Assembly (NCBI GenBank): GCA_965232515.1
Contig: CBDDPY010000002.1
Span: 2,432,001 to 2,496,000, forward strand
Direction of reading: 5' to 3'
Source of the DNA: Alphaproteobacteria bacterium
Lineage (GTDB): Bacteria > Pseudomonadota > Alphaproteobacteria > GCA-2731375
Length of the DNA: 64,000 nucleotides
Made by a program: the position numbers and the translations under genes. Each line of letters opens with the position of its first letter. Within the stretch, counting starts at the first letter, position 1. The notes beneath the pieces are model-generated. The model made no database searches. It was not told the DNA's origin and was given only the letters and a program-made list of their open reading frames with translations. Shown here piece by piece: positions 1 to 64,000 of the stretch.

Positions 1-346
1 GCGTCACCATGTTCATGGTCACGCCGTCCAGCATGGCCTTGCGGTCGATCTCGCGGAAGTCGCGGAACGGCGGGCCGCCGTTGTTATTGACCAAAATATC
101 CGGCGCCGGACAGGCCTCGAGCAGCCGCGCCTGGCCCTCCGGCGTGCCGACGTCGGCGGCGACCGCCGTCACCTCGGCGCCGGTGGCGCGCACGATCTCG
201 TCGGCCGTGGCCGCCAGCACGGTCTCGTCTCGGCCGTTGATGGTGACGGCCGCCCCGGCCCGGCCGAGCGACATGGCGCAGGCCTTGCCCAGTCCCCGGC
301 TCGAGGCGCAGACGATCGCCTTCTTTCCGCTGATCCCCAGATCCAT
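1..346 (-). CDS. SDR family oxidoreductase, 5' part (truncated by window edge)
   Basis: Manual translation from ATG at 346: MDLGISGKKAIVCASSRGLGKACAMSLGRAGAAVTINGRD...PDILVNNNGGPP, an SDR Rossmann N-terminus. Not in the ORF track because the stop lies outside the window. Confidence 0.85.
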   Translation of the reverse strand, partial: MDLGISGKKAIVCASSRGLGKACAMSLGRAGAAVTINGRDETVLAATADEIVRATGAEVTAVAADVGTPEGQARLLEACPAPDILVNNNGGPPFRDFREIDRKAMLDGVTMNMVT

Positions 347-403
347 CGGTGTTCTCCCAAAGTGCCGCCCCCGGGCTAGCCTACCGTAAATCGGTGATTG
401 CGT

Positions 404-841
404 TTAGCTCTCGTCTGTGCGCGCGATCAGCGTGCGCAGGATACGCTTCAACGTCGCCGCCTCATCCCCGTCATAGCCGGCCAGCACACCCGTCTCATGC
501 CGCTTGGCCTGCGGCAACAGCTTGCGCACCAGCGCCTCGCCGCGACCGGCGATGGCGACGACGACCTTGCGGCCATCCTGTCCGTGCGGTTGGCGCCGGA
601 CCAGGTCCTCGCGCGCCATGCGATCAATCAGCTTGGTCAGCGTCGGCTGCTGGATCAGGGTGATCTCGGCCAGGTCGCCGATCGTGCGCGGGCCGTCGTT
701 CAGTGTCGCCAGCACCCGCCATTGCGGCACCGGCACGCCCTGCGCCTTGATCACCTGGTGGAACTGCCGGCTGGCCTGATGGCTGGCGCGCGCCAACAGA
801 TAGAGCAGATAGTCGTCGATGAAGGCCTTGCCGGCTGCCAT
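404..841 (-). CDS. MarR family transcriptional regulator
   Basis: YLLYLLARAS, QWRVLATL, QPTLTKLIDRM, DGRKVVV: winged-helix MarR pattern; divergent from a catabolic operon. Confidence 0.9.
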   Translation of the reverse strand: MAAGKAFIDDYLLYLLARASHQASRQFHQVIKAQGVPVPQWRVLATLNDGPRTIGDLAEITLIQQPTLTKLIDRMAREDLVRRQPHGQDGRKVVVAIAGRGEALVRKLLPQAKRHETGVLAGYDGDEAATLKRILRTLIARTDES

Positions 842-860
842 GCTGAATCATAGCGGAAAT

Positions 861-880
861 TTATATGACTTTTCATATAA
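861..880. promoter_or_regulatory. Palindromic operator TTATATGA-CTTT-TCATATAA, probable MarR site
   Basis: Perfect 8-4-8 inverted repeat in the 89-bp gap between divergent marR and the nicX-like operon. Confidence 0.7.
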
Positions 881-930
881 TTTTTTGAATGCTAGGCTCT
901 TCCATCGACCGGTAATGGGGACCGACGACC

Positions 931-1977
931 ATGCTGCAGGAACGCATCGAGGCGAAGTGGATCGACTGCTTCGCGGCCGTGTTCGAGAAGTGCGCGGTGC
1001 AGGAGGGCGAGATCGTCGCCATCCTCTCCGAAACCCAGTCCCGGCCGGTGAACGTCAATCTGGCCGAGCTCGCCCTGCAGCGTCTCGGCGCCAAGCCGTT
1101 CCACGTCGTGCTGCCGACGCCGCCGCAATCTGTGCCGGTGCCGATCCGCTCGACCGGGGCCAGCGATGTGATCCAGGGAGTCGCGCCCGTGATCTCGGCG
1201 CTGGGCGGCGCCGGCTTCGTCGTCGACTGCACGGTCGAGGGCCTGCTACACGCGCCCGAGCTGCCGGCGATCCTGAAGGCCGGCGCCCGGGTGCTGATGA
1301 TCTCGAACGAGCACCCCGAAGCGCTCGAACGCCTGGCCCCGACGGAAGACCTGGAGGCCAAGACCAAAACCGGCATTAAGATGCTGCGCGACGCCGGCGC
1401 GATGACCGTCAGCTCGCCCGGCGGCACCGAATTGCGGATCGATCTCGACGGCGCTGTCGCCGGTGGCGGCTGGGGCTATACCAAACGCGGCGGCACGATC
1501 ACCCACTGGCCGGGCGGTCTGTGCCTTTGCTTTCCAAAGGCCGGCTCGGTCAACGGCAAGCTGGTGCTCGACCGCGGCGACGTGAACCTGACCTTCAAGC
1601 GCTATGTCGAGAGCCCGATCACGCTGTCGATCGAAAACGACTATGTCACCGACATCGCCGGCGACGGCGTCGACGCCGACCTCATGCGCAGCTATTTCGC
1701 CGCCTGGGGCGACGACGAAGCCTATGCCGTCAGCCATGTCGGCTGGGGCATGAATCCGGGCGCGCGCTGGGACGCCATGACCATGTACGACCGCAACGAC
1801 TTCAACGGCACGGAGCTGCGCGCGTTCGCCGGCAATTTCCTCTATTCGACCGGCGCCAACGAGGTCGCCGGCCGCCACACGTTGGGCCACTTCGACCTGC
1901 CGCTCAGGCGCTGCACGGTGACGCTCGACAACACCGTCGTGGTCGACAACGGCGTGCTGCAGGGAGAACTGGCGTGA
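931..1977 (+). CDS. NicX-like (peptidase M29 fold) protein, putative dihydroxypyridine ring-cleavage dioxygenase
   Basis: ILSETQS, HWPGG, GDVNLTFKRY, SHVGWGMN and GHFDLP motifs; retains the His/His/Asp metal-ligand pattern of 2,5-dihydroxypyridine 5,6-dioxygenase NicX. Confidence 0.75.
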   Translation: MLQERIEAKWIDCFAAVFEKCAVQEGEIVAILSETQSRPVNVNLAELALQRLGAKPFHVVLPTPPQSVPVPIRSTGASDVIQGVAPVISALGGAGFVVDCTVEGLLHAPELPAILKAGARVLMISNEHPEALERLAPTEDLEAKTKTGIKMLRDAGAMTVSSPGGTELRIDLDGAVAGGGWGYTKRGGTITHWPGGLCLCFPKAGSVNGKLVLDRGDVNLTFKRYVESPITLSIENDYVTDIAGDGVDADLMRSYFAAWGDDEAYAVSHVGWGMNPGARWDAMTMYDRNDFNGTELRAFAGNFLYSTGANEVAGRHTLGHFDLPLRRCTVTLDNTVVVDNGVLQGELA

Positions 1978-2744
1978 TCCCCGCCTATAAGGACGCCGGC
2001 AACGGACAAGCGCTCGTCTTCCTGCACGGCATCGGCGGTAACAAGGAGAGCTTCGACGACCAGCTCGACGCCTTCGCCGACCGCTGGCAGGCGATTTCCT
2101 GGGACATGCCGGGCTACGGCGGCTCGGCCCTACCGCCTGAGCTGACCTGGCCGGTGCTGGCCGACGCGCTCGCGGCCCTACTCGATCACTTGAATCACCA
2201 GAAAGCCGTCATTGTCGGTCATTCCATGGGCGGCATGGTGGCGCAGGAGTTCGTTACCAGGTATCCCGATCGGACCTCGGCCCTGGTGCTTTCCGGCACC
2301 AGCCCCGCGTTTGGCAAGCCCGGCGGTGACTGGCAGCAGAAGTTCCTCGATGCCCGCCTGGCGCCAGTCGAGCGCGGCCTCACGCCGGCCGACATCGCCG
2401 ATGAGCTGGTCGCCGGCATGTTCGGCGATGATCCCGATCCCGCCGCCATGCGCCGCGCCGCCGCCTGCATGGCCGAGGTAGGACCCGAGACCTACCGTGC
2501 CGCTCTGCAGTGCCTCGTCACCTTCGACCGCCGCGACGCGCTCGGTCAGATCAGCTGCCCGACCCTGGTGCTGGCCGGCGAGAAGGACGGCAACGCGCCG
2601 GCGGCGATGATGGAGAAGATGGCCGCGAAGATCCCGGGCGCCCGCTATCACTGCATGCCGGGACTGGGCCACTTGGCCAATTTCGAGCGCCCCGACGTGT
2701 TCAATGCGGCGATCGCCGACTTTCTTTCTGATCTGGAGGCCTGA
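1974..2744 (+). CDS. Alpha/beta hydrolase (enol-lactonase/deformylase-like)
   Basis: GTG start overlaps the upstream TGA (GTGA); FLHGIGG oxyanion motif, GHSMGG nucleophile elbow, GHLANFE catalytic His. Confidence 0.88.
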   Translation: MIPAYKDAGNGQALVFLHGIGGNKESFDDQLDAFADRWQAISWDMPGYGGSALPPELTWPVLADALAALLDHLNHQKAVIVGHSMGGMVAQEFVTRYPDRTSALVLSGTSPAFGKPGGDWQQKFLDARLAPVERGLTPADIADELVAGMFGDDPDPAAMRRAAACMAEVGPETYRAALQCLVTFDRRDALGQISCPTLVLAGEKDGNAPAAMMEKMAAKIPGARYHCMPGLGHLANFERPDVFNAAIADFLSDLEA

Positions 2745-2745
2745 G

Positions 2746-3963
2746 ATGGACCTGCCGATGACCGACCGTCAGCGCGAGCTCGTGGGCATCGCCCGCGAGT
2801 TGGGCCGCGACAAGTTCGCAGCCCGGGCGGCGAGATACGACGACGAGGCGAGCTTCCCGTTCGAGAACTACGACGATTTGCGCGCGGCCGGCTTTCTCGG
2901 CCTGACCGTGCCCAGCCAGTATGGCGGGCTCGGCGCCGATTACACCGATTACATGCTGGTCGGGGCCGAGATCGGCCGCTGGTGCGGCGCCACCGCGCTG
3001 ACCTTCAACATGCATACCTGCACCATGCTCTGGTCCAGCCAGATGGCCGACGATCTGCAGATGACCGACGAGCAGCGCGAACGCCACGAAAGCCGTCGCG
3101 CCGGCATCTACCGCAAGGTCGTCGAGGACGGCGCGCTCTTCGCGCAGCCCTTCTCCGAGCCGAACAGCGCCGCGGCCGCCGGCAAGGCGCCCTTCGGCAC
3201 CACGGCGCGCAAGACCGACGGCGGCTGGCTGGTGAACGGCCGCAAGCACTTCGCCTCGCTCTCGGGCGCGGCCGACTACTACGGCGTGCTCTGCACCGAG
3301 GATCGCGAGGACGCGCCCGCCAACGTCAAGGACACGCTCTACCTCGCCGTGCCGGGAAACGCCGACGGCTTCCAGATCACCGGCACCTGGGACCCGGTCG
3401 GCATGCGCGGCACGGTTTCGCGCAACCTCGAGCTCGACGACGTCTTCGTGCCGGATGACCACCAGCTGATGCCGCGCGGCCTCTACTATCAGGCCGCGCT
3501 CTCCTGGCCACATATGTTCATGACCCTGTCGCCGACCTACATGGGCATCGCCCAGGCCGCCTTCGATTTCACCGTCGGCTATCTGCGCGGCGAGCTGCCG
3601 GGCGTGCCGAAGTCGAAGGCGCGCGCCGTGCCGACCAAGCAGTACGCCGTCGCCGAGATGCGCATCAAGCTGGAGCAGGCGAAAGCACTCTGGCACCGCG
3701 CGATCAGCGAGGCCGGCGTCAACCCGACCAAGGATTCGCGGCTGCGCGCCTATACGGCGCAATACACGGTGATGGAATACGCCAACGACATCTGTCGCCT
3801 GGCGATCCGCACCTGCGGCGGCCGCTCGATTATGAAGGCCCTGCCGTTGGAGCGGCTTTACCGCGACAGTCGCTGCGGCTCGCTGATGTTGCCCTGGACG
3901 GCCGAGATCTGCATGGAGCGCCTCGGCCGCGAGAGCCTCTACGAGCCGGGCGAGACCGACTAG
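2746..3963 (+). CDS. Acyl-CoA dehydrogenase family protein
   Basis: FPFENYDDL, NGRKHFAS, WDPVGMRGTVS, LERLYRDSRCG motifs. Confidence 0.9.
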   Translation: MDLPMTDRQRELVGIARELGRDKFAARAARYDDEASFPFENYDDLRAAGFLGLTVPSQYGGLGADYTDYMLVGAEIGRWCGATALTFNMHTCTMLWSSQMADDLQMTDEQRERHESRRAGIYRKVVEDGALFAQPFSEPNSAAAAGKAPFGTTARKTDGGWLVNGRKHFASLSGAADYYGVLCTEDREDAPANVKDTLYLAVPGNADGFQITGTWDPVGMRGTVSRNLELDDVFVPDDHQLMPRGLYYQAALSWPHMFMTLSPTYMGIAQAAFDFTVGYLRGELPGVPKSKARAVPTKQYAVAEMRIKLEQAKALWHRAISEAGVNPTKDSRLRAYTAQYTVMEYANDICRLAIRTCGGRSIMKALPLERLYRDSRCGSLMLPWTAEICMERLGRESLYEPGETD

Positions 3964-3967
3964 ACGG

Positions 3968-5479
3968 ATGGACATCTCCGGCTGGATTTCGCGGCGCGCC
4001 GACTGGAGCCCGGCCAAGGTCGCCGTCCGCTTCGAGGGCCGCGAGATCACCTATCCCGAGCTCGACGCCGAAATACGCCGCCTGGCGGCCATGCTCGACG
4101 GCGCGCTTGGCGTCAAGTCCGGCGACCGGGTGGCGCATCTCGGCCTCAATGGGCCGGATCTGCTGACCCTGCTGTTCGCCTGCGCCCGCCTTGGCGCCGT
4201 CCTGGTGCCGCTGAACTGGCGTCTGGCGCCGCCCGAGCATCTCTACATCCTGCAGAACTGCACGCCGAAGGCGCTGCTGGTGGAGCCCGAGTTCATCGCC
4301 GCGACGAACGGCATCCGCGACGGCCTCGGCGGCACGCGGCTCGTCGCCTACGGCCCGCCGCAGGACGACTGGGAGAGCTACGACGCGCTGCTGGCTGCCG
4401 CCGGCGACGACGCCAGCCATCCGCGCGCCGGGCTCGAGAGCGCCGTGATGCTGGTCTACACCTCCGGCACCACCGGCCGGCCGAAAGGCGCCGTCCTGAC
4501 GCAAAACGCCCTGTTCTACAACGCCGTCAACGCCATCTCGGCCCAGGACATCACCAGTTCAGACCACGTGCTGACCGTCCTGCCCATGTTCCATGTCGGC
4601 GGCATGAACATCCAGACCACGCCCGTGCTGCATGCCGGCGGGACGGTGACGATCCATCGCCGCTTTGATCCCGGCGCGACGCTGGCGGCCATCAACGACG
4701 ACCGCCCGACATTGTTCCTGAGCGTGCCCGCCCTGATCCAGGCACTGATCACCCACCCCGCCTGGGCAACGACGGATCTCACCAGCCTGCGCCTGGTCGG
4801 CACCGGCTCGTCGACGGTGCCCGAGGCGCTGATCCGCGCCTGGCTCGATCGCGACATTCCCGTAACCCAGGTCTATGGCCTGACCGAGAGCGGGCCCGTC
4901 GCGATCTGCCTGCCCGAGGCGGACTCCATCGCCAGGATCGGCTCCTGCGGCAAGCCCGCCATGCATTGCGACGCCCGCATCGCCGACGACGCGGGCAACG
5001 ACATGCCCGCGGGCGAAACCGGCGAGATCCTGCTGCGCGGCCCCAACCTGCTCAGCCACTACTGGAACGATCCCGCCGCCACTGAGGCCGCCTTCAGCGA
5101 CGGCTGGTTCCATACCGGCGACGTCGGCCACCGGGACGCCGACGGCTACTACTATGTCGACGACCGCAAGAAGGACGTGGTGATCTCGGGCGGCGAGAAC
5201 ATCTATCCGGCCGAGCTGGAGAACGTGCTCGCCGACTGCGCCGACATCGCCGAGTTCGCCGTGGTCGGCCGCGCGGACGAGAAATGGGGCGAGGTCGCCG
5301 TCGCCTGTATCGTGCCGCGCGACGGCAGCACGCTCACATCAGACGACGTGAAGGCGCTCTTCCACGACCGCCTCGCCCGCTACAAGCACCCCCGCGACGT
5401 CGTCTTCATGACCGAACTGCCCCGCAACGTCATGGGCAAGGTCCTCAAATACGAACTCCGCCGACAACTCGCCAAATAG
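3968..5479 (+). CDS. Acyl-CoA synthetase (AMP-binding; fatty/aryl acid-CoA ligase)
   Basis: YTSGTTGRPKG, YGLTE, WFHTGD, SGGENIYPAELE, LPRNVMGK motifs. Confidence 0.93.
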   Translation: MDISGWISRRADWSPAKVAVRFEGREITYPELDAEIRRLAAMLDGALGVKSGDRVAHLGLNGPDLLTLLFACARLGAVLVPLNWRLAPPEHLYILQNCTPKALLVEPEFIAATNGIRDGLGGTRLVAYGPPQDDWESYDALLAAAGDDASHPRAGLESAVMLVYTSGTTGRPKGAVLTQNALFYNAVNAISAQDITSSDHVLTVLPMFHVGGMNIQTTPVLHAGGTVTIHRRFDPGATLAAINDDRPTLFLSVPALIQALITHPAWATTDLTSLRLVGTGSSTVPEALIRAWLDRDIPVTQVYGLTESGPVAICLPEADSIARIGSCGKPAMHCDARIADDAGNDMPAGETGEILLRGPNLLSHYWNDPAATEAAFSDGWFHTGDVGHRDADGYYYVDDRKKDVVISGGENIYPAELENVLADCADIAEFAVVGRADEKWGEVAVACIVPRDGSTLTSDDVKALFHDRLARYKHPRDVVFMTELPRNVMGKVLKYELRRQLAK

Positions 5480-5552
5480 GATAGACGAGTTCTTTATCCG
5501 GGCTACAAGATGGCTCTTCTTTGAGTCTTTGCGTCGGTAAAAGATCGCACGG

Positions 5553-6128
5553 TCATGCACTTCCTTCTTGGACCTTGCGCACGATGTCATGAACGCGACG
5601 CACATCACCGATCCGCTCAAATATGAAGGGATGAGGAGGTCCGATCCAAAAGCCAAACCCCCACGCATAGTCGAAGAGATTGTATCCCCTTCCAAATCGA
5701 ATTGATCCAATCGTCCCGCCGGACAGCTCAGTTTGAAGACTTTCTGTAAGCGGCATCGACTTGACTGATCGTCGGAAGAGTCCTTTTGAAATCAGAGCAC
5801 GTTTGTTGGTAACTGCGTATTCGGTCCGTGATCTAATGGCGGCATCGAGCAATGGCCGACCAAATATTCCAATCACTCCGACTAATATGAAAAGCCCACC
5901 AATTCCCACAAACATTATTGCCGGCGGTCTAAACAACTCACCTATGTCGCCATCTGAACTGGCTAGAAAACTTGATACGACCGTCCATTCCCAAAATATT
6001 GCGACGCCTGTCCAAAAGATCAAAAACAGCGTCACCACGACGTCGAATGGCCGAACTATCAGGCCCTTTGGCGGAGACCCTTGCCACAGGATTTTTTCGT
6101 CCTTATCGGTGAAGCTGTTGACTGGCAC
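5553..6128 (-). CDS. Two-TM membrane protein with C-terminal bacterial PH-like domain, AT-rich
   Basis: EKILWQGSP N-terminus, two hydrophobic helices, TEYAVTNKRALI motif; visibly AT-richer than its neighbours. Confidence 0.7.
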   Translation of the reverse strand: MPVNSFTDKDEKILWQGSPPKGLIVRPFDVVVTLFLIFWTGVAIFWEWTVVSSFLASSDGDIGELFRPPAIMFVGIGGLFILVGVIGIFGRPLLDAAIRSRTEYAVTNKRALISKGLFRRSVKSMPLTESLQTELSGGTIGSIRFGRGYNLFDYAWGFGFWIGPPHPFIFERIGDVRRVHDIVRKVQEGSA

Positions 6129-6231
6129 GAATTCTGATCAAACCGAGAGCAATGCTAGGCCGAAACCGATTAAGCGAAAGAAGGCATCTCAATTCTATCA
6201 TTAGAGGATGGCGCAAGCTAGCAAATGACTA

Positions 6232-6311
6232 CGATTTAATTCCGGTGACAGTAACCATAATTCGCCCGCTCCTCTTTGATAATTATGGTTACTGTCACCG
6301 GAATTAAATCG
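6232..6311. repeat. Perfect 31-bp inverted repeat (REP/MITE-like; may terminate the LysR gene)
   Basis: CGATTTAATTCCGGTGACAGTAACCATAATT (6232-6262) and its exact reverse complement (6281-6311), 18-nt loop. Confidence 0.9.
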
Positions 6312-6330
6312 GCGGCGGGCAAGTGCAGCT

Positions 6331-7248
6331 TCAGCTCGCCTGGGCCAGTTCGCGGGCGGCCTCGTCGCGGGCGGCTTCTTCCAGCAGGAAATCCCGGAAG
6401 GCCACGACCTTGGGCAGGTCGGCGTCGCGCGGCGAATAGACGATGTAATAGGCCGCGTCGAGCTGGACGTTGAGATCGAACGGCGCCGCCAAGCGGCCGG
6501 CGGCAATGTCGTCGGCCAGCAGCACGGTCGAGCCGAGCGCGACGCCATGGCCGGCGATTGCCGCCTCGAGCAGGACGTTGTGGGAATCGAAGGTTGGGCC
6601 GCGGTGGGCGTCCACCTCCGGCGCGCCGGCCGCCGCCAGCCAGCGCGGCCAGTCGTCATAGCCGACATCATGCAGCAGGGTATGGTGACGCAGGTCGGCA
6701 GGCGCGCGGATCGGCTTGTCACCCGACAGCAGCTTCGGGCTGAACAACGGCGTGACATCGGCGCTTTTCAGGAGATGAGAGGTAAGGCCGGGCCAGTCAC
6801 CGCAGCCCCAGCGGATCGCCATGTCGACGTCCTCGCGGTCGAAATCGACGAGATGCGGGGAATGGTGCAGGCGCAGCTCGATCTCGGGATAGCGCTGCCA
6901 GAACCGGCCGAGCCGGGCACCCAGCCACTTCACCCCGATCGACTGTGTCAGGCTGACCGTCAGCACCGCCTGCCGGCTGTCGCTGCGCAGGTATTGCGCC
7001 GTCTCGCCGATACGCGTGAAGGCGTCCGCCACCGCGGTCGCCAGCATCCGGCCCTCCTCGGTCAGCGCCAGCTTGCGGGTCAGGCGCCGGAACAACTGCA
7101 CCCCCAGGTCCTGCTCCAAGGCCTTCACCTGATGGCTGACGGCCGCCTGGGTCACGTTCAATTCGTTCGCCGCGTGGGTGAAGCTCAGGTGCCGGGCCGC
7201 GGCTTCAAAACCCCGCAATGCGTTCAGTGGTGGCAGGTGGGACGCCAT
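6331..7248 (-). CDS. GcvA-like LysR family regulator
   Basis: LPPLNALRGFEAAARHLSFTHAANELNVTQAAVSHQVKALE HTH; VDFDREDVDMAIRWG. Start is 7248 or 7260. Confidence 0.93.
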   Translation of the reverse strand: MASHLPPLNALRGFEAAARHLSFTHAANELNVTQAAVSHQVKALEQDLGVQLFRRLTRKLALTEEGRMLATAVADAFTRIGETAQYLRSDSRQAVLTVSLTQSIGVKWLGARLGRFWQRYPEIELRLHHSPHLVDFDREDVDMAIRWGCGDWPGLTSHLLKSADVTPLFSPKLLSGDKPIRAPADLRHHTLLHDVGYDDWPRWLAAAGAPEVDAHRGPTFDSHNVLLEAAIAGHGVALGSTVLLADDIAAGRLAAPFDLNVQLDAAYYIVYSPRDADLPKVVAFRDFLLEEAARDEAARELAQAS

Positions 7249-7262
7249 CGTCTGCTCCATGC

Positions 7263-7302
7263 ATAACTCTGGCTAATCCATAACATGAAAAACCATCGTT
7301 TG
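7263..7302 (+). promoter_or_regulatory. LysR-type recognition site plus activation site
   Basis: ATAACTCTGGCTAAT (T-N11-A core)-N7-ATGA-N6-ATCGTTTG immediately upstream of the LysR gene. Confidence 0.6.
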
Positions 7303-7391
7303 TCGCGCCGCCTCGAAACCCTTATCTCCCCTGCGCAAAGGGAACCATCCCAAACGAGCCACACCACCCCGGCACTGCCCGGCTGGTTAAA

Positions 7392-7607
7392 ATGGAGTTA
7401 ATGATGCAACGGACCTTTCCGGGCCTCGACTACGCGACCGGGGCCGATCTTCAAGCCGGAGTCATGATCGTTGGCGCGCCCGCCGACGGTCCGGGCCTGC
7501 TGACCATTGCCGCGCGGCCCATCGTGGCGGCGCTGCGGTCGCTGCGACCGTTCGGACAGCAAGAAGGGCAGGTCCCTGTCCGGGAACCCGCCCTGCCGGC
7601 AGCCTGA
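7392..7607 (+). CDS. Small hypothetical protein divergent from the GcvA-like regulator
   Basis: 71-aa ORF at the usual LysR target position; GGAG precedes the ATG ATG at 7401. No family recognised. Confidence 0.45.
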   Translation: MELMMQRTFPGLDYATGADLQAGVMIVGAPADGPGLLTIAARPIVAALRSLRPFGQQEGQVPVREPALPAA

Positions 7608-7621
7608 AACGCTCGGCGCGG

Positions 7622-8095
7622 CTACTCGCCGACGATCCCGGGCCAGTTCTCGTCGGCGGCGACGATCAGGTTGGCCTGATCGCGTTCCCAGCGGCGCTGA
7701 ATGCCCTTGGAATAGTTCAGGTACAGCTTGCCGTCGACCACCTTCCAGGCCCGCGGATCGATGGTCGCGGTGTAGCCCTGGCTGACCGCCCAGGCGCAGT
7801 AGCCGCCGTATTGCGGCGCGTATTTCTCAGGCGCGGCCTGGAACGTGTCGCGGTTCTCGGCGCTGGCGAAGCGGAAGGTCGTGCCGTTCCAGGTCGCGGT
7901 AAACTCATCCGAGCCCTTGGTCGGCTTGCCGGCGGTGAAATAGGCCACCGGGTCGTAGCCGCTGATCGCGGCCTCGCCGCCGTTGGTGTTGACCGGCGAG
8001 ACGGCGAGCGCCGGGAACGCCGCGACGATGACGGCGACGACGATGGCGAAGGCGGCAAGAATCGAGCGATGCCGGCTGACGATAATCGGTGACAT
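7622..8095 (-). CDS. Secreted YHS domain protein (Cys form of the YHS (seleno)protein family)
   Basis: Signal peptide; AISGYDPVAYF, FRFASAENRDTF, KYAPQYGGYCAWAV, VDGKLYLN. Confidence 0.88.
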   Translation of the reverse strand: MSPIIVSRHRSILAAFAIVVAVIVAAFPALAVSPVNTNGGEAAISGYDPVAYFTAGKPTKGSDEFTATWNGTTFRFASAENRDTFQAAPEKYAPQYGGYCAWAVSQGYTATIDPRAWKVVDGKLYLNYSKGIQRRWERDQANLIVAADENWPGIVGE

Positions 8096-8212
8096 GGGCG
8101 GCCCCTTTCCGCTGGTTCCAAATCGATGACCGCTCCCCGCGGTCGCCCTTAGACGTAGGCGCGGCCGGCGCCGGGCAAAGACGCGATCAATCCCTTGTGA
8201 AACGGTGTGATC

Positions 8213-9907
8213 TCACTCCGCGGCACCCTTCGCCGCCTCGTATTTCTCCATTTCCTCGGCCACCAGCTCCTTCTTCGACAGCTTGCCGATCATGGTCTTC
8301 GGCAATTCGTCGCGGAATTCGATGTGCTTCGGCATCTCGTGCTTGCCGAGCTTGCTCTTCAGGAATTCCTTCAGCTTCTCCTCGTCGATCTCCTGGGCGT
8401 CCTTCAGCTTGACGAAGGCCTTGACCGCCTGGCCGGTATAGTCGTCGGGGATGCCGATCACCGTCACCTCGTCGACGGCCGGATGCTCGTAGATCGATTC
8501 CTCGACATGGCGCGGAAAGACGTTGAAGCCACCGACCAGGACCAGGTCCTTCATGCGGTCGATGATGAAGGTATAGCCGTCGTCGTCCATATAGCCGACG
8601 TCGCCCGTGCGCAGCCGGCCGTCGAGCAGCACCTGCGCCGTCTCCTCCTCGCGGCCCCAATAGCCCTTCATCACCTGCGGGCCCTGAATGCAGATCTCGC
8701 CGGATTCGCCCAGCGGCATCTCCTTATGCGGATCGTCCCGGTCATAGATGCTGATGACGGTGCGCGGCGACGGCTGGCCGATCGAGCCCGGCTTGTTAAC
8801 GCCGTTCAGCGGGTTCGAGCTGGCGACCGGCGAGGTTTCGGTCAGGCCGTAGCCTTCGAACACCTTGGCGCCGGTCATCTGCTCGAAGCGCTGCTTGACC
8901 TCGACCGGCAGCGGCGCGCCGCCCGACATGCAGGAATGGATCGACGACATATCGGTCGTGGTCGCCGCCGGATGGCTGGCCATCGCCGTGTACATGGTCG
9001 GCACGCCCGGCATCATCGTCGGCTTCTTCTGCGGGATCGCCTTCATCACGTCTTCCAGCACGAAGCGCGGATGCATGATGATCTCGCCGCCAATGTGCAG
9101 GGTGTAGTTCATCACCACGGTCATGGCGAAGACGTGGAAGAACGGCAGTACGCCCATCATCTTCTCTTCGCCCGGCCGCGCGCCGGGGAACCAGAGCGCC
9201 GCCTGATGGATGTTCGCCGACAGATTGCCGTGCGTCAGCATGGCACCCTTGGACACGCCGGTCGTGCCGCCGGTGTACTGCAGGACGGCGATGTCCTCGT
9301 CGACGTCGATCTCGACGGGCGCGATATCGCCCTCGTTGTTCATCAGCTCCTGGAACGAGACATGCTTGGCGTCGTTCGGCACCTTGGCGATCTCGCCGCG
9401 CTTGAAGATCGGAAACAGCAGGTTCTTGGGGAACGGCAGCACCTCCGACAGCGTGCCGACGACCAGTTTCTGCAGCCGGCTCTCGCGCAGCATGAGCTCC
9501 ATCTTCGGGTAGAGCGCCTTCAGGTGCAGCGTCACCATGATGTCGGTGTGGCTGTCCTCGATCTGGTGCAATAGCTGCTCTTCCGAATAGAGCGGGCTGA
9601 AATTGACCACCGTGCCGCCGGCCTTCAGCACGCCGTAGTAAGCCACGATGAACTGCGGGCAGTTCGGCAGGAACAGGCCGACCTTGACGCCCTTGGTGAC
9701 GCCCAGATCCTGGAAGCCCTTGGCGGCGCGGTCGATCATCCGGCCGATCTGCTGATAGGTGAATTTCTTGTCCAGGAAGTCGACGCACGGACGGTCGCCG
9801 AACTTGGCCACGGATTGGTCCATCAGTGCCGGCATCGGCCGCTTTTCGATCTCAGCGTGCCAGTCCACGCCCGGCGCATAGTTTTTCAGCCAGGGATAAT
9901 CGGCCAT
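8213..9907 (-). CDS. Long-chain fatty acid-CoA ligase (FadD/PimA-like)
   Basis: YPWLKNY, QYTGGTTGVSKGAMLTH, EGYGLTETSP, LPKTMIGK. Confidence 0.93.
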   Translation of the reverse strand: MADYPWLKNYAPGVDWHAEIEKRPMPALMDQSVAKFGDRPCVDFLDKKFTYQQIGRMIDRAAKGFQDLGVTKGVKVGLFLPNCPQFIVAYYGVLKAGGTVVNFSPLYSEEQLLHQIEDSHTDIMVTLHLKALYPKMELMLRESRLQKLVVGTLSEVLPFPKNLLFPIFKRGEIAKVPNDAKHVSFQELMNNEGDIAPVEIDVDEDIAVLQYTGGTTGVSKGAMLTHGNLSANIHQAALWFPGARPGEEKMMGVLPFFHVFAMTVVMNYTLHIGGEIIMHPRFVLEDVMKAIPQKKPTMMPGVPTMYTAMASHPAATTTDMSSIHSCMSGGAPLPVEVKQRFEQMTGAKVFEGYGLTETSPVASSNPLNGVNKPGSIGQPSPRTVISIYDRDDPHKEMPLGESGEICIQGPQVMKGYWGREEETAQVLLDGRLRTGDVGYMDDDGYTFIIDRMKDLVLVGGFNVFPRHVEESIYEHPAVDEVTVIGIPDDYTGQAVKAFVKLKDAQEIDEEKLKEFLKSKLGKHEMPKHIEFRDELPKTMIGKLSKKELVAEEMEKYEAAKGAAE

Positions 9908-10069
9908 ATCGCTTGTCTCCCTTTACGCGGCATCCGCGCAAATGCCCCATGGATTCGCTTGAACTCGATATAGCACTGATTTCGTTAATGACACACAGAT
10001 GACAGCAATCCGATCGCGATTGCCGCGTGTATCGATCAGCGTGGACCGCCGGATCTTGTCACCGTCTTC

Positions 10070-10153
10070 TGGATGCCCGGATCAAGTCCGGGCATGACGA
10101 ACGGGGCGAGCCTTCGCCAATTTCGTGTTTGCCGGGCTCGACCCGGCAATCCA
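10070..10153. repeat. Inverted pair of REP-like palindromes
   Basis: CTGGATGCCCGGATCAAGTCCGGGCATGACG followed by an inverted variant CGTGTTTGCCGGGCTCGACCCGGCAATCCAG, downstream of the SDR gene. Confidence 0.8.
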
Positions 10154-10178
10154 GACGCAACCTCCGGAACGCGTCGTC

Positions 10179-11003
<825 letters not shown>

Positions 11004-11007
11004 CGAA

Positions 11008-11805
11008 CTAGCGTCCCTTGAACTCGGGCTTACGCTTCTCGGCAAAGGCCGAGATGCCCTCGCGGAAATCCTCCGTCTCCACGTTCGAGGCGAAACACTC
11101 GGCCTCGAGCTGCAGCTGCGCCTCGTACTCGCGGTCGATCGAGCCGTGGATCAGCTTCTTGACGTTGCCGAGCGCGTGCGTCGGCCCGTTCGCGAGGCGG
11201 TTGGCGAGCTTGGCCGTCTCGGCCTCGAGCTGGTCGCGCGGCACCACGAAATTGACCATGCCGTGCTGCGCCGCCGTGGCGGCGTCCACATCGTCGCCCA
11301 GCATGGCGAACTCCATCGCCTTCTTGACGCCGACGATGCGCGGCAGGAAGTAGGTGCCGGTGCCGTCCGGGCTGGTGCCGATGCGCACATAGGCCATGGC
11401 GAAAATGGCGTCGTCGGAACAGATCACCAGGTCGCAGCCCAGCGCCAGGCTCATGCCGAAACCGGCGGCATAGCCCTGCACCGATGCGATCACCGGTTTC
11501 GGCATGCGGCGGAACGAGAACATGATTGGGTGCATCGCGTTGATGCCTTCCAGAAACCGCCGCCGCTTCTGGTGCGGGCTGTTGTCGCGGTCGGCGTAGA
11601 AGCCCTTGACGTCACCGCCGGCCATGAAGTGCTCGCCGGCGCCCTTCACCACGACACAGCGGATCTCGGGATCGAACTCGACCTGCGTGTTGATCTCCAA
11701 CAGCGCTTCCTTCATGTCGGCGTTCAACGCGTTCAGCGCCTTCGGCCGGTTCAGCGTGATCGTGGCAACGCCCCCGGCGACGTCCAGTACGGCGGTATCG
11801 TTCAT
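11008..11805 (-). CDS. Enoyl-CoA hydratase/isomerase (PaaG-like)
   Basis: ITLNRPKALNAL, FMAGGDV, AAGFGMSLALGCD, IGTSPDG, EDFREGISAFAEKRKP. Confidence 0.92.
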   Translation of the reverse strand: MNDTAVLDVAGGVATITLNRPKALNALNADMKEALLEINTQVEFDPEIRCVVVKGAGEHFMAGGDVKGFYADRDNSPHQKRRRFLEGINAMHPIMFSFRRMPKPVIASVQGYAAGFGMSLALGCDLVICSDDAIFAMAYVRIGTSPDGTGTYFLPRIVGVKKAMEFAMLGDDVDAATAAQHGMVNFVVPRDQLEAETAKLANRLANGPTHALGNVKKLIHGSIDREYEAQLQLEAECFASNVETEDFREGISAFAEKRKPEFKGR

Positions 11806-11836
11806 TGACGGCTTCCCCTTCTTGAATTCGTAGCGA

Positions 11837-12889
11837 TCAGGCGGCGTCGGCGGCTTCTTGCGTCCGCCGGTAGACGTAAACACCGTCGGCGTCGAGGCTG
11901 CGCACGACCCGGCCGCGACCGATCAGGCAATGCAGGTGCGCCAGCGATTCACCGACGCCCAGAAAGGCTTCGAATGGCTTCAGCCGGCGCCGGAACAGCA
12001 CCTTCAGCGTCGACAGCACCCGCGTTGGCTCGCTCAATGCCGCTTCCAGGGCGGCCAAGCGCTCGTCGTGGTGTGACTGCAGATAATCGAGCCGCGCCGG
12101 CAGCCCGTGGAACGGCTCGTTGTGCGCCGGCAGCACCAGCGTGTCGGCCGGCAGGTGCCGGTAATGCGCCAGGCTGTCGAGATATTCTTCCAGCGGATTG
12201 GCGTCCGGCTCCGACGGATAGACGCCGATATGCGGCGTGATCTTCGGCAGCACCTGATCGCCCGAGATCATCACCTGCAACTCGTCGCAGTAAAGACAGG
12301 CATGTTCCGGCGCGTGGCCATAGCCGACGATCACCCGCCAAGCCCGGCCGCCGATCTCGATCACCTCGGCATCGACGATGCGCCGGTGCGCGCCCGGAAT
12401 CTCCCAGACCGAGTTGCGGTAGTGGTTGTAGCCTCTGGCCCGCAGTTTCTCGACCGCGTCCGGCTTGAAGCCCAGCCGCCGGAAATGATCGAGATAGTAT
12501 TCCGGCGCCACGTCGGCGGCGTCGAGATAGAGCATGCGGCCGAACAGCCATTCGCGCCGCGTCGCCCAGAGCGGCGCCTGCCAGCGTTCGCACAGCCAGC
12601 CGGCAAGGCCCATATGGTCGGGGTGGAAATGCGTGCAGATGACCCGTTTGACCGGACGGCCGCCCAGATACCGGTCCAACACCTGCGCCCACAGGCCGCG
12701 GATCTTGTCCGTGTTCATGCCGGTATCGACGATGGTCCAGCCGTCGCCGTCGTCCAGCAGCCAGAGATTGATGTGGCTGAGCCCGGTCAGCTCAAGCGGC
12801 ATGCGCAGCCAGAGCACGCCCGGCGCGACCTCGATGGTTTCGGCCGGCTCAGGCACGCGGTCGAAGGGATAACGCAGTTGATCAGCCAA
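11837..12889 (-). CDS. MBL-fold metallo-hydrolase
   Basis: THFHPDHMG, GHAPEH, ISGDQVLPKIT, LPAHN; TTG start. Confidence 0.92.
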   Translation of the reverse strand: MADQLRYPFDRVPEPAETIEVAPGVLWLRMPLELTGLSHINLWLLDDGDGWTIVDTGMNTDKIRGLWAQVLDRYLGGRPVKRVICTHFHPDHMGLAGWLCERWQAPLWATRREWLFGRMLYLDAADVAPEYYLDHFRRLGFKPDAVEKLRARGYNHYRNSVWEIPGAHRRIVDAEVIEIGGRAWRVIVGYGHAPEHACLYCDELQVMISGDQVLPKITPHIGVYPSEPDANPLEEYLDSLAHYRHLPADTLVLPAHNEPFHGLPARLDYLQSHHDERLAALEAALSEPTRVLSTLKVLFRRRLKPFEAFLGVGESLAHLHCLIGRGRVVRSLDADGVYVYRRTQEAADAA

Positions 12890-12979
12890 TGACTCGGGCC
12901 TCGCTTGTCGCGGAATACGAAATTGCCGCGCAAGCGCACAGGGCTCCGGCGGCTTTCGACAGGAGTATAGACGTTCTAC

Positions 12980-13001
12980 TTGACGTTTACGTCAACGTCA
13001 A
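12980..13001. promoter_or_regulatory. LiuR-type (MerR family) operator TTGACGTTTACGTCAACGTCAA
   Basis: Near-palindromic 22-mer with repeated ACGT cores, like the LiuR consensus; on the minus strand it overlaps TTGACG-N20-TATACT upstream of the MBL/ECH/SDR genes. Confidence 0.7.
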
Positions 13002-13012
13002 CCTTGTGATCC

Positions 13013-14809
13013 TTAAGCCGACAGCCGCTCAGGCGCGATGGCGTAGAGCAGGTCGGCGCCGGCGGTCACCGCCGGCAATTGCGATACCGCCTGCGGCATC
13101 AGTTGTTCGGCAAAAAAGCGGGCCGTGGCGATCTTGTCGGTGAGGAAGGCATTGTCGCCCCCGCCCGCCGCCAGCATCGATTTCGCCGCCAGCGCGCCCT
13201 TGGCCAGCAGGTAGCCGCCGGCGGTCAGGCCGAACATCTTCATGAAGGGCGAGCAGCCGGCCGCCGCGCCGTTCGGATCGTCGGCCATGGTCGTCAGCAA
13301 CCATTGGCTCGCCTGCTCCAGCGCATCGACCGTCGCGGTCAGGTTCGTGCGGATCGCCGCGAAGTCGTCGCCGGCATCCGCCAGCGGCGCGTCGAGCCCG
13401 CGCATCTCGGCGACGTAGCCCGCGATCAGCTCGCCGCCCTGCATCGGCAGCTTGCGCATCACCAGGTCCATGGCCTGGATGCCGTTGGTGCCCTCGTAAA
13501 TCGGCGCGATGCGCGCGTCCCGCATGTGCTGGGCGGCGCCCGTCTCCTCGATGAAGCCCATGCCGCCATGCACCTGCACGCCGATCGAGGCGACCTCGCA
13601 GCCGATATCCGTGCACCAGCCCTTGACCACCGGCGTCAGCAATTCGGCCATGCCGCCGAACCGCGCCCGGCCGTCTTCGTCGGCGTGATGGCGCGACAGG
13701 TCGATGGCCTCGGCGTTGACGTAACAGAGCGCCCGCGTCGCCTCGGTATAGGCCTTCATGGTCATCAGCATGCGGCGCACGTCGGCATGCGCGACGATGC
13801 CGGCATCGGCGTCGGCGCCGTTCAGCGGCCGGCCCTGCTTGCGGTCCAGCGCGTAGGCCACGGCCTGCTGATAGGCCCGCTCGGCGATGGCCAGGCCCTG
13901 GATGCCGACGGCGAGCCGCGCCGTGTTCATCATCGTGAACATGCAGCGCATGCCCTGGTTCTCGGCCCCCAGCATGTAGCCGATGGCGCCGCCGTTATCG
14001 CCGTAGGACATCACCGCCGTTGGGCTGGCGTGAATGCCGAGCTTGTGCTCCAGCGAGACGCAGCGCAAGTCGTTGCGCTGGCCCAGGCCGCCGTCGCCGT
14101 TGGGCAGGAGTTTCGGCACGATGAACAGCGAGATGCCCTTGGTGCCGGGCGGGCTGCCGGGCGTGCGGGCCAGCACCAGATGCACGATGTTGTCCGAGAA
14201 ATCGTGCTCGCCGTAGGTGATGAAGATCTTCGTGCCGGTGATCTTCCAGGTGCCGTCGCCGACCGGCTCGGCCTTGCTGCGCAGCGCGCCGACATCCGAG
14301 CCCGCCTGCGGCTCGGTCAGGTTCATGGTCCCGGTCCACTCGCCCGAGATCAGCTTCGGCAGGTAATAGTCCTTCTGCTCGTCCGTGCCGTGGGCGTGGA
14401 TCGCCTCGACGGCGCCCTGGTTCAACAGCGGGCAGAGCGCGAAGCCCATATTGGCCGAGTTCCACATTTCGATGCAGGCGGCGCCGACGAGCCAGGGCAG
14501 GCCCATGCCGCCATAGTCCGGATCGAACGGTACGCTGTTCCAGCCGCCGTCGCGGTATTCGGCGTAGGCCTCCTTGAAGCCGTCGGGCGTGCGCACGACG
14601 CCGTTCTCCAGCAGCGAGCCCTGCTGATCGCCGCTATGGTTGAGCGGCGCCAGCACGCCGCCGGCGAGCTTCCCCGCCTCTTCCAGCGCCTGCGAGACGA
14701 CCTCCGGATCGGCGGCGTCCAGGCCTTCCAGCGCGGACAGGCCCTTCAGATCGGTGATCTGGTTCAGCGTGAATTCGATATCGTTCAGCGGTGCCGTATA
14801 GGCGGTCAT
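13013..14809 (-). CDS. Long acyl-CoA dehydrogenase (DmdC/FadE5-like)
   Basis: WTGTMNLTEPQAGSDVG, ITGTKIFITYGEHD, LEHKLGIHASPT, QVHGGMGFIEE, IYEGTNGIQAMDL. Confidence 0.93.
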   Translation of the reverse strand: MTAYTAPLNDIEFTLNQITDLKGLSALEGLDAADPEVVSQALEEAGKLAGGVLAPLNHSGDQQGSLLENGVVRTPDGFKEAYAEYRDGGWNSVPFDPDYGGMGLPWLVGAACIEMWNSANMGFALCPLLNQGAVEAIHAHGTDEQKDYYLPKLISGEWTGTMNLTEPQAGSDVGALRSKAEPVGDGTWKITGTKIFITYGEHDFSDNIVHLVLARTPGSPPGTKGISLFIVPKLLPNGDGGLGQRNDLRCVSLEHKLGIHASPTAVMSYGDNGGAIGYMLGAENQGMRCMFTMMNTARLAVGIQGLAIAERAYQQAVAYALDRKQGRPLNGADADAGIVAHADVRRMLMTMKAYTEATRALCYVNAEAIDLSRHHADEDGRARFGGMAELLTPVVKGWCTDIGCEVASIGVQVHGGMGFIEETGAAQHMRDARIAPIYEGTNGIQAMDLVMRKLPMQGGELIAGYVAEMRGLDAPLADAGDDFAAIRTNLTATVDALEQASQWLLTTMADDPNGAAAGCSPFMKMFGLTAGGYLLAKGALAAKSMLAAGGGDNAFLTDKIATARFFAEQLMPQAVSQLPAVTAGADLLYAIAPERLSA

Positions 14810-14916
14810 CGGCCAACCTCCCTCCAGGTCGCGGGCACGCCTCGCTGCGCCGCGGCTCTTAACTCTTGCAGGTAATATGCTATGCAGGACAAGTGGTGCA
14901 AACCCGGAACGAGGCA

Positions 14917-15714
14917 ATGCCGATGAACAGCGCAACGGGCGGACATCTCAACCCCGGCCAGCGGCTGCCCGACTGGACGACGGATGTCAGCGCCGAGACC
15001 CAGCTGCGCTGCCTGACCGCGGCCCAGGTCGATCCCGCGCCCTATGGCGACGTCGTCGACATGACGCTGCTCGGCAACGAATGCTACCGGGCGCTGACGG
15101 CCGCAGGCATATCGTTCGAAGGCTGGGTGCAGTTGGAGCAGCACTTCGAGCAGCACCGGCAGGTCCGCCTCGGCGAAAGCCTCGAGGTCAAGACCGAGGT
15201 CACGGCAGTTGATCCGCACGCCCGCGGCATGTCGACTCATCTCGTGTTCGACTTCTCGAGCGGCGGTGATGTAGCGCTGCGCGCCGAAATCATCGCGCTG
15301 CTGCCTGATGCCCCATTGAGCGGTCCGGCCGAGCAATCGCCGTCGAGCTCGACGTCCATGACGGGCTTCGAGAAGATCGCCACCAAGCAGCTCACGCCGG
15401 ACGCGGTGAAGGCCTATTCCGGCTACGTCGGCAACGCCATTCACGTCGACCCGAAGGCCGCACTGGCGAGCGGCTTCCGCGCGCCGGTGGCCCAGGGCAT
15501 GATGACCAACACCTTCATGACCGGCATCCTCTGCCACCGCCAGCCGCCGCAGACCGCGACCATGCGCACGCGCTTCCTGCGGCCCGTGTTCTGGGACGAG
15601 GCCGTCGACGTGTTCGGCCGGCGCGAGGGCGACGGCGGCCTGGTCGCGCTGCGCTGTCTCAATGCCGACGGCAAGCTGGTCACCGAAGGCCACGTGCTGG
15701 ACCTCAAGTATTGA
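14917..15714 (+). CDS. Double-hotdog (MaoC-like) protein 1
   Basis: C-terminal AYSGYVGNAIHVDPKAALASGFRAPVAQG and RFLRPVFWD; N-terminal hotdog-like half. Confidence 0.75.
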   Translation: MPMNSATGGHLNPGQRLPDWTTDVSAETQLRCLTAAQVDPAPYGDVVDMTLLGNECYRALTAAGISFEGWVQLEQHFEQHRQVRLGESLEVKTEVTAVDPHARGMSTHLVFDFSSGGDVALRAEIIALLPDAPLSGPAEQSPSSSTSMTGFEKIATKQLTPDAVKAYSGYVGNAIHVDPKAALASGFRAPVAQGMMTNTFMTGILCHRQPPQTATMRTRFLRPVFWDEAVDVFGRREGDGGLVALRCLNADGKLVTEGHVLDLKY

Positions 15715-15730
15715 GCCGTCCGCGCCCGAG

Positions 15731-16540
15731 ATGAGCTACATCCCCGAACCGGACGGCGACCTCAGCGCCTGGGACGACATCCCGGCCGGTTATCGCTTCC
15801 CGGATTTCCAGGTCACGGTCGATCGCGCCCGCCAGAACGCCTATCACCGCGCCACCGACGTCGACACCAACCGCTTCGGCGACCGCGCCGATGTCAGCAT
15901 CTTCGCCCAGGACACGTCGATCGCCGCCGGCCGCGCCGGCCTGCCGAAGGACGGCCGCATCCACACCCGTCACCGCATCCGGCAGACTGCGCCGATCGCC
16001 ATCGGCGACATGCTGACGCTGCGGGGCCGGGTCGAGCCGTTCGGCCAGTCGCTGCGCGGCCGTGTGCTGCATTGCGCCTTCGACTTCGTCGCCGCCGACG
16101 GCAGCCGGCCGCTGACGATGCGGGCCGAATATCTGCTGCCTGCCACCAAGGTGGATCGGAAAGCCACGCCGCGCCCGATCGCTGTCGAGGACCCGCGCGC
16201 CGGCTTCACCACCGTTGGCGCTTGTCAGCTGACGTCCGACAAGGTCGCGGCCTATTCGCGCGAGGTTGGCAACCGTATCCACTTCGATTTGAGCTTCGCG
16301 GCCGAACGCGGCTTTCGCGCACCGCTGGCGCAGGGCCTTATGCAGGTGACGGCCGTCATGGGCGTCATCGCCGAAACCGGCGCACCGTCGTCCCTCGACC
16401 TGGAACTGCAGTTCCGCCGGCCGCTGTTCTGGGACGATCGTTTCGAGGTCCTGGCCGATGCCGAACGACGGCTGTTCCGCTGCATCGGACCGTCGGGCAA
16501 GCCGAGCGGCGAAGCCGTCCTCCGGCACATCGAGCAGTGA
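15731..16540 (+). CDS. Double-hotdog (MaoC-like) protein 2, paralogue of the preceding gene
   Basis: AYSREVGNRIHFDLSFAAERGFRAPLAQG and QFRRPLFWD. Confidence 0.75.
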   Translation: MSYIPEPDGDLSAWDDIPAGYRFPDFQVTVDRARQNAYHRATDVDTNRFGDRADVSIFAQDTSIAAGRAGLPKDGRIHTRHRIRQTAPIAIGDMLTLRGRVEPFGQSLRGRVLHCAFDFVAADGSRPLTMRAEYLLPATKVDRKATPRPIAVEDPRAGFTTVGACQLTSDKVAAYSREVGNRIHFDLSFAAERGFRAPLAQGLMQVTAVMGVIAETGAPSSLDLELQFRRPLFWDDRFEVLADAERRLFRCIGPSGKPSGEAVLRHIEQ

Positions 16541-17481
16541 CCGTCGCTGCCGCCACCGAGGCCGCCGTCGCCGAGGCGGCGCGTCTGTTGCGCGCGGGCG
16601 AACTGGTCGCCTTTCCGACCGAAACCGTCTACGGCCTCGGCGCCGACGCCACCAACGACCCCGCCGTCGCCGGTATCTTCGCGGCCAAGAACCGGCCTGA
16701 CTTCAACCCGCTGATCGTGCACCTGGCCGATGCGAACGACGTCGACCGACACGCGATCTGGACCGAGCCGGCGCGCCGCCTGGCCGATGCCTTCTGGCCG
16801 GGCGCGCTGACCCTCGTGCTCCCGCGCTTGCCCGATTGCCGACTGTCGCTGCTGGTCAGCGCCGGCCTCGACACCGTCGCGCTCCGGGTGCCGGCCCATG
16901 ACGTCGCCCGCCGGCTGCTGCGCGCGACCGGCCGGCCGGTCGCCGGCCCCAGCGCCAACCCGTCGGGGCGGATCAGCTCGACCACGGCCCAGCACGTCGC
17001 CGAGGGGCTCGGCGATAGGGTGGCGATGATCCTCGACGCCGGCCCCTGCCCGCTCGGCCTCGAGAGCACGGTGGTCGGCTTCGATGGCGACAAGCCGCTG
17101 CTGCTCAGACCCGGCGGCGTCACGGCGGAAGAGATCGAGGCCGTCGTCGGCCCGCTCGGCGGCCCGGCCCCGGCCGACCGGCCCAACGCGCCCGGCCAGC
17201 TCGCCAGCCACTACGCCCCGACCGCGCCGGTCCGGCTCGACGCCCGGCAGGCAGACCAGGGCGAACTCCTGCTCGGCTTCGGTCCGGACGCGCCCGCCGC
17301 GACCGCGCTGAACCTCAGCACTAAGGGCGATCTGCGGGAGGCCGCGGCAAATCTGTTCGCCATGCTGCGACAATTGGATGCCCAACGGCCGGCCGGCATC
17401 GCCGTGATGACGATCCCTGAAACCGGCCTCGGCCGGGCCATCAACGACCGCCTGCGCCGCGCCGCTGCACCCCTGCTATGA
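16537..17481 (+). CDS. sua5: L-threonylcarbamoyladenylate synthase (Sua5)
   Basis: VAFPTETVYGLGADA, KNRPDFNPLIVH, PSANPSG, GLESTVV, APGQLASHYAP, AINDRLRRAA; GTGA overlap with the upstream gene. Confidence 0.95.
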   Translation: MTVAAATEAAVAEAARLLRAGELVAFPTETVYGLGADATNDPAVAGIFAAKNRPDFNPLIVHLADANDVDRHAIWTEPARRLADAFWPGALTLVLPRLPDCRLSLLVSAGLDTVALRVPAHDVARRLLRATGRPVAGPSANPSGRISSTTAQHVAEGLGDRVAMILDAGPCPLGLESTVVGFDGDKPLLLRPGGVTAEEIEAVVGPLGGPAPADRPNAPGQLASHYAPTAPVRLDARQADQGELLLGFGPDAPAATALNLSTKGDLREAAANLFAMLRQLDAQRPAGIAVMTIPETGLGRAINDRLRRAAAPLL

Positions 17482-17528
17482 CGCCAGCGCGGCTTGTTCA
17501 CTCCAGCAAAAGCGAATACATCTGACGG

Positions 17529-18965
17529 ATGAATTTGCCCGCCCGCCACAGCCCTATTCCGGCTGACGTCCTGGAGCGTATCAAGGATGCCGTCGGACCG
17601 AAGGGCTATCTGAGCGACCCCGACGAGATCGCGCCGCTGACCCGGTCCTGGCGCGACAACTGGCAGGGTTGGGTGCCATTGGTGGTGCGGCCGGCCAGCA
17701 CCGAGGAAGTCGCCGAGGTCGTACGGATCTGCGCCGAGACCGGCACGCCGATCGTGCCCCAGGGCGGCAACACGGGTTTGACCGGGGCCAGCCAGCCGCA
17801 TGACGACGGCAGTGAGATCATTCTCTCGACCTCGCGCCTGAACCGCGTCCGCGACATCGATCTGGGCAATGACACCATGACGGTCGAGGCCGGCTGCATC
17901 CTCGCCGACCTGCAGGCCGCCGCCCGCGACGTCAACCGGCTGCTGCCGCTCAGCCTCGCCGCCGAGGGTTCGTGCCAGATCGGCGGCAATCTGGCGACCA
18001 ACGCCGGCGGCACCCAGGTGCTGCGCTACGGCAACGCGCGGGCCCTGGCGTTGGGCCTGGAAGTGGTGCTGCCGGACGGCCGCATCTGGGACGGCCTGCG
18101 TGGCCTGCGCAAGGACAATACCGGGTACGACCTGAAGCAGCTCTTCATCGGCGCCGAAGGCACGCTCGGCATCATCACGGCGGCCGTGCTGAAGCTCTAT
18201 CCGCTGCCGACCGACGTGCAAACGGCCCTCGTTGCCGTGCCCGATCCGGCGGCGGCGGTGAAGCTGTTGTCCCATGCCCGCGACGCGGTCGGCGACCAGG
18301 TCACCGGCTTCGAGCTGATCCAGCGCATCTGCATCGATATCGGCGTCGCCCATGTGCCGGGCGTCATCGATCCCTTCCCCTCGCCGCATCCATGGTACGT
18401 GCTGATCGAGGTGACCGGCCAGGGCGCGCCTGGCGGGCTGCGCGAGCCGGTCGAGGATTTCCTCGCCAGCGCGGCGGAGACCGGTCAGGTGCTGGACGCC
18501 GTCGTCGCCACGTCGGCGGCGCAGTCGCAGGCGCTCTGGCACATCCGCGAATCCATCCCCGAGGCGCAGAACCACGAGGGCGCCGGCATCAAGCACGACG
18601 TCTCGGTGCCGGTCAGCCGCATGCCCGATTTCATCGCCCGCGCCGACGCGGCGCTGGCCGCCGCCTATCCCGGCATCCGACCGCTGTCGTTCGGCCATAT
18701 CGGCGACGGCAACATGCACTACAATCCCGCCCAGCCCAGGGATTGGGACGGCGCGGCCTTCGCCGCCGAGCGCGAGAACATCAACCGCATCGTGCATGAC
18801 ATCGTCGCCGAGATGAACGGCTCGATCAGTGCCGAGCACGGCCTCGGCCGGCTGCGTCGCGAGGAAGTGCTGCGCTACAAGTCCGATGTCGAGATGGACC
18901 TGATGCGCGCGGTCAAGCGGGCTTTCGACCCCGACGACATCATGAACCCCGGCAAGGTTGTCTGA
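17529..18965 (+). CDS. FAD-binding oxidoreductase (D-2-hydroxyacid dehydrogenase-like)
   Basis: VPQGGNTGL, SCQIGGNLATNAGG, LRKDNTGYDLKQLFIGAEGTLG, GHIGDGNMH, SISAEHG. Confidence 0.93.
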   Translation: MNLPARHSPIPADVLERIKDAVGPKGYLSDPDEIAPLTRSWRDNWQGWVPLVVRPASTEEVAEVVRICAETGTPIVPQGGNTGLTGASQPHDDGSEIILSTSRLNRVRDIDLGNDTMTVEAGCILADLQAAARDVNRLLPLSLAAEGSCQIGGNLATNAGGTQVLRYGNARALALGLEVVLPDGRIWDGLRGLRKDNTGYDLKQLFIGAEGTLGIITAAVLKLYPLPTDVQTALVAVPDPAAAVKLLSHARDAVGDQVTGFELIQRICIDIGVAHVPGVIDPFPSPHPWYVLIEVTGQGAPGGLREPVEDFLASAAETGQVLDAVVATSAAQSQALWHIRESIPEAQNHEGAGIKHDVSVPVSRMPDFIARADAALAAAYPGIRPLSFGHIGDGNMHYNPAQPRDWDGAAFAAERENINRIVHDIVAEMNGSISAEHGLGRLRREEVLRYKSDVEMDLMRAVKRAFDPDDIMNPGKVV

Positions 18966-18993
18966 TGGCCGCCGCCGGGCGCCCCGACCAACG

Positions 18994-19854
18994 GTGAGCG
19001 ACCTCGCCGTCATTCGGCGCGCCTACGCCAAGCAGATCATGGCGGCGGCCGGTGTCGGCGACGCGAAAATCGAGGCCGCCTTCGCGTCGGTGCCGCGCGA
19101 ACGCTTTCTCGGCCCCGGTCCCTGGCCAATCCTGCGCTGGGGCCGCGGCTACGTGCTGTCGCCAAACGCCGACCCGGTCTACCTCTATGCAGATGTCCTG
19201 GTCGGCATCGACCGCCAGCGCGAGCTCAACAACGGCCAGCCCTCCTTCCACGCGCTGCTGATGTCGCGCATGGCGCCGGCCAGCGGCGACCATGTCGTGC
19301 ATGTCGGCAGCGGCACGGGCTATTTCAGCGCCATCCTGGCGCATGCCGTCGGCGAGAGCGGCCGTGTCACCGCGATCGAGTACGACGCCCGCCTGGCCCG
19401 GCTCGCGGCCGAAAACCTGGCGCCATATCCGCATGTCACGGTCGTGCAGGGCGACGGCGCCGTGGCCGACTTCGATCCGGCCGACGGCATCTACGTGAAT
19501 GCCGGCGCCACGCGTCCGGCCGACATCTGGCTCGACCGCCTGAAGCCGAAGGGACGCCTGATCCTACCGCTCACCACCGAGAAGGGCTTCAGCGCCGGCG
19601 AGCCCGAGCAGATCGCCCGGCGCGGCGCCGTGTTCCGCATCCAGCGCCTTACCGACCGCTACTCGGCGAAATGGCTGAGCCCCGTCGCCATCTTTCCCTG
19701 CGCCGGCATGCGCGATGCCGACTCGGAAGCCGCCCTGGCGCGGGCGCTCGAGAACGGCGGCTGGGATTTCGTCAAGAGCCTGCGCCGCGACAACGCCGTG
19801 CCGGTCGAACGCTGCTGGCTCTGGGCCGACGGCTGGTGCCTGACCTACGACTGA
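18994..19854 (+). CDS. Protein-L-isoaspartate O-methyltransferase family protein
   Basis: AFASVPRERF, NNGQPS, HVGSGTGYFSAILA SAM motif, IYVNAG. Start uncertain (18958 or 18994). Confidence 0.85.
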   Translation: MSDLAVIRRAYAKQIMAAAGVGDAKIEAAFASVPRERFLGPGPWPILRWGRGYVLSPNADPVYLYADVLVGIDRQRELNNGQPSFHALLMSRMAPASGDHVVHVGSGTGYFSAILAHAVGESGRVTAIEYDARLARLAAENLAPYPHVTVVQGDGAVADFDPADGIYVNAGATRPADIWLDRLKPKGRLILPLTTEKGFSAGEPEQIARRGAVFRIQRLTDRYSAKWLSPVAIFPCAGMRDADSEAALARALENGGWDFVKSLRRDNAVPVERCWLWADGWCLTYD

Positions 19855-21086
19855 CAGCGGCGGACCGTCCGGTTTCCGGACCGGCGGCCGACGACGATGC
19901 GGCCACGCGCTGGGGAATCGTCGCGCTCGCCGTCGGCGCCGGCATCATCACCGGCCTGCAGGTCGGCAAGGTGCCGCCGGCGATCCCCGACATGCGCGCC
20001 GAGCTGGGGCTGAGCCTGGTCACCGCCGGCTGGATGGCCTCGCTCTTCAACGCCGTCGGCGCCGCGCTCGGCATTGCCGCCGGCCTGTTCGCCGACCGCA
20101 TCGGCGCGCGGCGGTCGATCGGCCTGGGCGTGCTGCTGCTGGCGCTCGGCAGCGCCGGCGGCAGCCTGGCGGCCGACGCCTGGCACATCCTGCTGGCCCG
20201 GACCGTCGAGGGCATCGGCTTCGTCGCCGTCGTCGTCGCCGGCCCGCGCATCATCGTCGCCGCCGCGCGGTCGCGCGATCACGGCCTCGCGCTCGGTATC
20301 TGGAGCACCTATATGCCGGCCGGCATGGCCATCGCCATGCTGGCGGCGCCGCTCATCCTGTCGGCCTTCGGCTGGCGCGGGTTATGGCTGGCCAATGTCG
20401 GCGTCATGCTGGCCTTCGCGCTCGTCTTCGTTTTGGCGACCGCGCCGCGACGCTGGCCAGGCGCGCCGGCCGCGGGTGGCCGTCTCGGCGCCGCTGACCT
20501 GCGCGCCACGGTCCTCCGGCCCGGCCCCTGGCTGCTGGGCGGCTGTTTCGCCTGCTATTCGATCCAGTTCTTCGCCGTGATGTCCTGGCTGCCGACGTTT
20601 CTGATCGAGACCCAGGGCCGCAGCCTGGCCGCAGCCTCGCTGTTCGGCGCTATCACGGTCGCCGCCAACGTCATCGGCAATGTCGCCAGCGCCTGGGCCA
20701 TGCATGCCGGCATCGGTCGCCGGCATTTAATGACCACGGCCTATCTGGTGATGGCCGGCTGCGCGGTCGGCATCTTCGCGGATATCGTCGACGCCGTGTG
20801 GAAGCTGCCGCTGGCGCTCGCTTTCAGCGCCTTCGGCGGCCTGCTGCCGGCGGCGACGCTCGCCGGCGCGGCGGCGCACGCGCCGACCCCGGCCCAGGTC
20901 TCGACCACGAACGGCTTCGTCGTGCAGGGCTCCAATACCGGCAGCCTGCTCGGCCCGCCGGTGATGGCGCTTCTGGTCGCCGTCGGCGGCGGCTGGCAGC
21001 AGACCTGGGGCCTGATGGTTGCCTGCGGCGCGCTGGGGCTTATCCTGCTGGCCGGTTTGGCCCGGGTGGAGAGGAAACTGCGGTGA
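19851..21086 (+). CDS. MFS transporter
   Basis: About 12 hydrophobic segments; GLFADRIGARR motif A. Start uncertain. Confidence 0.87.
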   Translation: MTAADRPVSGPAADDDAATRWGIVALAVGAGIITGLQVGKVPPAIPDMRAELGLSLVTAGWMASLFNAVGAALGIAAGLFADRIGARRSIGLGVLLLALGSAGGSLAADAWHILLARTVEGIGFVAVVVAGPRIIVAAARSRDHGLALGIWSTYMPAGMAIAMLAAPLILSAFGWRGLWLANVGVMLAFALVFVLATAPRRWPGAPAAGGRLGAADLRATVLRPGPWLLGGCFACYSIQFFAVMSWLPTFLIETQGRSLAAASLFGAITVAANVIGNVASAWAMHAGIGRRHLMTTAYLVMAGCAVGIFADIVDAVWKLPLALAFSAFGGLLPAATLAGAAAHAPTPAQVSTTNGFVVQGSNTGSLLGPPVMALLVAVGGGWQQTWGLMVACGALGLILLAGLARVERKLR

Positions 21087-21547
21087 CGGTGCGTTATTTC
21101 GATGATTTTTCGGTCGGCGAACGTTTCGTCACGGCCGCCAAGACCGTGACCGAAAGCGAGATCCAGCGCTTCGCCCTCGAGTTCGACCCGCAGCCGTTTC
21201 ACCTCGACGCCGCCGCGGCGGAGGAGACCCCGTTCGGCGGCCTGATCGCCAGCGGCTTCCACACGCTGTCGCTCAGCATGAGCCTGTTCTTTCGCATGCG
21301 CCTGCTGGAACAGCCGAACCTCGGCTCGCCCGGTATCGACGAAATCCGCTGGCTGCAGCCGTTGCGGCCCGGCGACACGATCCATCAGGTCGCCGAGATC
21401 GTCGACCTCAAACGCTCGAAGTCAAAGCCCGACCGCGGCGTCATCTGGATGCGCCACGACACGCTCAATCAACAAAATGAGATGATCATGCAGCTCCGCT
21501 GCATGCACATGCTGCGCCGGAAGACCGGCGCGCCGGATCAGGCGTAG
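21083..21547 (+). CDS. MaoC family dehydratase
   Basis: YFDDFSVGE, FDPQPFHLD, FGGLIASGFHT, PLRPGD; GTGA overlap. Confidence 0.9.
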   Translation: MTVRYFDDFSVGERFVTAAKTVTESEIQRFALEFDPQPFHLDAAAAEETPFGGLIASGFHTLSLSMSLFFRMRLLEQPNLGSPGIDEIRWLQPLRPGDTIHQVAEIVDLKRSKSKPDRGVIWMRHDTLNQQNEMIMQLRCMHMLRRKTGAPDQA

Positions 21548-21747
21548 CTGATCCTCTCTTCAGGCTCGAACCGCTGCAGATTCTGCGGCAGCCGGTCGAT
21601 CGCCTGCACGACGCCGAGCCAGTGATTGGACAGCGCGGCGCGGCGCGCGCCGTCATGGCCCAGATGATTCGTCAGCTCGATCGCGACCCGTTCGACCGGA
21701 TCGGTGGTGTCGGTAACGGCGGCAAGAAAGGCCATCCTGGCCTCCAT
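21538..21747 (-). CDS. Small hypothetical protein
   Basis: 69-aa ORF with an AGGA RBS and a palindromic box upstream; no family recognised. Confidence 0.55.
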   Translation of the reverse strand: MEARMAFLAAVTDTTDPVERVAIELTNHLGHDGARRAALSNHWLGVVQAIDRLPQNLQRFEPEERISYA

Positions 21748-21814
21748 CGCTTTGAATTCCTGATCATTTGGCCCAAGGACCATGTGACGAATATGCAATC
21801 CCGGGACCACTCAC

Positions 21815-21834
21815 GCAGTGATCGACGTCACTGC
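21815..21834. promoter_or_regulatory. CRP-like palindrome GCAGTGA-N6-TCACTGC
   Basis: Perfect 7-6-7 inverted repeat with GTGA-N6-TCAC core, about 70 bp upstream of 21747. Confidence 0.5.
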
Positions 21835-22085
21835 AGATTTCCAAGCCGAATCAAGAAGTTATGGCAGAGCCTCGAACACCTCGGACGGCCGGGTGTTTCA
21901 TACTGGCGATCAGTTATGAAACTTCCGTCAGCACGCTTGCCGATCTGGCACGCCAAGCTGACACATGCCGGGACACCTCAGTAAAGTCGGTAAAATTACC
22001 CACAAAAACGCCGGTAATTGCCGTTATTGTTAGGTCGGGCGGGCCGTCGCAACGCGGCAGACATGATCGTCACGAGTAACAGGAC

Positions 22086-22415
22086 ATGACCATTCGCACA
22101 GCCAAGTTTCAGATCGGCGACATCGTCCGTCATCGCATCCACCCGTTTCGCGGCGTGATCTTCGATGTCGATCCGGTGTTCAGCAACACCGAGGAATGGT
22201 GGCTGTCGATCCCCGAGGAGATGCGGCCGGCGAAGGACCAGCCCTACTATCACCTGTTCGCCGAGAATGACGAGACCACCTACATCGCCTATGTCTCGGA
22301 ACAGAACCTGCTGCCGGACGAGACCGGCAAGCCGGTTTCGCACCCGCAGATCAGCATGGTCTTCTCGGGCGTCGAGAACGGCCGCTATGTCATGCGGAAC
22401 GGCCAGACCAACTGA
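22086..22415 (+). CDS. hspQ: Heat shock protein HspQ
   Basis: AKFQIGDIVRHR, FRGVIFDVDPVF, KDQPYYHLFAEN, YVSEQNL. Confidence 0.95.
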   Translation: MTIRTAKFQIGDIVRHRIHPFRGVIFDVDPVFSNTEEWWLSIPEEMRPAKDQPYYHLFAENDETTYIAYVSEQNLLPDETGKPVSHPQISMVFSGVENGRYVMRNGQTN

Positions 22416-22450
22416 GCGGAACCGCGACAGGCCAGTCAGCGAGGAGCGAC

Positions 22451-22939
22451 ATGCAAGATCTCACGGCCATGGGCGAGCGGATCAGCCGCCTGCTGAAAGA
22501 ACGCGGTCAGACGGTCGCCGTGTCCGAGTCCTCCACTGGCGGCCTGGTCTCCGCCGCCCTGCTGGCGGTGCCCGGCGCGTCCGCCTATTTCCTCGGCGGC
22601 GGGGTTATCTATACCCGGTCGGCGCGGGACGCTCTGCTCGGCATCGGCGATGCCGACATGAAAGGCATGCGCTCGAGCAGCGAGCCCTACGCCCAGCTCG
22701 CCGCGCGAACGATCCGGGACCGGCTCGGCGCCGACTGGGGCTTGAGCGAGACCGGCGCCGCCGGGCCCACAGGCAACCGCTACGGCGATGCGGCGGGCCA
22801 TACCTGCATGGCCGTCGCCGGCCCATTGGAGGCGGCCAAGACGCTTGAGACCGGCAGCGACGACCGGCAGGCCAATATGTGGCGTTTCGCCGAGGCGACG
22901 CTGGCCCATTTCGAGGATTGCCTGCGCCGGGAGGGTTGA
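22451..22939 (+). CDS. CinA/PncC family protein
   Basis: VAVSESSTGGLVSA, VPGASAYFLGG, ETGAAGP. Confidence 0.88.
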   Translation: MQDLTAMGERISRLLKERGQTVAVSESSTGGLVSAALLAVPGASAYFLGGGVIYTRSARDALLGIGDADMKGMRSSSEPYAQLAARTIRDRLGADWGLSETGAAGPTGNRYGDAAGHTCMAVAGPLEAAKTLETGSDDRQANMWRFAEATLAHFEDCLRREG

Positions 22940-23157
22940 TCCGTCGAACAATCGTTCGCGAGCGGCTGAAATGGCCGTAACACAACCATAAGGTTTAGCG
23001 CGTTTTTACGATTTCTTCGCTTTCCCCGGCGATAACCAGGGCAGGGGCTTAGCGTTGATCGACCCGTCAAGCGTATCGAGAATTTCAACCTTGGCGGGTT
23101 GTTGGACTCCATAAGTCCCCGAAGACTGGTTCGGGCCGGAGGTTTCAACCGCATCGG

Positions 23158-25014
23158 ATGGCGCAATATGCAGCCTCCCTTGATGTCGACGATCAGCACA
23201 CAGCCGATCGACCAACGCCGCCATTGCTGGCCGGCGCCGTCGTATCGCACCCGCCGCCCCCCGCCCGCCGCCGTCTTGCCGGCGTTCTTGGCGCCGTCGC
23301 GGCGTTGCTCGTCGCCATCGGCCTGTTGGTCCTGCTTCGCCTGGTGTTCGCCGGCGAAACAGGCTTGCTGTCGGCAATCCTGCTCGCGACGAGCGGTCTG
23401 GCCGCCGGCGGCGCCGGCCTCGGCGTTCGCCACGCCATCCTGAAAAGCCGAACCGCCGATCCCGAGCGACCCGCCGCGCCGGCCGGGCCCACCGATCCCA
23501 TGGCGCTCATCGTGGGCCTGCTGGACCGGCTGCCGGACGGCGTCGCCTGGTGGGACGCGGACGACCGCCTGATTGTCTGCAACCGGGCCTACCGAACCGA
23601 GCTCGACTCGGCGCAGGATCTGGTCCGGCCCGGCATCAAATTCGAGGACATGATCCGGGGACTGGTCGAGGCCGATGCCATACCGGAAGCGCACGGCATG
23701 GCCGAGGCCTGGATCCGCGGACGGCTGGCGCAGCATCAGGCCGCGGACAGCGCCAGCGAGCGCATGCTGCCCGACGGGCGCTGGATCCAGATCACCGAGA
23801 GCCGGACCGGGGACAAAGGCGTGCTGACTGTCTGCACCGACATCAGCGACAAGAAGCGCCGCGAGAAGACCCTGCGCGAGACCCAGGAGCGTTACACGCT
23901 CGCCATGCACGGCGCCAACGAGGGCCTGTGGGACTGGAACATCAGCAGCGGCGAGCTCTACATCTCGCCGCGCGTGATGGCCATCCTGCATCTCGACAAG
24001 ACGGACGCGCCGATGACGGCCGACGACTGGCTCGGCCTGATCCGGTCCGACGATGTCGAGCGCTACAAGGCGACGATCCGCCAGCATCTGCGCGGCGAGG
24101 TGCCGGTCTATCAGTGCGAATACCGCGTCGTCGGCAGCGACGATGTCGAGCGCTGGGTCTTCGACCGCGGCCTGGCCTTGCGGGACTCGACCGGCCGGGC
24201 CTATCGCATGGCCGGCTCGATCGGCGACATCACCGAGCGCAAGAACGCCGAGGCCGAGCTGCAGGCCGCCATCGAGCAGGCCCAGCTTGCCAGCCGGGCC
24301 AAATCGGAATTCCTGGCCAATGTCAGCCACGAGCTGCGCACGCCGCTGAACGCGATCATCGGTTTTTCCGAGATCATGAAGGAAGAGATGTTCGGACCGC
24401 TGGGCGCGAAGGAATACAAATCCTATGTCGAGGACATCAAGTATTCCGGCCAGCATCTGCTGGAGCTGATCAACGACATTCTCGACGTCTCCAAGGCCGA
24501 GGCCGGCAAGCACAGCCTGCAGGAGGCCGACATCGATCTGCCGACCTGCGTGCAGATCTGTCTGCGCCTGGTGGCCGAGCGGGCGGCCGAGGGCAATGTC
24601 GAGCTGGTGATCGACATCCCCAACGATCTGCCGCCGTTGAATGCCGACGAGCGCAAGCTGAAGCAGATGCTGATCAACCTGATGAGCAATGCTGTGAAGT
24701 TCACGCCGTCCGGCGGACGGGTCGGCATCGCGGCGGAAATCGTCGACGACGGTGCGCTTCACGTGGTTGTGACCGATACCGGCATTGGCATGTCGGAACC
24801 CGACATCGAGCTGGCGCTGAAGCCGTTCGAGCAGGTCGACAGCTCCTTCAACCGCAAATACGAGGGCACCGGCCTCGGCCTGCCGATCGTCAAGTCGCTG
24901 ATCGAGCTGCATGGCGGCGGCCTGGAGATGCGCAGCCAGCCGGGCGTCGGCACGTCGGCGACCCTGCGCTTCCCGGCCCGCCGGATTCGCCATCACCAGG
25001 ACGCCGCGCAGTAG
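23158..25014 (+). CDS. Membrane PAS-PAS sensor histidine kinase (PleC/DivJ-like H-box)
   Basis: Two TM helices, two PAS domains, SEFLANVSHELRTPLNAIIGFSE, NLMSNAVKFT, DTGIG, GTGLGL. Confidence 0.92.
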   Translation: MAQYAASLDVDDQHTADRPTPPLLAGAVVSHPPPPARRRLAGVLGAVAALLVAIGLLVLLRLVFAGETGLLSAILLATSGLAAGGAGLGVRHAILKSRTADPERPAAPAGPTDPMALIVGLLDRLPDGVAWWDADDRLIVCNRAYRTELDSAQDLVRPGIKFEDMIRGLVEADAIPEAHGMAEAWIRGRLAQHQAADSASERMLPDGRWIQITESRTGDKGVLTVCTDISDKKRREKTLRETQERYTLAMHGANEGLWDWNISSGELYISPRVMAILHLDKTDAPMTADDWLGLIRSDDVERYKATIRQHLRGEVPVYQCEYRVVGSDDVERWVFDRGLALRDSTGRAYRMAGSIGDITERKNAEAELQAAIEQAQLASRAKSEFLANVSHELRTPLNAIIGFSEIMKEEMFGPLGAKEYKSYVEDIKYSGQHLLELINDILDVSKAEAGKHSLQEADIDLPTCVQICLRLVAERAAEGNVELVIDIPNDLPPLNADERKLKQMLINLMSNAVKFTPSGGRVGIAAEIVDDGALHVVVTDTGIGMSEPDIELALKPFEQVDSSFNRKYEGTGLGLPIVKSLIELHGGGLEMRSQPGVGTSATLRFPARRIRHHQDAAQ

Positions 25015-25039
25015 GCTTTGTTGGTTTCTCTTCGAAACC

Positions 25040-25126
25040 GGCTCGACCCATCCCGCTCCCCCACCCGACCACCCATTGAGCATACTTCCGTGGGTGGTCG
25101 GGTGGGGGAGCGGGATGGGTCGAGCC
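25040..25126. repeat. Perfect 36-bp inverted repeat with a G-rich arm
   Basis: GGCTCGACCCATCCCGCTCCCCCACCCGACCACCCA (25040-25075) and its exact reverse complement (25091-25126), 15-nt loop. Confidence 0.9.
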
Positions 25127-25289
25127 ACCGGCCCTTGGCCGGCCAAAAGATTCCGAGAGTCGACGTAATCCGCCGCAGGAAGTATGATCCGGGCCTCGGA
25201 AGGGCTTGAACGTTCGACGCGCGCGGGGCTTGAATTTGTGCCGCGCGACGACACTTCCACTAAGCGTAGACAGACATTTCAGGATTCGC

Positions 25290-26444
25290 ATGAATCGCCG
25301 CCCGAATACGCCATGCGGCCCGGTTCCGCAGCCCGTGCCCCTGGCCGCGGGCGGTTGGTTATGCGCGCTTTTGCTGCTGGCCGCGATCGTCTTCGCGGCC
25401 GCATCCCCGGCTGACGCCCAGGGCCGACCGGCGCTCGTCGGCGTCGACGAGGTGACGGTGACGCCGGTTTCGCAGACCTTCCCCGTCCTCGGCCGCATGG
25501 TCGCGCGCAAGTCCGGCATCGTCGCGACGCGGGTCCGGGGACCGGTGGCCGAGCTTAAGGTCGCGGTCGGGGACCGGGTCAGGGCCGGCGACGTCATTGC
25601 CCTGCTCGATGTCGACCAGTTGCGCTGGCAACGTGAGCTCCGGGCCGCCGAATTCGCCGAGAAGAATGCCGAGCTCGAAACCGAGCAAGCCCGCCTCAAC
25701 ATGGTCAATCAGGAGCTGCGGCGCCTCGACCGTCTGCGGACCAACAAGTCGGCCGCGTTCCGGGTTGCGCAATTCGACGACAAGACCGTCGAAGCGGCCA
25801 TGATCGGCAGCAGCGTCGCCGAAGCGCGGGCCCGCGTGAAGCAGGCCGAAGCCGATCTCGAACTGGTCCAGATCGATCTTGAGAACGCGCAGATCCGGGC
25901 GCCCTACCCCGGCGTGATCACCCGGCTGCACACGGAAGCCGGCGCTTATCTAACGGTTGGCGACCCGGTCGTGGCCATGCTCGACGACGCCGATCTCGAG
26001 ATCGAGGCCGACGTGCCGGTCGATCGGATCGCCGCGCTCAGCCCTGGCAAGATCGTCAATGTCAGCATCGATGGCGAAGGCCGTCAGGTCATGGTGCGGG
26101 CCGTGGTGCCGGAGGAGAATCCGCTGACCCGGACCCGCGCCGTCCGCCTGACGCCGAAATTCGGCACCAACGGCGGCCAGTTCGCCGCCAACCAGAGCGC
26201 CACCGTCCATGTCCCCATCGGCAAATCGCGCGACGCCGTCACCGTGCACAAGGACGCGGTCCTGAACCGCCGCGGCGGCCACATGGTGTTCGTCGTCACC
26301 GACGGCAAGGCCATGCCCCGGCCCATCGTCCTGGGCGAGGCCGTCGGCGGGCGTTTCGAAGTGCAAAACGGCCTTCAGGCGGGCGACATCGTGGTGATCC
26401 GCGGCAACGAACGATTGCGGCCGCAACAGCCCGTGCAATTCTGA
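25290..26444 (+). CDS. RND efflux periplasmic adaptor subunit
   Basis: Signal/TM segment, VGDRVRAGDVIALLD and IRAPYPGVI lipoyl-like motifs, coiled coil, GLQAGDIVVIRG. Confidence 0.92.
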   Translation: MNRRPNTPCGPVPQPVPLAAGGWLCALLLLAAIVFAAASPADAQGRPALVGVDEVTVTPVSQTFPVLGRMVARKSGIVATRVRGPVAELKVAVGDRVRAGDVIALLDVDQLRWQRELRAAEFAEKNAELETEQARLNMVNQELRRLDRLRTNKSAAFRVAQFDDKTVEAAMIGSSVAEARARVKQAEADLELVQIDLENAQIRAPYPGVITRLHTEAGAYLTVGDPVVAMLDDADLEIEADVPVDRIAALSPGKIVNVSIDGEGRQVMVRAVVPEENPLTRTRAVRLTPKFGTNGGQFAANQSATVHVPIGKSRDAVTVHKDAVLNRRGGHMVFVVTDGKAMPRPIVLGEAVGGRFEVQNGLQAGDIVVIRGNERLRPQQPVQF

Positions 26445-26469
26445 CGGCTTGTCGTAAGCTGGAGCGATC

Positions 26470-29400
26470 ATGGACCTGATACGCTTGGCCATCGAACGAC
26501 CGACCGCGGTGTTGGCGGCGGTCTTCATGGTGCTGATGTTCGGGCTTCTGGCGCTCAAGACCATCCCGATCCAGCTGACGCCGGATATCGACCGACCGGT
26601 CCTGCAGGTCACCACGACCTGGCCCGGCGCGGCGCCGGCGGAAGTCGAGCGCGAGCTCACCAATCGTCAAGAAGAAGTGCTGAAGGGCCTCGAGGGCGTG
26701 GTCGAGATGACCAGCAATTCCGAGGACGGCCGCGCGCGTATCACACTCGAGTTCGGCGTCAGCACCAACATGGACCGGGCGCTCTTGCTGCTGGCGAACC
26801 GTCTGGACCGTGTCGACGGCTATCCCGACGAGGTCGACGAGCCGCGCATCAGCACCCAGGGCTCGGAAGACAACCCCATTGCCTGGTTCATCATCAAGCG
26901 GGTCGAGGGCAACGAGCGGCCGATCCACACCTACCGCGATTTTGTCGAGGACGTCGTCGCCGACCGGCTGGAACGCGTGCCGGGCGTCTCGGGCACGAAC
27001 TTCTACGGCGGCGGCGAGCGCGAGATGCGCATCATCGTCGACCCGACCAAGATGGCCCGATACGGCCTGACTGTGTCGCGGGTCGTCGACGTGCTGCGGG
27101 CGGCAAACTGGTCGATCACCGGCGGCGACGTCGAGGAAGGCAAGCGCCGCTACGTCGTCCGCACCGAGAATGAGTTCACGACGCCCGAGCAGGTCGCCGC
27201 CGTCGTCCTGCGCAGCGAGAGCGACGACGATTCCGGCCGCGTCGGCCGGGTCACGGTCGGCGACATCGCTCGGGTCGAGTTCGGCTACAAGGATCCCGTC
27301 GCGACCATCCGCAACCTCGGCGATTCGTCGCTGGCCGTGAACGCCACCCGCGAGACCGGCGCCAACGTGATCGAGGTCATGGAAGGCATCCGGGCGGCCA
27401 TTGCCGAGCTCGAAGCCGGCGCCCTGCCCGCGGAGGGCCTGCGCATCAAGCAGGTCTACGACGAGACCGTTTACATCGATTCCGCCATCGATCTGGTACA
27501 GACCAACATCTTCGTCGGCGGCGTGCTGGCGGCCATCGTGCTGATGCTGTTCCTGCGCTCCGGCCGGGCGACGCTGGTGGTCAGCCTGGCGATCCCGGTC
27601 TCGGTGGTGGGCTCCTTCGTCGCCATGGCGGCGCTCGGCCGGTCTTTGAACGTGATCTCGCTCGCCGGCATCGCCTTCGCGGTCGGCATGGTCGTCGATG
27701 CCGCCATCGTCGTGCTGGAGAACATCTACCGGCACCGCCAGGAGGGCAAACCGCCGAAGGAAGCGGCCTATCTCGGCGCGCGCCAGGTCTGGGGGGCGAT
27801 CCTGGTCTCGGCGCTGACCACGGTGATGGTGTTCCTGCCGATCATGGTGATGGAACTGGAGGTCGGCCAGCTGTTCCGCGACATCGCCGTCGCCATCTCG
27901 GTCTCCGTCATGCTGTCCCTCATCGTCGCCGTGACCGTCATCCCAGCGCTGTCGCAGCGCCTGCTGTCGGACAAGACCAAAAGTTTGACCCAGCGCTTGC
28001 ACCTGCCGCTGATCGACAGCTTCGCGTCCGGCTTCGTCGCCACCATCATGCGCTTCACGCGAGCCGTTGTGGCCAGCCGCGTGCTCGCGATCGCGGTTGT
28101 CGCGATGGTGTCCGGCTCGGCCGCGATCGCCACCTGGGCCTTCCTGCCGAAGCTGGATTATCTGCCCGACGGCAACCGCAATCTGGTGTTCGGCGTGATC
28201 CTGCCGCCGCCGGGCTACAATCTCAAAACCACCACCAGCATCGCCGAGTCGCTGGAATCGACGGTCCGGCCCTATTGGGCGTCCGAGACCGGGCCTGAAG
28301 CCGGACCGGACGAACCGCCGAAGATGGAGAGCTTCTTCTTCGTCGCCTTCCGCGGCACCACGTTCATCGGCGCCAGCGCGGTCGATCCGACCCGTGTAGC
28401 GGAGATGATTCCGGTGCTCCAGGAACCGATCTTCCGCGAGCCCGGCACCTTCGGCTTCATCTCGCAGCGCTCGCTGTTCGGCCGCGGCATCGGCGGCGGC
28501 CGCACCATCAGCCTGAACGTCTCTGGCGGCGATCTCGAAACCATTCTCGGCGTCGCCCTGCAGGCGGTCGGCATCGTCGGCCAGGTCCTGCCGCGCGAGC
28601 AGGGCAATCAGCTGCGCCCGATCCCCGGCCTGGAACTGGGCGCACCCGAGGTCCGCGTGATTCCAGATCCCGTGCGACTGGCCGACAACGGCGTCTCGGC
28701 GCGCGAGCTCGGCCTGACGGTCGACGCCTTCAACGACGGCCTGCGCGTGGCCGAGATCACCGTCGAGGGCAAGCGTCTGGATTTGACGCTCTTGGGACCC
28801 ATACGCGCCGTCTCCGAGACCCAGGGCATCGGCCAGCTTCCCGTGGTGACGGAATCCGGCAAGATCCTGCCGGCGCGGTCGCTCGCCGACATCGCCATCA
28901 CCGCCGGCCCGACCGAGATCCGCCACCTGGAGCGCGTGCGCACGGTGACGCTCGAGATAAGGCCGACGCCAACCATGCCGCTCGAGGCCGCGCTCGACAT
29001 CCTCAACGCCGAGGTCATCGACAAGCTGACCGCACAGGGCCTGCCGCCGGGCGTGCGACTGTCGCTGACGGGCACGGCCGACAAGCTGACCCAGACCTGG
29101 AACCACATGGTCGTGGACCTGATTGTCGCCGTTATCATCGTTTATCTGGTGATGGCGGTGCTGTTCGAGAGCTTCCTGTTCCCGCTGATCATCGTGTTGT
29201 CGGTGCCGCTGGCGACGGCGGGCGGCATCGGTGGGCTGGGGCTGCTCAACCTCTATACCTTCCAGGCGCTCGACATGCTGACCATGCTCGGCTTCGTGAT
29301 CCTGGTCGGTATTGTCGTGAACAACGCCATTCTGCTCGTGCATCAGACGCTGTTCCACGTACGCCAGGAGGGCCTCGCCGCCACCGACGCCATCATCGAA

Positions 29401-29661
29401 GCCACCCGCAACCGGATCCGGCCGATCTTCATGTCGACGCTGACCAGCGTCGTCGGCATGATGCCGTTGGTGGTGTTCCCCGGCGCCGGCTCCGAGCTCT
29501 ATCGCGGCCTCGGCTCGGTGGTCGTCGGCGGCCTGGCGCTGTCGGCGGTGCTGACCCTGCTGATCATTCCGCCGCTCTTGAGCCTGGTCACCAGCCTCGG
29601 CGGCCGGCAATTGGCCGCGAAGCCGGCCCAGCCCGAGCCGACGCCGAGCCCGGCGGAGTAG
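26470..29661 (+). CDS. RND efflux permease (AcrB/AcrD/AcrF family)
   Basis: 1063 aa; AIERP, GMVVDAAIVVLENI, GIVVNNAILLV, RIRPIFMSTLT. Confidence 0.95.
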   Translation: MDLIRLAIERPTAVLAAVFMVLMFGLLALKTIPIQLTPDIDRPVLQVTTTWPGAAPAEVERELTNRQEEVLKGLEGVVEMTSNSEDGRARITLEFGVSTNMDRALLLLANRLDRVDGYPDEVDEPRISTQGSEDNPIAWFIIKRVEGNERPIHTYRDFVEDVVADRLERVPGVSGTNFYGGGEREMRIIVDPTKMARYGLTVSRVVDVLRAANWSITGGDVEEGKRRYVVRTENEFTTPEQVAAVVLRSESDDDSGRVGRVTVGDIARVEFGYKDPVATIRNLGDSSLAVNATRETGANVIEVMEGIRAAIAELEAGALPAEGLRIKQVYDETVYIDSAIDLVQTNIFVGGVLAAIVLMLFLRSGRATLVVSLAIPVSVVGSFVAMAALGRSLNVISLAGIAFAVGMVVDAAIVVLENIYRHRQEGKPPKEAAYLGARQVWGAILVSALTTVMVFLPIMVMELEVGQLFRDIAVAISVSVMLSLIVAVTVIPALSQRLLSDKTKSLTQRLHLPLIDSFASGFVATIMRFTRAVVASRVLAIAVVAMVSGSAAIATWAFLPKLDYLPDGNRNLVFGVILPPPGYNLKTTTSIAESLESTVRPYWASETGPEAGPDEPPKMESFFFVAFRGTTFIGASAVDPTRVAEMIPVLQEPIFREPGTFGFISQRSLFGRGIGGGRTISLNVSGGDLETILGVALQAVGIVGQVLPREQGNQLRPIPGLELGAPEVRVIPDPVRLADNGVSARELGLTVDAFNDGLRVAEITVEGKRLDLTLLGPIRAVSETQGIGQLPVVTESGKILPARSLADIAITAGPTEIRHLERVRTVTLEIRPTPTMPLEAALDILNAEVIDKLTAQGLPPGVRLSLTGTADKLTQTWNHMVVDLIVAVIIVYLVMAVLFESFLFPLIIVLSVPLATAGGIGGLGLLNLYTFQALDMLTMLGFVILVGIVVNNAILLVHQTLFHVRQEGLAATDAIIEATRNRIRPIFMSTLTSVVGMMPLVVFPGAGSELYRGLGSVVVGGLALSAVLTLLIIPPLLSLVTSLGGRQLAAKPAQPEPTPSPAE

Positions 29662-29722
29662 CATCGCCGTCGGGCAGCGCTTAGAATGCCCGCCGCCACT
29701 GAGACAAACTGGAGGACCACCG

Positions 29723-30325
29723 ATGTCGGTCGCCGAGCACGACCCGTCCGTCGCCGAACGCCGCGCTGCCGCGGTCGCCGCCACCGTCGATAAGGTGCGG
29801 CGGATCGAAGCCGACATGGGCGTCAATTACGACGCGCTGGAACGGATCAAGCAGGAGCTGATCGAACTCAGCCGTCACACCGAGCTGTTCCCCGCGCAAG
29901 ACTTTCCGCTCGGGCCCGACGACAGCAACATGATCTATCGCTTGTCCGAAGACCCGGACCATCGCTTCGCCCTTTACATGTCGACCGGCAAGACCGGCAA
30001 GGAGACGCCGCCGCACGACCACACCACCTGGGCCGTGATCGTCGGCCTCAAGGGCAAGGAGCACAACCGTTTCTACGAGCGCGTCGACGATCGGTCGGTG
30101 CCGGGACGGGGCGAGGTGCGGGTCAAGGACCAGTTCACGGTCGAACTCGGCACCGGCGTCACCCTGATGCCCGAAGACATCCACAGCATTCATCTCGAGG
30201 GTGCGCCGCCGACGCTGATGTTCCACATGTACGGCCTGGCGCTCGACCACCTGCACAAGCGCGTCGCCTACGATGTCGAGGCCGGCACCTACGCGCACTT
30301 CCCGGCGAGCGACAACATCCGATGA
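29723..30325 (+). CDS. Cysteine dioxygenase family thiol dioxygenase
   Basis: Cupin motifs PPHDHTTWAVIVG and DIHSIH; MFHMYG. Confidence 0.85.
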   Translation: MSVAEHDPSVAERRAAAVAATVDKVRRIEADMGVNYDALERIKQELIELSRHTELFPAQDFPLGPDDSNMIYRLSEDPDHRFALYMSTGKTGKETPPHDHTTWAVIVGLKGKEHNRFYERVDDRSVPGRGEVRVKDQFTVELGTGVTLMPEDIHSIHLEGAPPTLMFHMYGLALDHLHKRVAYDVEAGTYAHFPASDNIR

Positions 30326-31914
30326 CCAACAAAGTCTCGCCGGCCGCCGTCAAGGCCATGCTCAAGGACGGCGGCGAGCTGGCGCTGCTGGACGTGCGCG
30401 AGGAAGGCACGCATTCCGCCGCGCATCCGCTCTACGCCGCCGCCCTGCCGCTCAGCCGCCTCGAACTGCTGGCCGAAGCCATGCTGCCGCGAAAGTCGGT
30501 TCGCATCGTTCTGATCGACGACGATGACGGTTTGGCCGAGCGGGCAGCATCGAAACTCGACGGTTACGGCTACAGTGATGTTTCGATTCTCGCCGGCGGC
30601 GTGCCCGGCTGGCGGGACGCCGGCTATGTGCTGTTCAGCGGCGTGCACGTGCCCAGCAAGGCCTTCGGTGAGTATGTCGAGCATCACTACGACACGCCGC
30701 ACATCAGCGCCGACGATTTGAAGTCGCGCATGGACGCGGGCGAGAACCTGATCGTGCTCGACAGCCGTCCGCTCGACGAATACCGGGTCATGAACATCCC
30801 CACTGGCATCGACGTGCCGGGCGCCGAACTCGCCTATCGCGTCCACGACGTGACGCCGTCGGACGACGCGCTCGTGGTCGTCAACTGCGCCGGCCGAACG
30901 CGCTCGATCATCGGCGCGCAGTCGCTGATCAATGCCGGCGTGCCGAACAAGGTGGTCGCGTTGAAGGATGGCACCATGGGCTGGCATCTCGCCGGTTACA
31001 CGCTGGAGAACGGTCAGTCGCGCCTGGCGCCGGATGTATCGCCGTCCGGGCTGGCGCAAGCTCAGGCCGCCGCGGCGCGCGTGCAGGATCGCTTCGGCGT
31101 GGCGGTGATTGACCGCGAGACACTCGGGCAATGGCAGGCCGAAGCCGACAGCCGCTCGCTTTATCTGCTCGACGTCCGCACGTCGGAGGAATACGAGGCC
31201 GGCCACCTGCCGGGCGCCTACCACGCACCGGGCGGTCAGCTGGTGCAGGAGACCGAGACCTGGGTGCCGACTTTGGGCGCCCGCATCGTGCTGGTCGACG
31301 ATACCGGCGTGCGCGCGACGCTCACCGCCTCCTGGCTGGTGCAGATGGGCTGGGACGTGGCCGTGCTGGAGAACGGCCTCGACGGCGCCGATCTCGCGAC
31401 CGGCCCGCAGCCGTCGCCTGCCGCCGACATCGCCGCCGCCGCGCGGACCGAAATCACACCGGCCGACTTGAAGTCCGCGCTCGACGCCGGCACCGCCGTG
31501 GTCGTCGATCTGGCGCTCAGCCGGACCTACAAATCGGGCCACATCCCCGGCGCCTGGTTCGCCATCCGTGCCCGCCTGCCTCAGAGCCTGCCCAAGCTGC
31601 CGACAGCGGAGAAGCTGGTCTTCACCTCGCCCGATGGCGTCATCGCCCGCCTCGCCGCGCCGGAGGCCTCGGAACTCACCGACCGCGATGTCATAGTGCT
31701 GGCCGGCGGCACCGACGCCTGGGTCGCGGCCGGCCTGTCGCTCAGCGAAGGCTTCGAGAACATGGCCGACGCCCGTGACGACGTCTGGCTCAAGCCCTAC
31801 GATCACGATGGTCCGGTGGAGCAGCACATGCGCGACTACCTGACCTGGGAGGTCGACCTGATCAACGAGATCGAGCGGGACGGCGACCACCGCTTCCGCC
31901 TGTTTCCGACATGA
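30322..31914 (+). CDS. Four-domain rhodanese/sulfurtransferase
   Basis: Repeated LLDVR and GHIPGA-type motifs; catalytic-type NCAGRTRS in domain 2; ATGA overlap with the dioxygenase. Confidence 0.92.
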   Translation: MTNKVSPAAVKAMLKDGGELALLDVREEGTHSAAHPLYAAALPLSRLELLAEAMLPRKSVRIVLIDDDDGLAERAASKLDGYGYSDVSILAGGVPGWRDAGYVLFSGVHVPSKAFGEYVEHHYDTPHISADDLKSRMDAGENLIVLDSRPLDEYRVMNIPTGIDVPGAELAYRVHDVTPSDDALVVVNCAGRTRSIIGAQSLINAGVPNKVVALKDGTMGWHLAGYTLENGQSRLAPDVSPSGLAQAQAAAARVQDRFGVAVIDRETLGQWQAEADSRSLYLLDVRTSEEYEAGHLPGAYHAPGGQLVQETETWVPTLGARIVLVDDTGVRATLTASWLVQMGWDVAVLENGLDGADLATGPQPSPAADIAAAARTEITPADLKSALDAGTAVVVDLALSRTYKSGHIPGAWFAIRARLPQSLPKLPTAEKLVFTSPDGVIARLAAPEASELTDRDVIVLAGGTDAWVAAGLSLSEGFENMADARDDVWLKPYDHDGPVEQHMRDYLTWEVDLINEIERDGDHRFRLFPT

Positions 31915-32258
31915 GGGTTGTGGCGCTTGCAACGGCCGTCTGGCTGCTCGCCGGCGGTGTCGCGCTGGCGCAGAACACCGAGAAGACCGGCACCGGCGGC
32001 GTCATCGACAGTCTCGACGCGGTCGAGAAGAGCTTCGACGAGCTCTGGGACGGCACCACCGGCCAGATCGTCAGGGGCGCGGTCGGCGCCGCCGGCCTCG
32101 GCGCCTCGTTGAAGTTCGGCACCGCGGCGGCGGTCGGCTCCGTCATCGAGGACGGCTTTGCCGTTCAGGGCAACATAAACGCGCCCGGCCCCACCTCGAC
32201 CGCCTCGTCGTCGACCGACTCATCGACCTCAACGACCACGGCCACGTCGACCAAATAG
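31911..32258 (+). CDS. Small exported protein with Ser/Thr-rich C-terminal tail
   Basis: Signal peptide (ALA-Q), Gly/Ala-rich core, tail TSTASSSTDSSTSTTTATSTK; ATGA overlap. Confidence 0.65.
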   Translation: MRVVALATAVWLLAGGVALAQNTEKTGTGGVIDSLDAVEKSFDELWDGTTGQIVRGAVGAAGLGASLKFGTAAAVGSVIEDGFAVQGNINAPGPTSTASSSTDSSTSTTTATSTK

Positions 32259-32274
32259 GGCTCGGCGCCAGGTC

Positions 32275-33246
32275 ATGAACGATGCCGCCTTCCGGCCCCG
32301 TGCGCCGTGGTGGGGCGGCGATCTGCAAACGCTCCGGAACTATCTGCGGCCGAAGCCATACCCGCTGCCTGGCGAACGGTTGAAACTGCCTCTGCCGGAC
32401 GGCAGCGGCGACGCCCTGTGGGCGTTGCAGAACCGCGCCGACGCGGATGCCGGATCGCGGCGACCAACGGTATTGCTCACCCACGGGCTCAGCGGCGACG
32501 AGAACAGCGTCTACATGCTGGACGCGGCCCGCTACTTCCTCGCCCAGGGCTACGACGTCGTCCGCCTGAACCTGCGCGGCGCCGGCCCGTCGGCGGCGCA
32601 TTGCCGCCGGCACTACCATGCCGGCCGGTCACAGGATCTGCGCGACGCGCTGGCGATGCTGCCGGCCGATCTGTTGGCCGAAGGTCTGCTGCTGATCGGC
32701 TTTTCGCTCAGCGGCAACACCGTGCTGAAGCTCGCCGCGGAAGCGGGCCGTGACCTGCCGCTGCGCGCCGTCGCCGCGGTGTCCGCGCCGATCGACCTCG
32801 CCGCCACCACCCGAAACATCATGCGCCGCCGCAATGCGCCTTACCACACCGCCATGCTGCGTGAGTTCAAAGCGGTCTGCGACCGGCCCGGCGCGGAGCT
32901 CAGCGCGACCGAGCGCGACGCCATCCGGCGGGCGGACTCGTTCCTCAGCTTCGACGACAACTTCACCGCGCCGCGGCATGGCTATCGGGACGCCGCCAGT
33001 TTCTATGCCGACAACATGGCCCTTCGGTTCCTGCCCGAGATCCCGCTGCCGACGCTGCTGTTGCAGGCCCGCGACGACCCGATCGTACCGACCGGGCCTT
33101 ACCTCGCGTTCGACTGGCGCCTGAACCGCCATCTGCAGCCGGACCTGCCCAGCAGCGGCGGCCATGTCGGGTTTCACGCCACGAACGGCCTTTGGCATCT
33201 GCGCCGGATCGGCTATTTTTTCAACAGCCATATGGGCCAGGACTGA
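32275..33246 (+). CDS. YheT-like alpha/beta hydrolase
   Basis: GGDLQTL, HGLSGD, LNLRGAG, YHAGRSQD, GFSLSGN, DDPIVP, GGHVGF. Confidence 0.9.
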   Translation: MNDAAFRPRAPWWGGDLQTLRNYLRPKPYPLPGERLKLPLPDGSGDALWALQNRADADAGSRRPTVLLTHGLSGDENSVYMLDAARYFLAQGYDVVRLNLRGAGPSAAHCRRHYHAGRSQDLRDALAMLPADLLAEGLLLIGFSLSGNTVLKLAAEAGRDLPLRAVAAVSAPIDLAATTRNIMRRRNAPYHTAMLREFKAVCDRPGAELSATERDAIRRADSFLSFDDNFTAPRHGYRDAASFYADNMALRFLPEIPLPTLLLQARDDPIVPTGPYLAFDWRLNRHLQPDLPSSGGHVGFHATNGLWHLRRIGYFFNSHMGQD

Positions 33247-33334
33247 GAATTCGCCGTAGCCCGCTGTCAGCGCCGGATACGGCCGTCAGCCATCAACACG
33301 GTCCACGGCATTACCCCCACGCTTGTCCCCCGAT

Positions 33335-33390
33335 TTATCCACAGTATATGGTAGGGTTCACCCTGTGTTCCCACTTTATTTATTGTTAAC
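33335..33390 (+). promoter_or_regulatory. gcrA upstream region with DnaA box and CtrA-like box
   Basis: Perfect DnaA box TTATCCACA at 33335-33343; TTTA-N7-TTAAC at 33375-33390, one mismatch from TTAA-N7-TTAAC. Confidence 0.65.
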
Positions 33391-33467
33391 GAGACCCACT
33401 CGCGACTAGAATGCAGCCGCCGTCGGGAGGCGACGCGGCTCAATGCTGCGATGAAGGATCGTTGCCT

Positions 33468-33872
33468 ATGGAATGGACCGAAGAAAGAATCGAAACGCTC
33501 AAAAACCTGTGGGGAAAGGGCTTTAGCGCTCGGCAGATCGCCGAGGAACTGGGAGGCGTCACCCGAAACGCCGTGATCGGCAAGGCCAATCGTCTCGGCC
33601 TGTCGAAGCCGACGAAGTCGGCGATCACGCGCAAGCAAAACCGCGTGCAACAGGTACAGACACCGCGGATCGTGATCCCTGAGCCGCAAGGCGAAGGGGC
33701 GACCATCCTGACCTTGAAATCGACCAGCTGCCGCTGGCCGATCGGGCATCCTGGTGAGGAGAATTTCCGTTTTTGCGGCGCGCGGTGCACGCCGGGCGCG
33801 CCTTATTGCGAGGCGCATGCGCGGATGGCCTATCAGCCGTCGACAAAGGACTCGCGTAAGCGCAGCGCGTAA
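33468..33872 (+). CDS. gcrA: GcrA cell cycle regulator
   Basis: MEWTEERIETLKNLW...SARQIAEELGGVTRNAVIGKANRLGL; C-terminal CRWPIGHP...FCG...PYCEAH. Confidence 0.95.
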   Translation: MEWTEERIETLKNLWGKGFSARQIAEELGGVTRNAVIGKANRLGLSKPTKSAITRKQNRVQQVQTPRIVIPEPQGEGATILTLKSTSCRWPIGHPGEENFRFCGARCTPGAPYCEAHARMAYQPSTKDSRKRSA

Positions 33873-33966
33873 AGCAAGGGAGCAAGCAGAGGTCCCGCCC
33901 ATCGGGCACGCGGCGACGCGAACGGGCTGGACCTTTGGCCCCCTCTTCCGGTTCAATGGCGCCGTA

Positions 33967-34461
33967 ATGGGACGGACGGCGCGATCGGACCACGGTGGCA
34001 GGCACGCGGCCGGACTTGTCGGCTTGTCCATGGCATTCGTCGCGGCCGTGTTTCCTGCGTCGCCCGTTATCGCGCAATCGGCGCCGACCGAAGCCGCGCC
34101 GCTGCCGCCCAGCAGCTTCGATCTGCGCCGTCAGGAACTGATCGAGCGCGAGGCGCGCCGGCAGGCCGCCGTCAAGGCCGCCCGCGAGTCCCGCCAGCGT
34201 CGGCTCGCCGGCAACGGACGAGCCAAGCCCCCCGATCAGCCGACCCCCGGCGCCGGCATCATCGACGGGCTGTTCTCGCCCAAGACCGCCTTCAACATCT
34301 CGATCGCGGCGATCATGGCGACGGCCGCGATCTCGGCCATCTCCGACGATTCACGTAATCTGGCGAACGCCAGCGGCGGGTCCGACAACGGCGGCGGTGA
34401 CTCGGGCGGCGGCGGCTCCGGCGGCTCGACAACCACGACCACCAGCACGGGCACCAACTAA
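33967..34461 (+). CDS. Exported/membrane protein with Gly-rich linker and poly-Thr tail
   Basis: Signal-like segment, charged helix, hydrophobic ISIAAIMATAAISAI, tail GGGDSGGGGSGGSTTTTTSTGTN. Start uncertain. Confidence 0.6.
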   Translation: MGRTARSDHGGRHAAGLVGLSMAFVAAVFPASPVIAQSAPTEAAPLPPSSFDLRRQELIEREARRQAAVKAARESRQRRLAGNGRAKPPDQPTPGAGIIDGLFSPKTAFNISIAAIMATAAISAISDDSRNLANASGGSDNGGGDSGGGGSGGSTTTTTSTGTN

Positions 34462-34470
34462 CCGATCGCG

Positions 34471-34764
34471 TCAGTCGGGCCGATCCGCGGGCGATGCCGA
34501 CAGCCGCAGCCGGATCACGCCTTTGACGCGGTCGGGATCGATCGGTTTGCCTTTGCGCAGAATGTCGATCCGGCCCTGCCGGGCCAGGTCGGCCGCGACC
34601 GACCGTACGCGGGACAGATGCGATCGCCAGCCTTCGCCGTCGAGCGCGCGCGCGACCTCCGACGGGCAGATCGATTTGTCGACGCCCCGCGCGGTGCAGA
34701 GTGCGATGATCGTGTCGCGGATCCGATCGGGATCGATCGGCCGGCGGCCGGCGGTGGGTTCCAT
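34471..34764 (-). CDS. DUF3253 domain protein
   Basis: KSICPSEVARAL, GRIDILRKGKPIDP, KGVIRLR. Confidence 0.85.
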   Translation of the reverse strand: MEPTAGRRPIDPDRIRDTIIALCTARGVDKSICPSEVARALDGEGWRSHLSRVRSVAADLARQGRIDILRKGKPIDPDRVKGVIRLRLSASPADRPD

Positions 34765-34793
34765 GCCGGCAGCTTATACCAGGGGAAGGAAAC

Positions 34794-36407
34794 TCAGTTG
34801 AAGGCGCTGTTCGGCATGCCCAACAGATAGCCCTGCGCGTAGTCGACGCCCAGCTTGTTGACGAACTGCAACTGTTCCTTGGTCTCGATGCATTCGGCGA
34901 TGGTCTGCATGCGCAGATCCTTGCTGACCCCAACCATGGCCTTCAGGATCGCCGCGTCACGCGGCCGGTTCAGCACCTTCTGCACATAGACGCCATCGAT
35001 CTTCACGAAATCGACCGCCAATGCCTGCAGATACTGGAACGAGGCCGCGCCGGCGCCGAAATCGTCGAGGCAGACCCGGTGGCCGTCCCGACGGAAGTCC
35101 TGGATGATGTTGTTGGCCTGCACCAGATCGTCGATCTTGCTGGTCTCGGTCACCTCCAGCAGCAGGTTCCGGCGTAACTGCCCGATCCGCGCTAGCATGG
35201 CCCGCAGGTTGGTGATGAAGACCTCGTTGACCAGCGAGCGGCCCGACAGGTTGACCGAAAGCCGCAGAGCCGTGCCGTGAGCGTCCTGCTCTTGCATCAG
35301 CCGGATCACGCGCGCGCAGACCGCCAGATCCAGGTCGTGGATCAGGCCGACGTCCTCGGCAAACGTGATGACCTTCAGCGTGTCTTTCTCATCGGGAAAA
35401 CGCGACAACACCTCGTAATGGTGCACATTGCCGTCGCGCAGGCTGTAGATGCCCTGGAAAACGAACTGGAACTCGCTACGCGCCAATGTCGTCTTCAGCG
35501 CGTTCACGCGATCCTTGGTGTTGCTTAAAAGCTGATCCAGGCCGTCGGAGAGCGACTTGATCGAGAATTCCGACGTGGTGTCCGCGAACTGATTGATGGC
35601 GTAGACCAGGATCTGACCGGCGTCGACGTCGCTGATCGCTTCTTCCGAGGTCAGGTCGAGCGTGCTGCCCTGAAAGCCGATGCCGTCGCCCGAGGGGTCG
35701 ATGCTTTTCGACAGTTGATGGATGGTCTGCGAGACCTCATCCAGATCGACCGAGCTGTCGTGGACAAATCCGTATTTCTCGTCGTCCAGGCGGCCGACGG
35801 AGTCGCCGCCATACGATTCCGATCTCAGATAGGCGCCGATGTCGGCGAGCATATCGCTTCGCGTCGCGTCGTCGACCTGGCTCGACAGCCGGTCGAGGCC
35901 GTCAAGCTGCAGCAGCGTCAGCTTGGTGTCGAGGCGCTAGTCGGCGGCGACCCGGGCTAATTCGCCGGCGATCTGCGCAAAATCTTCCTTGCCCAGCGTG
36001 CCCGTTTCGGGATCGCGGACCGCCTCGGCGTTGCGTTCGATATTGGGCGACTTGGCGACCGACAGGGTGACGAAATAGCGCTCGCTGTCGGCCGGCAACC
36101 GGCAGGCCCCGAGCCAGACCGCGACGCCGGTCGCCGCCATGTGCACGATGGTCGGCGCCAGCCGGTGCTGGCGGCCGAGCCGCGCGATCAGGTGCTTCAG
36201 GAAGTGACTGTCCTGGACGCCGACCATCTCAAGCAGCGAGATGCCGATCAGGCCCTCGGCCTCGCAGTCGGCAAGCAGTCGGCTGGCGCCGGACGCGAAC
36301 GTGATCGTCAACCGTTGGTCGAGCTCCAGCAGCAGGTCCGCCGCCGCGAAAGAGAACCCGACAAATCGATTGCGTTCGCGCTGAAGTCCGACCCCCAGCT
36401 CACCCAT
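34794..36407 (-). pseudogene. PAS-like/degenerate GGDEF/EAL phosphodiesterase gene interrupted by one in-frame TAG at 35937-35939
   Basis: ORFs 35937..36407 and 34794..35852 share a frame and are joined by 28 sense codons (RLDTKLTLLQLDGLDRLSSQVDDATRSD). EAL motifs HYEVLSRF, LDDFGAG, IAECIET, AQGYL are intact. Confidence 0.8.
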
Positions 36408-36539
36408 GGATCACCTGGAACAGTGTATGTGCAAATTTTGCAGTGTAGGTCCGGGTGGTTAACAAACGGCTTCGGGCGCCGATCGCCGGCGCAGACCCTA
36501 ACCCCGTCGAATTTTGCACCGCAACATAGGGGTTTGTTA

Positions 36540-36579
36540 ATGAAAATACGTCATGACTGACATGACAACGTATCGTTTG
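36540..36579 (+). promoter_or_regulatory. LysR-type site upstream of the DUF1127 gene
   Basis: ATGAAAATACGTCAT-N7-ATGA-N6-ATCGTTTG, same layout as 7263-7302. Confidence 0.65.
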
Positions 36580-36639
36580 CTCGACGCACGGTTCGTCACG
36601 AAATGACAACCAGGCCATCGTCTCTCATAGGGGCACGAA

Positions 36640-36843
36640 ATGAACCACACAACCTCTCTAAACATGAGAAAATCTTCGTTTCACGATATCCTTGAGGGGG
36701 CAGTGCAGCAATTCGCCGTCTGGCGCGAACGCGCCCGCGAGCGCAAGCTTCTGGCGCAATTGTCGGATCGCGAGCTGCGGGACATTCGCCTGAACCGCCA
36801 GCAGGCCGAGATAGAAGCCGGCAAGCCGTTCTGGAAACCCTGA
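36640..36843 (+). CDS. DUF1127 family small protein
   Basis: WRERARERKLLAQLSDRELRDIRLNR...EAGKPFWK. Confidence 0.9.
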   Translation: MNHTTSLNMRKSSFHDILEGAVQQFAVWRERARERKLLAQLSDRELRDIRLNRQQAEIEAGKPFWKP

Positions 36844-37000
36844 CCGCCAAACTTGGCCACGTCGACGTCTCTTGCAGTTTCGACCGCAGCGGCGCACCAT
36901 TATCGCTATCCGTTGCGAACAAAGCGCAGCCAAGCGTCGAGTTTGACGCAAACAAGGAGTGAAGAAGCGGTCTGCTCGGCGCCCTGATAGGGGAACGCAG

Positions 37001-37432
37001 ATGTACGTAGACTCCATTCTGAAGCACAAGGGCCAGGACGTCGTGAGCGCCGGCCCCACGGATGAAATCGTCGAGACGGCCCGGCTGCTTAACCGGCACC
37101 GGATCGGCGCGGTTGTCGTGCGCGGTGCCGACGGCCAGGTGGTCGGGATCCTGTCGGAGCGCGACATCGTCCGCGGTGTCGCCGAAAAAGGTCCGGCCTG
37201 CCTCTCGCTCAAGGTGGCCGATCTCATGACCCGAGAGGTCGTGAGCTGCCGCCCGAACGACAGCATCGACGACATCATGGCGCTGATGACCGAACGGCGT
37301 ATCCGGCATTTGCCGGTGATGCAGGACGGCACGGTTATCGGCGTGATCTCTATCGGCGACGTGGTCAAACGGCGCATCGCCGAGATCGAGTCGGAGGCCT
37401 CCTCCCTGCGGGAGTATATCGCCACGGGCTGA
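37001..37432 (+). CDS. CBS domain pair protein
   Basis: VDSILKHKG, GILSERDIVR, MTERRIRHLPV, ISIGDVVK. Confidence 0.93.
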   Translation: MYVDSILKHKGQDVVSAGPTDEIVETARLLNRHRIGAVVVRGADGQVVGILSERDIVRGVAEKGPACLSLKVADLMTREVVSCRPNDSIDDIMALMTERRIRHLPVMQDGTVIGVISIGDVVKRRIAEIESEASSLREYIATG

Positions 37433-37529
37433 CCATGCGCGCGCGGCGGGCCGGCGGCCTTCCGCCGGCGCCGTACCGCATCGGCCGGAACTCCGGTCCG
37501 GCCCGCCCGGCGCTAAAAATCGGCCATTT

Positions 37530-37545
37530 TGTGAACGCGATCACA
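37530..37545 (+). promoter_or_regulatory. Perfect CRP-type box TGTGA-ACGCGA-TCACA
   Basis: 10/10 match to TGTGA-N6-TCACA, 57 bp before the ATG at 37603. Confidence 0.7.
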
Positions 37546-37602
37546 GCGTCGCGGGGGTCCGCGCGGCACCTTGCCGCTCGCACAACGCTGGGAGATGTCA
37601 CG

Positions 37603-37707
37603 ATGTCGTCACTGCAGGGACGCAACCGCAAAACCTTGTTCGCGCTCGTGGGATCGCTGTGGGTCGCCTCCGTCGGCGGCCTCATCTGCTTGTTCGTTTT
37701 CGCCTGA
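37603..37707 (+). CDS. 34-aa single-TM peptide A
   Basis: GGAG RBS; MSSLQGRNRKTLFALVGSLWVASVGGLICLFVFA; basic N-terminus then one TM helix; similar peptide at 38211. Confidence 0.65.
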   Translation: MSSLQGRNRKTLFALVGSLWVASVGGLICLFVFA

Positions 37708-37748
37708 ACGATCCGGATGTCAGCCGCCCGCGCGGCGATGGACCGTGC

Positions 37749-37931
37749 TCAGGCGAACCAATCGAACAGCGGCAGCAACACGCCGATCAGGGCGCCCCAA
37801 CCGACAATTGAGGCCACAATCCATACCAACATGGCGCGGCGCATCGAGATCTGGGCGTCATGCGCCCGGCTGGCTCGCGACGCCGTCGGCAGGGACGGCC
37901 GATCAATCGAGATCTGAGAGGAGTTCGTAAT
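37749..37931 (-). CDS. Small C-terminally anchored membrane peptide (31-60 aa)
   Basis: ...ISMRRAMLVWIVASIVGWGALIGVLLPLFDWFA. GGGAG lies 7 nt before an ATT at 37931; alternative ATG at 37844. Confidence 0.5.
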   Translation of the reverse strand: MTNSSQISIDRPSLPTASRASRAHDAQISMRRAMLVWIVASIVGWGALIGVLLPLFDWFA

Positions 37932-38032
37932 CGTCTCTCTCCCACGTCTGGTTCCGACAATTGTCGCCCGGCGAGCCTTAACGGAACGTAAAGACCGCGA
38001 CGGCCACAAAGGCGGACCGGCAGGCCGTGGAT

Positions 38033-38160
38033 TGTCTCAGATTGAGAATGGCGCATCGGCGGCTGTTCCAAATCAGGTCAATCTTGCGCGACCCGAGACA
38101 GCACATCTTTTCCTAAACCGTTGAAATAATTGCGAAACGCAAGTTGGCATATAACCTGCT
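38033..38160 (+). promoter_or_regulatory. Sigma54 promoter with enhancer-like sites and IHF-like site
   Basis: TTGGCATATAACCTGCT (38144-38160) has exact GG-N10-GC spacing; minus-strand TTTCAACGGTTTA (38114-38126) is IHF-like; 17-bp sites related to TGTCTCA-N3-TGAGACA start at 38033, 38064 and 38084. Confidence 0.65.
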
Positions 38161-38210
38161 TCAACATCTGCGTTGTTTACTAGTAACCGCGTAATCGGAC
38201 GGAGGGCGTC

Positions 38211-38318
38211 TTGCGCAATCTTTCTTCCACCCAACGAGGCATGCTTATCGCCGTATTCAGCGCGCTTTGGCTGATGTCGTGCACGGGTCTCGTCTACTGG
38301 TCCTATCTGGTCCACTAA
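38211..38318 (+). CDS. 35-aa single-TM peptide B (absent from ORF track)
   Basis: GGAGGG RBS, TTG start; MRNLSSTQRGMLIAVFSALWLMSCTGLVYWSYLVH; 10 of 34 positions identical to peptide A without gaps. Confidence 0.65.
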   Translation: MRNLSSTQRGMLIAVFSALWLMSCTGLVYWSYLVH

Positions 38319-38531
38319 AGCTCGTATCGGCTTGGTCGTCACACCTACCGCCGGTTCCGCATCCGACAACGATTAGTTCAGACTTTTCCCCCATGTTAGG
38401 GGATCGGCCGCAGAAGCGGACCTCCACGTATCCACGAAAAGGCAACGCGCCGGGCACGGCGCCGCGCAAAGCTTCGGACCGGGATCGCCATCAATTGCCC
38501 CGGTCGGCGGAGCTGCCGAATGGAGACGACA

Positions 38532-38726
38532 ATGGAAATTAGTCCCAACAATCCCAGTCCTTCCCAGGGCCTGAAGCTTCCCGCCGCCACCGAGCAACGT
38601 ACGGCCGAAGCGCCGGAACGTAATGCCGAACGCGACCGCCGAGAGGTGGACGAGACCTCGCGCGAGCGCATTCAGCGCTCGGACGCCGGTCCCGGCGTCG
38701 GCCGCCGGGTCGATTTCGAGGTCTGA
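38532..38726 (+). CDS. Small hydrophilic protein with C-terminal GxGxxVDxxV motif
   Basis: GGAG RBS; low-complexity body ending GVGRRVDFEV. Confidence 0.6.
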   Translation: MEISPNNPSPSQGLKLPAATEQRTAEAPERNAERDRREVDETSRERIQRSDAGPGVGRRVDFEV

Positions 38727-38728
38727 CG

Positions 38729-39661
38729 TCAGCCGAAGATCGACAGCCCAAGCCTTTTTGACAGGAAGGCCATCACGGCCATGCCGGCGACGCTGTTGCC
38801 CTTGGGTCCAAGCGCCGGGCCGTAGCTGGCGATCGCCATGCGGCCGGGCACGACCGACAGGATGGCGCCGCTGACCGCGCTCTTCGCCGGCAGCCCCACC
38901 CGTACGGCATAGTCGCCGACCTCGTCGTAGAGACCGCAGGTGGTCATCAGCGCGACCACCGTGCGCGCGCAATCGGCATCGATGACGCGCCGGCCGCTCA
39001 CCGGATCGACCCCGGCATTCGCCATAAACAGGCCAATGCGGGCGAGACGCCGGGCCGTGACGCCGATGGCGCATTGCCGGAAGTAGGCGTCGACGGCCAG
39101 ATCGGGGTCATCGATGCGCCCATGCTGCCGCATGAAATGCGCCAGTGCCCGGTTGCGAAAGCCCGTTGCCGCCTCTGACCGGTAAACCGCTTCATCCACC
39201 GCAAACGGGGTCTGATCGCAGATCTCCGCCAGGAACGCCTGCAGCGCCGCCACCTTGGCGGCGGCGTCGGCGCCCGGCAGCAGCCCGCTGACCAGGATCG
39301 CGCCGGCATTGATATAGGGGTTTCGCGGCCGGCCGCGCTCCTCCTCCAGGCGGACGATGGAATGAAAGGCATCGCCGCTCGGCTCCACCGAGACGTGATC
39401 GAACACGGCCATGCCGTGCGACTGCATGGCGCAGGCGAGTGCGAAGACCTTGCCCGCGCTCTGCAGCGTGAATGGCGTGTCCGCGTCGCCAACGGCATGG
39501 CAGGCGCCGTCGAGCGTGCAGATCGCGATGCCCAGTTCCGCCGGATCGGCCTTTGCCAGCTCGGGAATATAGTGCGCGACCCGTCCATCGCCTGTCCGCG
39601 CCAGGCCAAGCCGGTGCGCTTCCGCAAGGATCGCGTCGAGGTCGTCGGTCGCGTCAGCCAT
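38729..39661 (-). CDS. glsA: Glutaminase A
   Basis: YIPELAKAD, FTLQSAGK (SxxK), EPSGDAF, RNPYINAGA, TCGLYD, GLPAKSAVSG, GPKGNSVAG. Confidence 0.95.
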   Translation of the reverse strand: MADATDDLDAILAEAHRLGLARTGDGRVAHYIPELAKADPAELGIAICTLDGACHAVGDADTPFTLQSAGKVFALACAMQSHGMAVFDHVSVEPSGDAFHSIVRLEEERGRPRNPYINAGAILVSGLLPGADAAAKVAALQAFLAEICDQTPFAVDEAVYRSEAATGFRNRALAHFMRQHGRIDDPDLAVDAYFRQCAIGVTARRLARIGLFMANAGVDPVSGRRVIDADCARTVVALMTTCGLYDEVGDYAVRVGLPAKSAVSGAILSVVPGRMAIASYGPALGPKGNSVAGMAVMAFLSKRLGLSIFG

Positions 39662-39684
39662 ACGGTCGAAGCTGGTGGGCGGAT

Positions 39685-40566
39685 CTACCGCCAGCAGCCG
39701 ACGCGGGCGACGAACGGCTTCGCCGCATCGAACGCCATCTGCCGGTCGAGCACGTCGATCGACTCGCCGGTCTGGTAGCGCACGTCATGTTTGTCCAGGA
39801 AATCGAAGATCTGCCGGTTGCGCACCGCGACGCCGATATCGGGCATCACCTTGCCGGTCTGCTGATAGATCGCCGCCGTGTTGAACTTGGCGTGGATGAT
39901 GCCGATCACATGGCCGGTTTCGTCCAGCACCGGGCTGCCGCTGTTGCCGGGCCGGACGTCGCCCCGCACGAAAAACCGGCTGGCCGCGATCGTCGTGCCC
40001 TCGGGCCGATAGATCACGCCCTCGGTATAGAACGGCTTGCGGGGCGCAATGCCCTGGGTCGGATAGCCGACCAGATCGGCGCGGCTGCCGATCCGCATGC
40101 CGGCGCCGTTCCGGAATGCCGCGGTCGCCGGCGCCGCCAGGTCGATGTCCAGCAACGCCAGGTCATAGCGTTCCAGCATGCCCAGAACCTTGGCGCGGCG
40201 CTGCTCGCCCGTCGTGGTTTCGACGGTGTTGACGTCGCACTTGTCGACATTGTGCTTGTTGGTCAGCAGCTTGCCGTCGGCGGCCACGAAAAAGCCGGTG
40301 CCGACGCTGATCAGGTCGCGGTCCGGCACCAATGGCGGCGGGCCGCCTTTCAGGGCCCGCTGCATGCGCTGGATGCGCGCCGCCTTGATCTCGGCCGCGC
40401 GCGCTTCGTTGACCACCTCGCCGTCGCATTTGTGCGCCAGCATGCGCGACACCGTCTGGCGCGCGACATCGTGACAATAGACCACGCTCGACTGCGCGAC
40501 GGCCGCCTCGCCGCCGAGCGCCAACACGGCGCCAAGCCATGCCCAAATGAACAGTCGCAACATCAT
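39685..40566 (-). CDS. Secreted trypsin-like serine protease
   Basis: Signal peptide; GTGFFV, TNKHNV (His), DLALL (Asp), GNSGSP (Ser). Confidence 0.9.
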   Translation of the reverse strand: MMLRLFIWAWLGAVLALGGEAAVAQSSVVYCHDVARQTVSRMLAHKCDGEVVNEARAAEIKAARIQRMQRALKGGPPPLVPDRDLISVGTGFFVAADGKLLTNKHNVDKCDVNTVETTTGEQRRAKVLGMLERYDLALLDIDLAAPATAAFRNGAGMRIGSRADLVGYPTQGIAPRKPFYTEGVIYRPEGTTIAASRFFVRGDVRPGNSGSPVLDETGHVIGIIHAKFNTAAIYQQTGKVMPDIGVAVRNRQIFDFLDKHDVRYQTGESIDVLDRQMAFDAAKPFVARVGCWR

Positions 40567-40613
40567 GTCCCGATCAATAATCCATGCCGGTTTCGGCGGC
40601 GTTACCGCGCGTA

Positions 40614-43100
40614 TCAGGCGGTGCTCATATTCTCGCCCAGCCGCTCGCGCGCGACCCGCTCGATAACCTCGCAAAGCTCGGGATCGACGTCCAGCAACTT
40701 ACGAAAGTCCTGCACGTACAGCACCAGCAGATCGCAGAAGCCCAGCGCCTTGACGTCGGCCACCCGCGGCATTTCGGTCAACAGGGCAATCTCGCCGAAC
40801 AGATCGCCGCTGCCGAGCTGCACCGGCTCGGACAGCGCCACTTCCACGGCGCCGTTGGAGATGAAATACATGGCGTCGCCGACATCGCCCTTCCGCATGA
40901 TCAGCTCGCCCGGCAGCGCCAGGCGCGGCTTCAGCAGGCCGACGATCTCGGCGATGCGCTCGGCCGGCAGGTCGCGGAAGAACGGCACCTTGGCGACCAG
41001 CTTCTCCGGCTCCAGCCCGAGATCGAGCCGCGGCAGCTCGGCCAGCTCGTGCGCCCGCGCCTCGACCTCGCGCTCGAGGTCGTCATAGACCTCGTTGTTG
41101 ATGACGGACTCCTCCAGCATGGCGTGGTAGTCCGCCTCCTCCAGGCGCAGCGCGATACGGACCAGGTGGCATTCCTGCAAACGCCGGGCATAGTCGGGAT
41201 ATTGCAACCGCAAGGCGGCGAGCGCCGTTTCCGTCGCCGCCATGCGGTTCTGCACCAACTGCCGCAGGGTCGCGCCGGTGGTCTCGCCCAGCATCGTCGC
41301 GACGCGCGGCAGACCTCGGTTCAGGACCTCGCGCAGCACGCTCTGTTTTTCCAGCAAGACTTCAAATCGCTCGGCAATGCGCATGGCGAGCGGCCCCTGC
41401 CGGCCGAACCGGCGATGCAGCTGCAGCGCCAGCTTGAAGCCGGCCTCGAAGCCGAGATTGCGCCGCACCGCCGCCTCGTAGCCGGCGACGCCACGGGCCT
41501 TCAGCCCATCGAGCGCGTCATCCACGTGCACCAGCAACAACCGCGTGATTTCCGGCTCGATGAAGCCCTCGGCGAAGTGATGCAGATAGATCTTGCGTTC
41601 CTGATTGGCCAGCGTCGCCAGGCCGGTGCGCACGCGGTCGGCCTCCGACATGCCTTGCAGCTGATCGGCCGAGGCTTCGACTTCGGCGACGCGGTCACGG
41701 TACTGCCGCACGACATTCTCGGCCAGATCGGGATCGACCTCCTGCTCGCCGGCCGCCTTCTCGATGCTCTCGCCGATCTTGGCGAGCGACAGCGCCATCG
41801 CCCGGTTGCGGATCGCCAGATCCGCCGGCGACAGCTTGTCGAGACCGAACATCGCCAGCACAGGGCGCATGGTCGTCGCGTTGACGAACAGCGTGAACAG
41901 CACGAAGCCGGTCACCAACACGCCGATGAAGCGCTGGATCTCGGGCGCGATCGCGGCGTTTTCCATGACCGCCAGCGCCAGCGCCAGCGAGACCGCCCCG
42001 CGCAGGCCGCCCCAGAACATCACCGTCTTGAACGCCATGTCGACCCGCTGGCCGAGGCGCACCCGACGCATCAGCGGGATCAGGCCGTAGATCACCACGG
42101 CCCGCGCGGCAAAGGCAGTGACGATCACCAGGCCGACGAGCAGAAACTCGCGGCCGCTGATGTCGGCCATGATGCTGGGCACGGCCAGGCCGACCAGCAC
42201 GAAGATCAGCGAATTGGCCCAGAAACCGATCTGCTCCCAGGTCTCGGTCAGTATATGCCAGGTGTTGGGCGAGATCGTGGTGCGGCCATAGGAGCCGACG
42301 ACCAATGCCGCCACGACAACCGCGACGACGCCGGAGACGTGGAGATAGTGCTCGGCGATGATGAAGGTCAGATACGCGAGGCTGATGGTCAGCGTCACCT
42401 CGACCAGCGGCACGTCGCGCAGGCGCGCGATCACCGCGCAGACCGCCCGCGCGCAGAGATAGCCAACGACACCGCCGCCGACGAAGACCTTGATAAAGGT
42501 CAGGCTGCCGGACAGCACGCCCGTGTCCTCGGCGCCCAGCAGCATCGCCGCCAGGATCGTGAACATGACGATGGCGGTCGCGTCGTTGAACAGGCTCTCG
42601 CCCTCGACCAGGATCGCGAGGCGCTTCGGGGCGCCCAGATCCTTGAAGATCGCCACCACCGCGACCGGATCCGTCGCGGAGACGATGGCGCCCAGCAGCA
42701 GGCAGGCGATGAGGCCGACGCCCGCGACGGCGTGCAGCGTGTAGCCGACGACGAAGGTCGAAATCAGCAACCCGGCCACGGCCAGGAACAGGATCGGCCC
42801 GATATCGTCCAGCAGACGCCGCACGTCGATCGCCAGCGCCGCCTCGAACACCAACGCGGGCAGGAACACGAACAGCACCGCGTCGGACGTAATCTCGAAA
42901 CCTTTGAGGGCGCCCAGGAAATCGCCGACCGGACCGACCTGCACCGCCTCGCCCAGCAGCGAAACCGCGCCCAGGACACAGCCGACCACCGCCAGCAGAA
43001 CCGTGTAGGGAAAGTTCAGCCGTCGCGCCGCCGGCAGCATCAGAACGGCCAGCGCCAGCAACCCGGCCAGCCCCAACACCGTCGCCCACAACTCCCCCAT
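40614..43100 (-). CDS. CPA1 Na+/H+ antiporter with C-terminal cyclic nucleotide-binding domain
   Basis: FLPALVFEAA, SATDPVAV, EGESLFNDA, GGLRGAVSLAL; CNBD GDAMYFI...FGEIALLTEMPRVADV. Confidence 0.93.
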   Translation of the reverse strand: MGELWATVLGLAGLLALAVLMLPAARRLNFPYTVLLAVVGCVLGAVSLLGEAVQVGPVGDFLGALKGFEITSDAVLFVFLPALVFEAALAIDVRRLLDDIGPILFLAVAGLLISTFVVGYTLHAVAGVGLIACLLLGAIVSATDPVAVVAIFKDLGAPKRLAILVEGESLFNDATAIVMFTILAAMLLGAEDTGVLSGSLTFIKVFVGGGVVGYLCARAVCAVIARLRDVPLVEVTLTISLAYLTFIIAEHYLHVSGVVAVVVAALVVGSYGRTTISPNTWHILTETWEQIGFWANSLIFVLVGLAVPSIMADISGREFLLVGLVIVTAFAARAVVIYGLIPLMRRVRLGQRVDMAFKTVMFWGGLRGAVSLALALAVMENAAIAPEIQRFIGVLVTGFVLFTLFVNATTMRPVLAMFGLDKLSPADLAIRNRAMALSLAKIGESIEKAAGEQEVDPDLAENVVRQYRDRVAEVEASADQLQGMSEADRVRTGLATLANQERKIYLHHFAEGFIEPEITRLLLVHVDDALDGLKARGVAGYEAAVRRNLGFEAGFKLALQLHRRFGRQGPLAMRIAERFEVLLEKQSVLREVLNRGLPRVATMLGETTGATLRQLVQNRMAATETALAALRLQYPDYARRLQECHLVRIALRLEEADYHAMLEESVINNEVYDDLEREVEARAHELAELPRLDLGLEPEKLVAKVPFFRDLPAERIAEIVGLLKPRLALPGELIMRKGDVGDAMYFISNGAVEVALSEPVQLGSGDLFGEIALLTEMPRVADVKALGFCDLLVLYVQDFRKLLDVDPELCEVIERVARERLGENMSTA

Positions 43101-43244
43101 CGGCGCCCGCCCCTGTCGAAATCGCCCCCGCGGGCGAATCGTCGCCGCGGCGGTCTTTCAATTACCTTAGCAAATTCCGGCGTCGGAACGACGCCGCTCG
43201 ATCGGCGGCGGACCGAATGGCAAATCGACGCCCCGCGCTTGCGC

Positions 43245-43391
43245 CTAGAAGCAGGTGAATCCGGCGACGCTGAGATCCCAAACGATCTCGAAGCCGTGCG
43301 TCAGCCAAAGGTAGCCGCCCGACGCGATCGCCAGCAGCGAAAGCAGGACAACAGGCCCGTATGGGAATGTGCCCGCGGGTCTCGGTCTCAT
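43245..43391 (-). CDS. 48-aa membrane peptide coupled to the MFS gene
   Basis: ATGA overlap with the MFS stop; MRPRPAGTFPYGPVVLLSLLAIASGGYLWLTHGFEIVWDLSVAGFTCF. Confidence 0.55.
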   Translation of the reverse strand: MRPRPAGTFPYGPVVLLSLLAIASGGYLWLTHGFEIVWDLSVAGFTCF

Positions 43392-44590
43392 GCCGCAACT
43401 TCGGCGACGGACGCGCCCGAGGCGATCGGGCGTTCCCGTATCGGCCAGTGCAGCAGGGCCGAGAGGACCGCGAGGCCGATACTCGCGATCCACATGACGT
43501 CGTAGGAACCGAGGACGTCGAACGCATAGCCGCCGAACCAGGCGCCAAGAAAGCCGCCGATCTGATGGCCCAGAAAGACCATGCCGAAGACCATCGACAT
43601 GTACCGGGTGCCGAAGATCGCGCCGACCAGGCCGCTGGTCAACGGCACCGTACCCAACCAGGTGACGCCGATGAGCGCGGCAAAGATCAGCACCGACAGG
43701 GGCGTCACGGGCACCAGAATAAAGCCGACGAAGATTCCCGCACGCAGCAGGTAGAGCGAGCTCAACACGAATTTCTTCGGATACCTGTCGCCCAGCCAAC
43801 CGCACAGGTAGCAGCCGACGATGTTCGCGATCCCGACAACGGTCAACGCGCTGGCCGCCAGCCACGGATCGAAGCCCTTGTCCGACAGGTATCCGGGGAG
43901 ATGAATGGCCACAAAGGCGAGATGGAAACCGCAGACCGTGAACCCGGCATTGAGCAGCCAAAAGCTCTTCGCGCCACACGCCGCGCGAAAAGCGGCCGAC
44001 ATCGATTGCGAACCCGTCGGTATCTCGGCAGCGCGACGACCGGCGACGCCAAAGGCCAGCGGCGTGATCAGCAACGCCGTCGCGCTCAGGACGATGAGGC
44101 TCGTCGCCCAGCCGGTGCCGTCAATCAGGACGTGGGTGTAGGGCAGCGCCACGAATTGACCGATCGACCCGCCAACCGAGACCAGGCCGAGCGCCGCGCC
44201 GCGCCGCGCCGGGTGAACTGCCCGACCGACCGTGCCCAATATGACCGTGAAGCCGGAACCGCTGAGTCCAAGACCGATCAGGACGCCACCGAGCAACAGC
44301 TGATCGCCAGATCCGCCAAACGTCATCACCCACAGGCCACACCCGTAAGCGACGCCGGCGGCCGCGACGACGCGCCCGGCCCCATAGCGATCGGCCAGAG
44401 CGCCCGCCAGGGGAGCGCCCAAGCCCCAAAGCAGGTTCATCAGCCCCATGCTCAACGCGAAGGTCTCGCGCCCGATCCCGAGGTCCATCGAGATCGGCGT
44501 CAGATAGAGCCCGAGGCCCTGACGCAGCCCAATAGACAGCGCCAAAATGCAGCTCGCGGACAGAACGATTACCCAAATCCCGGCCTTCAC
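43388..44590 (-). CDS. MFS transporter
   Basis: GALADRYGAGR, GFTVCGFHLAF, HQIGGFLGAW; about 12 TM helices. Confidence 0.92.
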   Translation of the reverse strand: MKAGIWVIVLSASCILALSIGLRQGLGLYLTPISMDLGIGRETFALSMGLMNLLWGLGAPLAGALADRYGAGRVVAAAGVAYGCGLWVMTFGGSGDQLLLGGVLIGLGLSGSGFTVILGTVGRAVHPARRGAALGLVSVGGSIGQFVALPYTHVLIDGTGWATSLIVLSATALLITPLAFGVAGRRAAEIPTGSQSMSAAFRAACGAKSFWLLNAGFTVCGFHLAFVAIHLPGYLSDKGFDPWLAASALTVVGIANIVGCYLCGWLGDRYPKKFVLSSLYLLRAGIFVGFILVPVTPLSVLIFAALIGVTWLGTVPLTSGLVGAIFGTRYMSMVFGMVFLGHQIGGFLGAWFGGYAFDVLGSYDVMWIASIGLAVLSALLHWPIRERPIASGASVAEVAA

Positions 44591-44681
44591 GCGAAACCCC
44601 GTCGTGACTGGTTCGAAATCGACAGGCGTGGAGACTAGAGGCCATTTACTTATTCTGAAAACGAATTAATATGATGGAATA

Positions 44682-44696
44682 ATCAAGATCTGTGAT
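44682..44696. promoter_or_regulatory. LysR box ATCA-N7-TGAT
   Basis: ATCAAGATCTGTGAT just upstream of the LysR start, between divergent LysR and MFS genes. Confidence 0.6.
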
Positions 44697-44701
44697 ATCT
44701 G

Positions 44702-45601
44702 ATGAATTCGGACCTGAATATCGATCTCCTGCGCGCGTTCATAGCGGTGGCCGAAACGCGCCATTTCACACGCGCCGCGGAACGTCTCAATCGCGGGCAA
44801 TCCGCGGTCAGTATGCAGATCAAACGGCTCGAAGAAGCCGTCGGTCAGAAGCTCCTGATCCGCAACCGACGCCACGTTACGCCCACCGTCGAGGGCGAGA
44901 AGCTTCTCGGCTATGCGCACCGCATGGTGCAGCTCAACGCGGAAGCCTTGTCGAGTTTCGGTCGCGACAGTGTCGCCGGCCTGGTTCGGCTCGGCGCCAC
45001 CGATACCTCGGTCTCTTACCTGCCGCCGGTGTTGGCCGCCTTCGCGGAACGCTATCCGTTGATCGAGCTGGAACTGAGTTGTAGCAGAAGTTGGGAAGCG
45101 CTCGACTCCTTCGAGGCCCGCGACGTCGACATCGCGCTTGTGTCCCAGCCATGCGGACGCGACACGGGCCTGCAGGTGCGGTCGGAACCGTTGTGCTGGG
45201 CCGTATCCGCGCGCAGCAACATCGCCGACCAGGATCCGTTGCCGCTGGCGATCTTTGCGCCAGGCTGTGTCTATCGGGACGCGGCCCTTAAGGCCCTTGA
45301 CGCCTGCGGCCGATCCTATCGTCTCGCCTATCACAGCCCGAACTGGGGCGGTCTGGACGCCGCGGTGTCCGCAGGCCTGGCGGTGACCATCCTGCCCGAG
45401 AGCGCGCTCACGCCCGTGCTGCGGCCGCTGGGGCCTGATCAGGGCATGCCAGCTTTGCCGCCGATAGAAATTCTTCTGTTCGCCCGGCAATCCGGTCAAT
45501 CCGATGCGGTCGCCGCCCTTGCGGATATCGTCGTTGAGACGCTCGACATCGCGACGATGCCGACGTTGACGACGTCTAACAGAGCCGCGTCCCGGCCATG
45601 A
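44702..45601 (+). CDS. LysR family regulator
   Basis: LLRAFIAVAETRHFTRAAERLNRGQSAVSMQIKRLEE HTH. Confidence 0.93.
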   Translation: MNSDLNIDLLRAFIAVAETRHFTRAAERLNRGQSAVSMQIKRLEEAVGQKLLIRNRRHVTPTVEGEKLLGYAHRMVQLNAEALSSFGRDSVAGLVRLGATDTSVSYLPPVLAAFAERYPLIELELSCSRSWEALDSFEARDVDIALVSQPCGRDTGLQVRSEPLCWAVSARSNIADQDPLPLAIFAPGCVYRDAALKALDACGRSYRLAYHSPNWGGLDAAVSAGLAVTILPESALTPVLRPLGPDQGMPALPPIEILLFARQSGQSDAVAALADIVVETLDIATMPTLTTSNRAASRP

Positions 45602-45656
45602 GCGCCACTATCGCCGGTCCGCTTCATGACCCCGGACCGGGCTGGTCGACCGCTGC

Positions 45657-46319
45657 CTAACGCCGTTTTGCGCCGGCGATCAGGGCGACGTTGCCGTGCA
45701 GGTGCAGGACGACCATCGACATGCCGGCGCTGGCGAACCAGTCGAAATAGTCGCCGAGGCTTGCCGGACGGTTGGTGTTGCTGAGATCTTCGACATAAGC
45801 CTCGAAGCTTTCGGCGGTGCGCATACCGTCGCCATGCAGCCGTTCGATTCGCCGCCAGATGCTCTGCTGCAGCGGGAACAGCTCGGCCTCTGTCAGCCGT
45901 AGCCGGTCGTACAGCAGGAAATAGCCGTCGTCGCTCATATGCTCGACCGCCCAGGCGATCACCGACTGCTTTGCCGCGTCGCTCAGGTCGTGAAAGGTCA
46001 GCGCGGAATAAACGATGCGGAAATAACCCCGTGGCAGGTCGATCTCCGAGGCCACCATCAGATCGCCCTCGACCGAACGCCAACGATCGCCGTATTTCGC
46101 CAGGTTTCCGGCCGCCTCCGCCAGTGCCTTCTCCGACACGTCGACGCCGGTGATCTGCAGATCCGGCCGCTTTTCCAGGATCAGACCGGCGACATAACCG
46201 CCGCCACAGCCGAGGTCGACCAGCCGGTCGCCCTGCGCCGTCTGCTCATCCACAACACTTGCTAAAATGTCGAGTTGCTCTGTCCGCGTCGGATGACGCT
46301 GAATAGGATCGTCCATCAT
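45657..46319 (-). CDS. Class I SAM-dependent methyltransferase
   Basis: LVDLGCGGG, ITGVDVS, SALTFHDL. Confidence 0.87.
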   Translation of the reverse strand: MMDDPIQRHPTRTEQLDILASVVDEQTAQGDRLVDLGCGGGYVAGLILEKRPDLQITGVDVSEKALAEAAGNLAKYGDRWRSVEGDLMVASEIDLPRGYFRIVYSALTFHDLSDAAKQSVIAWAVEHMSDDGYFLLYDRLRLTEAELFPLQQSIWRRIERLHGDGMRTAESFEAYVEDLSNTNRPASLGDYFDWFASAGMSMVVLHLHGNVALIAGAKRR

Positions 46320-46526
46320 GTACCGCCCTGCCGAGCCCGAACCGCGCTCGCCTTCAATATAGCATTTCAACCGCGACTCTTCAGCACCGCCGCGATCAAA
46401 ATTAACGCCGCCGCTCGGTTTGCCGCGTATCGGCCGCAACAATTTTGCGTCACTGAAGCTGCACTATTCGCTCATGCAAGGGGGTCGGCAGGTGGGCGTG
46501 CATGCCGCCATCGGCTGAACGCCGGC

Positions 46527-49238
46527 CTACTTCTCCGTCATCGTCCAGACGCCGTCCCAGTCCGGCCCGGGCGGGTGCGCGCGGTAATAGTCGCAGCGGT
46601 CGAGATAGATCTGCGAGGGCTGATCGTCGGGACTGGCCGAAAGCGCGGCGCGGAAACAGCCGGCGGCGGCGTCCCAATCGCCGGCGCGGTATTTCGACAG
46701 CCCATTTGTATAGGCCTCCAGCACCTCCGGCAGGCGCGGGAACGTCTCGTCGGTGTGATAGTCCAGCGCCTCGAACACGGCGACCGGCTCGTCCTTGCCC
46801 TTGACCCGGATCAGATCGATCTCGCGCATCAGCGCGCCGTTGTTCATGTCGCGCACCGTATGCTCGCTCAGCAGAATGCCGCAGCCGTAATACTTGGTCG
46901 CCGATTCCAGCCGCGCCGCCAGGTTCACGCTGTCGCCGATGACCGTGTATTCCATGCGCCGCGGCGAACCGATGCTGCCGGCCACGACGACGCCGGTGCT
47001 GATGCCGATGCCGATGCGGATCGGCGCCCGGTTGTTGGCCGCCCGCCGCGCGTTCAGCGTGCGCAGCGCGATCATCATGTCGTTCGCCGTGCGCACCGCG
47101 TCGTCGGCGTCGTGCGGGCCGTCGAACGGCGCGCCGAACAGCGCCATGATCGCGTCGCCGATGTATTTGTCCAGGATGCCGCCGTGCTGAAAGATGGCGT
47201 CGACCATCTCGGCGAAATACTCGTTCAGCATGGCCACGGTCTCGCGCGCGCCGAGCGATTCCGAAGACGAGGTAAAGCCGCGCACGTCGGAGAACAGGAT
47301 CGAGACCTTCTGATCCTTGCCGCCCAGCTCCGCCTCGCCGCCGGCCAGGAGCTGATCGGCGACCTCCTTGCTCATGTAGCGCGCCATGGTCGTCTTCACG
47401 CGCTTCTCGGATGTGATGTCCTCGATGATCAGCATCGAGCCGATATGCTCATGCTCGAGGCCGATCAGCGGCACCACGGTCAGGTTCATGGACTTGGTCT
47501 CGGCGTCCGCCAGCACGAAGTCGGCATCGACCGAAATATCCTCCTGGCCGGTGTCTTCGACCCGGTCGAGGCTGTCCAGGATCCAGGCGTTGGCGTCCCG
47601 GCAGAGTTCGTCGGCCGTGCGGCCGACCAGTGCCTCCTGCGCCAGCCCGACAAGGCGGCAGGCGGCCTCGTTGACGGTGACGACCCGGCGCTCGTTGTCG
47701 AGCGTGATCAGGCCGTTGCTGGTACTCTCGATAATGCTCTCGTTGTAATTCTTGATCGTCAGCACGTCATCGAACAGCTGCGCGTTCTCCAGCGACATGG
47801 CGATCTGCGCCGTGAACGCCCTGAGTCTCGCCTCGTCTTTCAGCGTGAAGTCGCCGCGGCGCTTGTTCAGCACCTGCGTGACGCCGATGCGGTGGCCGGT
47901 CTTGCTGGCGATCGGCATGCACAACAGGCTGCGCGTGACGAAACCGGTCTGCTGGTCGAAGTCGGGGTTGAAGCGGGGATCGGCGTAGGGGGTCGAGGTA
48001 TTGACGGTCTCGCCGCTGCTGAACACCGCGCCGGCGATGCCGGCGTCGGCCGGGAAGCGGATCTCCTTGTTCTCCAGCCCTTCCGCCACCCGCGACCACA
48101 GCTCGTCGGTCTTGGCGTCGAACACGAACAGCGTGCTGCGCTCGGCATCCAGCAGGTCGGTGGTCGCGCCCATGATCCGGCCCAGCAGCGCGTCGAGCTG
48201 CAGCTCGCCCGAGAGATCGTGCGAGACCTCGAGAATGCGCGCTTCGTCGCGCAGGCCCTCGACCATCAGATTGAAGCCGCGAAACAGGTCGGCGTATTCG
48301 TCGGTGCCCGAGACGCTCAGTTCGGTGTCCAGCTCGCCGTGCTCGACCTTGTGCATGGCGATCGCCAGTTCGGCCGCCGAGCGCGACATCTCGTTCGCCG
48401 TCAGCACCGACATGGCCAGCGCGCCGCCCATGCAGACCAGCACGACGCCGGCGATCCACATCCACAACGGCATCATCATCTCCGCCGTCGCCTCGATGCC
48501 GAGGTCGGCGATCAACAGGTCGATCTTGAAAATCACCGAGGCGGCGAAGAACAGAAGCGGCAGCGCGGCGACGAATACCGACAGGTACATCAGCTTGTTG
48601 CTGAGCTTGATCGATATCAGGTCGTCCTGGTCCGCCCGCTCCAGCCCCTCGCAATAGGGCCAGAGTTGCTGCACCAGGCCGGATGCGCGGCGCGAGATGG
48701 CGAAGAACTCGAAAATGGCGTGCGTCGGCGAGGCGAAGATCAGGATCGTCGCGCCCAGGATCCAGACCTGCCAGGGCTGATAGCCGGTGCCGACGGCGAC
48801 GTTCAGCACGAACATCGCCAGCACCAGCAGGATGGCCGCGGCCGGGCCATGGAAGAACGTCACGCGGATGAACGAATAAAACGGCAGGTTCAGCGTGCGG
48901 GCGATCGCCTTCGACACCTCGGCATTGGGCGGCGTTTCGCCGCGCGCCAGCCGCGTCAGCACCGTCCCGATCGGCGCGTGGTGCCGGGCGATGATGTAGA
49001 TGTCGCCGATGACGTAGATCGCGACGATGACCGGCGTCACGACCAGCAGATAGGCCAGCTGACCGAGCGTCAGTTCCAGGCCGAGCAGCACCAGCAACAG
49101 CGTCACCGCGACAGCCGCGAGCGAGCCCTTGACGTAGATCCAGACCAGATCCCGCAACGTGCCGCCGGCCGTTTTGGCCACGGTCGCGGCACCATCGTCG
49201 GATGCGCGGTGTACGGTCTTGTCGACCATATCGACCAT
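46527..49238 (-). CDS. Class III adenylate cyclase with TM, HAMP, GAF and PAS domains
   Basis: SILFSDVRGFT, DKYIGDAIMALFG, EYTVIGDSVNLAARLES; GAF DQQTGFVTRSLLCMP; C-terminal DWDGVW. Confidence 0.93.
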   Translation of the reverse strand: MVDMVDKTVHRASDDGAATVAKTAGGTLRDLVWIYVKGSLAAVAVTLLLVLLGLELTLGQLAYLLVVTPVIVAIYVIGDIYIIARHHAPIGTVLTRLARGETPPNAEVSKAIARTLNLPFYSFIRVTFFHGPAAAILLVLAMFVLNVAVGTGYQPWQVWILGATILIFASPTHAIFEFFAISRRASGLVQQLWPYCEGLERADQDDLISIKLSNKLMYLSVFVAALPLLFFAASVIFKIDLLIADLGIEATAEMMMPLWMWIAGVVLVCMGGALAMSVLTANEMSRSAAELAIAMHKVEHGELDTELSVSGTDEYADLFRGFNLMVEGLRDEARILEVSHDLSGELQLDALLGRIMGATTDLLDAERSTLFVFDAKTDELWSRVAEGLENKEIRFPADAGIAGAVFSSGETVNTSTPYADPRFNPDFDQQTGFVTRSLLCMPIASKTGHRIGVTQVLNKRRGDFTLKDEARLRAFTAQIAMSLENAQLFDDVLTIKNYNESIIESTSNGLITLDNERRVVTVNEAACRLVGLAQEALVGRTADELCRDANAWILDSLDRVEDTGQEDISVDADFVLADAETKSMNLTVVPLIGLEHEHIGSMLIIEDITSEKRVKTTMARYMSKEVADQLLAGGEAELGGKDQKVSILFSDVRGFTSSSESLGARETVAMLNEYFAEMVDAIFQHGGILDKYIGDAIMALFGAPFDGPHDADDAVRTANDMMIALRTLNARRAANNRAPIRIGIGISTGVVVAGSIGSPRRMEYTVIGDSVNLAARLESATKYYGCGILLSEHTVRDMNNGALMREIDLIRVKGKDEPVAVFEALDYHTDETFPRLPEVLEAYTNGLSKYRAGDWDAAAGCFRAALSASPDDQPSQIYLDRCDYYRAHPPGPDWDGVWTMTEK

Positions 49239-49410
49239 CGCGAATTCGCCCTTGGTATGAGCCACCGGCCCGGCCGGTGTCCCAACTCTGTCGGTTGCTA
49301 GCCCCCCTCATGGGCGACCGCCATGAGGCGCTGATATGGCGTCATAACGCGCGACGAATATTTGACCATATCGCCGCAGACAGGTCTACGCGACGGCACG
49401 CGCCGATGAC

Positions 49411-49426
49411 TGTGAAGCGTGTCACG
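49411..49426. promoter_or_regulatory. CRP-like box TGTGA-AGCGTG-TCACG upstream of the adenylate cyclase
   Basis: 9/10 match to TGTGA-N6-TCACA. Confidence 0.5.
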
Positions 49427-49732
49427 CCCATTGCGTCGCGCCGCCTTGTTCGGCGGGCGACGGCGGCCGGACCGACGCGATCACTTTTTCGTCAATTCAC
49501 GCCCGCGAATCGCCGCGCGGGCGTTTGCGCTTGTCGGCATCCGTCGTTTGACATAACATCGGAAACGTCACGGGAGGTTAAAAAGATGACACCACCCGAC
49601 AAGCCCAACGGCTCCGACAACTAGTCTAGCTTTACAAAAATGATCCCGGCGTCCCACGTCGGGCGGTGAACTTGCAGAGTCACCCATGCGCCCCGCCGAA
49701 TGCGCACCCCGCGCGGCGGGGCTCGCTGTTAT

Positions 49733-50707
49733 TCATGGCTTGTCGCGCCGACGTCCTGACGTCAGCCACATAAGCGGTGTCGCGATCAGTCCCCGCGGCA
49801 GCAGCACGACGGACGCCATGAACACCAGGCCCAGCGCCAGGATCCAGAAGTCGCCGAGCAGTTCGGCGAAGGTGCTCTCCATGAGCCGCACCGCGATCGC
49901 GCCCAAGAACGCCGCCAGCAGCATCTCCTTGCCGCCGAGCGCCACCCAGATCAGCACCTCGGTCGACAGACCGAAGCCGATCAGCGTCGGCGAGGCGAAC
50001 TCGTCGACGGCCACGAACAGCGCACCGGCAAGTCCGGCGATAGCAGCGCCGATCACGAAGACGATCAGACGCAGCGACAACACGTGATAGCCGAAGAAGG
50101 CGAGTCGCCGGGGATCGCCGTGCATGGCGGTCAACACAACGCCGAAGGGTGAGGCCAGCAGGCGGTCGAGCGCCACGTAAACCGCCGCGACCACGGCCAG
50201 CACAAGATAATAGCGCGGCATTTCCTGCCAGAGCTCGATGGATGCGCCGAACAGCCCGAGGTCGATCGGCGGCACGCCTGAGAGACCGTTGTCGGCGCCG
50301 AGCGTGTAGGAACTCTTCAAGGTCTGTTCCAGGATATAGGCGATGGCCAGCGTTACGATGGCGAGATAGGCGCCGCTCAGGCCGCGGCCGAGGAACAGGA
50401 AGTAGCCCAGCAGCGCCGCGAAGCCCGCCGCCGCCAGCACCGCCGCCGCTAGGCCGAGATAGCTCGACGTCAGCACCCCGCCCAACATGCCCATGGTGCA
50501 GGCCGCCATCACGTAACCGCCGATGCCGAAGAACATGGCCTGCCCGAAGCACAGGATTCCGGCACGGCCCCAGACCAGCGACAGCGACATGGCGAACAGG
50601 CCGAAGATCAGGTAGCGGGTGAGCTGCCCGGTCCAGTAATCCGCGCTGACGAGCGGAAACACCGCCAGCGCCAGGAACACCACGGCGGCCAACCACCTAG
50701 GCGCCAT
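49733..50707 (-). CDS. ABC permease (UrtC/LivM-like)
   Basis: LVWGRAGILCFGQAMFFGIGGY, GAYLAIVTLA, IWVALGG. Confidence 0.9.
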   Translation of the reverse strand: MAPRWLAAVVFLALAVFPLVSADYWTGQLTRYLIFGLFAMSLSLVWGRAGILCFGQAMFFGIGGYVMAACTMGMLGGVLTSSYLGLAAAVLAAAGFAALLGYFLFLGRGLSGAYLAIVTLAIAYILEQTLKSSYTLGADNGLSGVPPIDLGLFGASIELWQEMPRYYLVLAVVAAVYVALDRLLASPFGVVLTAMHGDPRRLAFFGYHVLSLRLIVFVIGAAIAGLAGALFVAVDEFASPTLIGFGLSTEVLIWVALGGKEMLLAAFLGAIAVRLMESTFAELLGDFWILALGLVFMASVVLLPRGLIATPLMWLTSGRRRDKP

Positions 50708-51557
50708 CGCGGCCCCCAAGCAGCCCCTGCGGCCGCAGCCGGATGATGATGATCGCCAGCACGAAGACGACGATCTGCGCCACCACCGGCGACAGCCAGA
50801 CCGTCGCCAGGTTGTTGGTGCCGCCAACGAGGCCACCGCCGACCAGCACGCCGGCGAGCGGCCCGGCCCCGCCGACCATGATCGAGATGAAGGCCGGAAT
50901 GAGGTAACCGAGCCCCATCTGCGGATCGACGCTGATCAGCGGCGCCACCAGCGCGCCGGCCAGCCCCGCGACGGCGGTGCCGATGACGAAGCTCGCGCGA
51001 TAGACCCGGCGGGTGTCGACGCCCAAGGCCGCGGCCGTGTCGGGCCGCGCGATCACGGCTCGGGCGACCAGGCCGAAGTCGGTGCGCAGGAAGATCCAGA
51101 ACACGGCCGCGATGATCGCGACGGCGATCGCCATCAGCAGTAGTCGGTAGACCGGATAGGCGAATTCGCCGAGGCTGATCGCGGCGGCCATCGGCGCGAC
51201 CACGCTGTGCGAGGCGGGCCCCCAGATCAGCACCACGGCCTGTTTGAGCGCGATGGACAGGCCCCAGGTCGCCAAAATCGTATCGAGCGGTCGTCGATAG
51301 ATATGTCGGATCAGCGCCGCCTCGATCACCAGGCCGACGGCGCCGACCACGACCGGCGCCGCGGCCACCGCCAGCCAGAACGGCGCGCCGGCCGACTGCA
51401 GCCAGACCACGGTATAGGCGCCCAGCATGAACAGCTCGCCATGCGCCATGTTGATCACGCGCATCATGCCGAACACGACGACCAGCCCCAGCGCGACCAG
51501 CACCAGCACCAGCACGTAGGACGCCATGTTCAGCAGGATGATGGCGGCTTCGGCCAT
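50697..51557 (-). CDS. ABC permease (UrtB/LivH-like)
   Basis: VFGMMRVINMAHGELFMLGAY, TILATWGLS, RPQGL. Confidence 0.92.
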   Translation of the reverse strand: MAEAAIILLNMASYVLVLVLVALGLVVVFGMMRVINMAHGELFMLGAYTVVWLQSAGAPFWLAVAAAPVVVGAVGLVIEAALIRHIYRRPLDTILATWGLSIALKQAVVLIWGPASHSVVAPMAAAISLGEFAYPVYRLLLMAIAVAIIAAVFWIFLRTDFGLVARAVIARPDTAAALGVDTRRVYRASFVIGTAVAGLAGALVAPLISVDPQMGLGYLIPAFISIMVGGAGPLAGVLVGGGLVGGTNNLATVWLSPVVAQIVVFVLAIIIIRLRPQGLLGGRDGA

Positions 51558-51565
51558 GGGGGCGC

Positions 51566-52270
51566 CTACAACGACAGATGCCGGGCGAGGATGGCGGTAT
51601 CGGCCGCGACCTCGGCGGCCGGCGCCGTCTCGACCACGCGGCCGTTATCCATGAAGGCGATGGTTCGCGCCGTGGTCAGCACCAGGTCGACATTCTGCTC
51701 GACCACCAGCACGGTCAGACCGGCGTCAGTCGCGATCCGCGCCACCGTCTCGGCGATCTCGTGCACGATCGACGGCTGGATGCCTTCCGTCGGCTCGTCC
51801 AACAGCAGCATGTCCGGCCGCCGCGCCAGCGCCCGGCCGATCGCCAGCATCTGCTGCTGGCCGCCCGACAGCGTGCCGGCGATCTGTCGCCGCCGCTCGG
51901 CCAGGATTGGGAACCAGTCGTAGACCTCGTCCGGGACCTGGGCGTTGCGGCCGCCCGGCAGGCCAATCAGGCCCAGCCGCAGGTTCTGTTCGACGGTCAG
52001 TTCGTCGAAGATCTCGCGGCCCTGCGGCACGTAGGCGAGACCCTGTCGGGCGATCTCATGCGTCGCCGCGCCGGTGATGTCCCGGTCCTTGAACCGGATC
52101 TCGCCCCGCCGCGCCGGCAACAGGCCCATGCAGGTCCGCAGCAGCGTCGTCTTGCCCATGCCGTTGCGGCCCATCAGCGCCACGACGCCGCCGGCCGGCA
52201 CCTCCAGATCGACGCCATGCAGCACCGTCGCCCGGCCGTATCCCCCCGTCAGACCGCGCACGCGCAGCAT
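51566..52270 (-). CDS. ABC ATP-binding protein (UrtE/LivF-like)
   Basis: GRNGMGKT, LSGGQQQ, LLLDEPTEGIQP. Confidence 0.93.
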   Translation of the reverse strand: MLRVRGLTGGYGRATVLHGVDLEVPAGGVVALMGRNGMGKTTLLRTCMGLLPARRGEIRFKDRDITGAATHEIARQGLAYVPQGREIFDELTVEQNLRLGLIGLPGGRNAQVPDEVYDWFPILAERRRQIAGTLSGGQQQMLAIGRALARRPDMLLLDEPTEGIQPSIVHEIAETVARIATDAGLTVLVVEQNVDLVLTTARTIAFMDNGRVVETAPAAEVAADTAILARHLSL

Positions 52271-52999
52271 TCAGCGGCCCCGGCCGAAATAGAGCTCGCG
52301 CACCTCGGCGTCGGCCCGGATGGTCGCGTAATCGCCAGAGCGCAGGATCTGTCCCTTGGCCATCACCGTCACCGGGCAGCCCAGGTCCTGCAGGAACGCC
52401 ATGTCGTGCTCGATGACCAGCACCGTGACGTCGCCCCCGTCGGCGAGCCGGCCGATCAGCTCGGCCGTCGCCGCGGTCTCGGTCATGGTCATGCCGGCGG
52501 TCGGCTCGTCCAGCAGTAAGAGCCGCGCGCGGGAAGCCAGCAGCATGGCGATCTCCAGCCACTGCCGTTCGCCATGCGACAGTTCGCCCGCCGGCAGATC
52601 GCGTTTGCCGTCGAGGCCGACCTGTTCCAGCGCGGCTATCGGCATATCCGTGTCGGCAGCGCCCCAATAGGACAGCCCTGCGCGGGCCCAGGCCGGCACC
52701 GCCAGATTCTGGGCCACGCTCAGCGCGTCGAACACGGCCGGCACCTGGAACTTCCGGCCGATGCCGCGCCGCGCGATATCGTGCGGCGGCAGGCCGGTGA
52801 TTTCGGCGCCGTCGAAGAACACCTGGCCGCCGCTCGGCGCCAGGGCGCCGCTGATCAGGTTGAAGAGCGTCGACTTGCCGCAACCATTTGGTCCAACAAG
52901 CGCGTGCAGGGCGCCCGCCTCGAGGCTGAAATCGACGCCGTCGACGGCGGCCAGACCGCCGAAATCCTTTCGCAGATCAACCGTTTGCAGCAGTGGCAC
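52271..52999 (-). CDS. ABC ATP-binding protein (UrtD/LivG-like)
   Basis: GPNGCGKST, LSHGERQWLE, LLDEPTAGM, IEHDM; GTG start after GAGGGG. Confidence 0.92.
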   Translation of the reverse strand: MPLLQTVDLRKDFGGLAAVDGVDFSLEAGALHALVGPNGCGKSTLFNLISGALAPSGGQVFFDGAEITGLPPHDIARRGIGRKFQVPAVFDALSVAQNLAVPAWARAGLSYWGAADTDMPIAALEQVGLDGKRDLPAGELSHGERQWLEIAMLLASRARLLLLDEPTAGMTMTETAATAELIGRLADGGDVTVLVIEHDMAFLQDLGCPVTVMAKGQILRSGDYATIRADAEVRELYFGRGR

Positions 53000-53071
53000 A
53001 GGTCCCCTCGGCTTTCGACCCGCTGAGCAAACGGCGGCGGGCGCGCCATCATTCCCGAATTCAGGCCGGCG

Positions 53072-53120
53072 GGCAAAATTCAATTGCCTTCGGTCCGGCC
53101 TGCGGGAAACAATTCGTGCA
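53072..53120. promoter_or_regulatory. Tandem NtrC-like 17-bp sites
   Basis: GGCAAAATTCAATTGCC (53072-53088) and GGGAAACAATTCGTGCA (53104-53120), 32 bp apart, between divergent ABC genes. Confidence 0.35.
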
Positions 53121-53178
53121 ATAATTCGGTCATAGAACGGCGCGCACGCGCCGGCGCCCAACGTATGGGAGAACAAGA

Positions 53179-54363
53179 ATGATGAAAATCAATCGTCGTA
53201 AGTTCCTGGCAACCGGCGCGGCCGCCGGTATTGCAGCGTTCCCGATGCCCGCCATCTCGCAGGGCAAGACCGTCAAGGTCGGCGCCGCGCAGCCGTTCTC
53301 CGGCGGCCTCGAGCTGTTCGGCGCGCAGGCCCGCTTCGGCCTCGACCTCGCCGCGTCCGAGATCAACGCCGCCGGCGGCATCATGGGCCACAAGGTCGAG
53401 ATCATCTACGAAGACATGAAGACCGACCCCAAGACCGCCGCCGAGAAGGCCCGCAAGCTGATCCAGCGCGACGAGGTCATCGCCGTCTCCGGCCCGATCA
53501 CCTCATCGGGCCGCAACGCCATGGTGCCGCATATGCAGCGCCTGAAGACGCCGCTGCTCTACGCCACCAATTACGAGGGCGCGGACGACCAGGGCGGCGG
53601 CTGCGGCCGCTACCTGTTCTTCTTCAACACCGTGCCCAACCAGGACACGGCGCCGCTGATCCCCTACCTAAAGGACCAGGGCATCGGCACGTCCTACTAC
53701 ATGTTCGGCGCCAACTACGTCTGGCCGCGCAACATGTTCAAGGCGGCGAAGGACATGATCGGCCAGATCGGTGGCGAGACGCTGGCCGAGGAATACACGC
53801 CCTTCGGCGTCAAGGACTTCACCTCGGTGATCAAGAAGGTCTCCGACTCCGACTGCGACATCCTGCTGTTCGCGCTGCCCGGCGCCGACGGCATCACCTT
53901 CATCAAGCAGGCGGAAGAATTCGGCCTGACGAAAAAGCTCACGATCGCCTTCCTCGGCTTCTCCGAGACCTATCTCGGCGCCTTCGGCGCCGGCAAGGGC
54001 GAGAACATGTATGTCGGCGTGCCGTTCGTCGCCTCCAGCGACGATCCCGGCGTCAAGGACTTCGTCGCCCGCGTGCGCGCCATGCACGGGGCCGACGCCG
54101 GCGTCTCGCACTACGTGATGACGCACTACAACTCGCTGATGGCGCTGAAGGCGGGCCTGGAGAAATCCGGCAGCATCGACCGCGAGGCCGCGGTCGACGG
54201 CATGTCGGGCCTGTCCTTCGACATCCCCACCGGCAAGGCGACGATCACCGAGGCCGACCACCACGTGATCATGAACATGTATATCGCCAAGACCGACGGC
54301 GGCAGCCTCAAGGTCATCAAACCCCTCGGCCCCATCGCCCCGATTTCACACTGCAAGGCGTGA
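53179..54363 (+). CDS. Tat-exported substrate-binding protein (UrtA/AmiC/LivJ-like)
   Basis: NRRKFL twin-arginine signal; EINAAGGIMG, YATNYEG, GANYVWP. Confidence 0.9.
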   Translation: MMKINRRKFLATGAAAGIAAFPMPAISQGKTVKVGAAQPFSGGLELFGAQARFGLDLAASEINAAGGIMGHKVEIIYEDMKTDPKTAAEKARKLIQRDEVIAVSGPITSSGRNAMVPHMQRLKTPLLYATNYEGADDQGGGCGRYLFFFNTVPNQDTAPLIPYLKDQGIGTSYYMFGANYVWPRNMFKAAKDMIGQIGGETLAEEYTPFGVKDFTSVIKKVSDSDCDILLFALPGADGITFIKQAEEFGLTKKLTIAFLGFSETYLGAFGAGKGENMYVGVPFVASSDDPGVKDFVARVRAMHGADAGVSHYVMTHYNSLMALKAGLEKSGSIDREAAVDGMSGLSFDIPTGKATITEADHHVIMNMYIAKTDGGSLKVIKPLGPIAPISHCKA

Positions 54364-54374
54364 TGAGTGCCGTA

Positions 54375-54498
54375 GCCCTCACCCTCCCACGAGCTGACGC
54401 TCGCGGGTCCCTCCCTCTCCCGCAAGCGGGAGAGGGGCAACAAACCGCGGCGGCAGCAGCTCCCTCTCCCGTTTACGGGAGAGGGATGGGGTGAGGGC
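54375..54498. repeat. Composite palindromic intergenic element
   Basis: Terminal GCCCTCACCC/GGGTGAGGGC; internal hairpins CCCTCTCCCGC-AA-GCGGGAGAGGG (54413-54436) and TCCCTCTCCCGT-TT-ACGGGAGAGGGA (54461-54486). Confidence 0.85.
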
Positions 54499-54554
54499 AA
54501 TCGAGTGATCCGCTTTATTCCGACTGCGATACTGACCATCAAGGACTCCCCACC

Positions 54555-55304
54555 ATGACCGACAGCCCGACCGCGAAGCTGACGCAGGACCTGGCCGCGG
54601 CCATGCCGCTCGCCTACGAAAGCCTGACGCTGCAATCCCAGCGCGTCGGCATGGTCATCGTCGACGAGGTCAACGGCTTCGCCACGGTCGGCGCCGGCAA
54701 CCTGGCGCCGCCGGTCGAGAACCCGCAGGTCTCGAAGATGGTCGCCGAGACCGACCGGCTGGCCCGCGACTTCTCGACCCGCGGCTGGCCGGTGCTCGCG
54801 TTCCTCGACACGCACGTGCCCGGCAAGCCCGAACCGCCCTACCCGCCGCATTGCGAGGCCGGCACCGGCGAGGAAGAGCTGGTGCCCGAGCTCGAATGGC
54901 TGACCGATGATCCGAACGCCACGCTGGTGCGCAAGGACTGCATCAACGGCTTCGTCGGCGCCTTCCAGGCCGACGGCAGCAACGCCGTCGTCGACTGGGT
55001 CAGGCGGCACCAGCTGGAGCAGATCCTGGTCGTCGGCATCTGCACCGACATCTGCGTTATGGATTTTGTGCTGACCATGCTGTCGGCCCGCAACCACGAC
55101 ATGATGCCGGGCCTGGCCGACATCCTGGTCTACGAAGGCGGCTGCTCGACCTACGACCTGCCGCGGGCCACCGCCGAGAGTATCGGCTACGGCGCCGCCG
55201 CCGCGCACCCGCAGGACGTGACCCACTATATGGGCCTCTACTTCATGGCTTCCCGCGGCGCCCGCCTGGTCGACTCCGTCGCCGTCGCCGCCCAGGCCGC
55301 TTAG
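54555..55304 (+). CDS. Isochorismatase family cysteine hydrolase, plant NIC1-type nicotinamidase
   Basis: IVDEVNGF, GAGNLAP, PYPPHC, RKDCINGFVG, VVGICTDICV, LSARNH, HPQ; Asp-Lys-Cys triad present. Confidence 0.85.
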   Translation: MTDSPTAKLTQDLAAAMPLAYESLTLQSQRVGMVIVDEVNGFATVGAGNLAPPVENPQVSKMVAETDRLARDFSTRGWPVLAFLDTHVPGKPEPPYPPHCEAGTGEEELVPELEWLTDDPNATLVRKDCINGFVGAFQADGSNAVVDWVRRHQLEQILVVGICTDICVMDFVLTMLSARNHDMMPGLADILVYEGGCSTYDLPRATAESIGYGAAAAHPQDVTHYMGLYFMASRGARLVDSVAVAAQAA

Positions 55305-56191
55305 CCCGGCAACACCGGACCGTCGCCGACAATCGTCGTGCAGTGCATGATGCGCCGCACGTTAGCGGCGTCATACGGCATCACCGCGTGCATGGTGCAA
55401 CGGTTGTCCCACATGATCACGTCGTGCGGCCGCCATTTGTGGCGATAGACGAAGCGGTCCTGGGTCGCGAACGCGATCAGGTCGTCGAACAGCGCCCGCG
55501 CCTCGCCGTCGCCCATGCCCTCGATGCCGGCCATGGTGTGCGGGCTGATGAACAGCGAGCGCCGGTCGGTCACCGGATGCCGGCGGATCAGCGGATGGCT
55601 GGCCGCGTCGAGTTGCGTGAAATGGCTCTCGTCCGCCGGCGCCAGACCGTCGGTCAGGCTCATGACGTGGTCGTGGCTGTGCACCGCGCGCAGTCCCGCC
55701 AGCCGCGCCTGCAGTTCCGGCGGCAGGGCGTCGTACACCGCGTACATGTTGGCGAACAGCGTATCGCCGCCATCTGCCGGCACCTCGATGCCGTGCAGCA
55801 CCGAGCCCAGGCTCGGCACGGCGCGGAACGAGCTGTCGGTATGCCAGAGCCAGGTCAGGCTGAGATACTTCGCCGCCGGCTTGTCCGTCGCCAGTAGCCG
55901 GCCGGCCTCGTCGACGTTGGCGACCCGGTAGATCTCCGGATGCCGCGACGACCGGTGCTCGACAGAGGGATGGATCTCAAGCGCGCCGAAGTGTTTCGCG
56001 AACGCAATCTGCTCGGCATCGCTGATCGGCTGATCGGGAAAGATCAGCAGCGGGTGCTGCATCCAGATCTCACGGATGCGGTCGCAGATCGCGTCGTCCG
56101 CACGGGCCAAATCGACGCCGCCGACTTCCGTACCGATCAGCGGATGCCGCCGCGTGACGGTGATCTCCGAATCCTGCGCCGCGACCGACAT
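55301..56191 (-). CDS. TauD/TfdA family 2-oxoglutarate dioxygenase
   Basis: WHTDSSF (HxD), GGDTLFANM, HPLIRRHP, WDNRCTMH. Confidence 0.93.
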   Translation of the reverse strand: MSVAAQDSEITVTRRHPLIGTEVGGVDLARADDAICDRIREIWMQHPLLIFPDQPISDAEQIAFAKHFGALEIHPSVEHRSSRHPEIYRVANVDEAGRLLATDKPAAKYLSLTWLWHTDSSFRAVPSLGSVLHGIEVPADGGDTLFANMYAVYDALPPELQARLAGLRAVHSHDHVMSLTDGLAPADESHFTQLDAASHPLIRRHPVTDRRSLFISPHTMAGIEGMGDGEARALFDDLIAFATQDRFVYRHKWRPHDVIMWDNRCTMHAVMPYDAANVRRIMHCTTIVGDGPVLPG

Positions 56192-56330
56192 GACCCACCT
56201 CCCGTTCAACCCGCACTACGGCGTCATTGTGCCATCGCCGATGCGCCACCCCCAATCGGGATCGCTCTATGTCGTGATTGATGTTTCCGTGTCGGTCGGA
56301 CGGGATCTTGTCGACGGCAAGCCAACAGCA

Positions 56331-56386
56331 AAACACCCCCGCGCCAGCCCTCCCCTGGAAGAGAGAGGGTTGGCGCGGGGGTGTTT
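56331..56386 (-). terminator. 22-bp hairpin, probable intrinsic terminator of the Mo-hydroxylase operon
   Basis: AAACACCCCCGCGCCAGCCCTC / GAGGGTTGGCGCGGGGGTGTTT (one mismatch), with T-runs on both strands. Confidence 0.7.
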
Positions 56387-56418
56387 GTTTTCGGGCAAAG
56401 AGACCGAGCCTCGGCCGC

Positions 56419-56667
56419 TCACCCACCCCCGATCTTCGGCATGATGAAGATCTCGTTCGAGTCGTCGACCGATTCGAACATGGCGTCCTGATAGATCTCG
56501 CCGTCGATGGCTATGGCCATCGACTCGCGGATCTGCTCGCCCAGGCCCGGGTAGCGCTCGTCCAGCGCCTTGAGGAGCTGCCGGACATTGCTGCCCGGCA
56601 CCTCGATCTCGGTCTCGCCCGACGTGTAGACCTGGGCGAGCCCGCTGGTCAGCACGACCCGCGGCAT
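56419..56667 (-). CDS. MoaD/ThiS family ubiquitin-like protein
   Basis: 82 aa; LDERYPGL, IAIDGEIY, C-terminal IGGG. Confidence 0.88.
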   Translation of the reverse strand: MPRVVLTSGLAQVYTSGETEIEVPGSNVRQLLKALDERYPGLGEQIRESMAIAIDGEIYQDAMFESVDDSNEIFIMPKIGGG

Positions 56668-56678
56668 GGGCGCTCGGC

Positions 56679-58946
56679 TCAGCCGCCGTTGTCGATGGCG
56701 TCCAGCACCCGCGGCGGCGACATCGGCAGATCGGGCATACGCACGCCGACCGCGTTCTCGATGGCGTTCGCCACCGCCGCCATCGGCGGCACGATCGGCA
56801 CCTCGCCGACCCCGCGCACCCCGTAGGGATGCTTCGGATTCGGCACCTCGATCATCACCGCGTCGATCATCGGCATATCGGAGGCCACCGGCACCCGGTA
56901 GTCGAGGAAGCCCGGATTCTCCAGCTGGCCGTCCTCGTTGTAGATGTACTCCTCGTTCAGCGCCCAGCCGATGCCCTGCACGACGCCGCCCTGGATCTGC
57001 CCCTCGACATAGCTCGGGTGGATCGCCCGGCCGACATCCTGGACCGCCGTGTAGCGCAGGATCTTGACGTGGCCGGTCTCCTTGTCGACCTCGACGTCGC
57101 AGATATGCGTGGCGAAGCCAGGGCCCGCCCCTTGCGCGTTCAGCGCGCCGTGGCCGTTGATCGGCCCGCCGGTCTTGGGCGCCATGGCGGCGATCTCGGC
57201 GAGCGACATCGGCTCGAAGTCGCCGGCGTTGCTGCTGGCGGGGCGCGCGTGCCCGTCCTCCCAGACCACGGCGTCGACCGGGATGTCCCAGATCTTGGCC
57301 ACCCGCTCGCGCATGTCGCGGATCGCGTCGCGCGCCGCCTCGACCACGGCCATGCCGGTGGCGAAGGTGACGCGGCTGCCGCCGGTCAGGAAGGTGAAGC
57401 CGATCGAGCTGGTGTCGCCGACGATCGGCCGGATCTTCTCGACCTCGACGCCGAGTTCCTCCGCCGCCATCATGGCGAGCGAAGCGCGCGAGCCGCCGAT
57501 ATCCGGGTTGCCCGAGACCAGCACGGCGGTGCCGTCCTCGTTGATGTGCAGGTCGGCGCAGGATTCGCCGCCGATGTTGAACCAGAAGCCCGAGGCCACG
57601 CCCCGGCCCTGGTTCGGGCCCAGCGGCGCCGCATAATGCTCGTGCGCCTTCGCCGCCTGCACGGTCTCCAGCATGCCGATTTCCTGGTACTTCGGCCCAT
57701 AGGCGGCCTGGGTGCCCTGCTTCGCCGAATTCATCTCCCGCAGGTCGAGCGGATCGATGCGGAGCTTCTTCGCCAGTTCGTCGAGCGCGCTCTCGACCGC
57801 GAAGGCCGAGATCGGCGCGCCCGGCGCCCGGTACGCGGCGACCCGCGGCCGGTTCGTGGCGACGTCGAAGCCGATCACCCGGACGTTCTCGATCTCATAC
57901 GGCGCGTAGGCGGCCATGCAGCCCTGCTGCACCGGCGAGGCCGGGAAGGCGCCGCCCTGGAACTTCAGCACGGCTTCCGCGGCCGTGATCTTGCCCTCCT
58001 TCGTGGCGCCGATCTTGACCTCGACGGTACCGCCCGAGGTCGGCCCGGTGCCCCGGAACACCTCGTCGCGGGTCATCACCATTTTCACCGGCCGGCCCGA
58101 CTTGCGCGACAGCACGGCGGCCACCGGCTCGAGATAGATCACCGTCTTGCCGCCGAAGCCGCCGCCGATCTCGGCCGGCGTCACGCGGATCTGCGAGTTC
58201 TCGATGCCCAGGATCTTGGCCGTATAGGCGCGGACCATGAACTGGCCCTGGCTGCTCGACCAGATCTGGATCTGGCCGTCCTCGGCCACGTTCACCAGCG
58301 TCGCCTGGGGCTCGATATAGCCCTGGTGGATGGCCTGGGTCGAATACTTGCGCTCGACGATCTCGTCCGCTTGGGCGAATCCGTCCTCGACGTTGCCGAT
58401 ACCCAGATCGACGCGCTTGGCGACGTTCGACGGCTTCTCCGGCGCCGGCTTCACGCCCTTGGTAAACAGGTCGTCGTGCAGCAGCGGCGCGTCCGCCTCC
58501 ATGGCCGCCTCGACCTCGATGACGTGCGGCAGCACCTCGTACTCGACCTCGATCAGCGACAGCGCTTCCTCGGCGATCGACGCGCTGGTCGCGGCCACCG
58601 CGGCGACGGCATGGCCGTCATAGAGCGCCTTGCCGCGCGCCATGCAGTTATGCGCCATGTCCCGCATGTTCAGCGGGCCCTCGCCGATATAGGCCTCCTC
58701 CGGCGGGATCTCGGGCAGGTCGGCGGCGCTCGCCACCGCCTTCACGCCCGGAAGCGCCAGCGCCTTGTCGAAGTTGATCGACTTGATGCGGGCGTGCGCA
58801 TGCGGGCTGCGCAGTACCTTGCCGACCAGCATGCCGGGCAGCGAATAGTCCGCGCCGAAGCGGTCGCGGCCGGTGACCTTGCCGACGCCGTCGGGACGGA
58901 TCGGACGGTGACCGACGACTTTGAACGTTTTCGATTCGTTGCCCAT
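56679..58946 (-). CDS. Xanthine dehydrogenase family molybdopterin-binding subunit
   Basis: LRSPHAHARI, IGGGFGGK, AYRAPG loop, VEGQIQGG, RGVGEVP. Confidence 0.93.
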   Translation of the reverse strand: MGNESKTFKVVGHRPIRPDGVGKVTGRDRFGADYSLPGMLVGKVLRSPHAHARIKSINFDKALALPGVKAVASAADLPEIPPEEAYIGEGPLNMRDMAHNCMARGKALYDGHAVAAVAATSASIAEEALSLIEVEYEVLPHVIEVEAAMEADAPLLHDDLFTKGVKPAPEKPSNVAKRVDLGIGNVEDGFAQADEIVERKYSTQAIHQGYIEPQATLVNVAEDGQIQIWSSSQGQFMVRAYTAKILGIENSQIRVTPAEIGGGFGGKTVIYLEPVAAVLSRKSGRPVKMVMTRDEVFRGTGPTSGGTVEVKIGATKEGKITAAEAVLKFQGGAFPASPVQQGCMAAYAPYEIENVRVIGFDVATNRPRVAAYRAPGAPISAFAVESALDELAKKLRIDPLDLREMNSAKQGTQAAYGPKYQEIGMLETVQAAKAHEHYAAPLGPNQGRGVASGFWFNIGGESCADLHINEDGTAVLVSGNPDIGGSRASLAMMAAEELGVEVEKIRPIVGDTSSIGFTFLTGGSRVTFATGMAVVEAARDAIRDMRERVAKIWDIPVDAVVWEDGHARPASSNAGDFEPMSLAEIAAMAPKTGGPINGHGALNAQGAGPGFATHICDVEVDKETGHVKILRYTAVQDVGRAIHPSYVEGQIQGGVVQGIGWALNEEYIYNEDGQLENPGFLDYRVPVASDMPMIDAVMIEVPNPKHPYGVRGVGEVPIVPPMAAVANAIENAVGVRMPDLPMSPPRVLDAIDNGG

Positions 58947-58948
58947 GT

Positions 58949-59425
58949 TCAGGCTCCCCTCATCTCGGCGGCCGTATCCAGAACGGCGCGAATGATCTTG
59001 TCATAGCCGGTGCAGCGGCACAGGTTGCCGGCCAGCCAGTAGCGCACCTCGGTCTCGGTCGGGTCGGGATTGCGTTCCAGCAGATCCTTCGCCGCGACCA
59101 GGAAGCCCGGGGTGCAGATACCGCACTGTAATGCCGCATATTCGAGAAACTTTTGTTGCAGTGGATGCAGTTCCTCGCCCTTGGCCATGCCTTCGATGGT
59201 CTCGACCTCGCCGCCTTCGGCCTCGACGCCCAGCACCAGGCAGGCACAGACCAGGCGGCCGTTCAGCATCACGCTGCAGGCGCCGCAGTCGCCGGACGCG
59301 CAGCCTTCCTTGCTGCCCGTCAGATCCAGCTCGTCGCGCAGCACGTCCAGCAGGGTCTGCTGCGTCTCGCAGAGGAACTCGACGGCCTCGCCGTTGATCG
59401 TTGTCGTTACGTGGTTCTTCGCCAT
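58949..59425 (-). CDS. 2Fe-2S subunit (CoxS-like)
   Basis: GCASGDCGAC, QCGICTPG, NLCRCTGY. Confidence 0.95.
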   Translation of the reverse strand: MAKNHVTTTINGEAVEFLCETQQTLLDVLRDELDLTGSKEGCASGDCGACSVMLNGRLVCACLVLGVEAEGGEVETIEGMAKGEELHPLQQKFLEYAALQCGICTPGFLVAAKDLLERNPDPTETEVRYWLAGNLCRCTGYDKIIRAVLDTAAEMRGA

Positions 59426-59428
59426 CGG

Positions 59429-60298
59429 TTAGTTGCTCCTTGCCCGCTCGAGCGCGATCCCGGCCGCGCGCCGGGCCAGCACCCCGGCCACCTTGATGCG
59501 GTACTCGACGGTGCCGCGCTTGTCGTCGATCGGCTGACAGGCCGCCCGCGCCGCCGCGTCGAGCCGCGCCAGCGCGTTGTCGTCGACCGTGCTGCCGATC
59601 AACGCCTCGGCCGCCGCCGGCACCAGCCGCGCCGTCGGCGCCACGGCGCCCAAGGCGACGCGGGCGTCGCTGACCGTGCCGCTGTCATCGAGCGTCAGCC
59701 GCACGCCGGCGCCGACCACGGCGATGTCCATCTCGGTGCGCGGAATGAATCTCAGATACGCATCGCCCGTACGGGCCGGCCGTGCGGGCAGCCAGAAATC
59801 GACGATCATCTCGCCCTTGGCGAGCGACGTCTCGCGCGGGCCGGCGGGAATGTCCTCGACCGGCACCTCGCGCCGACCGTTCGGGCCGGCGACGGTGCAG
59901 ATCGCGCCGGCGGCGATCAGCGCCGGCACGCTGTCGGCGGCCGGCGAGGCGTTGCACAGATTGCCGCCCATCGAAGCCCGGCCCTGGATCTGGGTCGAGC
60001 CGATCAGCTCCGTCGCCTCGACCACGCCGGGCCACATGGCCTTGAGATCGGCATGCTCGCCGAGCTCGGCCCCGCTGACCGCGGCGCCGACCCGGAAACC
60101 GCCGTTATCGGGCCGGATGCTTGTCATCTCGTCGATATGCTTGATGTCGACCACCAGTCCGGGCTTGATCATCCCGGCGCGCAGTTGCACCAGCAGATCG
60201 GTGCCGCCCGCCAGCACGCGGGCGTCGCCATCGGCGTCGGCCAGCAGCTGCACCGCCGCGTCCACGGATTCTGGCGCTTCAAAGTGTATTGTGCTCAC
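59429..60298 (-). CDS. FAD-binding subunit (CoxM-like)
   Basis: LAGGTDL, GGNLCNASPAAD, PIDDKRGTVEYR. Confidence 0.95.
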   Translation of the reverse strand: MSTIHFEAPESVDAAVQLLADADGDARVLAGGTDLLVQLRAGMIKPGLVVDIKHIDEMTSIRPDNGGFRVGAAVSGAELGEHADLKAMWPGVVEATELIGSTQIQGRASMGGNLCNASPAADSVPALIAAGAICTVAGPNGRREVPVEDIPAGPRETSLAKGEMIVDFWLPARPARTGDAYLRFIPRTEMDIAVVGAGVRLTLDDSGTVSDARVALGAVAPTARLVPAAAEALIGSTVDDNALARLDAAARAACQPIDDKRGTVEYRIKVAGVLARRAAGIALERARSN

Positions 60299-60693
60299 GC
60301 TTCAATCCTTGCGTTCTGTGCCACCGCGCTGCAACGCTACAAACGGCGCGACGACGACCTCCGACCGGCGTTCAGACTGATTGACCGCGCGGCCACGACC
60401 TTCCCCGGGGCCATATCTTGGCGGCCGAATGGCCTTTCCGCAACTGCGCCCGCCGGCGGCCAGCGCCTCGGACAGCATTCACGCGCCAGATTTGGCATGC
60501 TCGGAGTTTGGGCAACGAAAGCCGCCGGTGGAAACCCGCCGGCGGCCAACCATCTCCATTATACAGGCTTGGTGCCTATCTTGGATAGTCACTCGAAAGA
60601 CGTTACTTAACGAACGCCGTCTGCCCTAACATGGCGGCCGGATTTTCAGCGGACGCGGGGTCCATCCTCGTCCGGCACGGAGGGAGAGGTTAC

Positions 60694-63024
60694 ATGGTCA
60701 AGTTTGGTATCGGTCAGTCCGTCACGCGACTCGAGGACACGCGGCTGCTGACCGGCGGGGGCAACTACACCGACGACATCGACCTGCCGAACGCGGCGCG
60801 GGCCTATATCCTGCGCGCGCCGGTGGCGCATGCGGCCATCGCGCAGCTCGACGCCGCGGAAGCGAAATCGGCTCCCGGTGTCCTCGCCGTACTGACCGGC
60901 GAGGACGTGGCGGCGGACGACCTCGGCCCGATCCCCTGCCTGGCGCCGGCCGAAAACCGCGACGGCAGCGCGCCCGGCCAGACGCCACGGCCGATCCTGG
61001 CCCAGGGCCGCGTTCGCCATGTCGGCGAGCCGGTGGCCCTGGTCGTCGCCGAAACGCTGGCCCAGGCCCGCGACGCCGCCGAGCTGATCGAGGTCGACTA
61101 CGACGAGCTGCCGGCCGTCAGCGACACCTTCGGCGCCACCGAAGATGGTTCGCCGCAGATCTACGACCACTTCGCAAACAACATCTGCTTCGACTGGGAG
61201 AGCGGCGACAAAGCCGCCACGGACGCTGCCTTCGCGAACGCCGCCCACGTGACCAAGCTCGACCTGGTCAACAACCGCCTGATCGTGAACTCCATGGAGC
61301 CGCGGCCGGTCGCCGCCGATTACGACGCCGCCAGCGACCGCTCGACGCTCTACAGCTCGACCCAGGGCGTGCACGTGATCCACGGTCAGATCGCCGAGAT
61401 GGTGCTGAAGATCGGCAAGGAAAAGCTGCGCTGCATCACCAACGATGTCGGCGGCGGCTTCGGCATGAAGATCTTCCTCTATCCCGAGCAATGCCTGGTG
61501 ACCTGGGCCTCGCGCAAGCTGAAACGGGCGGTGAAGTACCTGCCCGACCGCAGTGACGCCTTCATGGCCGACACCCAGGCGCGCGACAATGTCAGCCATG
61601 CCGAGCTGGCGATGGACGCCGACGGCCGGTTCCTGGGCATGCGCGTCACCACCTACGCCAGCATGGGCGCCTATCTCTCGAACTTCGGCCCGTTCATCCC
61701 GACCGGCGCCGGCACCTCCATGCTGGCCGGCCTTTACCGCAATCCGGCGATCTACGTGAACGTCAAGGGCGTCATCACCAACACGGTGCCGACCGATGCG
61801 TATCGGGGCGCCGGCCGGCCGGAAGCGGCCTATCTGGTCGAGCGGCTGGTCGACGCCGCGGCGCGCGAGCGCGGGCTGAGCCCCGACGAGATCCGCCGCC
61901 GCAATTTCATCCGGCCGGAAGACCTCCCCTACACCACGGCCTTCGAGGACGTCTATGACAGCGGCGACTTCACCGCCGTCATGGAAGAGTGCATGTCGAA
62001 GGCCGACTGGGCCGGCTTCGAGGCCCGGCGCGACGAGGCGGCGAAGCGCGGCAAGCTGCGCGGCATCGGCCTCGCCACCTACGTTGAGAAGTGCAGTGGC
62101 GGACCGGAAGAGACCGCCGTCGCCCAGTTCAATGACGACGACACCGTCACCATCTTCATGGGTAACCAGTCGAACGGCCAGGGTCATGAGACCGCCTATA
62201 AGCAGGTCCTGTCGCACCGGCTCGGGATCGATGTGGAGCAAATCGAGCTGGTTCAGGGCGATAGCGACCGGGTGCCGAACGGCATGACCGGCGGCTCGCG
62301 CGCGTTGCCCGTGGGCGGCGCCGCCATTCTCGGCGTCTCCGACAAGATCGAGGAGAAAGGCAAGCAGGTCGCCGCCATCGTCATGGAGACGGCCGCCGTC
62401 GACATCGAATTCGCCGACGGTGCGTTCAAGATCGCCGGCACCGACCGGACCATGACGATCTGGGAGGTGGCCAAGGCCGCCAAGGACCCGGCGAACCGGC
62501 CCGACGGCATGGAGGCGGGCCTCGACGACAGCTTCACCCGCGTGCCCGAGGCCTCGACCTTCCCGAACGGCTGCCATATCTGCGAGCTCGAGGTCGATCC
62601 CGACACCGGCATCACCCAGATCGAGCGCTATACCGTCGTGGACGACTTCGGCGACGCCGTGAACCCGCTGCTGCTGACCGGCCAGGTGCATGGCGGCATC
62701 GCCCAGGGCGTCGGCCAGGCCATGCTGGAGCACACGGTCTACGATTCCGACTCGGGCCAGCTGCTGACCGGCTCCTACATGGATTACACGATGCCGCGGG
62801 CCGACAACCTGCCCAACATCGACTTCTCCATGCACAACGTGCCCTGCACGACCAATCCGCTCGGCATCAAGGGCGCGGGCGAGGCCGGCGCCATCGGTGC
62901 GCCGCCGGCCGTGATCAACGCGCTGATCAACGCGGTCCATCCGGTCACCGGCGTCACCCATATCGACATGCCGGCGACGCCGCAAACGGTCTGGTCGCTG
63001 CTGCAGCAAGCCAAGGCGGCCTGA
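60694..63024 (+). CDS. Xanthine dehydrogenase family Mo-binding subunit (form II CoxL-like)
   Basis: GIGQSVTRLED, VGGGFGMK, AYRGAGRPEA, GQGHET, KGAGEAG. Confidence 0.93.
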   Translation: MVKFGIGQSVTRLEDTRLLTGGGNYTDDIDLPNAARAYILRAPVAHAAIAQLDAAEAKSAPGVLAVLTGEDVAADDLGPIPCLAPAENRDGSAPGQTPRPILAQGRVRHVGEPVALVVAETLAQARDAAELIEVDYDELPAVSDTFGATEDGSPQIYDHFANNICFDWESGDKAATDAAFANAAHVTKLDLVNNRLIVNSMEPRPVAADYDAASDRSTLYSSTQGVHVIHGQIAEMVLKIGKEKLRCITNDVGGGFGMKIFLYPEQCLVTWASRKLKRAVKYLPDRSDAFMADTQARDNVSHAELAMDADGRFLGMRVTTYASMGAYLSNFGPFIPTGAGTSMLAGLYRNPAIYVNVKGVITNTVPTDAYRGAGRPEAAYLVERLVDAAARERGLSPDEIRRRNFIRPEDLPYTTAFEDVYDSGDFTAVMEECMSKADWAGFEARRDEAAKRGKLRGIGLATYVEKCSGGPEETAVAQFNDDDTVTIFMGNQSNGQGHETAYKQVLSHRLGIDVEQIELVQGDSDRVPNGMTGGSRALPVGGAAILGVSDKIEEKGKQVAAIVMETAAVDIEFADGAFKIAGTDRTMTIWEVAKAAKDPANRPDGMEAGLDDSFTRVPEASTFPNGCHICELEVDPDTGITQIERYTVVDDFGDAVNPLLLTGQVHGGIAQGVGQAMLEHTVYDSDSGQLLTGSYMDYTMPRADNLPNIDFSMHNVPCTTNPLGIKGAGEAGAIGAPPAVINALINAVHPVTGVTHIDMPATPQTVWSLLQQAKAA

Positions 63025-63039
63025 TCCGCACGGGCGGGT

Positions 63040-64000
63040 CTGATCGATAATCGGGGGGACAGCCGGGCCGCGCCGCCGACGCCGGCCGGTACCATCGCCG
63101 TGGTCCTGGCCGCGACCACGGCGGTGCAGGCACTCGCCTCCATGGGCACGCTGTCGCTGGCGGCGGTCGCGCCGGAGGTCGGCGCCGCTTTCGCCCTCGA
63201 CCCGTCGCTGATCGGCTATCAGATCAGCCTGGTCTACGCCGGCGCCATGCTGTCGACGGTCTATATCGGGCCCTGGCTCGGCCGCTGGGGCTCGATCCGC
63301 ACCAGCCAGGTCGCGCTCTCGCTCTGCGCGCTCGGCTGCGCCATAGCGGCCGTGCCCTGGCTGCCGGGACTGGCACTGGGCTCGTTCGTCATCGGCCTCT
63401 GCTACGGCATGACCAACCCGGCAGCCGCACAACTGCTCGCCCGCATCGCCGCCCCCCGGCAGCGCAACCTGATCTTCTCCATCAAGCAGACCGGCGTGCC
63501 CATCGGCGGCGTCGCCAGCGGCCTCCTGGCGCCGCCTTTGGCGCTGGCCTATGGCTGGCAGGCGGTCCTCGGCCTGCTGATCGCCCTGTCGCTCGGCCTC
63601 GTTTTGCTGCTGCAGCCCATGCGCCGGCGCTGGGACACCGACCGCCAGCCGGGCGCGCGGCTCACCGGCGGCATCGCCGGCGGTCTCGACCTGGTCTGGC
63701 GCCTGCCGGCCGTGCGCTGGCTGTCGTCGGCCAGCTTCTGCTTCGCCGGCATTCAGCTCTGCCTGATGACCTACACGGTGACGCTGCTGGTGCGCGACGT
63801 CGGCATGCCGCTGATCCAGGCCGGTTACGTGCTCGCCGTGGTCCAGGTCATGGGCGTCGTCGGCCGAATTCTCTGGGGCTGGTGCGCCGACCGCATCGGC
63901 GACGGCAACCGCGTGCTGATGGGCCTGGGCCTCGCCATGGCGCTCGGCGCCGTCGGCGTCAGCCTGATCGAGGCCGGCTGGCCTCAGCCGGCGATCTATG
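63040..64000 (+). CDS. MFS transporter, 3' end truncated by window edge
   Basis: Manual translation: ...AVQALASMGTLSLAAVAPEV...RNLIFSIKQTGVPIGG...WGWCADRIG; frame open to window end; start uncertain (63040 or 63100). Confidence 0.85.
   Translation, partial: MIDNRGDSRAAPPTPAGTIAVVLAATTAVQALASMGTLSLAAVAPEVGAAFALDPSLIGYQISLVYAGAMLSTVYIGPWLGRWGSIRTSQVALSLCALGCAIAAVPWLPGLALGSFVIGLCYGMTNPAAAQLLARIAAPRQRNLIFSIKQTGVPIGGVASGLLAPPLALAYGWQAVLGLLIALSLGLVLLLQPMRRRWDTDRQPGARLTGGIAGGLDLVWRLPAVRWLSSASFCFAGIQLCLMTYTVTLLVRDVGMPLIQAGYVLAVVQVMGVVGRILWGWCADRIGDGNRVLMGLGLAMALGAVGVSLIEAGWPQPAIY

Follow-up and report, generated by a model that had tools for sequence, protein, structure and literature searches.

Analysis of the 1.3-kb gap between a CBS gene and glsA, within the 64,000-nucleotide alphaproteobacterial stretch considered here (the window), indicates that it very probably contains a genuine gene for a 34-residue membrane peptide, A, restricted to close relatives, and that a second open reading frame approximately 500 bases away, B, is plausible, though unproven, as a diverged copy of it. 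Both are membrane-helix mini-genes, and the places and sequences given for them in the earlier note (ORF A at 37603-37707, ATG start, 34 aa; ORF B at 38211-38318, 35 aa) were confirmed. Since A is confined to close relatives and B is unproven, the result is a modest one that does not yet amount to a new protein family. The two peptides are most likely lineage-restricted single-pass accessory peptides; the overall reading, in which A is a genuine single-pass membrane peptide, B an old, diverged tandem copy and their role that of an accessory or modulator, is put at somewhat less than an even chance. The flanks of the gap encode a PAS-EAL c-di-GMP phosphodiesterase, a DUF1127 small protein and a CBS-pair sensor protein. 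The features of the A side of the locus are the following:

37530..37545, plus strand: perfect CRP-type palindrome TGTGA-N6-TCACA (TGTGAACGCGATCACA), centred about 65 nt before the ATG of A
37591..37594, plus strand: Shine-Dalgarno core GGAG of A, 8 nt before the ATG
37603..37707, plus strand: peptide A, 34 aa, in which basic N-terminal residues (R7, R9, K10) precede a membrane helix extending to the C-terminus

Several properties of A point to a translated gene. Of the window's 4,679 start-like triplets, 1.6 % have a GGAG core 4-10 nt upstream, and the third codon positions of A are much richer in GC in frame (GC3 0.83) than off frame (0.50-0.53). The codon log-odds is intermediate, 6.6 % of the 151 ORFs of the null set being as high. 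The highest-scoring 17-residue hydropathy window averages 2.17 on the Kyte-Doolittle scale (2.08-2.22 across A, B and the mini-ORF C introduced below), and the AlphaFold2 model is a single helix spanning residues 4-33 with a pLDDT of 82.8. A 90-aa upstream extension of the reading frame was rejected, its composition being non-coding (GC2 0.68, codon log-odds -0.17) and the extended product being absent from the protein collection. Public collections already list A as a predicted protein, and they contain four further variants from close relatives. Judged at the protein level across these five variants (34-35 aa), residues 9-34 are invariant except for V16F, a single change among 104 residue comparisons, and the differences are concentrated in residues 2-8. 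The neighbouring proteins of the same relatives show identities of 91 % for glsA, 91 % for ORF68 (6 of 68 residues differ) and 94.4 % for the PAS-EAL protein. The A variants and these three proteins are found on contigs of equal size (4182, 11936 and 9695 bp), and the contig sizes alone suggest that the gene order around A is kept. The reading frame expected to be conserved in relatives is thus found for A, whose five variants share an invariant membrane helix, and these comparisons support A as a real, conserved small membrane protein.

In searches for a wider family each peptide was submitted within a longer query, either the larger ORF around it or its frame from stop to stop; in this form A returned one cluster of the protein collections and B nothing. 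A profile search of 1.84 billion representative proteins gave only the cluster of A and one spurious repetitive protein, and no B-like protein was recovered from the same set with a B-containing profile, nor by word search or exact look-up of protein collections. No match to A, B or C was obtained in Pfam (E up to 10), NCBIfam (0.01) or PADLOC (1), and a profile built from the five A variants found none in the PDB (E up to 10). Plasmids searched by tblastn with A and B, and by blastn with the whole gap, gave chance matches or none. A scan of genome contigs with glsA alone detected no relative; with a glsA alignment it detected 79 loci, the best at 66 % identity, and these loci have neither the peptides nor the gene order. 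A keyword search of the literature found no described family of this kind, which, not being sequence-based, is a weak sign of absence. The proposal of an undescribed family therefore stands insofar as A falls in no named family, and fails insofar as the group amounts to one narrow clade plus one candidate copy, for which "family" is a generous term.

The palindrome upstream of A is the sole perfect match to TGTGA-N6-TCACA in the 64-kb window. With up to one mismatch allowed there are 2 matches vs 0.70 expected, and both fall in intergenic promoter regions, the near-match being located in the promoter gap of a gene for a HAMP-GAF-PAS adenylate/guanylate cyclase. The window contains 0 matches to the FNR/FixK-type box TTGA-N6-TCAA, and no CRP-family regulator was found among the window ORFs scanned. 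The CRP-type box looks functional. At a distance of 3 kb lies a gene for a Na+/H+ antiporter with a fused cyclic-nucleotide-binding domain.

The features of the B side are:

38145..38160, plus strand: sigma-54-like -24/-12 element TGGCAT-N5-CTGCT (TGGCATATAACCTGCT), with the correct GG-N10-GC spacing, about 51 nt before the start of B
38201..38205, plus strand: strong Shine-Dalgarno sequence GGAGG of B, 5 nt before the TTG
38211..38318, plus strand: peptide B, 35 aa, TTG start, in which basic N-terminal residues (R2, R9) precede a membrane helix

Alignment of A and B with MAFFT runs over residues 1-30 without internal gaps, at an overall identity of 29 %, and the identical positions are exactly the ten listed before (M1, L4, R9, L12, A14, L19, W20, S23, G26 and L27). 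As a motif position L4 holds only in part, being identical in A and B and different in one A variant (P0124), and the M1 of B is encoded by TTG, not by ATG. A single BLASTP comparison of the two peptides gives E 3e-5 with 10/28 residues identical, and hhalign of the five A variants against B a probability of 79.7 %. The ungapped BLOSUM62 score of 41 is matched by 0/5000 full shuffles, and by a fraction of 0.0016 of 5000 shuffles in which the N-terminal and membrane segments were shuffled separately, so that the alignment does better than shuffled membrane peptides. When the window's 46 membrane-like small ORFs are compared, the best non-self match of A is B and that of B is A (41, the next scores being 27 and 23), and 0/37 membrane-like small ORFs taken from 38 high-GC loci reach 41. 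No similarity is detected at the DNA level, and a recent duplication is ruled out, there being no DNA repeat common to A and B. On these sequence comparisons B is plausibly a paralogue of A; that it is both real and homologous to A is given slightly better than an even chance.

The main alternative is that only A is a gene and that B arose by chance as an open frame in regulatory DNA richer in AT, with a coincidental likeness of the two hydrophobic helices, in which case there would be neither a paralogous pair nor sigma-54 control of a protein. It agrees with the absence of B from every protein collection searched, with the TTG start and with the local GC content (50 % vs 66 % for the window). 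The codon log-odds of the whole B ORF is -0.05, a value attained by 32 % of the null ORFs; the first ten codons are atypical, and counted from an internal ATG at 38241 the value rises to 0.30, reached by 4.6 % of null ORFs. This ATG was rejected as the start of B, having no usable Shine-Dalgarno site. Searched over 25,616 six-frame ORFs, a profile built from A only retrieves B at 10.6 bits and E 0.52, which rescales to E 0.026 for the window's 1,300 ORFs, and a chance ORF in locus L043 scores higher (11.8 bits); moreover, the pair was chosen after a scan of the window, so that multiple testing applies. Against a chance ORF, the pairwise P of ~2e-5 gives E 6.5e-4 when only the 32 ORFs between the CBS gene and glsA are counted, and mini-ORF C, a control of like size and composition, has no BLASTP match to A or B. 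Furthermore, B matches A in length and N-terminal register, its GC3 is 0.69 in frame vs 0.46-0.49 off frame, and GGAGG at 4-10 nt upstream, here at ideal spacing, occurs for only 0.3 % of the window's 4,679 start-like triplets. The Shine-Dalgarno motifs claimed for the two peptides are indeed both present (GGAG 8 nt and GGAGG 5 nt before the start of A and B, respectively). Taken with all of this, the restriction of the locus to one gene appears rather unlikely.

The motif reported as sigma-54-like, TGGCATATAACCTGC at 38145-38159, is present before B; compared with the consensus TGGCAC-N5-TTGCW, TGGCATATAACCTGCT carries two mismatches and retains the GG and GC. Its frequency is nevertheless indistinguishable from chance, with 1 match to the sigma-54 core in the window vs 2.88 expected and 16 matches to a looser consensus vs 25.6 expected, which also fits B being a chance ORF. 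No recognised upstream activator site was seen near the motif by eye, and no rpoN was found among the window ORFs scanned. Of the suggestion that the two peptides are governed by two different global promoter types, the CRP-type half is thus credible and the sigma-54 half rests at chance frequency.

Downstream of B on the plus strand lies a c-di-GMP riboswitch-like element (38432-38521), with ORF68 behind it on the same strand. This arrangement raises a further alternative, namely that B acts as a short upstream ORF within a long leader, its transcript continuing through the riboswitch-like element into ORF68, so that its translation would matter and not the peptide. The common orientation of the three elements accords with such a leader, as do the lack of any plus-strand terminator-like site among them and the lack of a sigma-70-like promoter in 37300-38800. 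Riboswitches, however, are normally positioned close to the transcript start, the distance from the stop codon of B to the aptamer is 113 nt, and both the likeness to A and the membrane-helix build would have to be coincidence. We accord this explanation a very slight chance.

Between A and B a third small reading frame is located on the opposite strand, accompanied by an inverted repeat:

37699..37757, no strand: 9-bp perfect inverted repeat TTCGCCTGA / TCAGGCGAA, spanning the stop codons of the convergent A and C
37749..37844, minus strand: mini-ORF C, 31 aa, between A and B, in which basic N-terminal residues (R2, R3) precede a membrane helix

Mini-ORF C, built like A and B, is a candidate for a third small membrane protein. 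Its GC3 is 0.78 vs 0.48-0.58 off frame and its codon log-odds of 0.43 is attained by only 0.7 % of the 151 null ORFs; no Shine-Dalgarno site precedes it, and exact look-up did not find it in the protein collection. As a third paralogue it was ruled out, having no BLASTP match to A or B and an hhalign probability of 5 %. An 86-aa extension of C was likewise rejected as non-coding (GC2 of the extension 0.67, whole-ORF codon log-odds -0.22) and is absent from the collection. The arms of the inverted repeat enclose a GC-rich inner hairpin and their bases are paired in the minimum-energy fold, and no T-run follows on either strand; the repeat is a possible two-way terminator. A structured RNA over A, B or C was considered and discarded, the fold z-scores being 0.43, 1.15 and -1.0, with no Rfam match there. 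On the minus strand a terminator-like hairpin occurs at 38142-38130.

It can also be asked whether A and B, and possibly C as well, belong among the type I toxin-like peptides, held in check by overlapping or antisense RNAs and depolarising the membrane when in excess. All three are small, hydrophobic peptides of membrane type, and the locus presents such ORFs repeated in one long intergenic gap, partly unannotated and of very narrow distribution; small hydrophobic ORFs, intergenic repeats and narrow distribution are traits that, in an excerpt of Fozo 2010 (PMC2887945), serve to find type I toxins. The C-terminus of B is bulky and aromatic (YWSYLVH), the hairpin at 38142-38130 could terminate an RNA antisense to B, and A and C converge with their stop codons within one inverted repeat, which together leaves room for an antisense RNA. 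In the Bacillus systems txpA/ratA and bsrG/SR4 the 3' ends of the two RNAs overlap. Both systems are named in an excerpt of PMC12648545. On the other hand, the 29 % identity of A and B is under the 50 % cut-off of the tandem-repeat screen described in the excerpt of PMC2887945, and A, whose C-terminal FVFA includes no charged residue, lacks a charged or polar cluster at that end. The folds of the candidate mRNAs are the ordinary ones just given, none of the three peptides is overlapped by a known RNA family, the two Shine-Dalgarno sites are of canonical form with no sequestering structure identified, and neither a mobile-element neighbour among the window ORFs scanned nor a PADLOC match was found. 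A toxin role is regarded as improbable.

Returning to A and B as accessory peptides, A would be a 34-aa single-pass inner-membrane protein of one narrow lineage, with its basic N-terminus predicted to face the cytoplasm (positive-inside rule) and its helix ending at the periplasmic face without a tail. B would probably be an old, diverged tandem copy of the same build, translated from TTG behind a strong ribosome-binding site. Seven of the shared residues (L12, A14, L19, W20, S23, G26 and L27) would lie along the helix, and in A every fourth residue from A14 to G26 is a small one (A14, S18, A22 and G26). Since the size of the peptides excludes enzymes, these shared helix residues and the small-residue spacing of A make helix packing the most likely action, in which A and B may pack helix-to-helix in the membrane, serving a larger membrane protein as accessory or modulator subunits. 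Provided that A and B are both real, this mechanism is regarded as evenly balanced between right and wrong. Each peptide would have its own promoter, that of A with a site for what we infer to be a CRP-family, cyclic-nucleotide-responsive regulator, and sigma-54 would be a candidate for the signal of B; a membrane target common to A and B is pure conjecture. There is a small chance that A, C and B together form a small-protein signalling island in the 1.3-kb gap, each wired to a different signal. If so, A would answer a cyclic nucleotide through the CRP-type box, B would answer a sigma-54 activator and might be co-transcribed with ORF68, and the peptides would adjust one or several common membrane targets, such as the nearby antiporter with its cyclic-nucleotide-binding domain.

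The value of the locus is limited by its occurrence in one narrow clade, by the candidate status of B and by the fact that neither a target nor a phenotype can be deduced. Annotation tends to miss small membrane proteins, and those known are mostly from enteric bacteria; A, conserved and with a clean CRP-type site, would be a tractable example from an alphaproteobacterial lineage that is poorly sampled. The possibility of a diverged copy that is controlled differently adds to this, and could show micro-proteins linking global signals to membrane function.

Comparison with known systems places A and B nearest to small proteins of a single membrane helix. Screening of the protein atlas for look-alikes yielded no score of at least 0.9 for either peptide, and scores below 0.9 are leads only by the calibration of the tool: YncL (PF28073) scores 0.82 against B and the SGM_5486-like transporter-associated peptide (PF28099) 0.84 against A, both being of 31-38 aa with one membrane helix, as are A and B, and Pfam at E up to 10 assigns no family to either. 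The type I toxins Ibs/Sib, Ldr/Rdl and ZorO/ZorP, as presented in the excerpt of PMC2887945, resemble A and B as short hydrophobic ORFs with 2-3 copies per intergenic gap, partly unannotated and of narrow distribution. They differ in that no antitoxin RNA was found at the present locus (Rfam, folds), that A and B share only 29 % of their residues and no DNA-level repeat, and that A lacks a charged or bulky C-terminal cluster, with ordinary leader folds. AcrZ and MgrB each have their own promoter under a global regulator. Together with KdpF they are, according to an excerpt of PMC12648545, single-helix small proteins that act by binding larger membrane proteins. KdpF (29 aa), AcrZ (49 aa) and MgrB are comparable to A and B in size class, in the single membrane helix and in having no conceivable enzymatic function, whereas they show no sequence similarity to them (Pfam, NCBIfam), and A and B, limited to one narrow clade, have no partner gene in an operon. 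CydX-type subunits are encoded with their oxidase, whereas neither an oxidase nor another partner operon was found for A and B among the window ORFs scanned. Nevertheless, the same excerpt of PMC12648545 describes CydX and its homologues as keeping structure and role while sequence similarity weakens, and the same principle, in small membrane subunits, would apply to the diverged A and B.

The approximately 1.3-kb intergenic stretch between the CBS gene and glsA (the gap) holds two plus-strand mini-ORFs, A and B, and a third, C, on the minus strand. Overall, A is a real small membrane protein of narrow distribution, B is plausibly its diverged neighbour and a candidate gene, and C is a candidate for an overlooked third small membrane protein, a set of modest interest. 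Both A and B were found in the sequence where the earlier note had placed them; the frame of B is present, its start codon being TTG and not ATG.

Features in and around the gap
34794–36407, minus: PAS-EAL c-di-GMP phosphodiesterase, split by an in-frame TAG (35937–35939)
36640–36843, plus: DUF1127 small protein of 67 aa, encoded upstream of CBS (Pfam score 37.4 bits against a cut-off of 23.3)
37603–37707, plus: ORF A, ATG start, 34 aa
37749–37844, minus: mini-ORF C, 31 aa, between A and B
38211–38318, plus: ORF B, TTG start, 35 aa
38432–38521, plus: c-di-GMP-I-GGC riboswitch-like aptamer (36.6 bits, E 2e-6 in 2.2 kb)
38520–38726, plus: ORF68, 68 aa, highly charged, no family
40614–43100, minus: CPA1-type Na+/H+ antiporter of 828 aa with a cyclic-nucleotide-binding domain fused at its C-terminus
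46527–49265, minus: HAMP-GAF-PAS adenylate/guanylate cyclase gene
49411–49426, plus: second CRP-type box TGTGAAGCGTGTCACG, one mismatch

A is very probably a gene. Its exact sequence is a predicted protein already in public collections, and its 90 % cluster comprises four further variants of 34–35 aa that differ within residues 2–8 and by a single V16F, residues 9–34 being otherwise invariant (1 change per 104 residue comparisons). Less conserved in the same relatives are glsA (91 % identical), ORF68 (91 %, 6 of 68 residues differing) and the PAS-EAL protein (94.4 %). The variants lie on contigs equal in size to those carrying the relatives' glsA and ORF68 (4182 bp) or PAS-EAL proteins (11936 and 9695 bp); these matching sizes in bp alone suggest that the gene order around A is conserved. 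GC3 of A is 0.83 in frame versus 0.50–0.53 off frame, with real genes at 0.83–0.90, and its codon-usage score is intermediate only, a measure of little power at this length. AlphaFold2 predicts one helix (residues 4–33, pLDDT 82.8). Shine-Dalgarno motifs, as proposed, precede both ORFs: GGAG stands 8 nt 5' of the ATG of A and GGAGG 5 nt 5' of the TTG of B, such sites occurring upstream of 1.6 % and 0.3 %, respectively, of 4,679 start-like triplets in the window.

MAFFT aligns A and B without internal gaps across residues 1–30, with the identities M1, L4, R9, L12, A14, L19, W20, S23, G26 and L27, exactly as originally read. Ungapped, the pair scores 41 by BLOSUM62 at offset 0, all other offsets from -6 to +6 giving -6 or less. 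Among shuffled peptides, 41 was reached by none of 5000 full shuffles and by a fraction of 0.0016 of 5000 in which N-terminal and membrane parts were kept apart. BLASTP of A against B gives 21.2 bits (E 3e-5, single comparison) and hhalign of the five A variants against B a probability of 79.7 % (E 1.5e-5). Within the window's set of 46 small membrane-like ORFs, A and B are reciprocal best non-self matches, the runner-up scores being 27 and 23, and 41 was reached by none of 37 such ORFs from 38 high-GC loci, out of 79 fetched around the nearest glsA relatives. C, of comparable size and composition, served as internal control; it has no BLASTP match to A or B and an hhalign probability of 5 %. 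An A-only profile run over 25,616 six-frame ORFs (at least 20 aa, window plus loci) gives B 10.6 bits (E 0.52), less than a chance ORF in locus L043 (11.8 bits); rescaled, the E value of B is 0.026 for the window's 1,300 ORFs and 6.5e-4 for the 32 of the gap. No DNA-level repeat is common to A and B. As judged from sequence, these comparisons are suggestive of homology, short of proof.

In favour of B as a gene are the rare GGAGG at ideal spacing, GC3 of 0.69 in frame versus 0.46–0.49 off frame, the A-like build (basic N-terminus, helix running to the C-terminus, equal length), the likeness to A and the intergenic position. Against it, the whole-ORF codon log-odds of -0.05 is matched or exceeded by 32 % of 151 null ORFs. 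Read from an internal ATG, B scores 0.30 (reached by 4.6 % of null ORFs); this start was rejected, having no usable ribosome-binding site. The exact sequence of B is absent from the protein collection, and a word search of the collection with its 43-aa stop-to-stop frame gave no match. GC is about 0.50 across B and its upstream region (38000–38300) versus 0.66 window-wide.

C shares the build of A and B and has a GC3 of 0.78; its codon score, reached by only 0.7 % of null ORFs, is more gene-like than those of A and B. C has no ribosome-binding site and no database record. A and C run towards each other. Each terminates in F-A-stop, the final nine bases of one ORF being a perfect inverted repeat of the other's. 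Unusual fold stability was seen in none of the three candidate mRNAs. Directly 3' of the CBS stop codon, a 16-nt inverted repeat (37439–37513, 88 % complementary, 43 nt between arms) is likely a terminator-like hairpin separating CBS from A. The exact sequence of the DUF1127 ORF is absent from the protein collection; DUF1127 proteins have recently been reported to be linked to the kinase PhoR in Agrobacterium (PMC12501420).

The proposal of an undescribed small-protein family did not hold beyond one narrow clade: exhaustive profile search of 1.84 billion representatives returned only the cluster of A, at 81 bits, plus a repetitive protein of 352 aa judged spurious, and no B-like protein with B included in the profile. 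A and B have no match in Pfam, NCBIfam, PADLOC or plasmids, in agreement with the statement that no named family was recognised. The A profile has no match in the PDB, and the protein atlas gave none at scores of at least 0.9, its leads being YncL and an SGM_5486-like peptide (0.82–0.84). A first genome scan found no relatives; the second yielded the 79 loci (best glsA identity 66 %), and the peptides and synteny expected in relatives were not recovered, no locus at this glsA identity or below having the gene order or an A-, B- or C-like peptide.

Concerning regulation, the perfect TGTGA-N6-TCACA box ahead of A (TGTGAACGCGATCACA, 37530–37545) is indeed there, and no other perfect box of the CRP type occurs in the 64 kb. 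When up to one mismatch is allowed, 2 boxes are observed versus 0.70 expected. Both are intergenic, and TGTGAAGCGTGTCACG sits 146–161 bp upstream of the cyclase gene, a position that could point to feedback on the production of cyclic nucleotides. These intergenic matches, together with the cyclase gene and with the nearby antiporter and its cyclic-nucleotide-binding domain, make a CRP-family site at A credible on sequence grounds. The sigma-54 -24/-12 element claimed for B (38145–38160) is present and well placed, with correct GG-N10-GC spacing, but carries no statistical weight: the core occurs once in the window versus 2.88 expected, and a looser consensus 16 times versus 25.6. A perfect 13-bp palindrome, TTGCGAAACGCAA (38130–38142), adjoins the -24 element upstream of B and also scores as a minus-strand terminator-like hairpin; a second, TCTCAGATTGAGA (38035–38047), lies about 100 bp further upstream.

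The c-di-GMP aptamer match covers the full model (1–80) at a score below gathering (36.6 vs 59 bits), and its end coincides exactly with the start of ORF68, which is 91 % conserved in two relatives and has a second ATG (38532) with GGAG 6 nt upstream. PAS-EAL is a single 537-aa protein in relatives, with Gln at the position of the TAG; the remainder reads in one frame at 94.4 % identity, and the interrupted copy is annotated as separate ORFs of 156 and 352 aa. A nonsense mutation, a pseudogene or an error in sequencing might each account for the stop; P0139 (174 aa), the PAS-EAL protein of one relative, is also truncated close to this point.

A and B each have one predicted hydrophobic helix and basic residues at the N-terminus only, and would lie N-in in the membrane. 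A type I toxin reading fits the clustering and the narrow range (PMC2887945), but no antitoxin RNA was found with the peptides, A lacks a polar C-terminal cluster, and A and B fall short of the 50 % identity used in the tandem screen described there. Action through helix packing within the membrane would be the likelier mode, because the conserved positions run along the helix and A has small residues at 14, 18, 22 and 26; small membrane proteins such as KdpF, AcrZ and MgrB act in this manner (PMC12648545).
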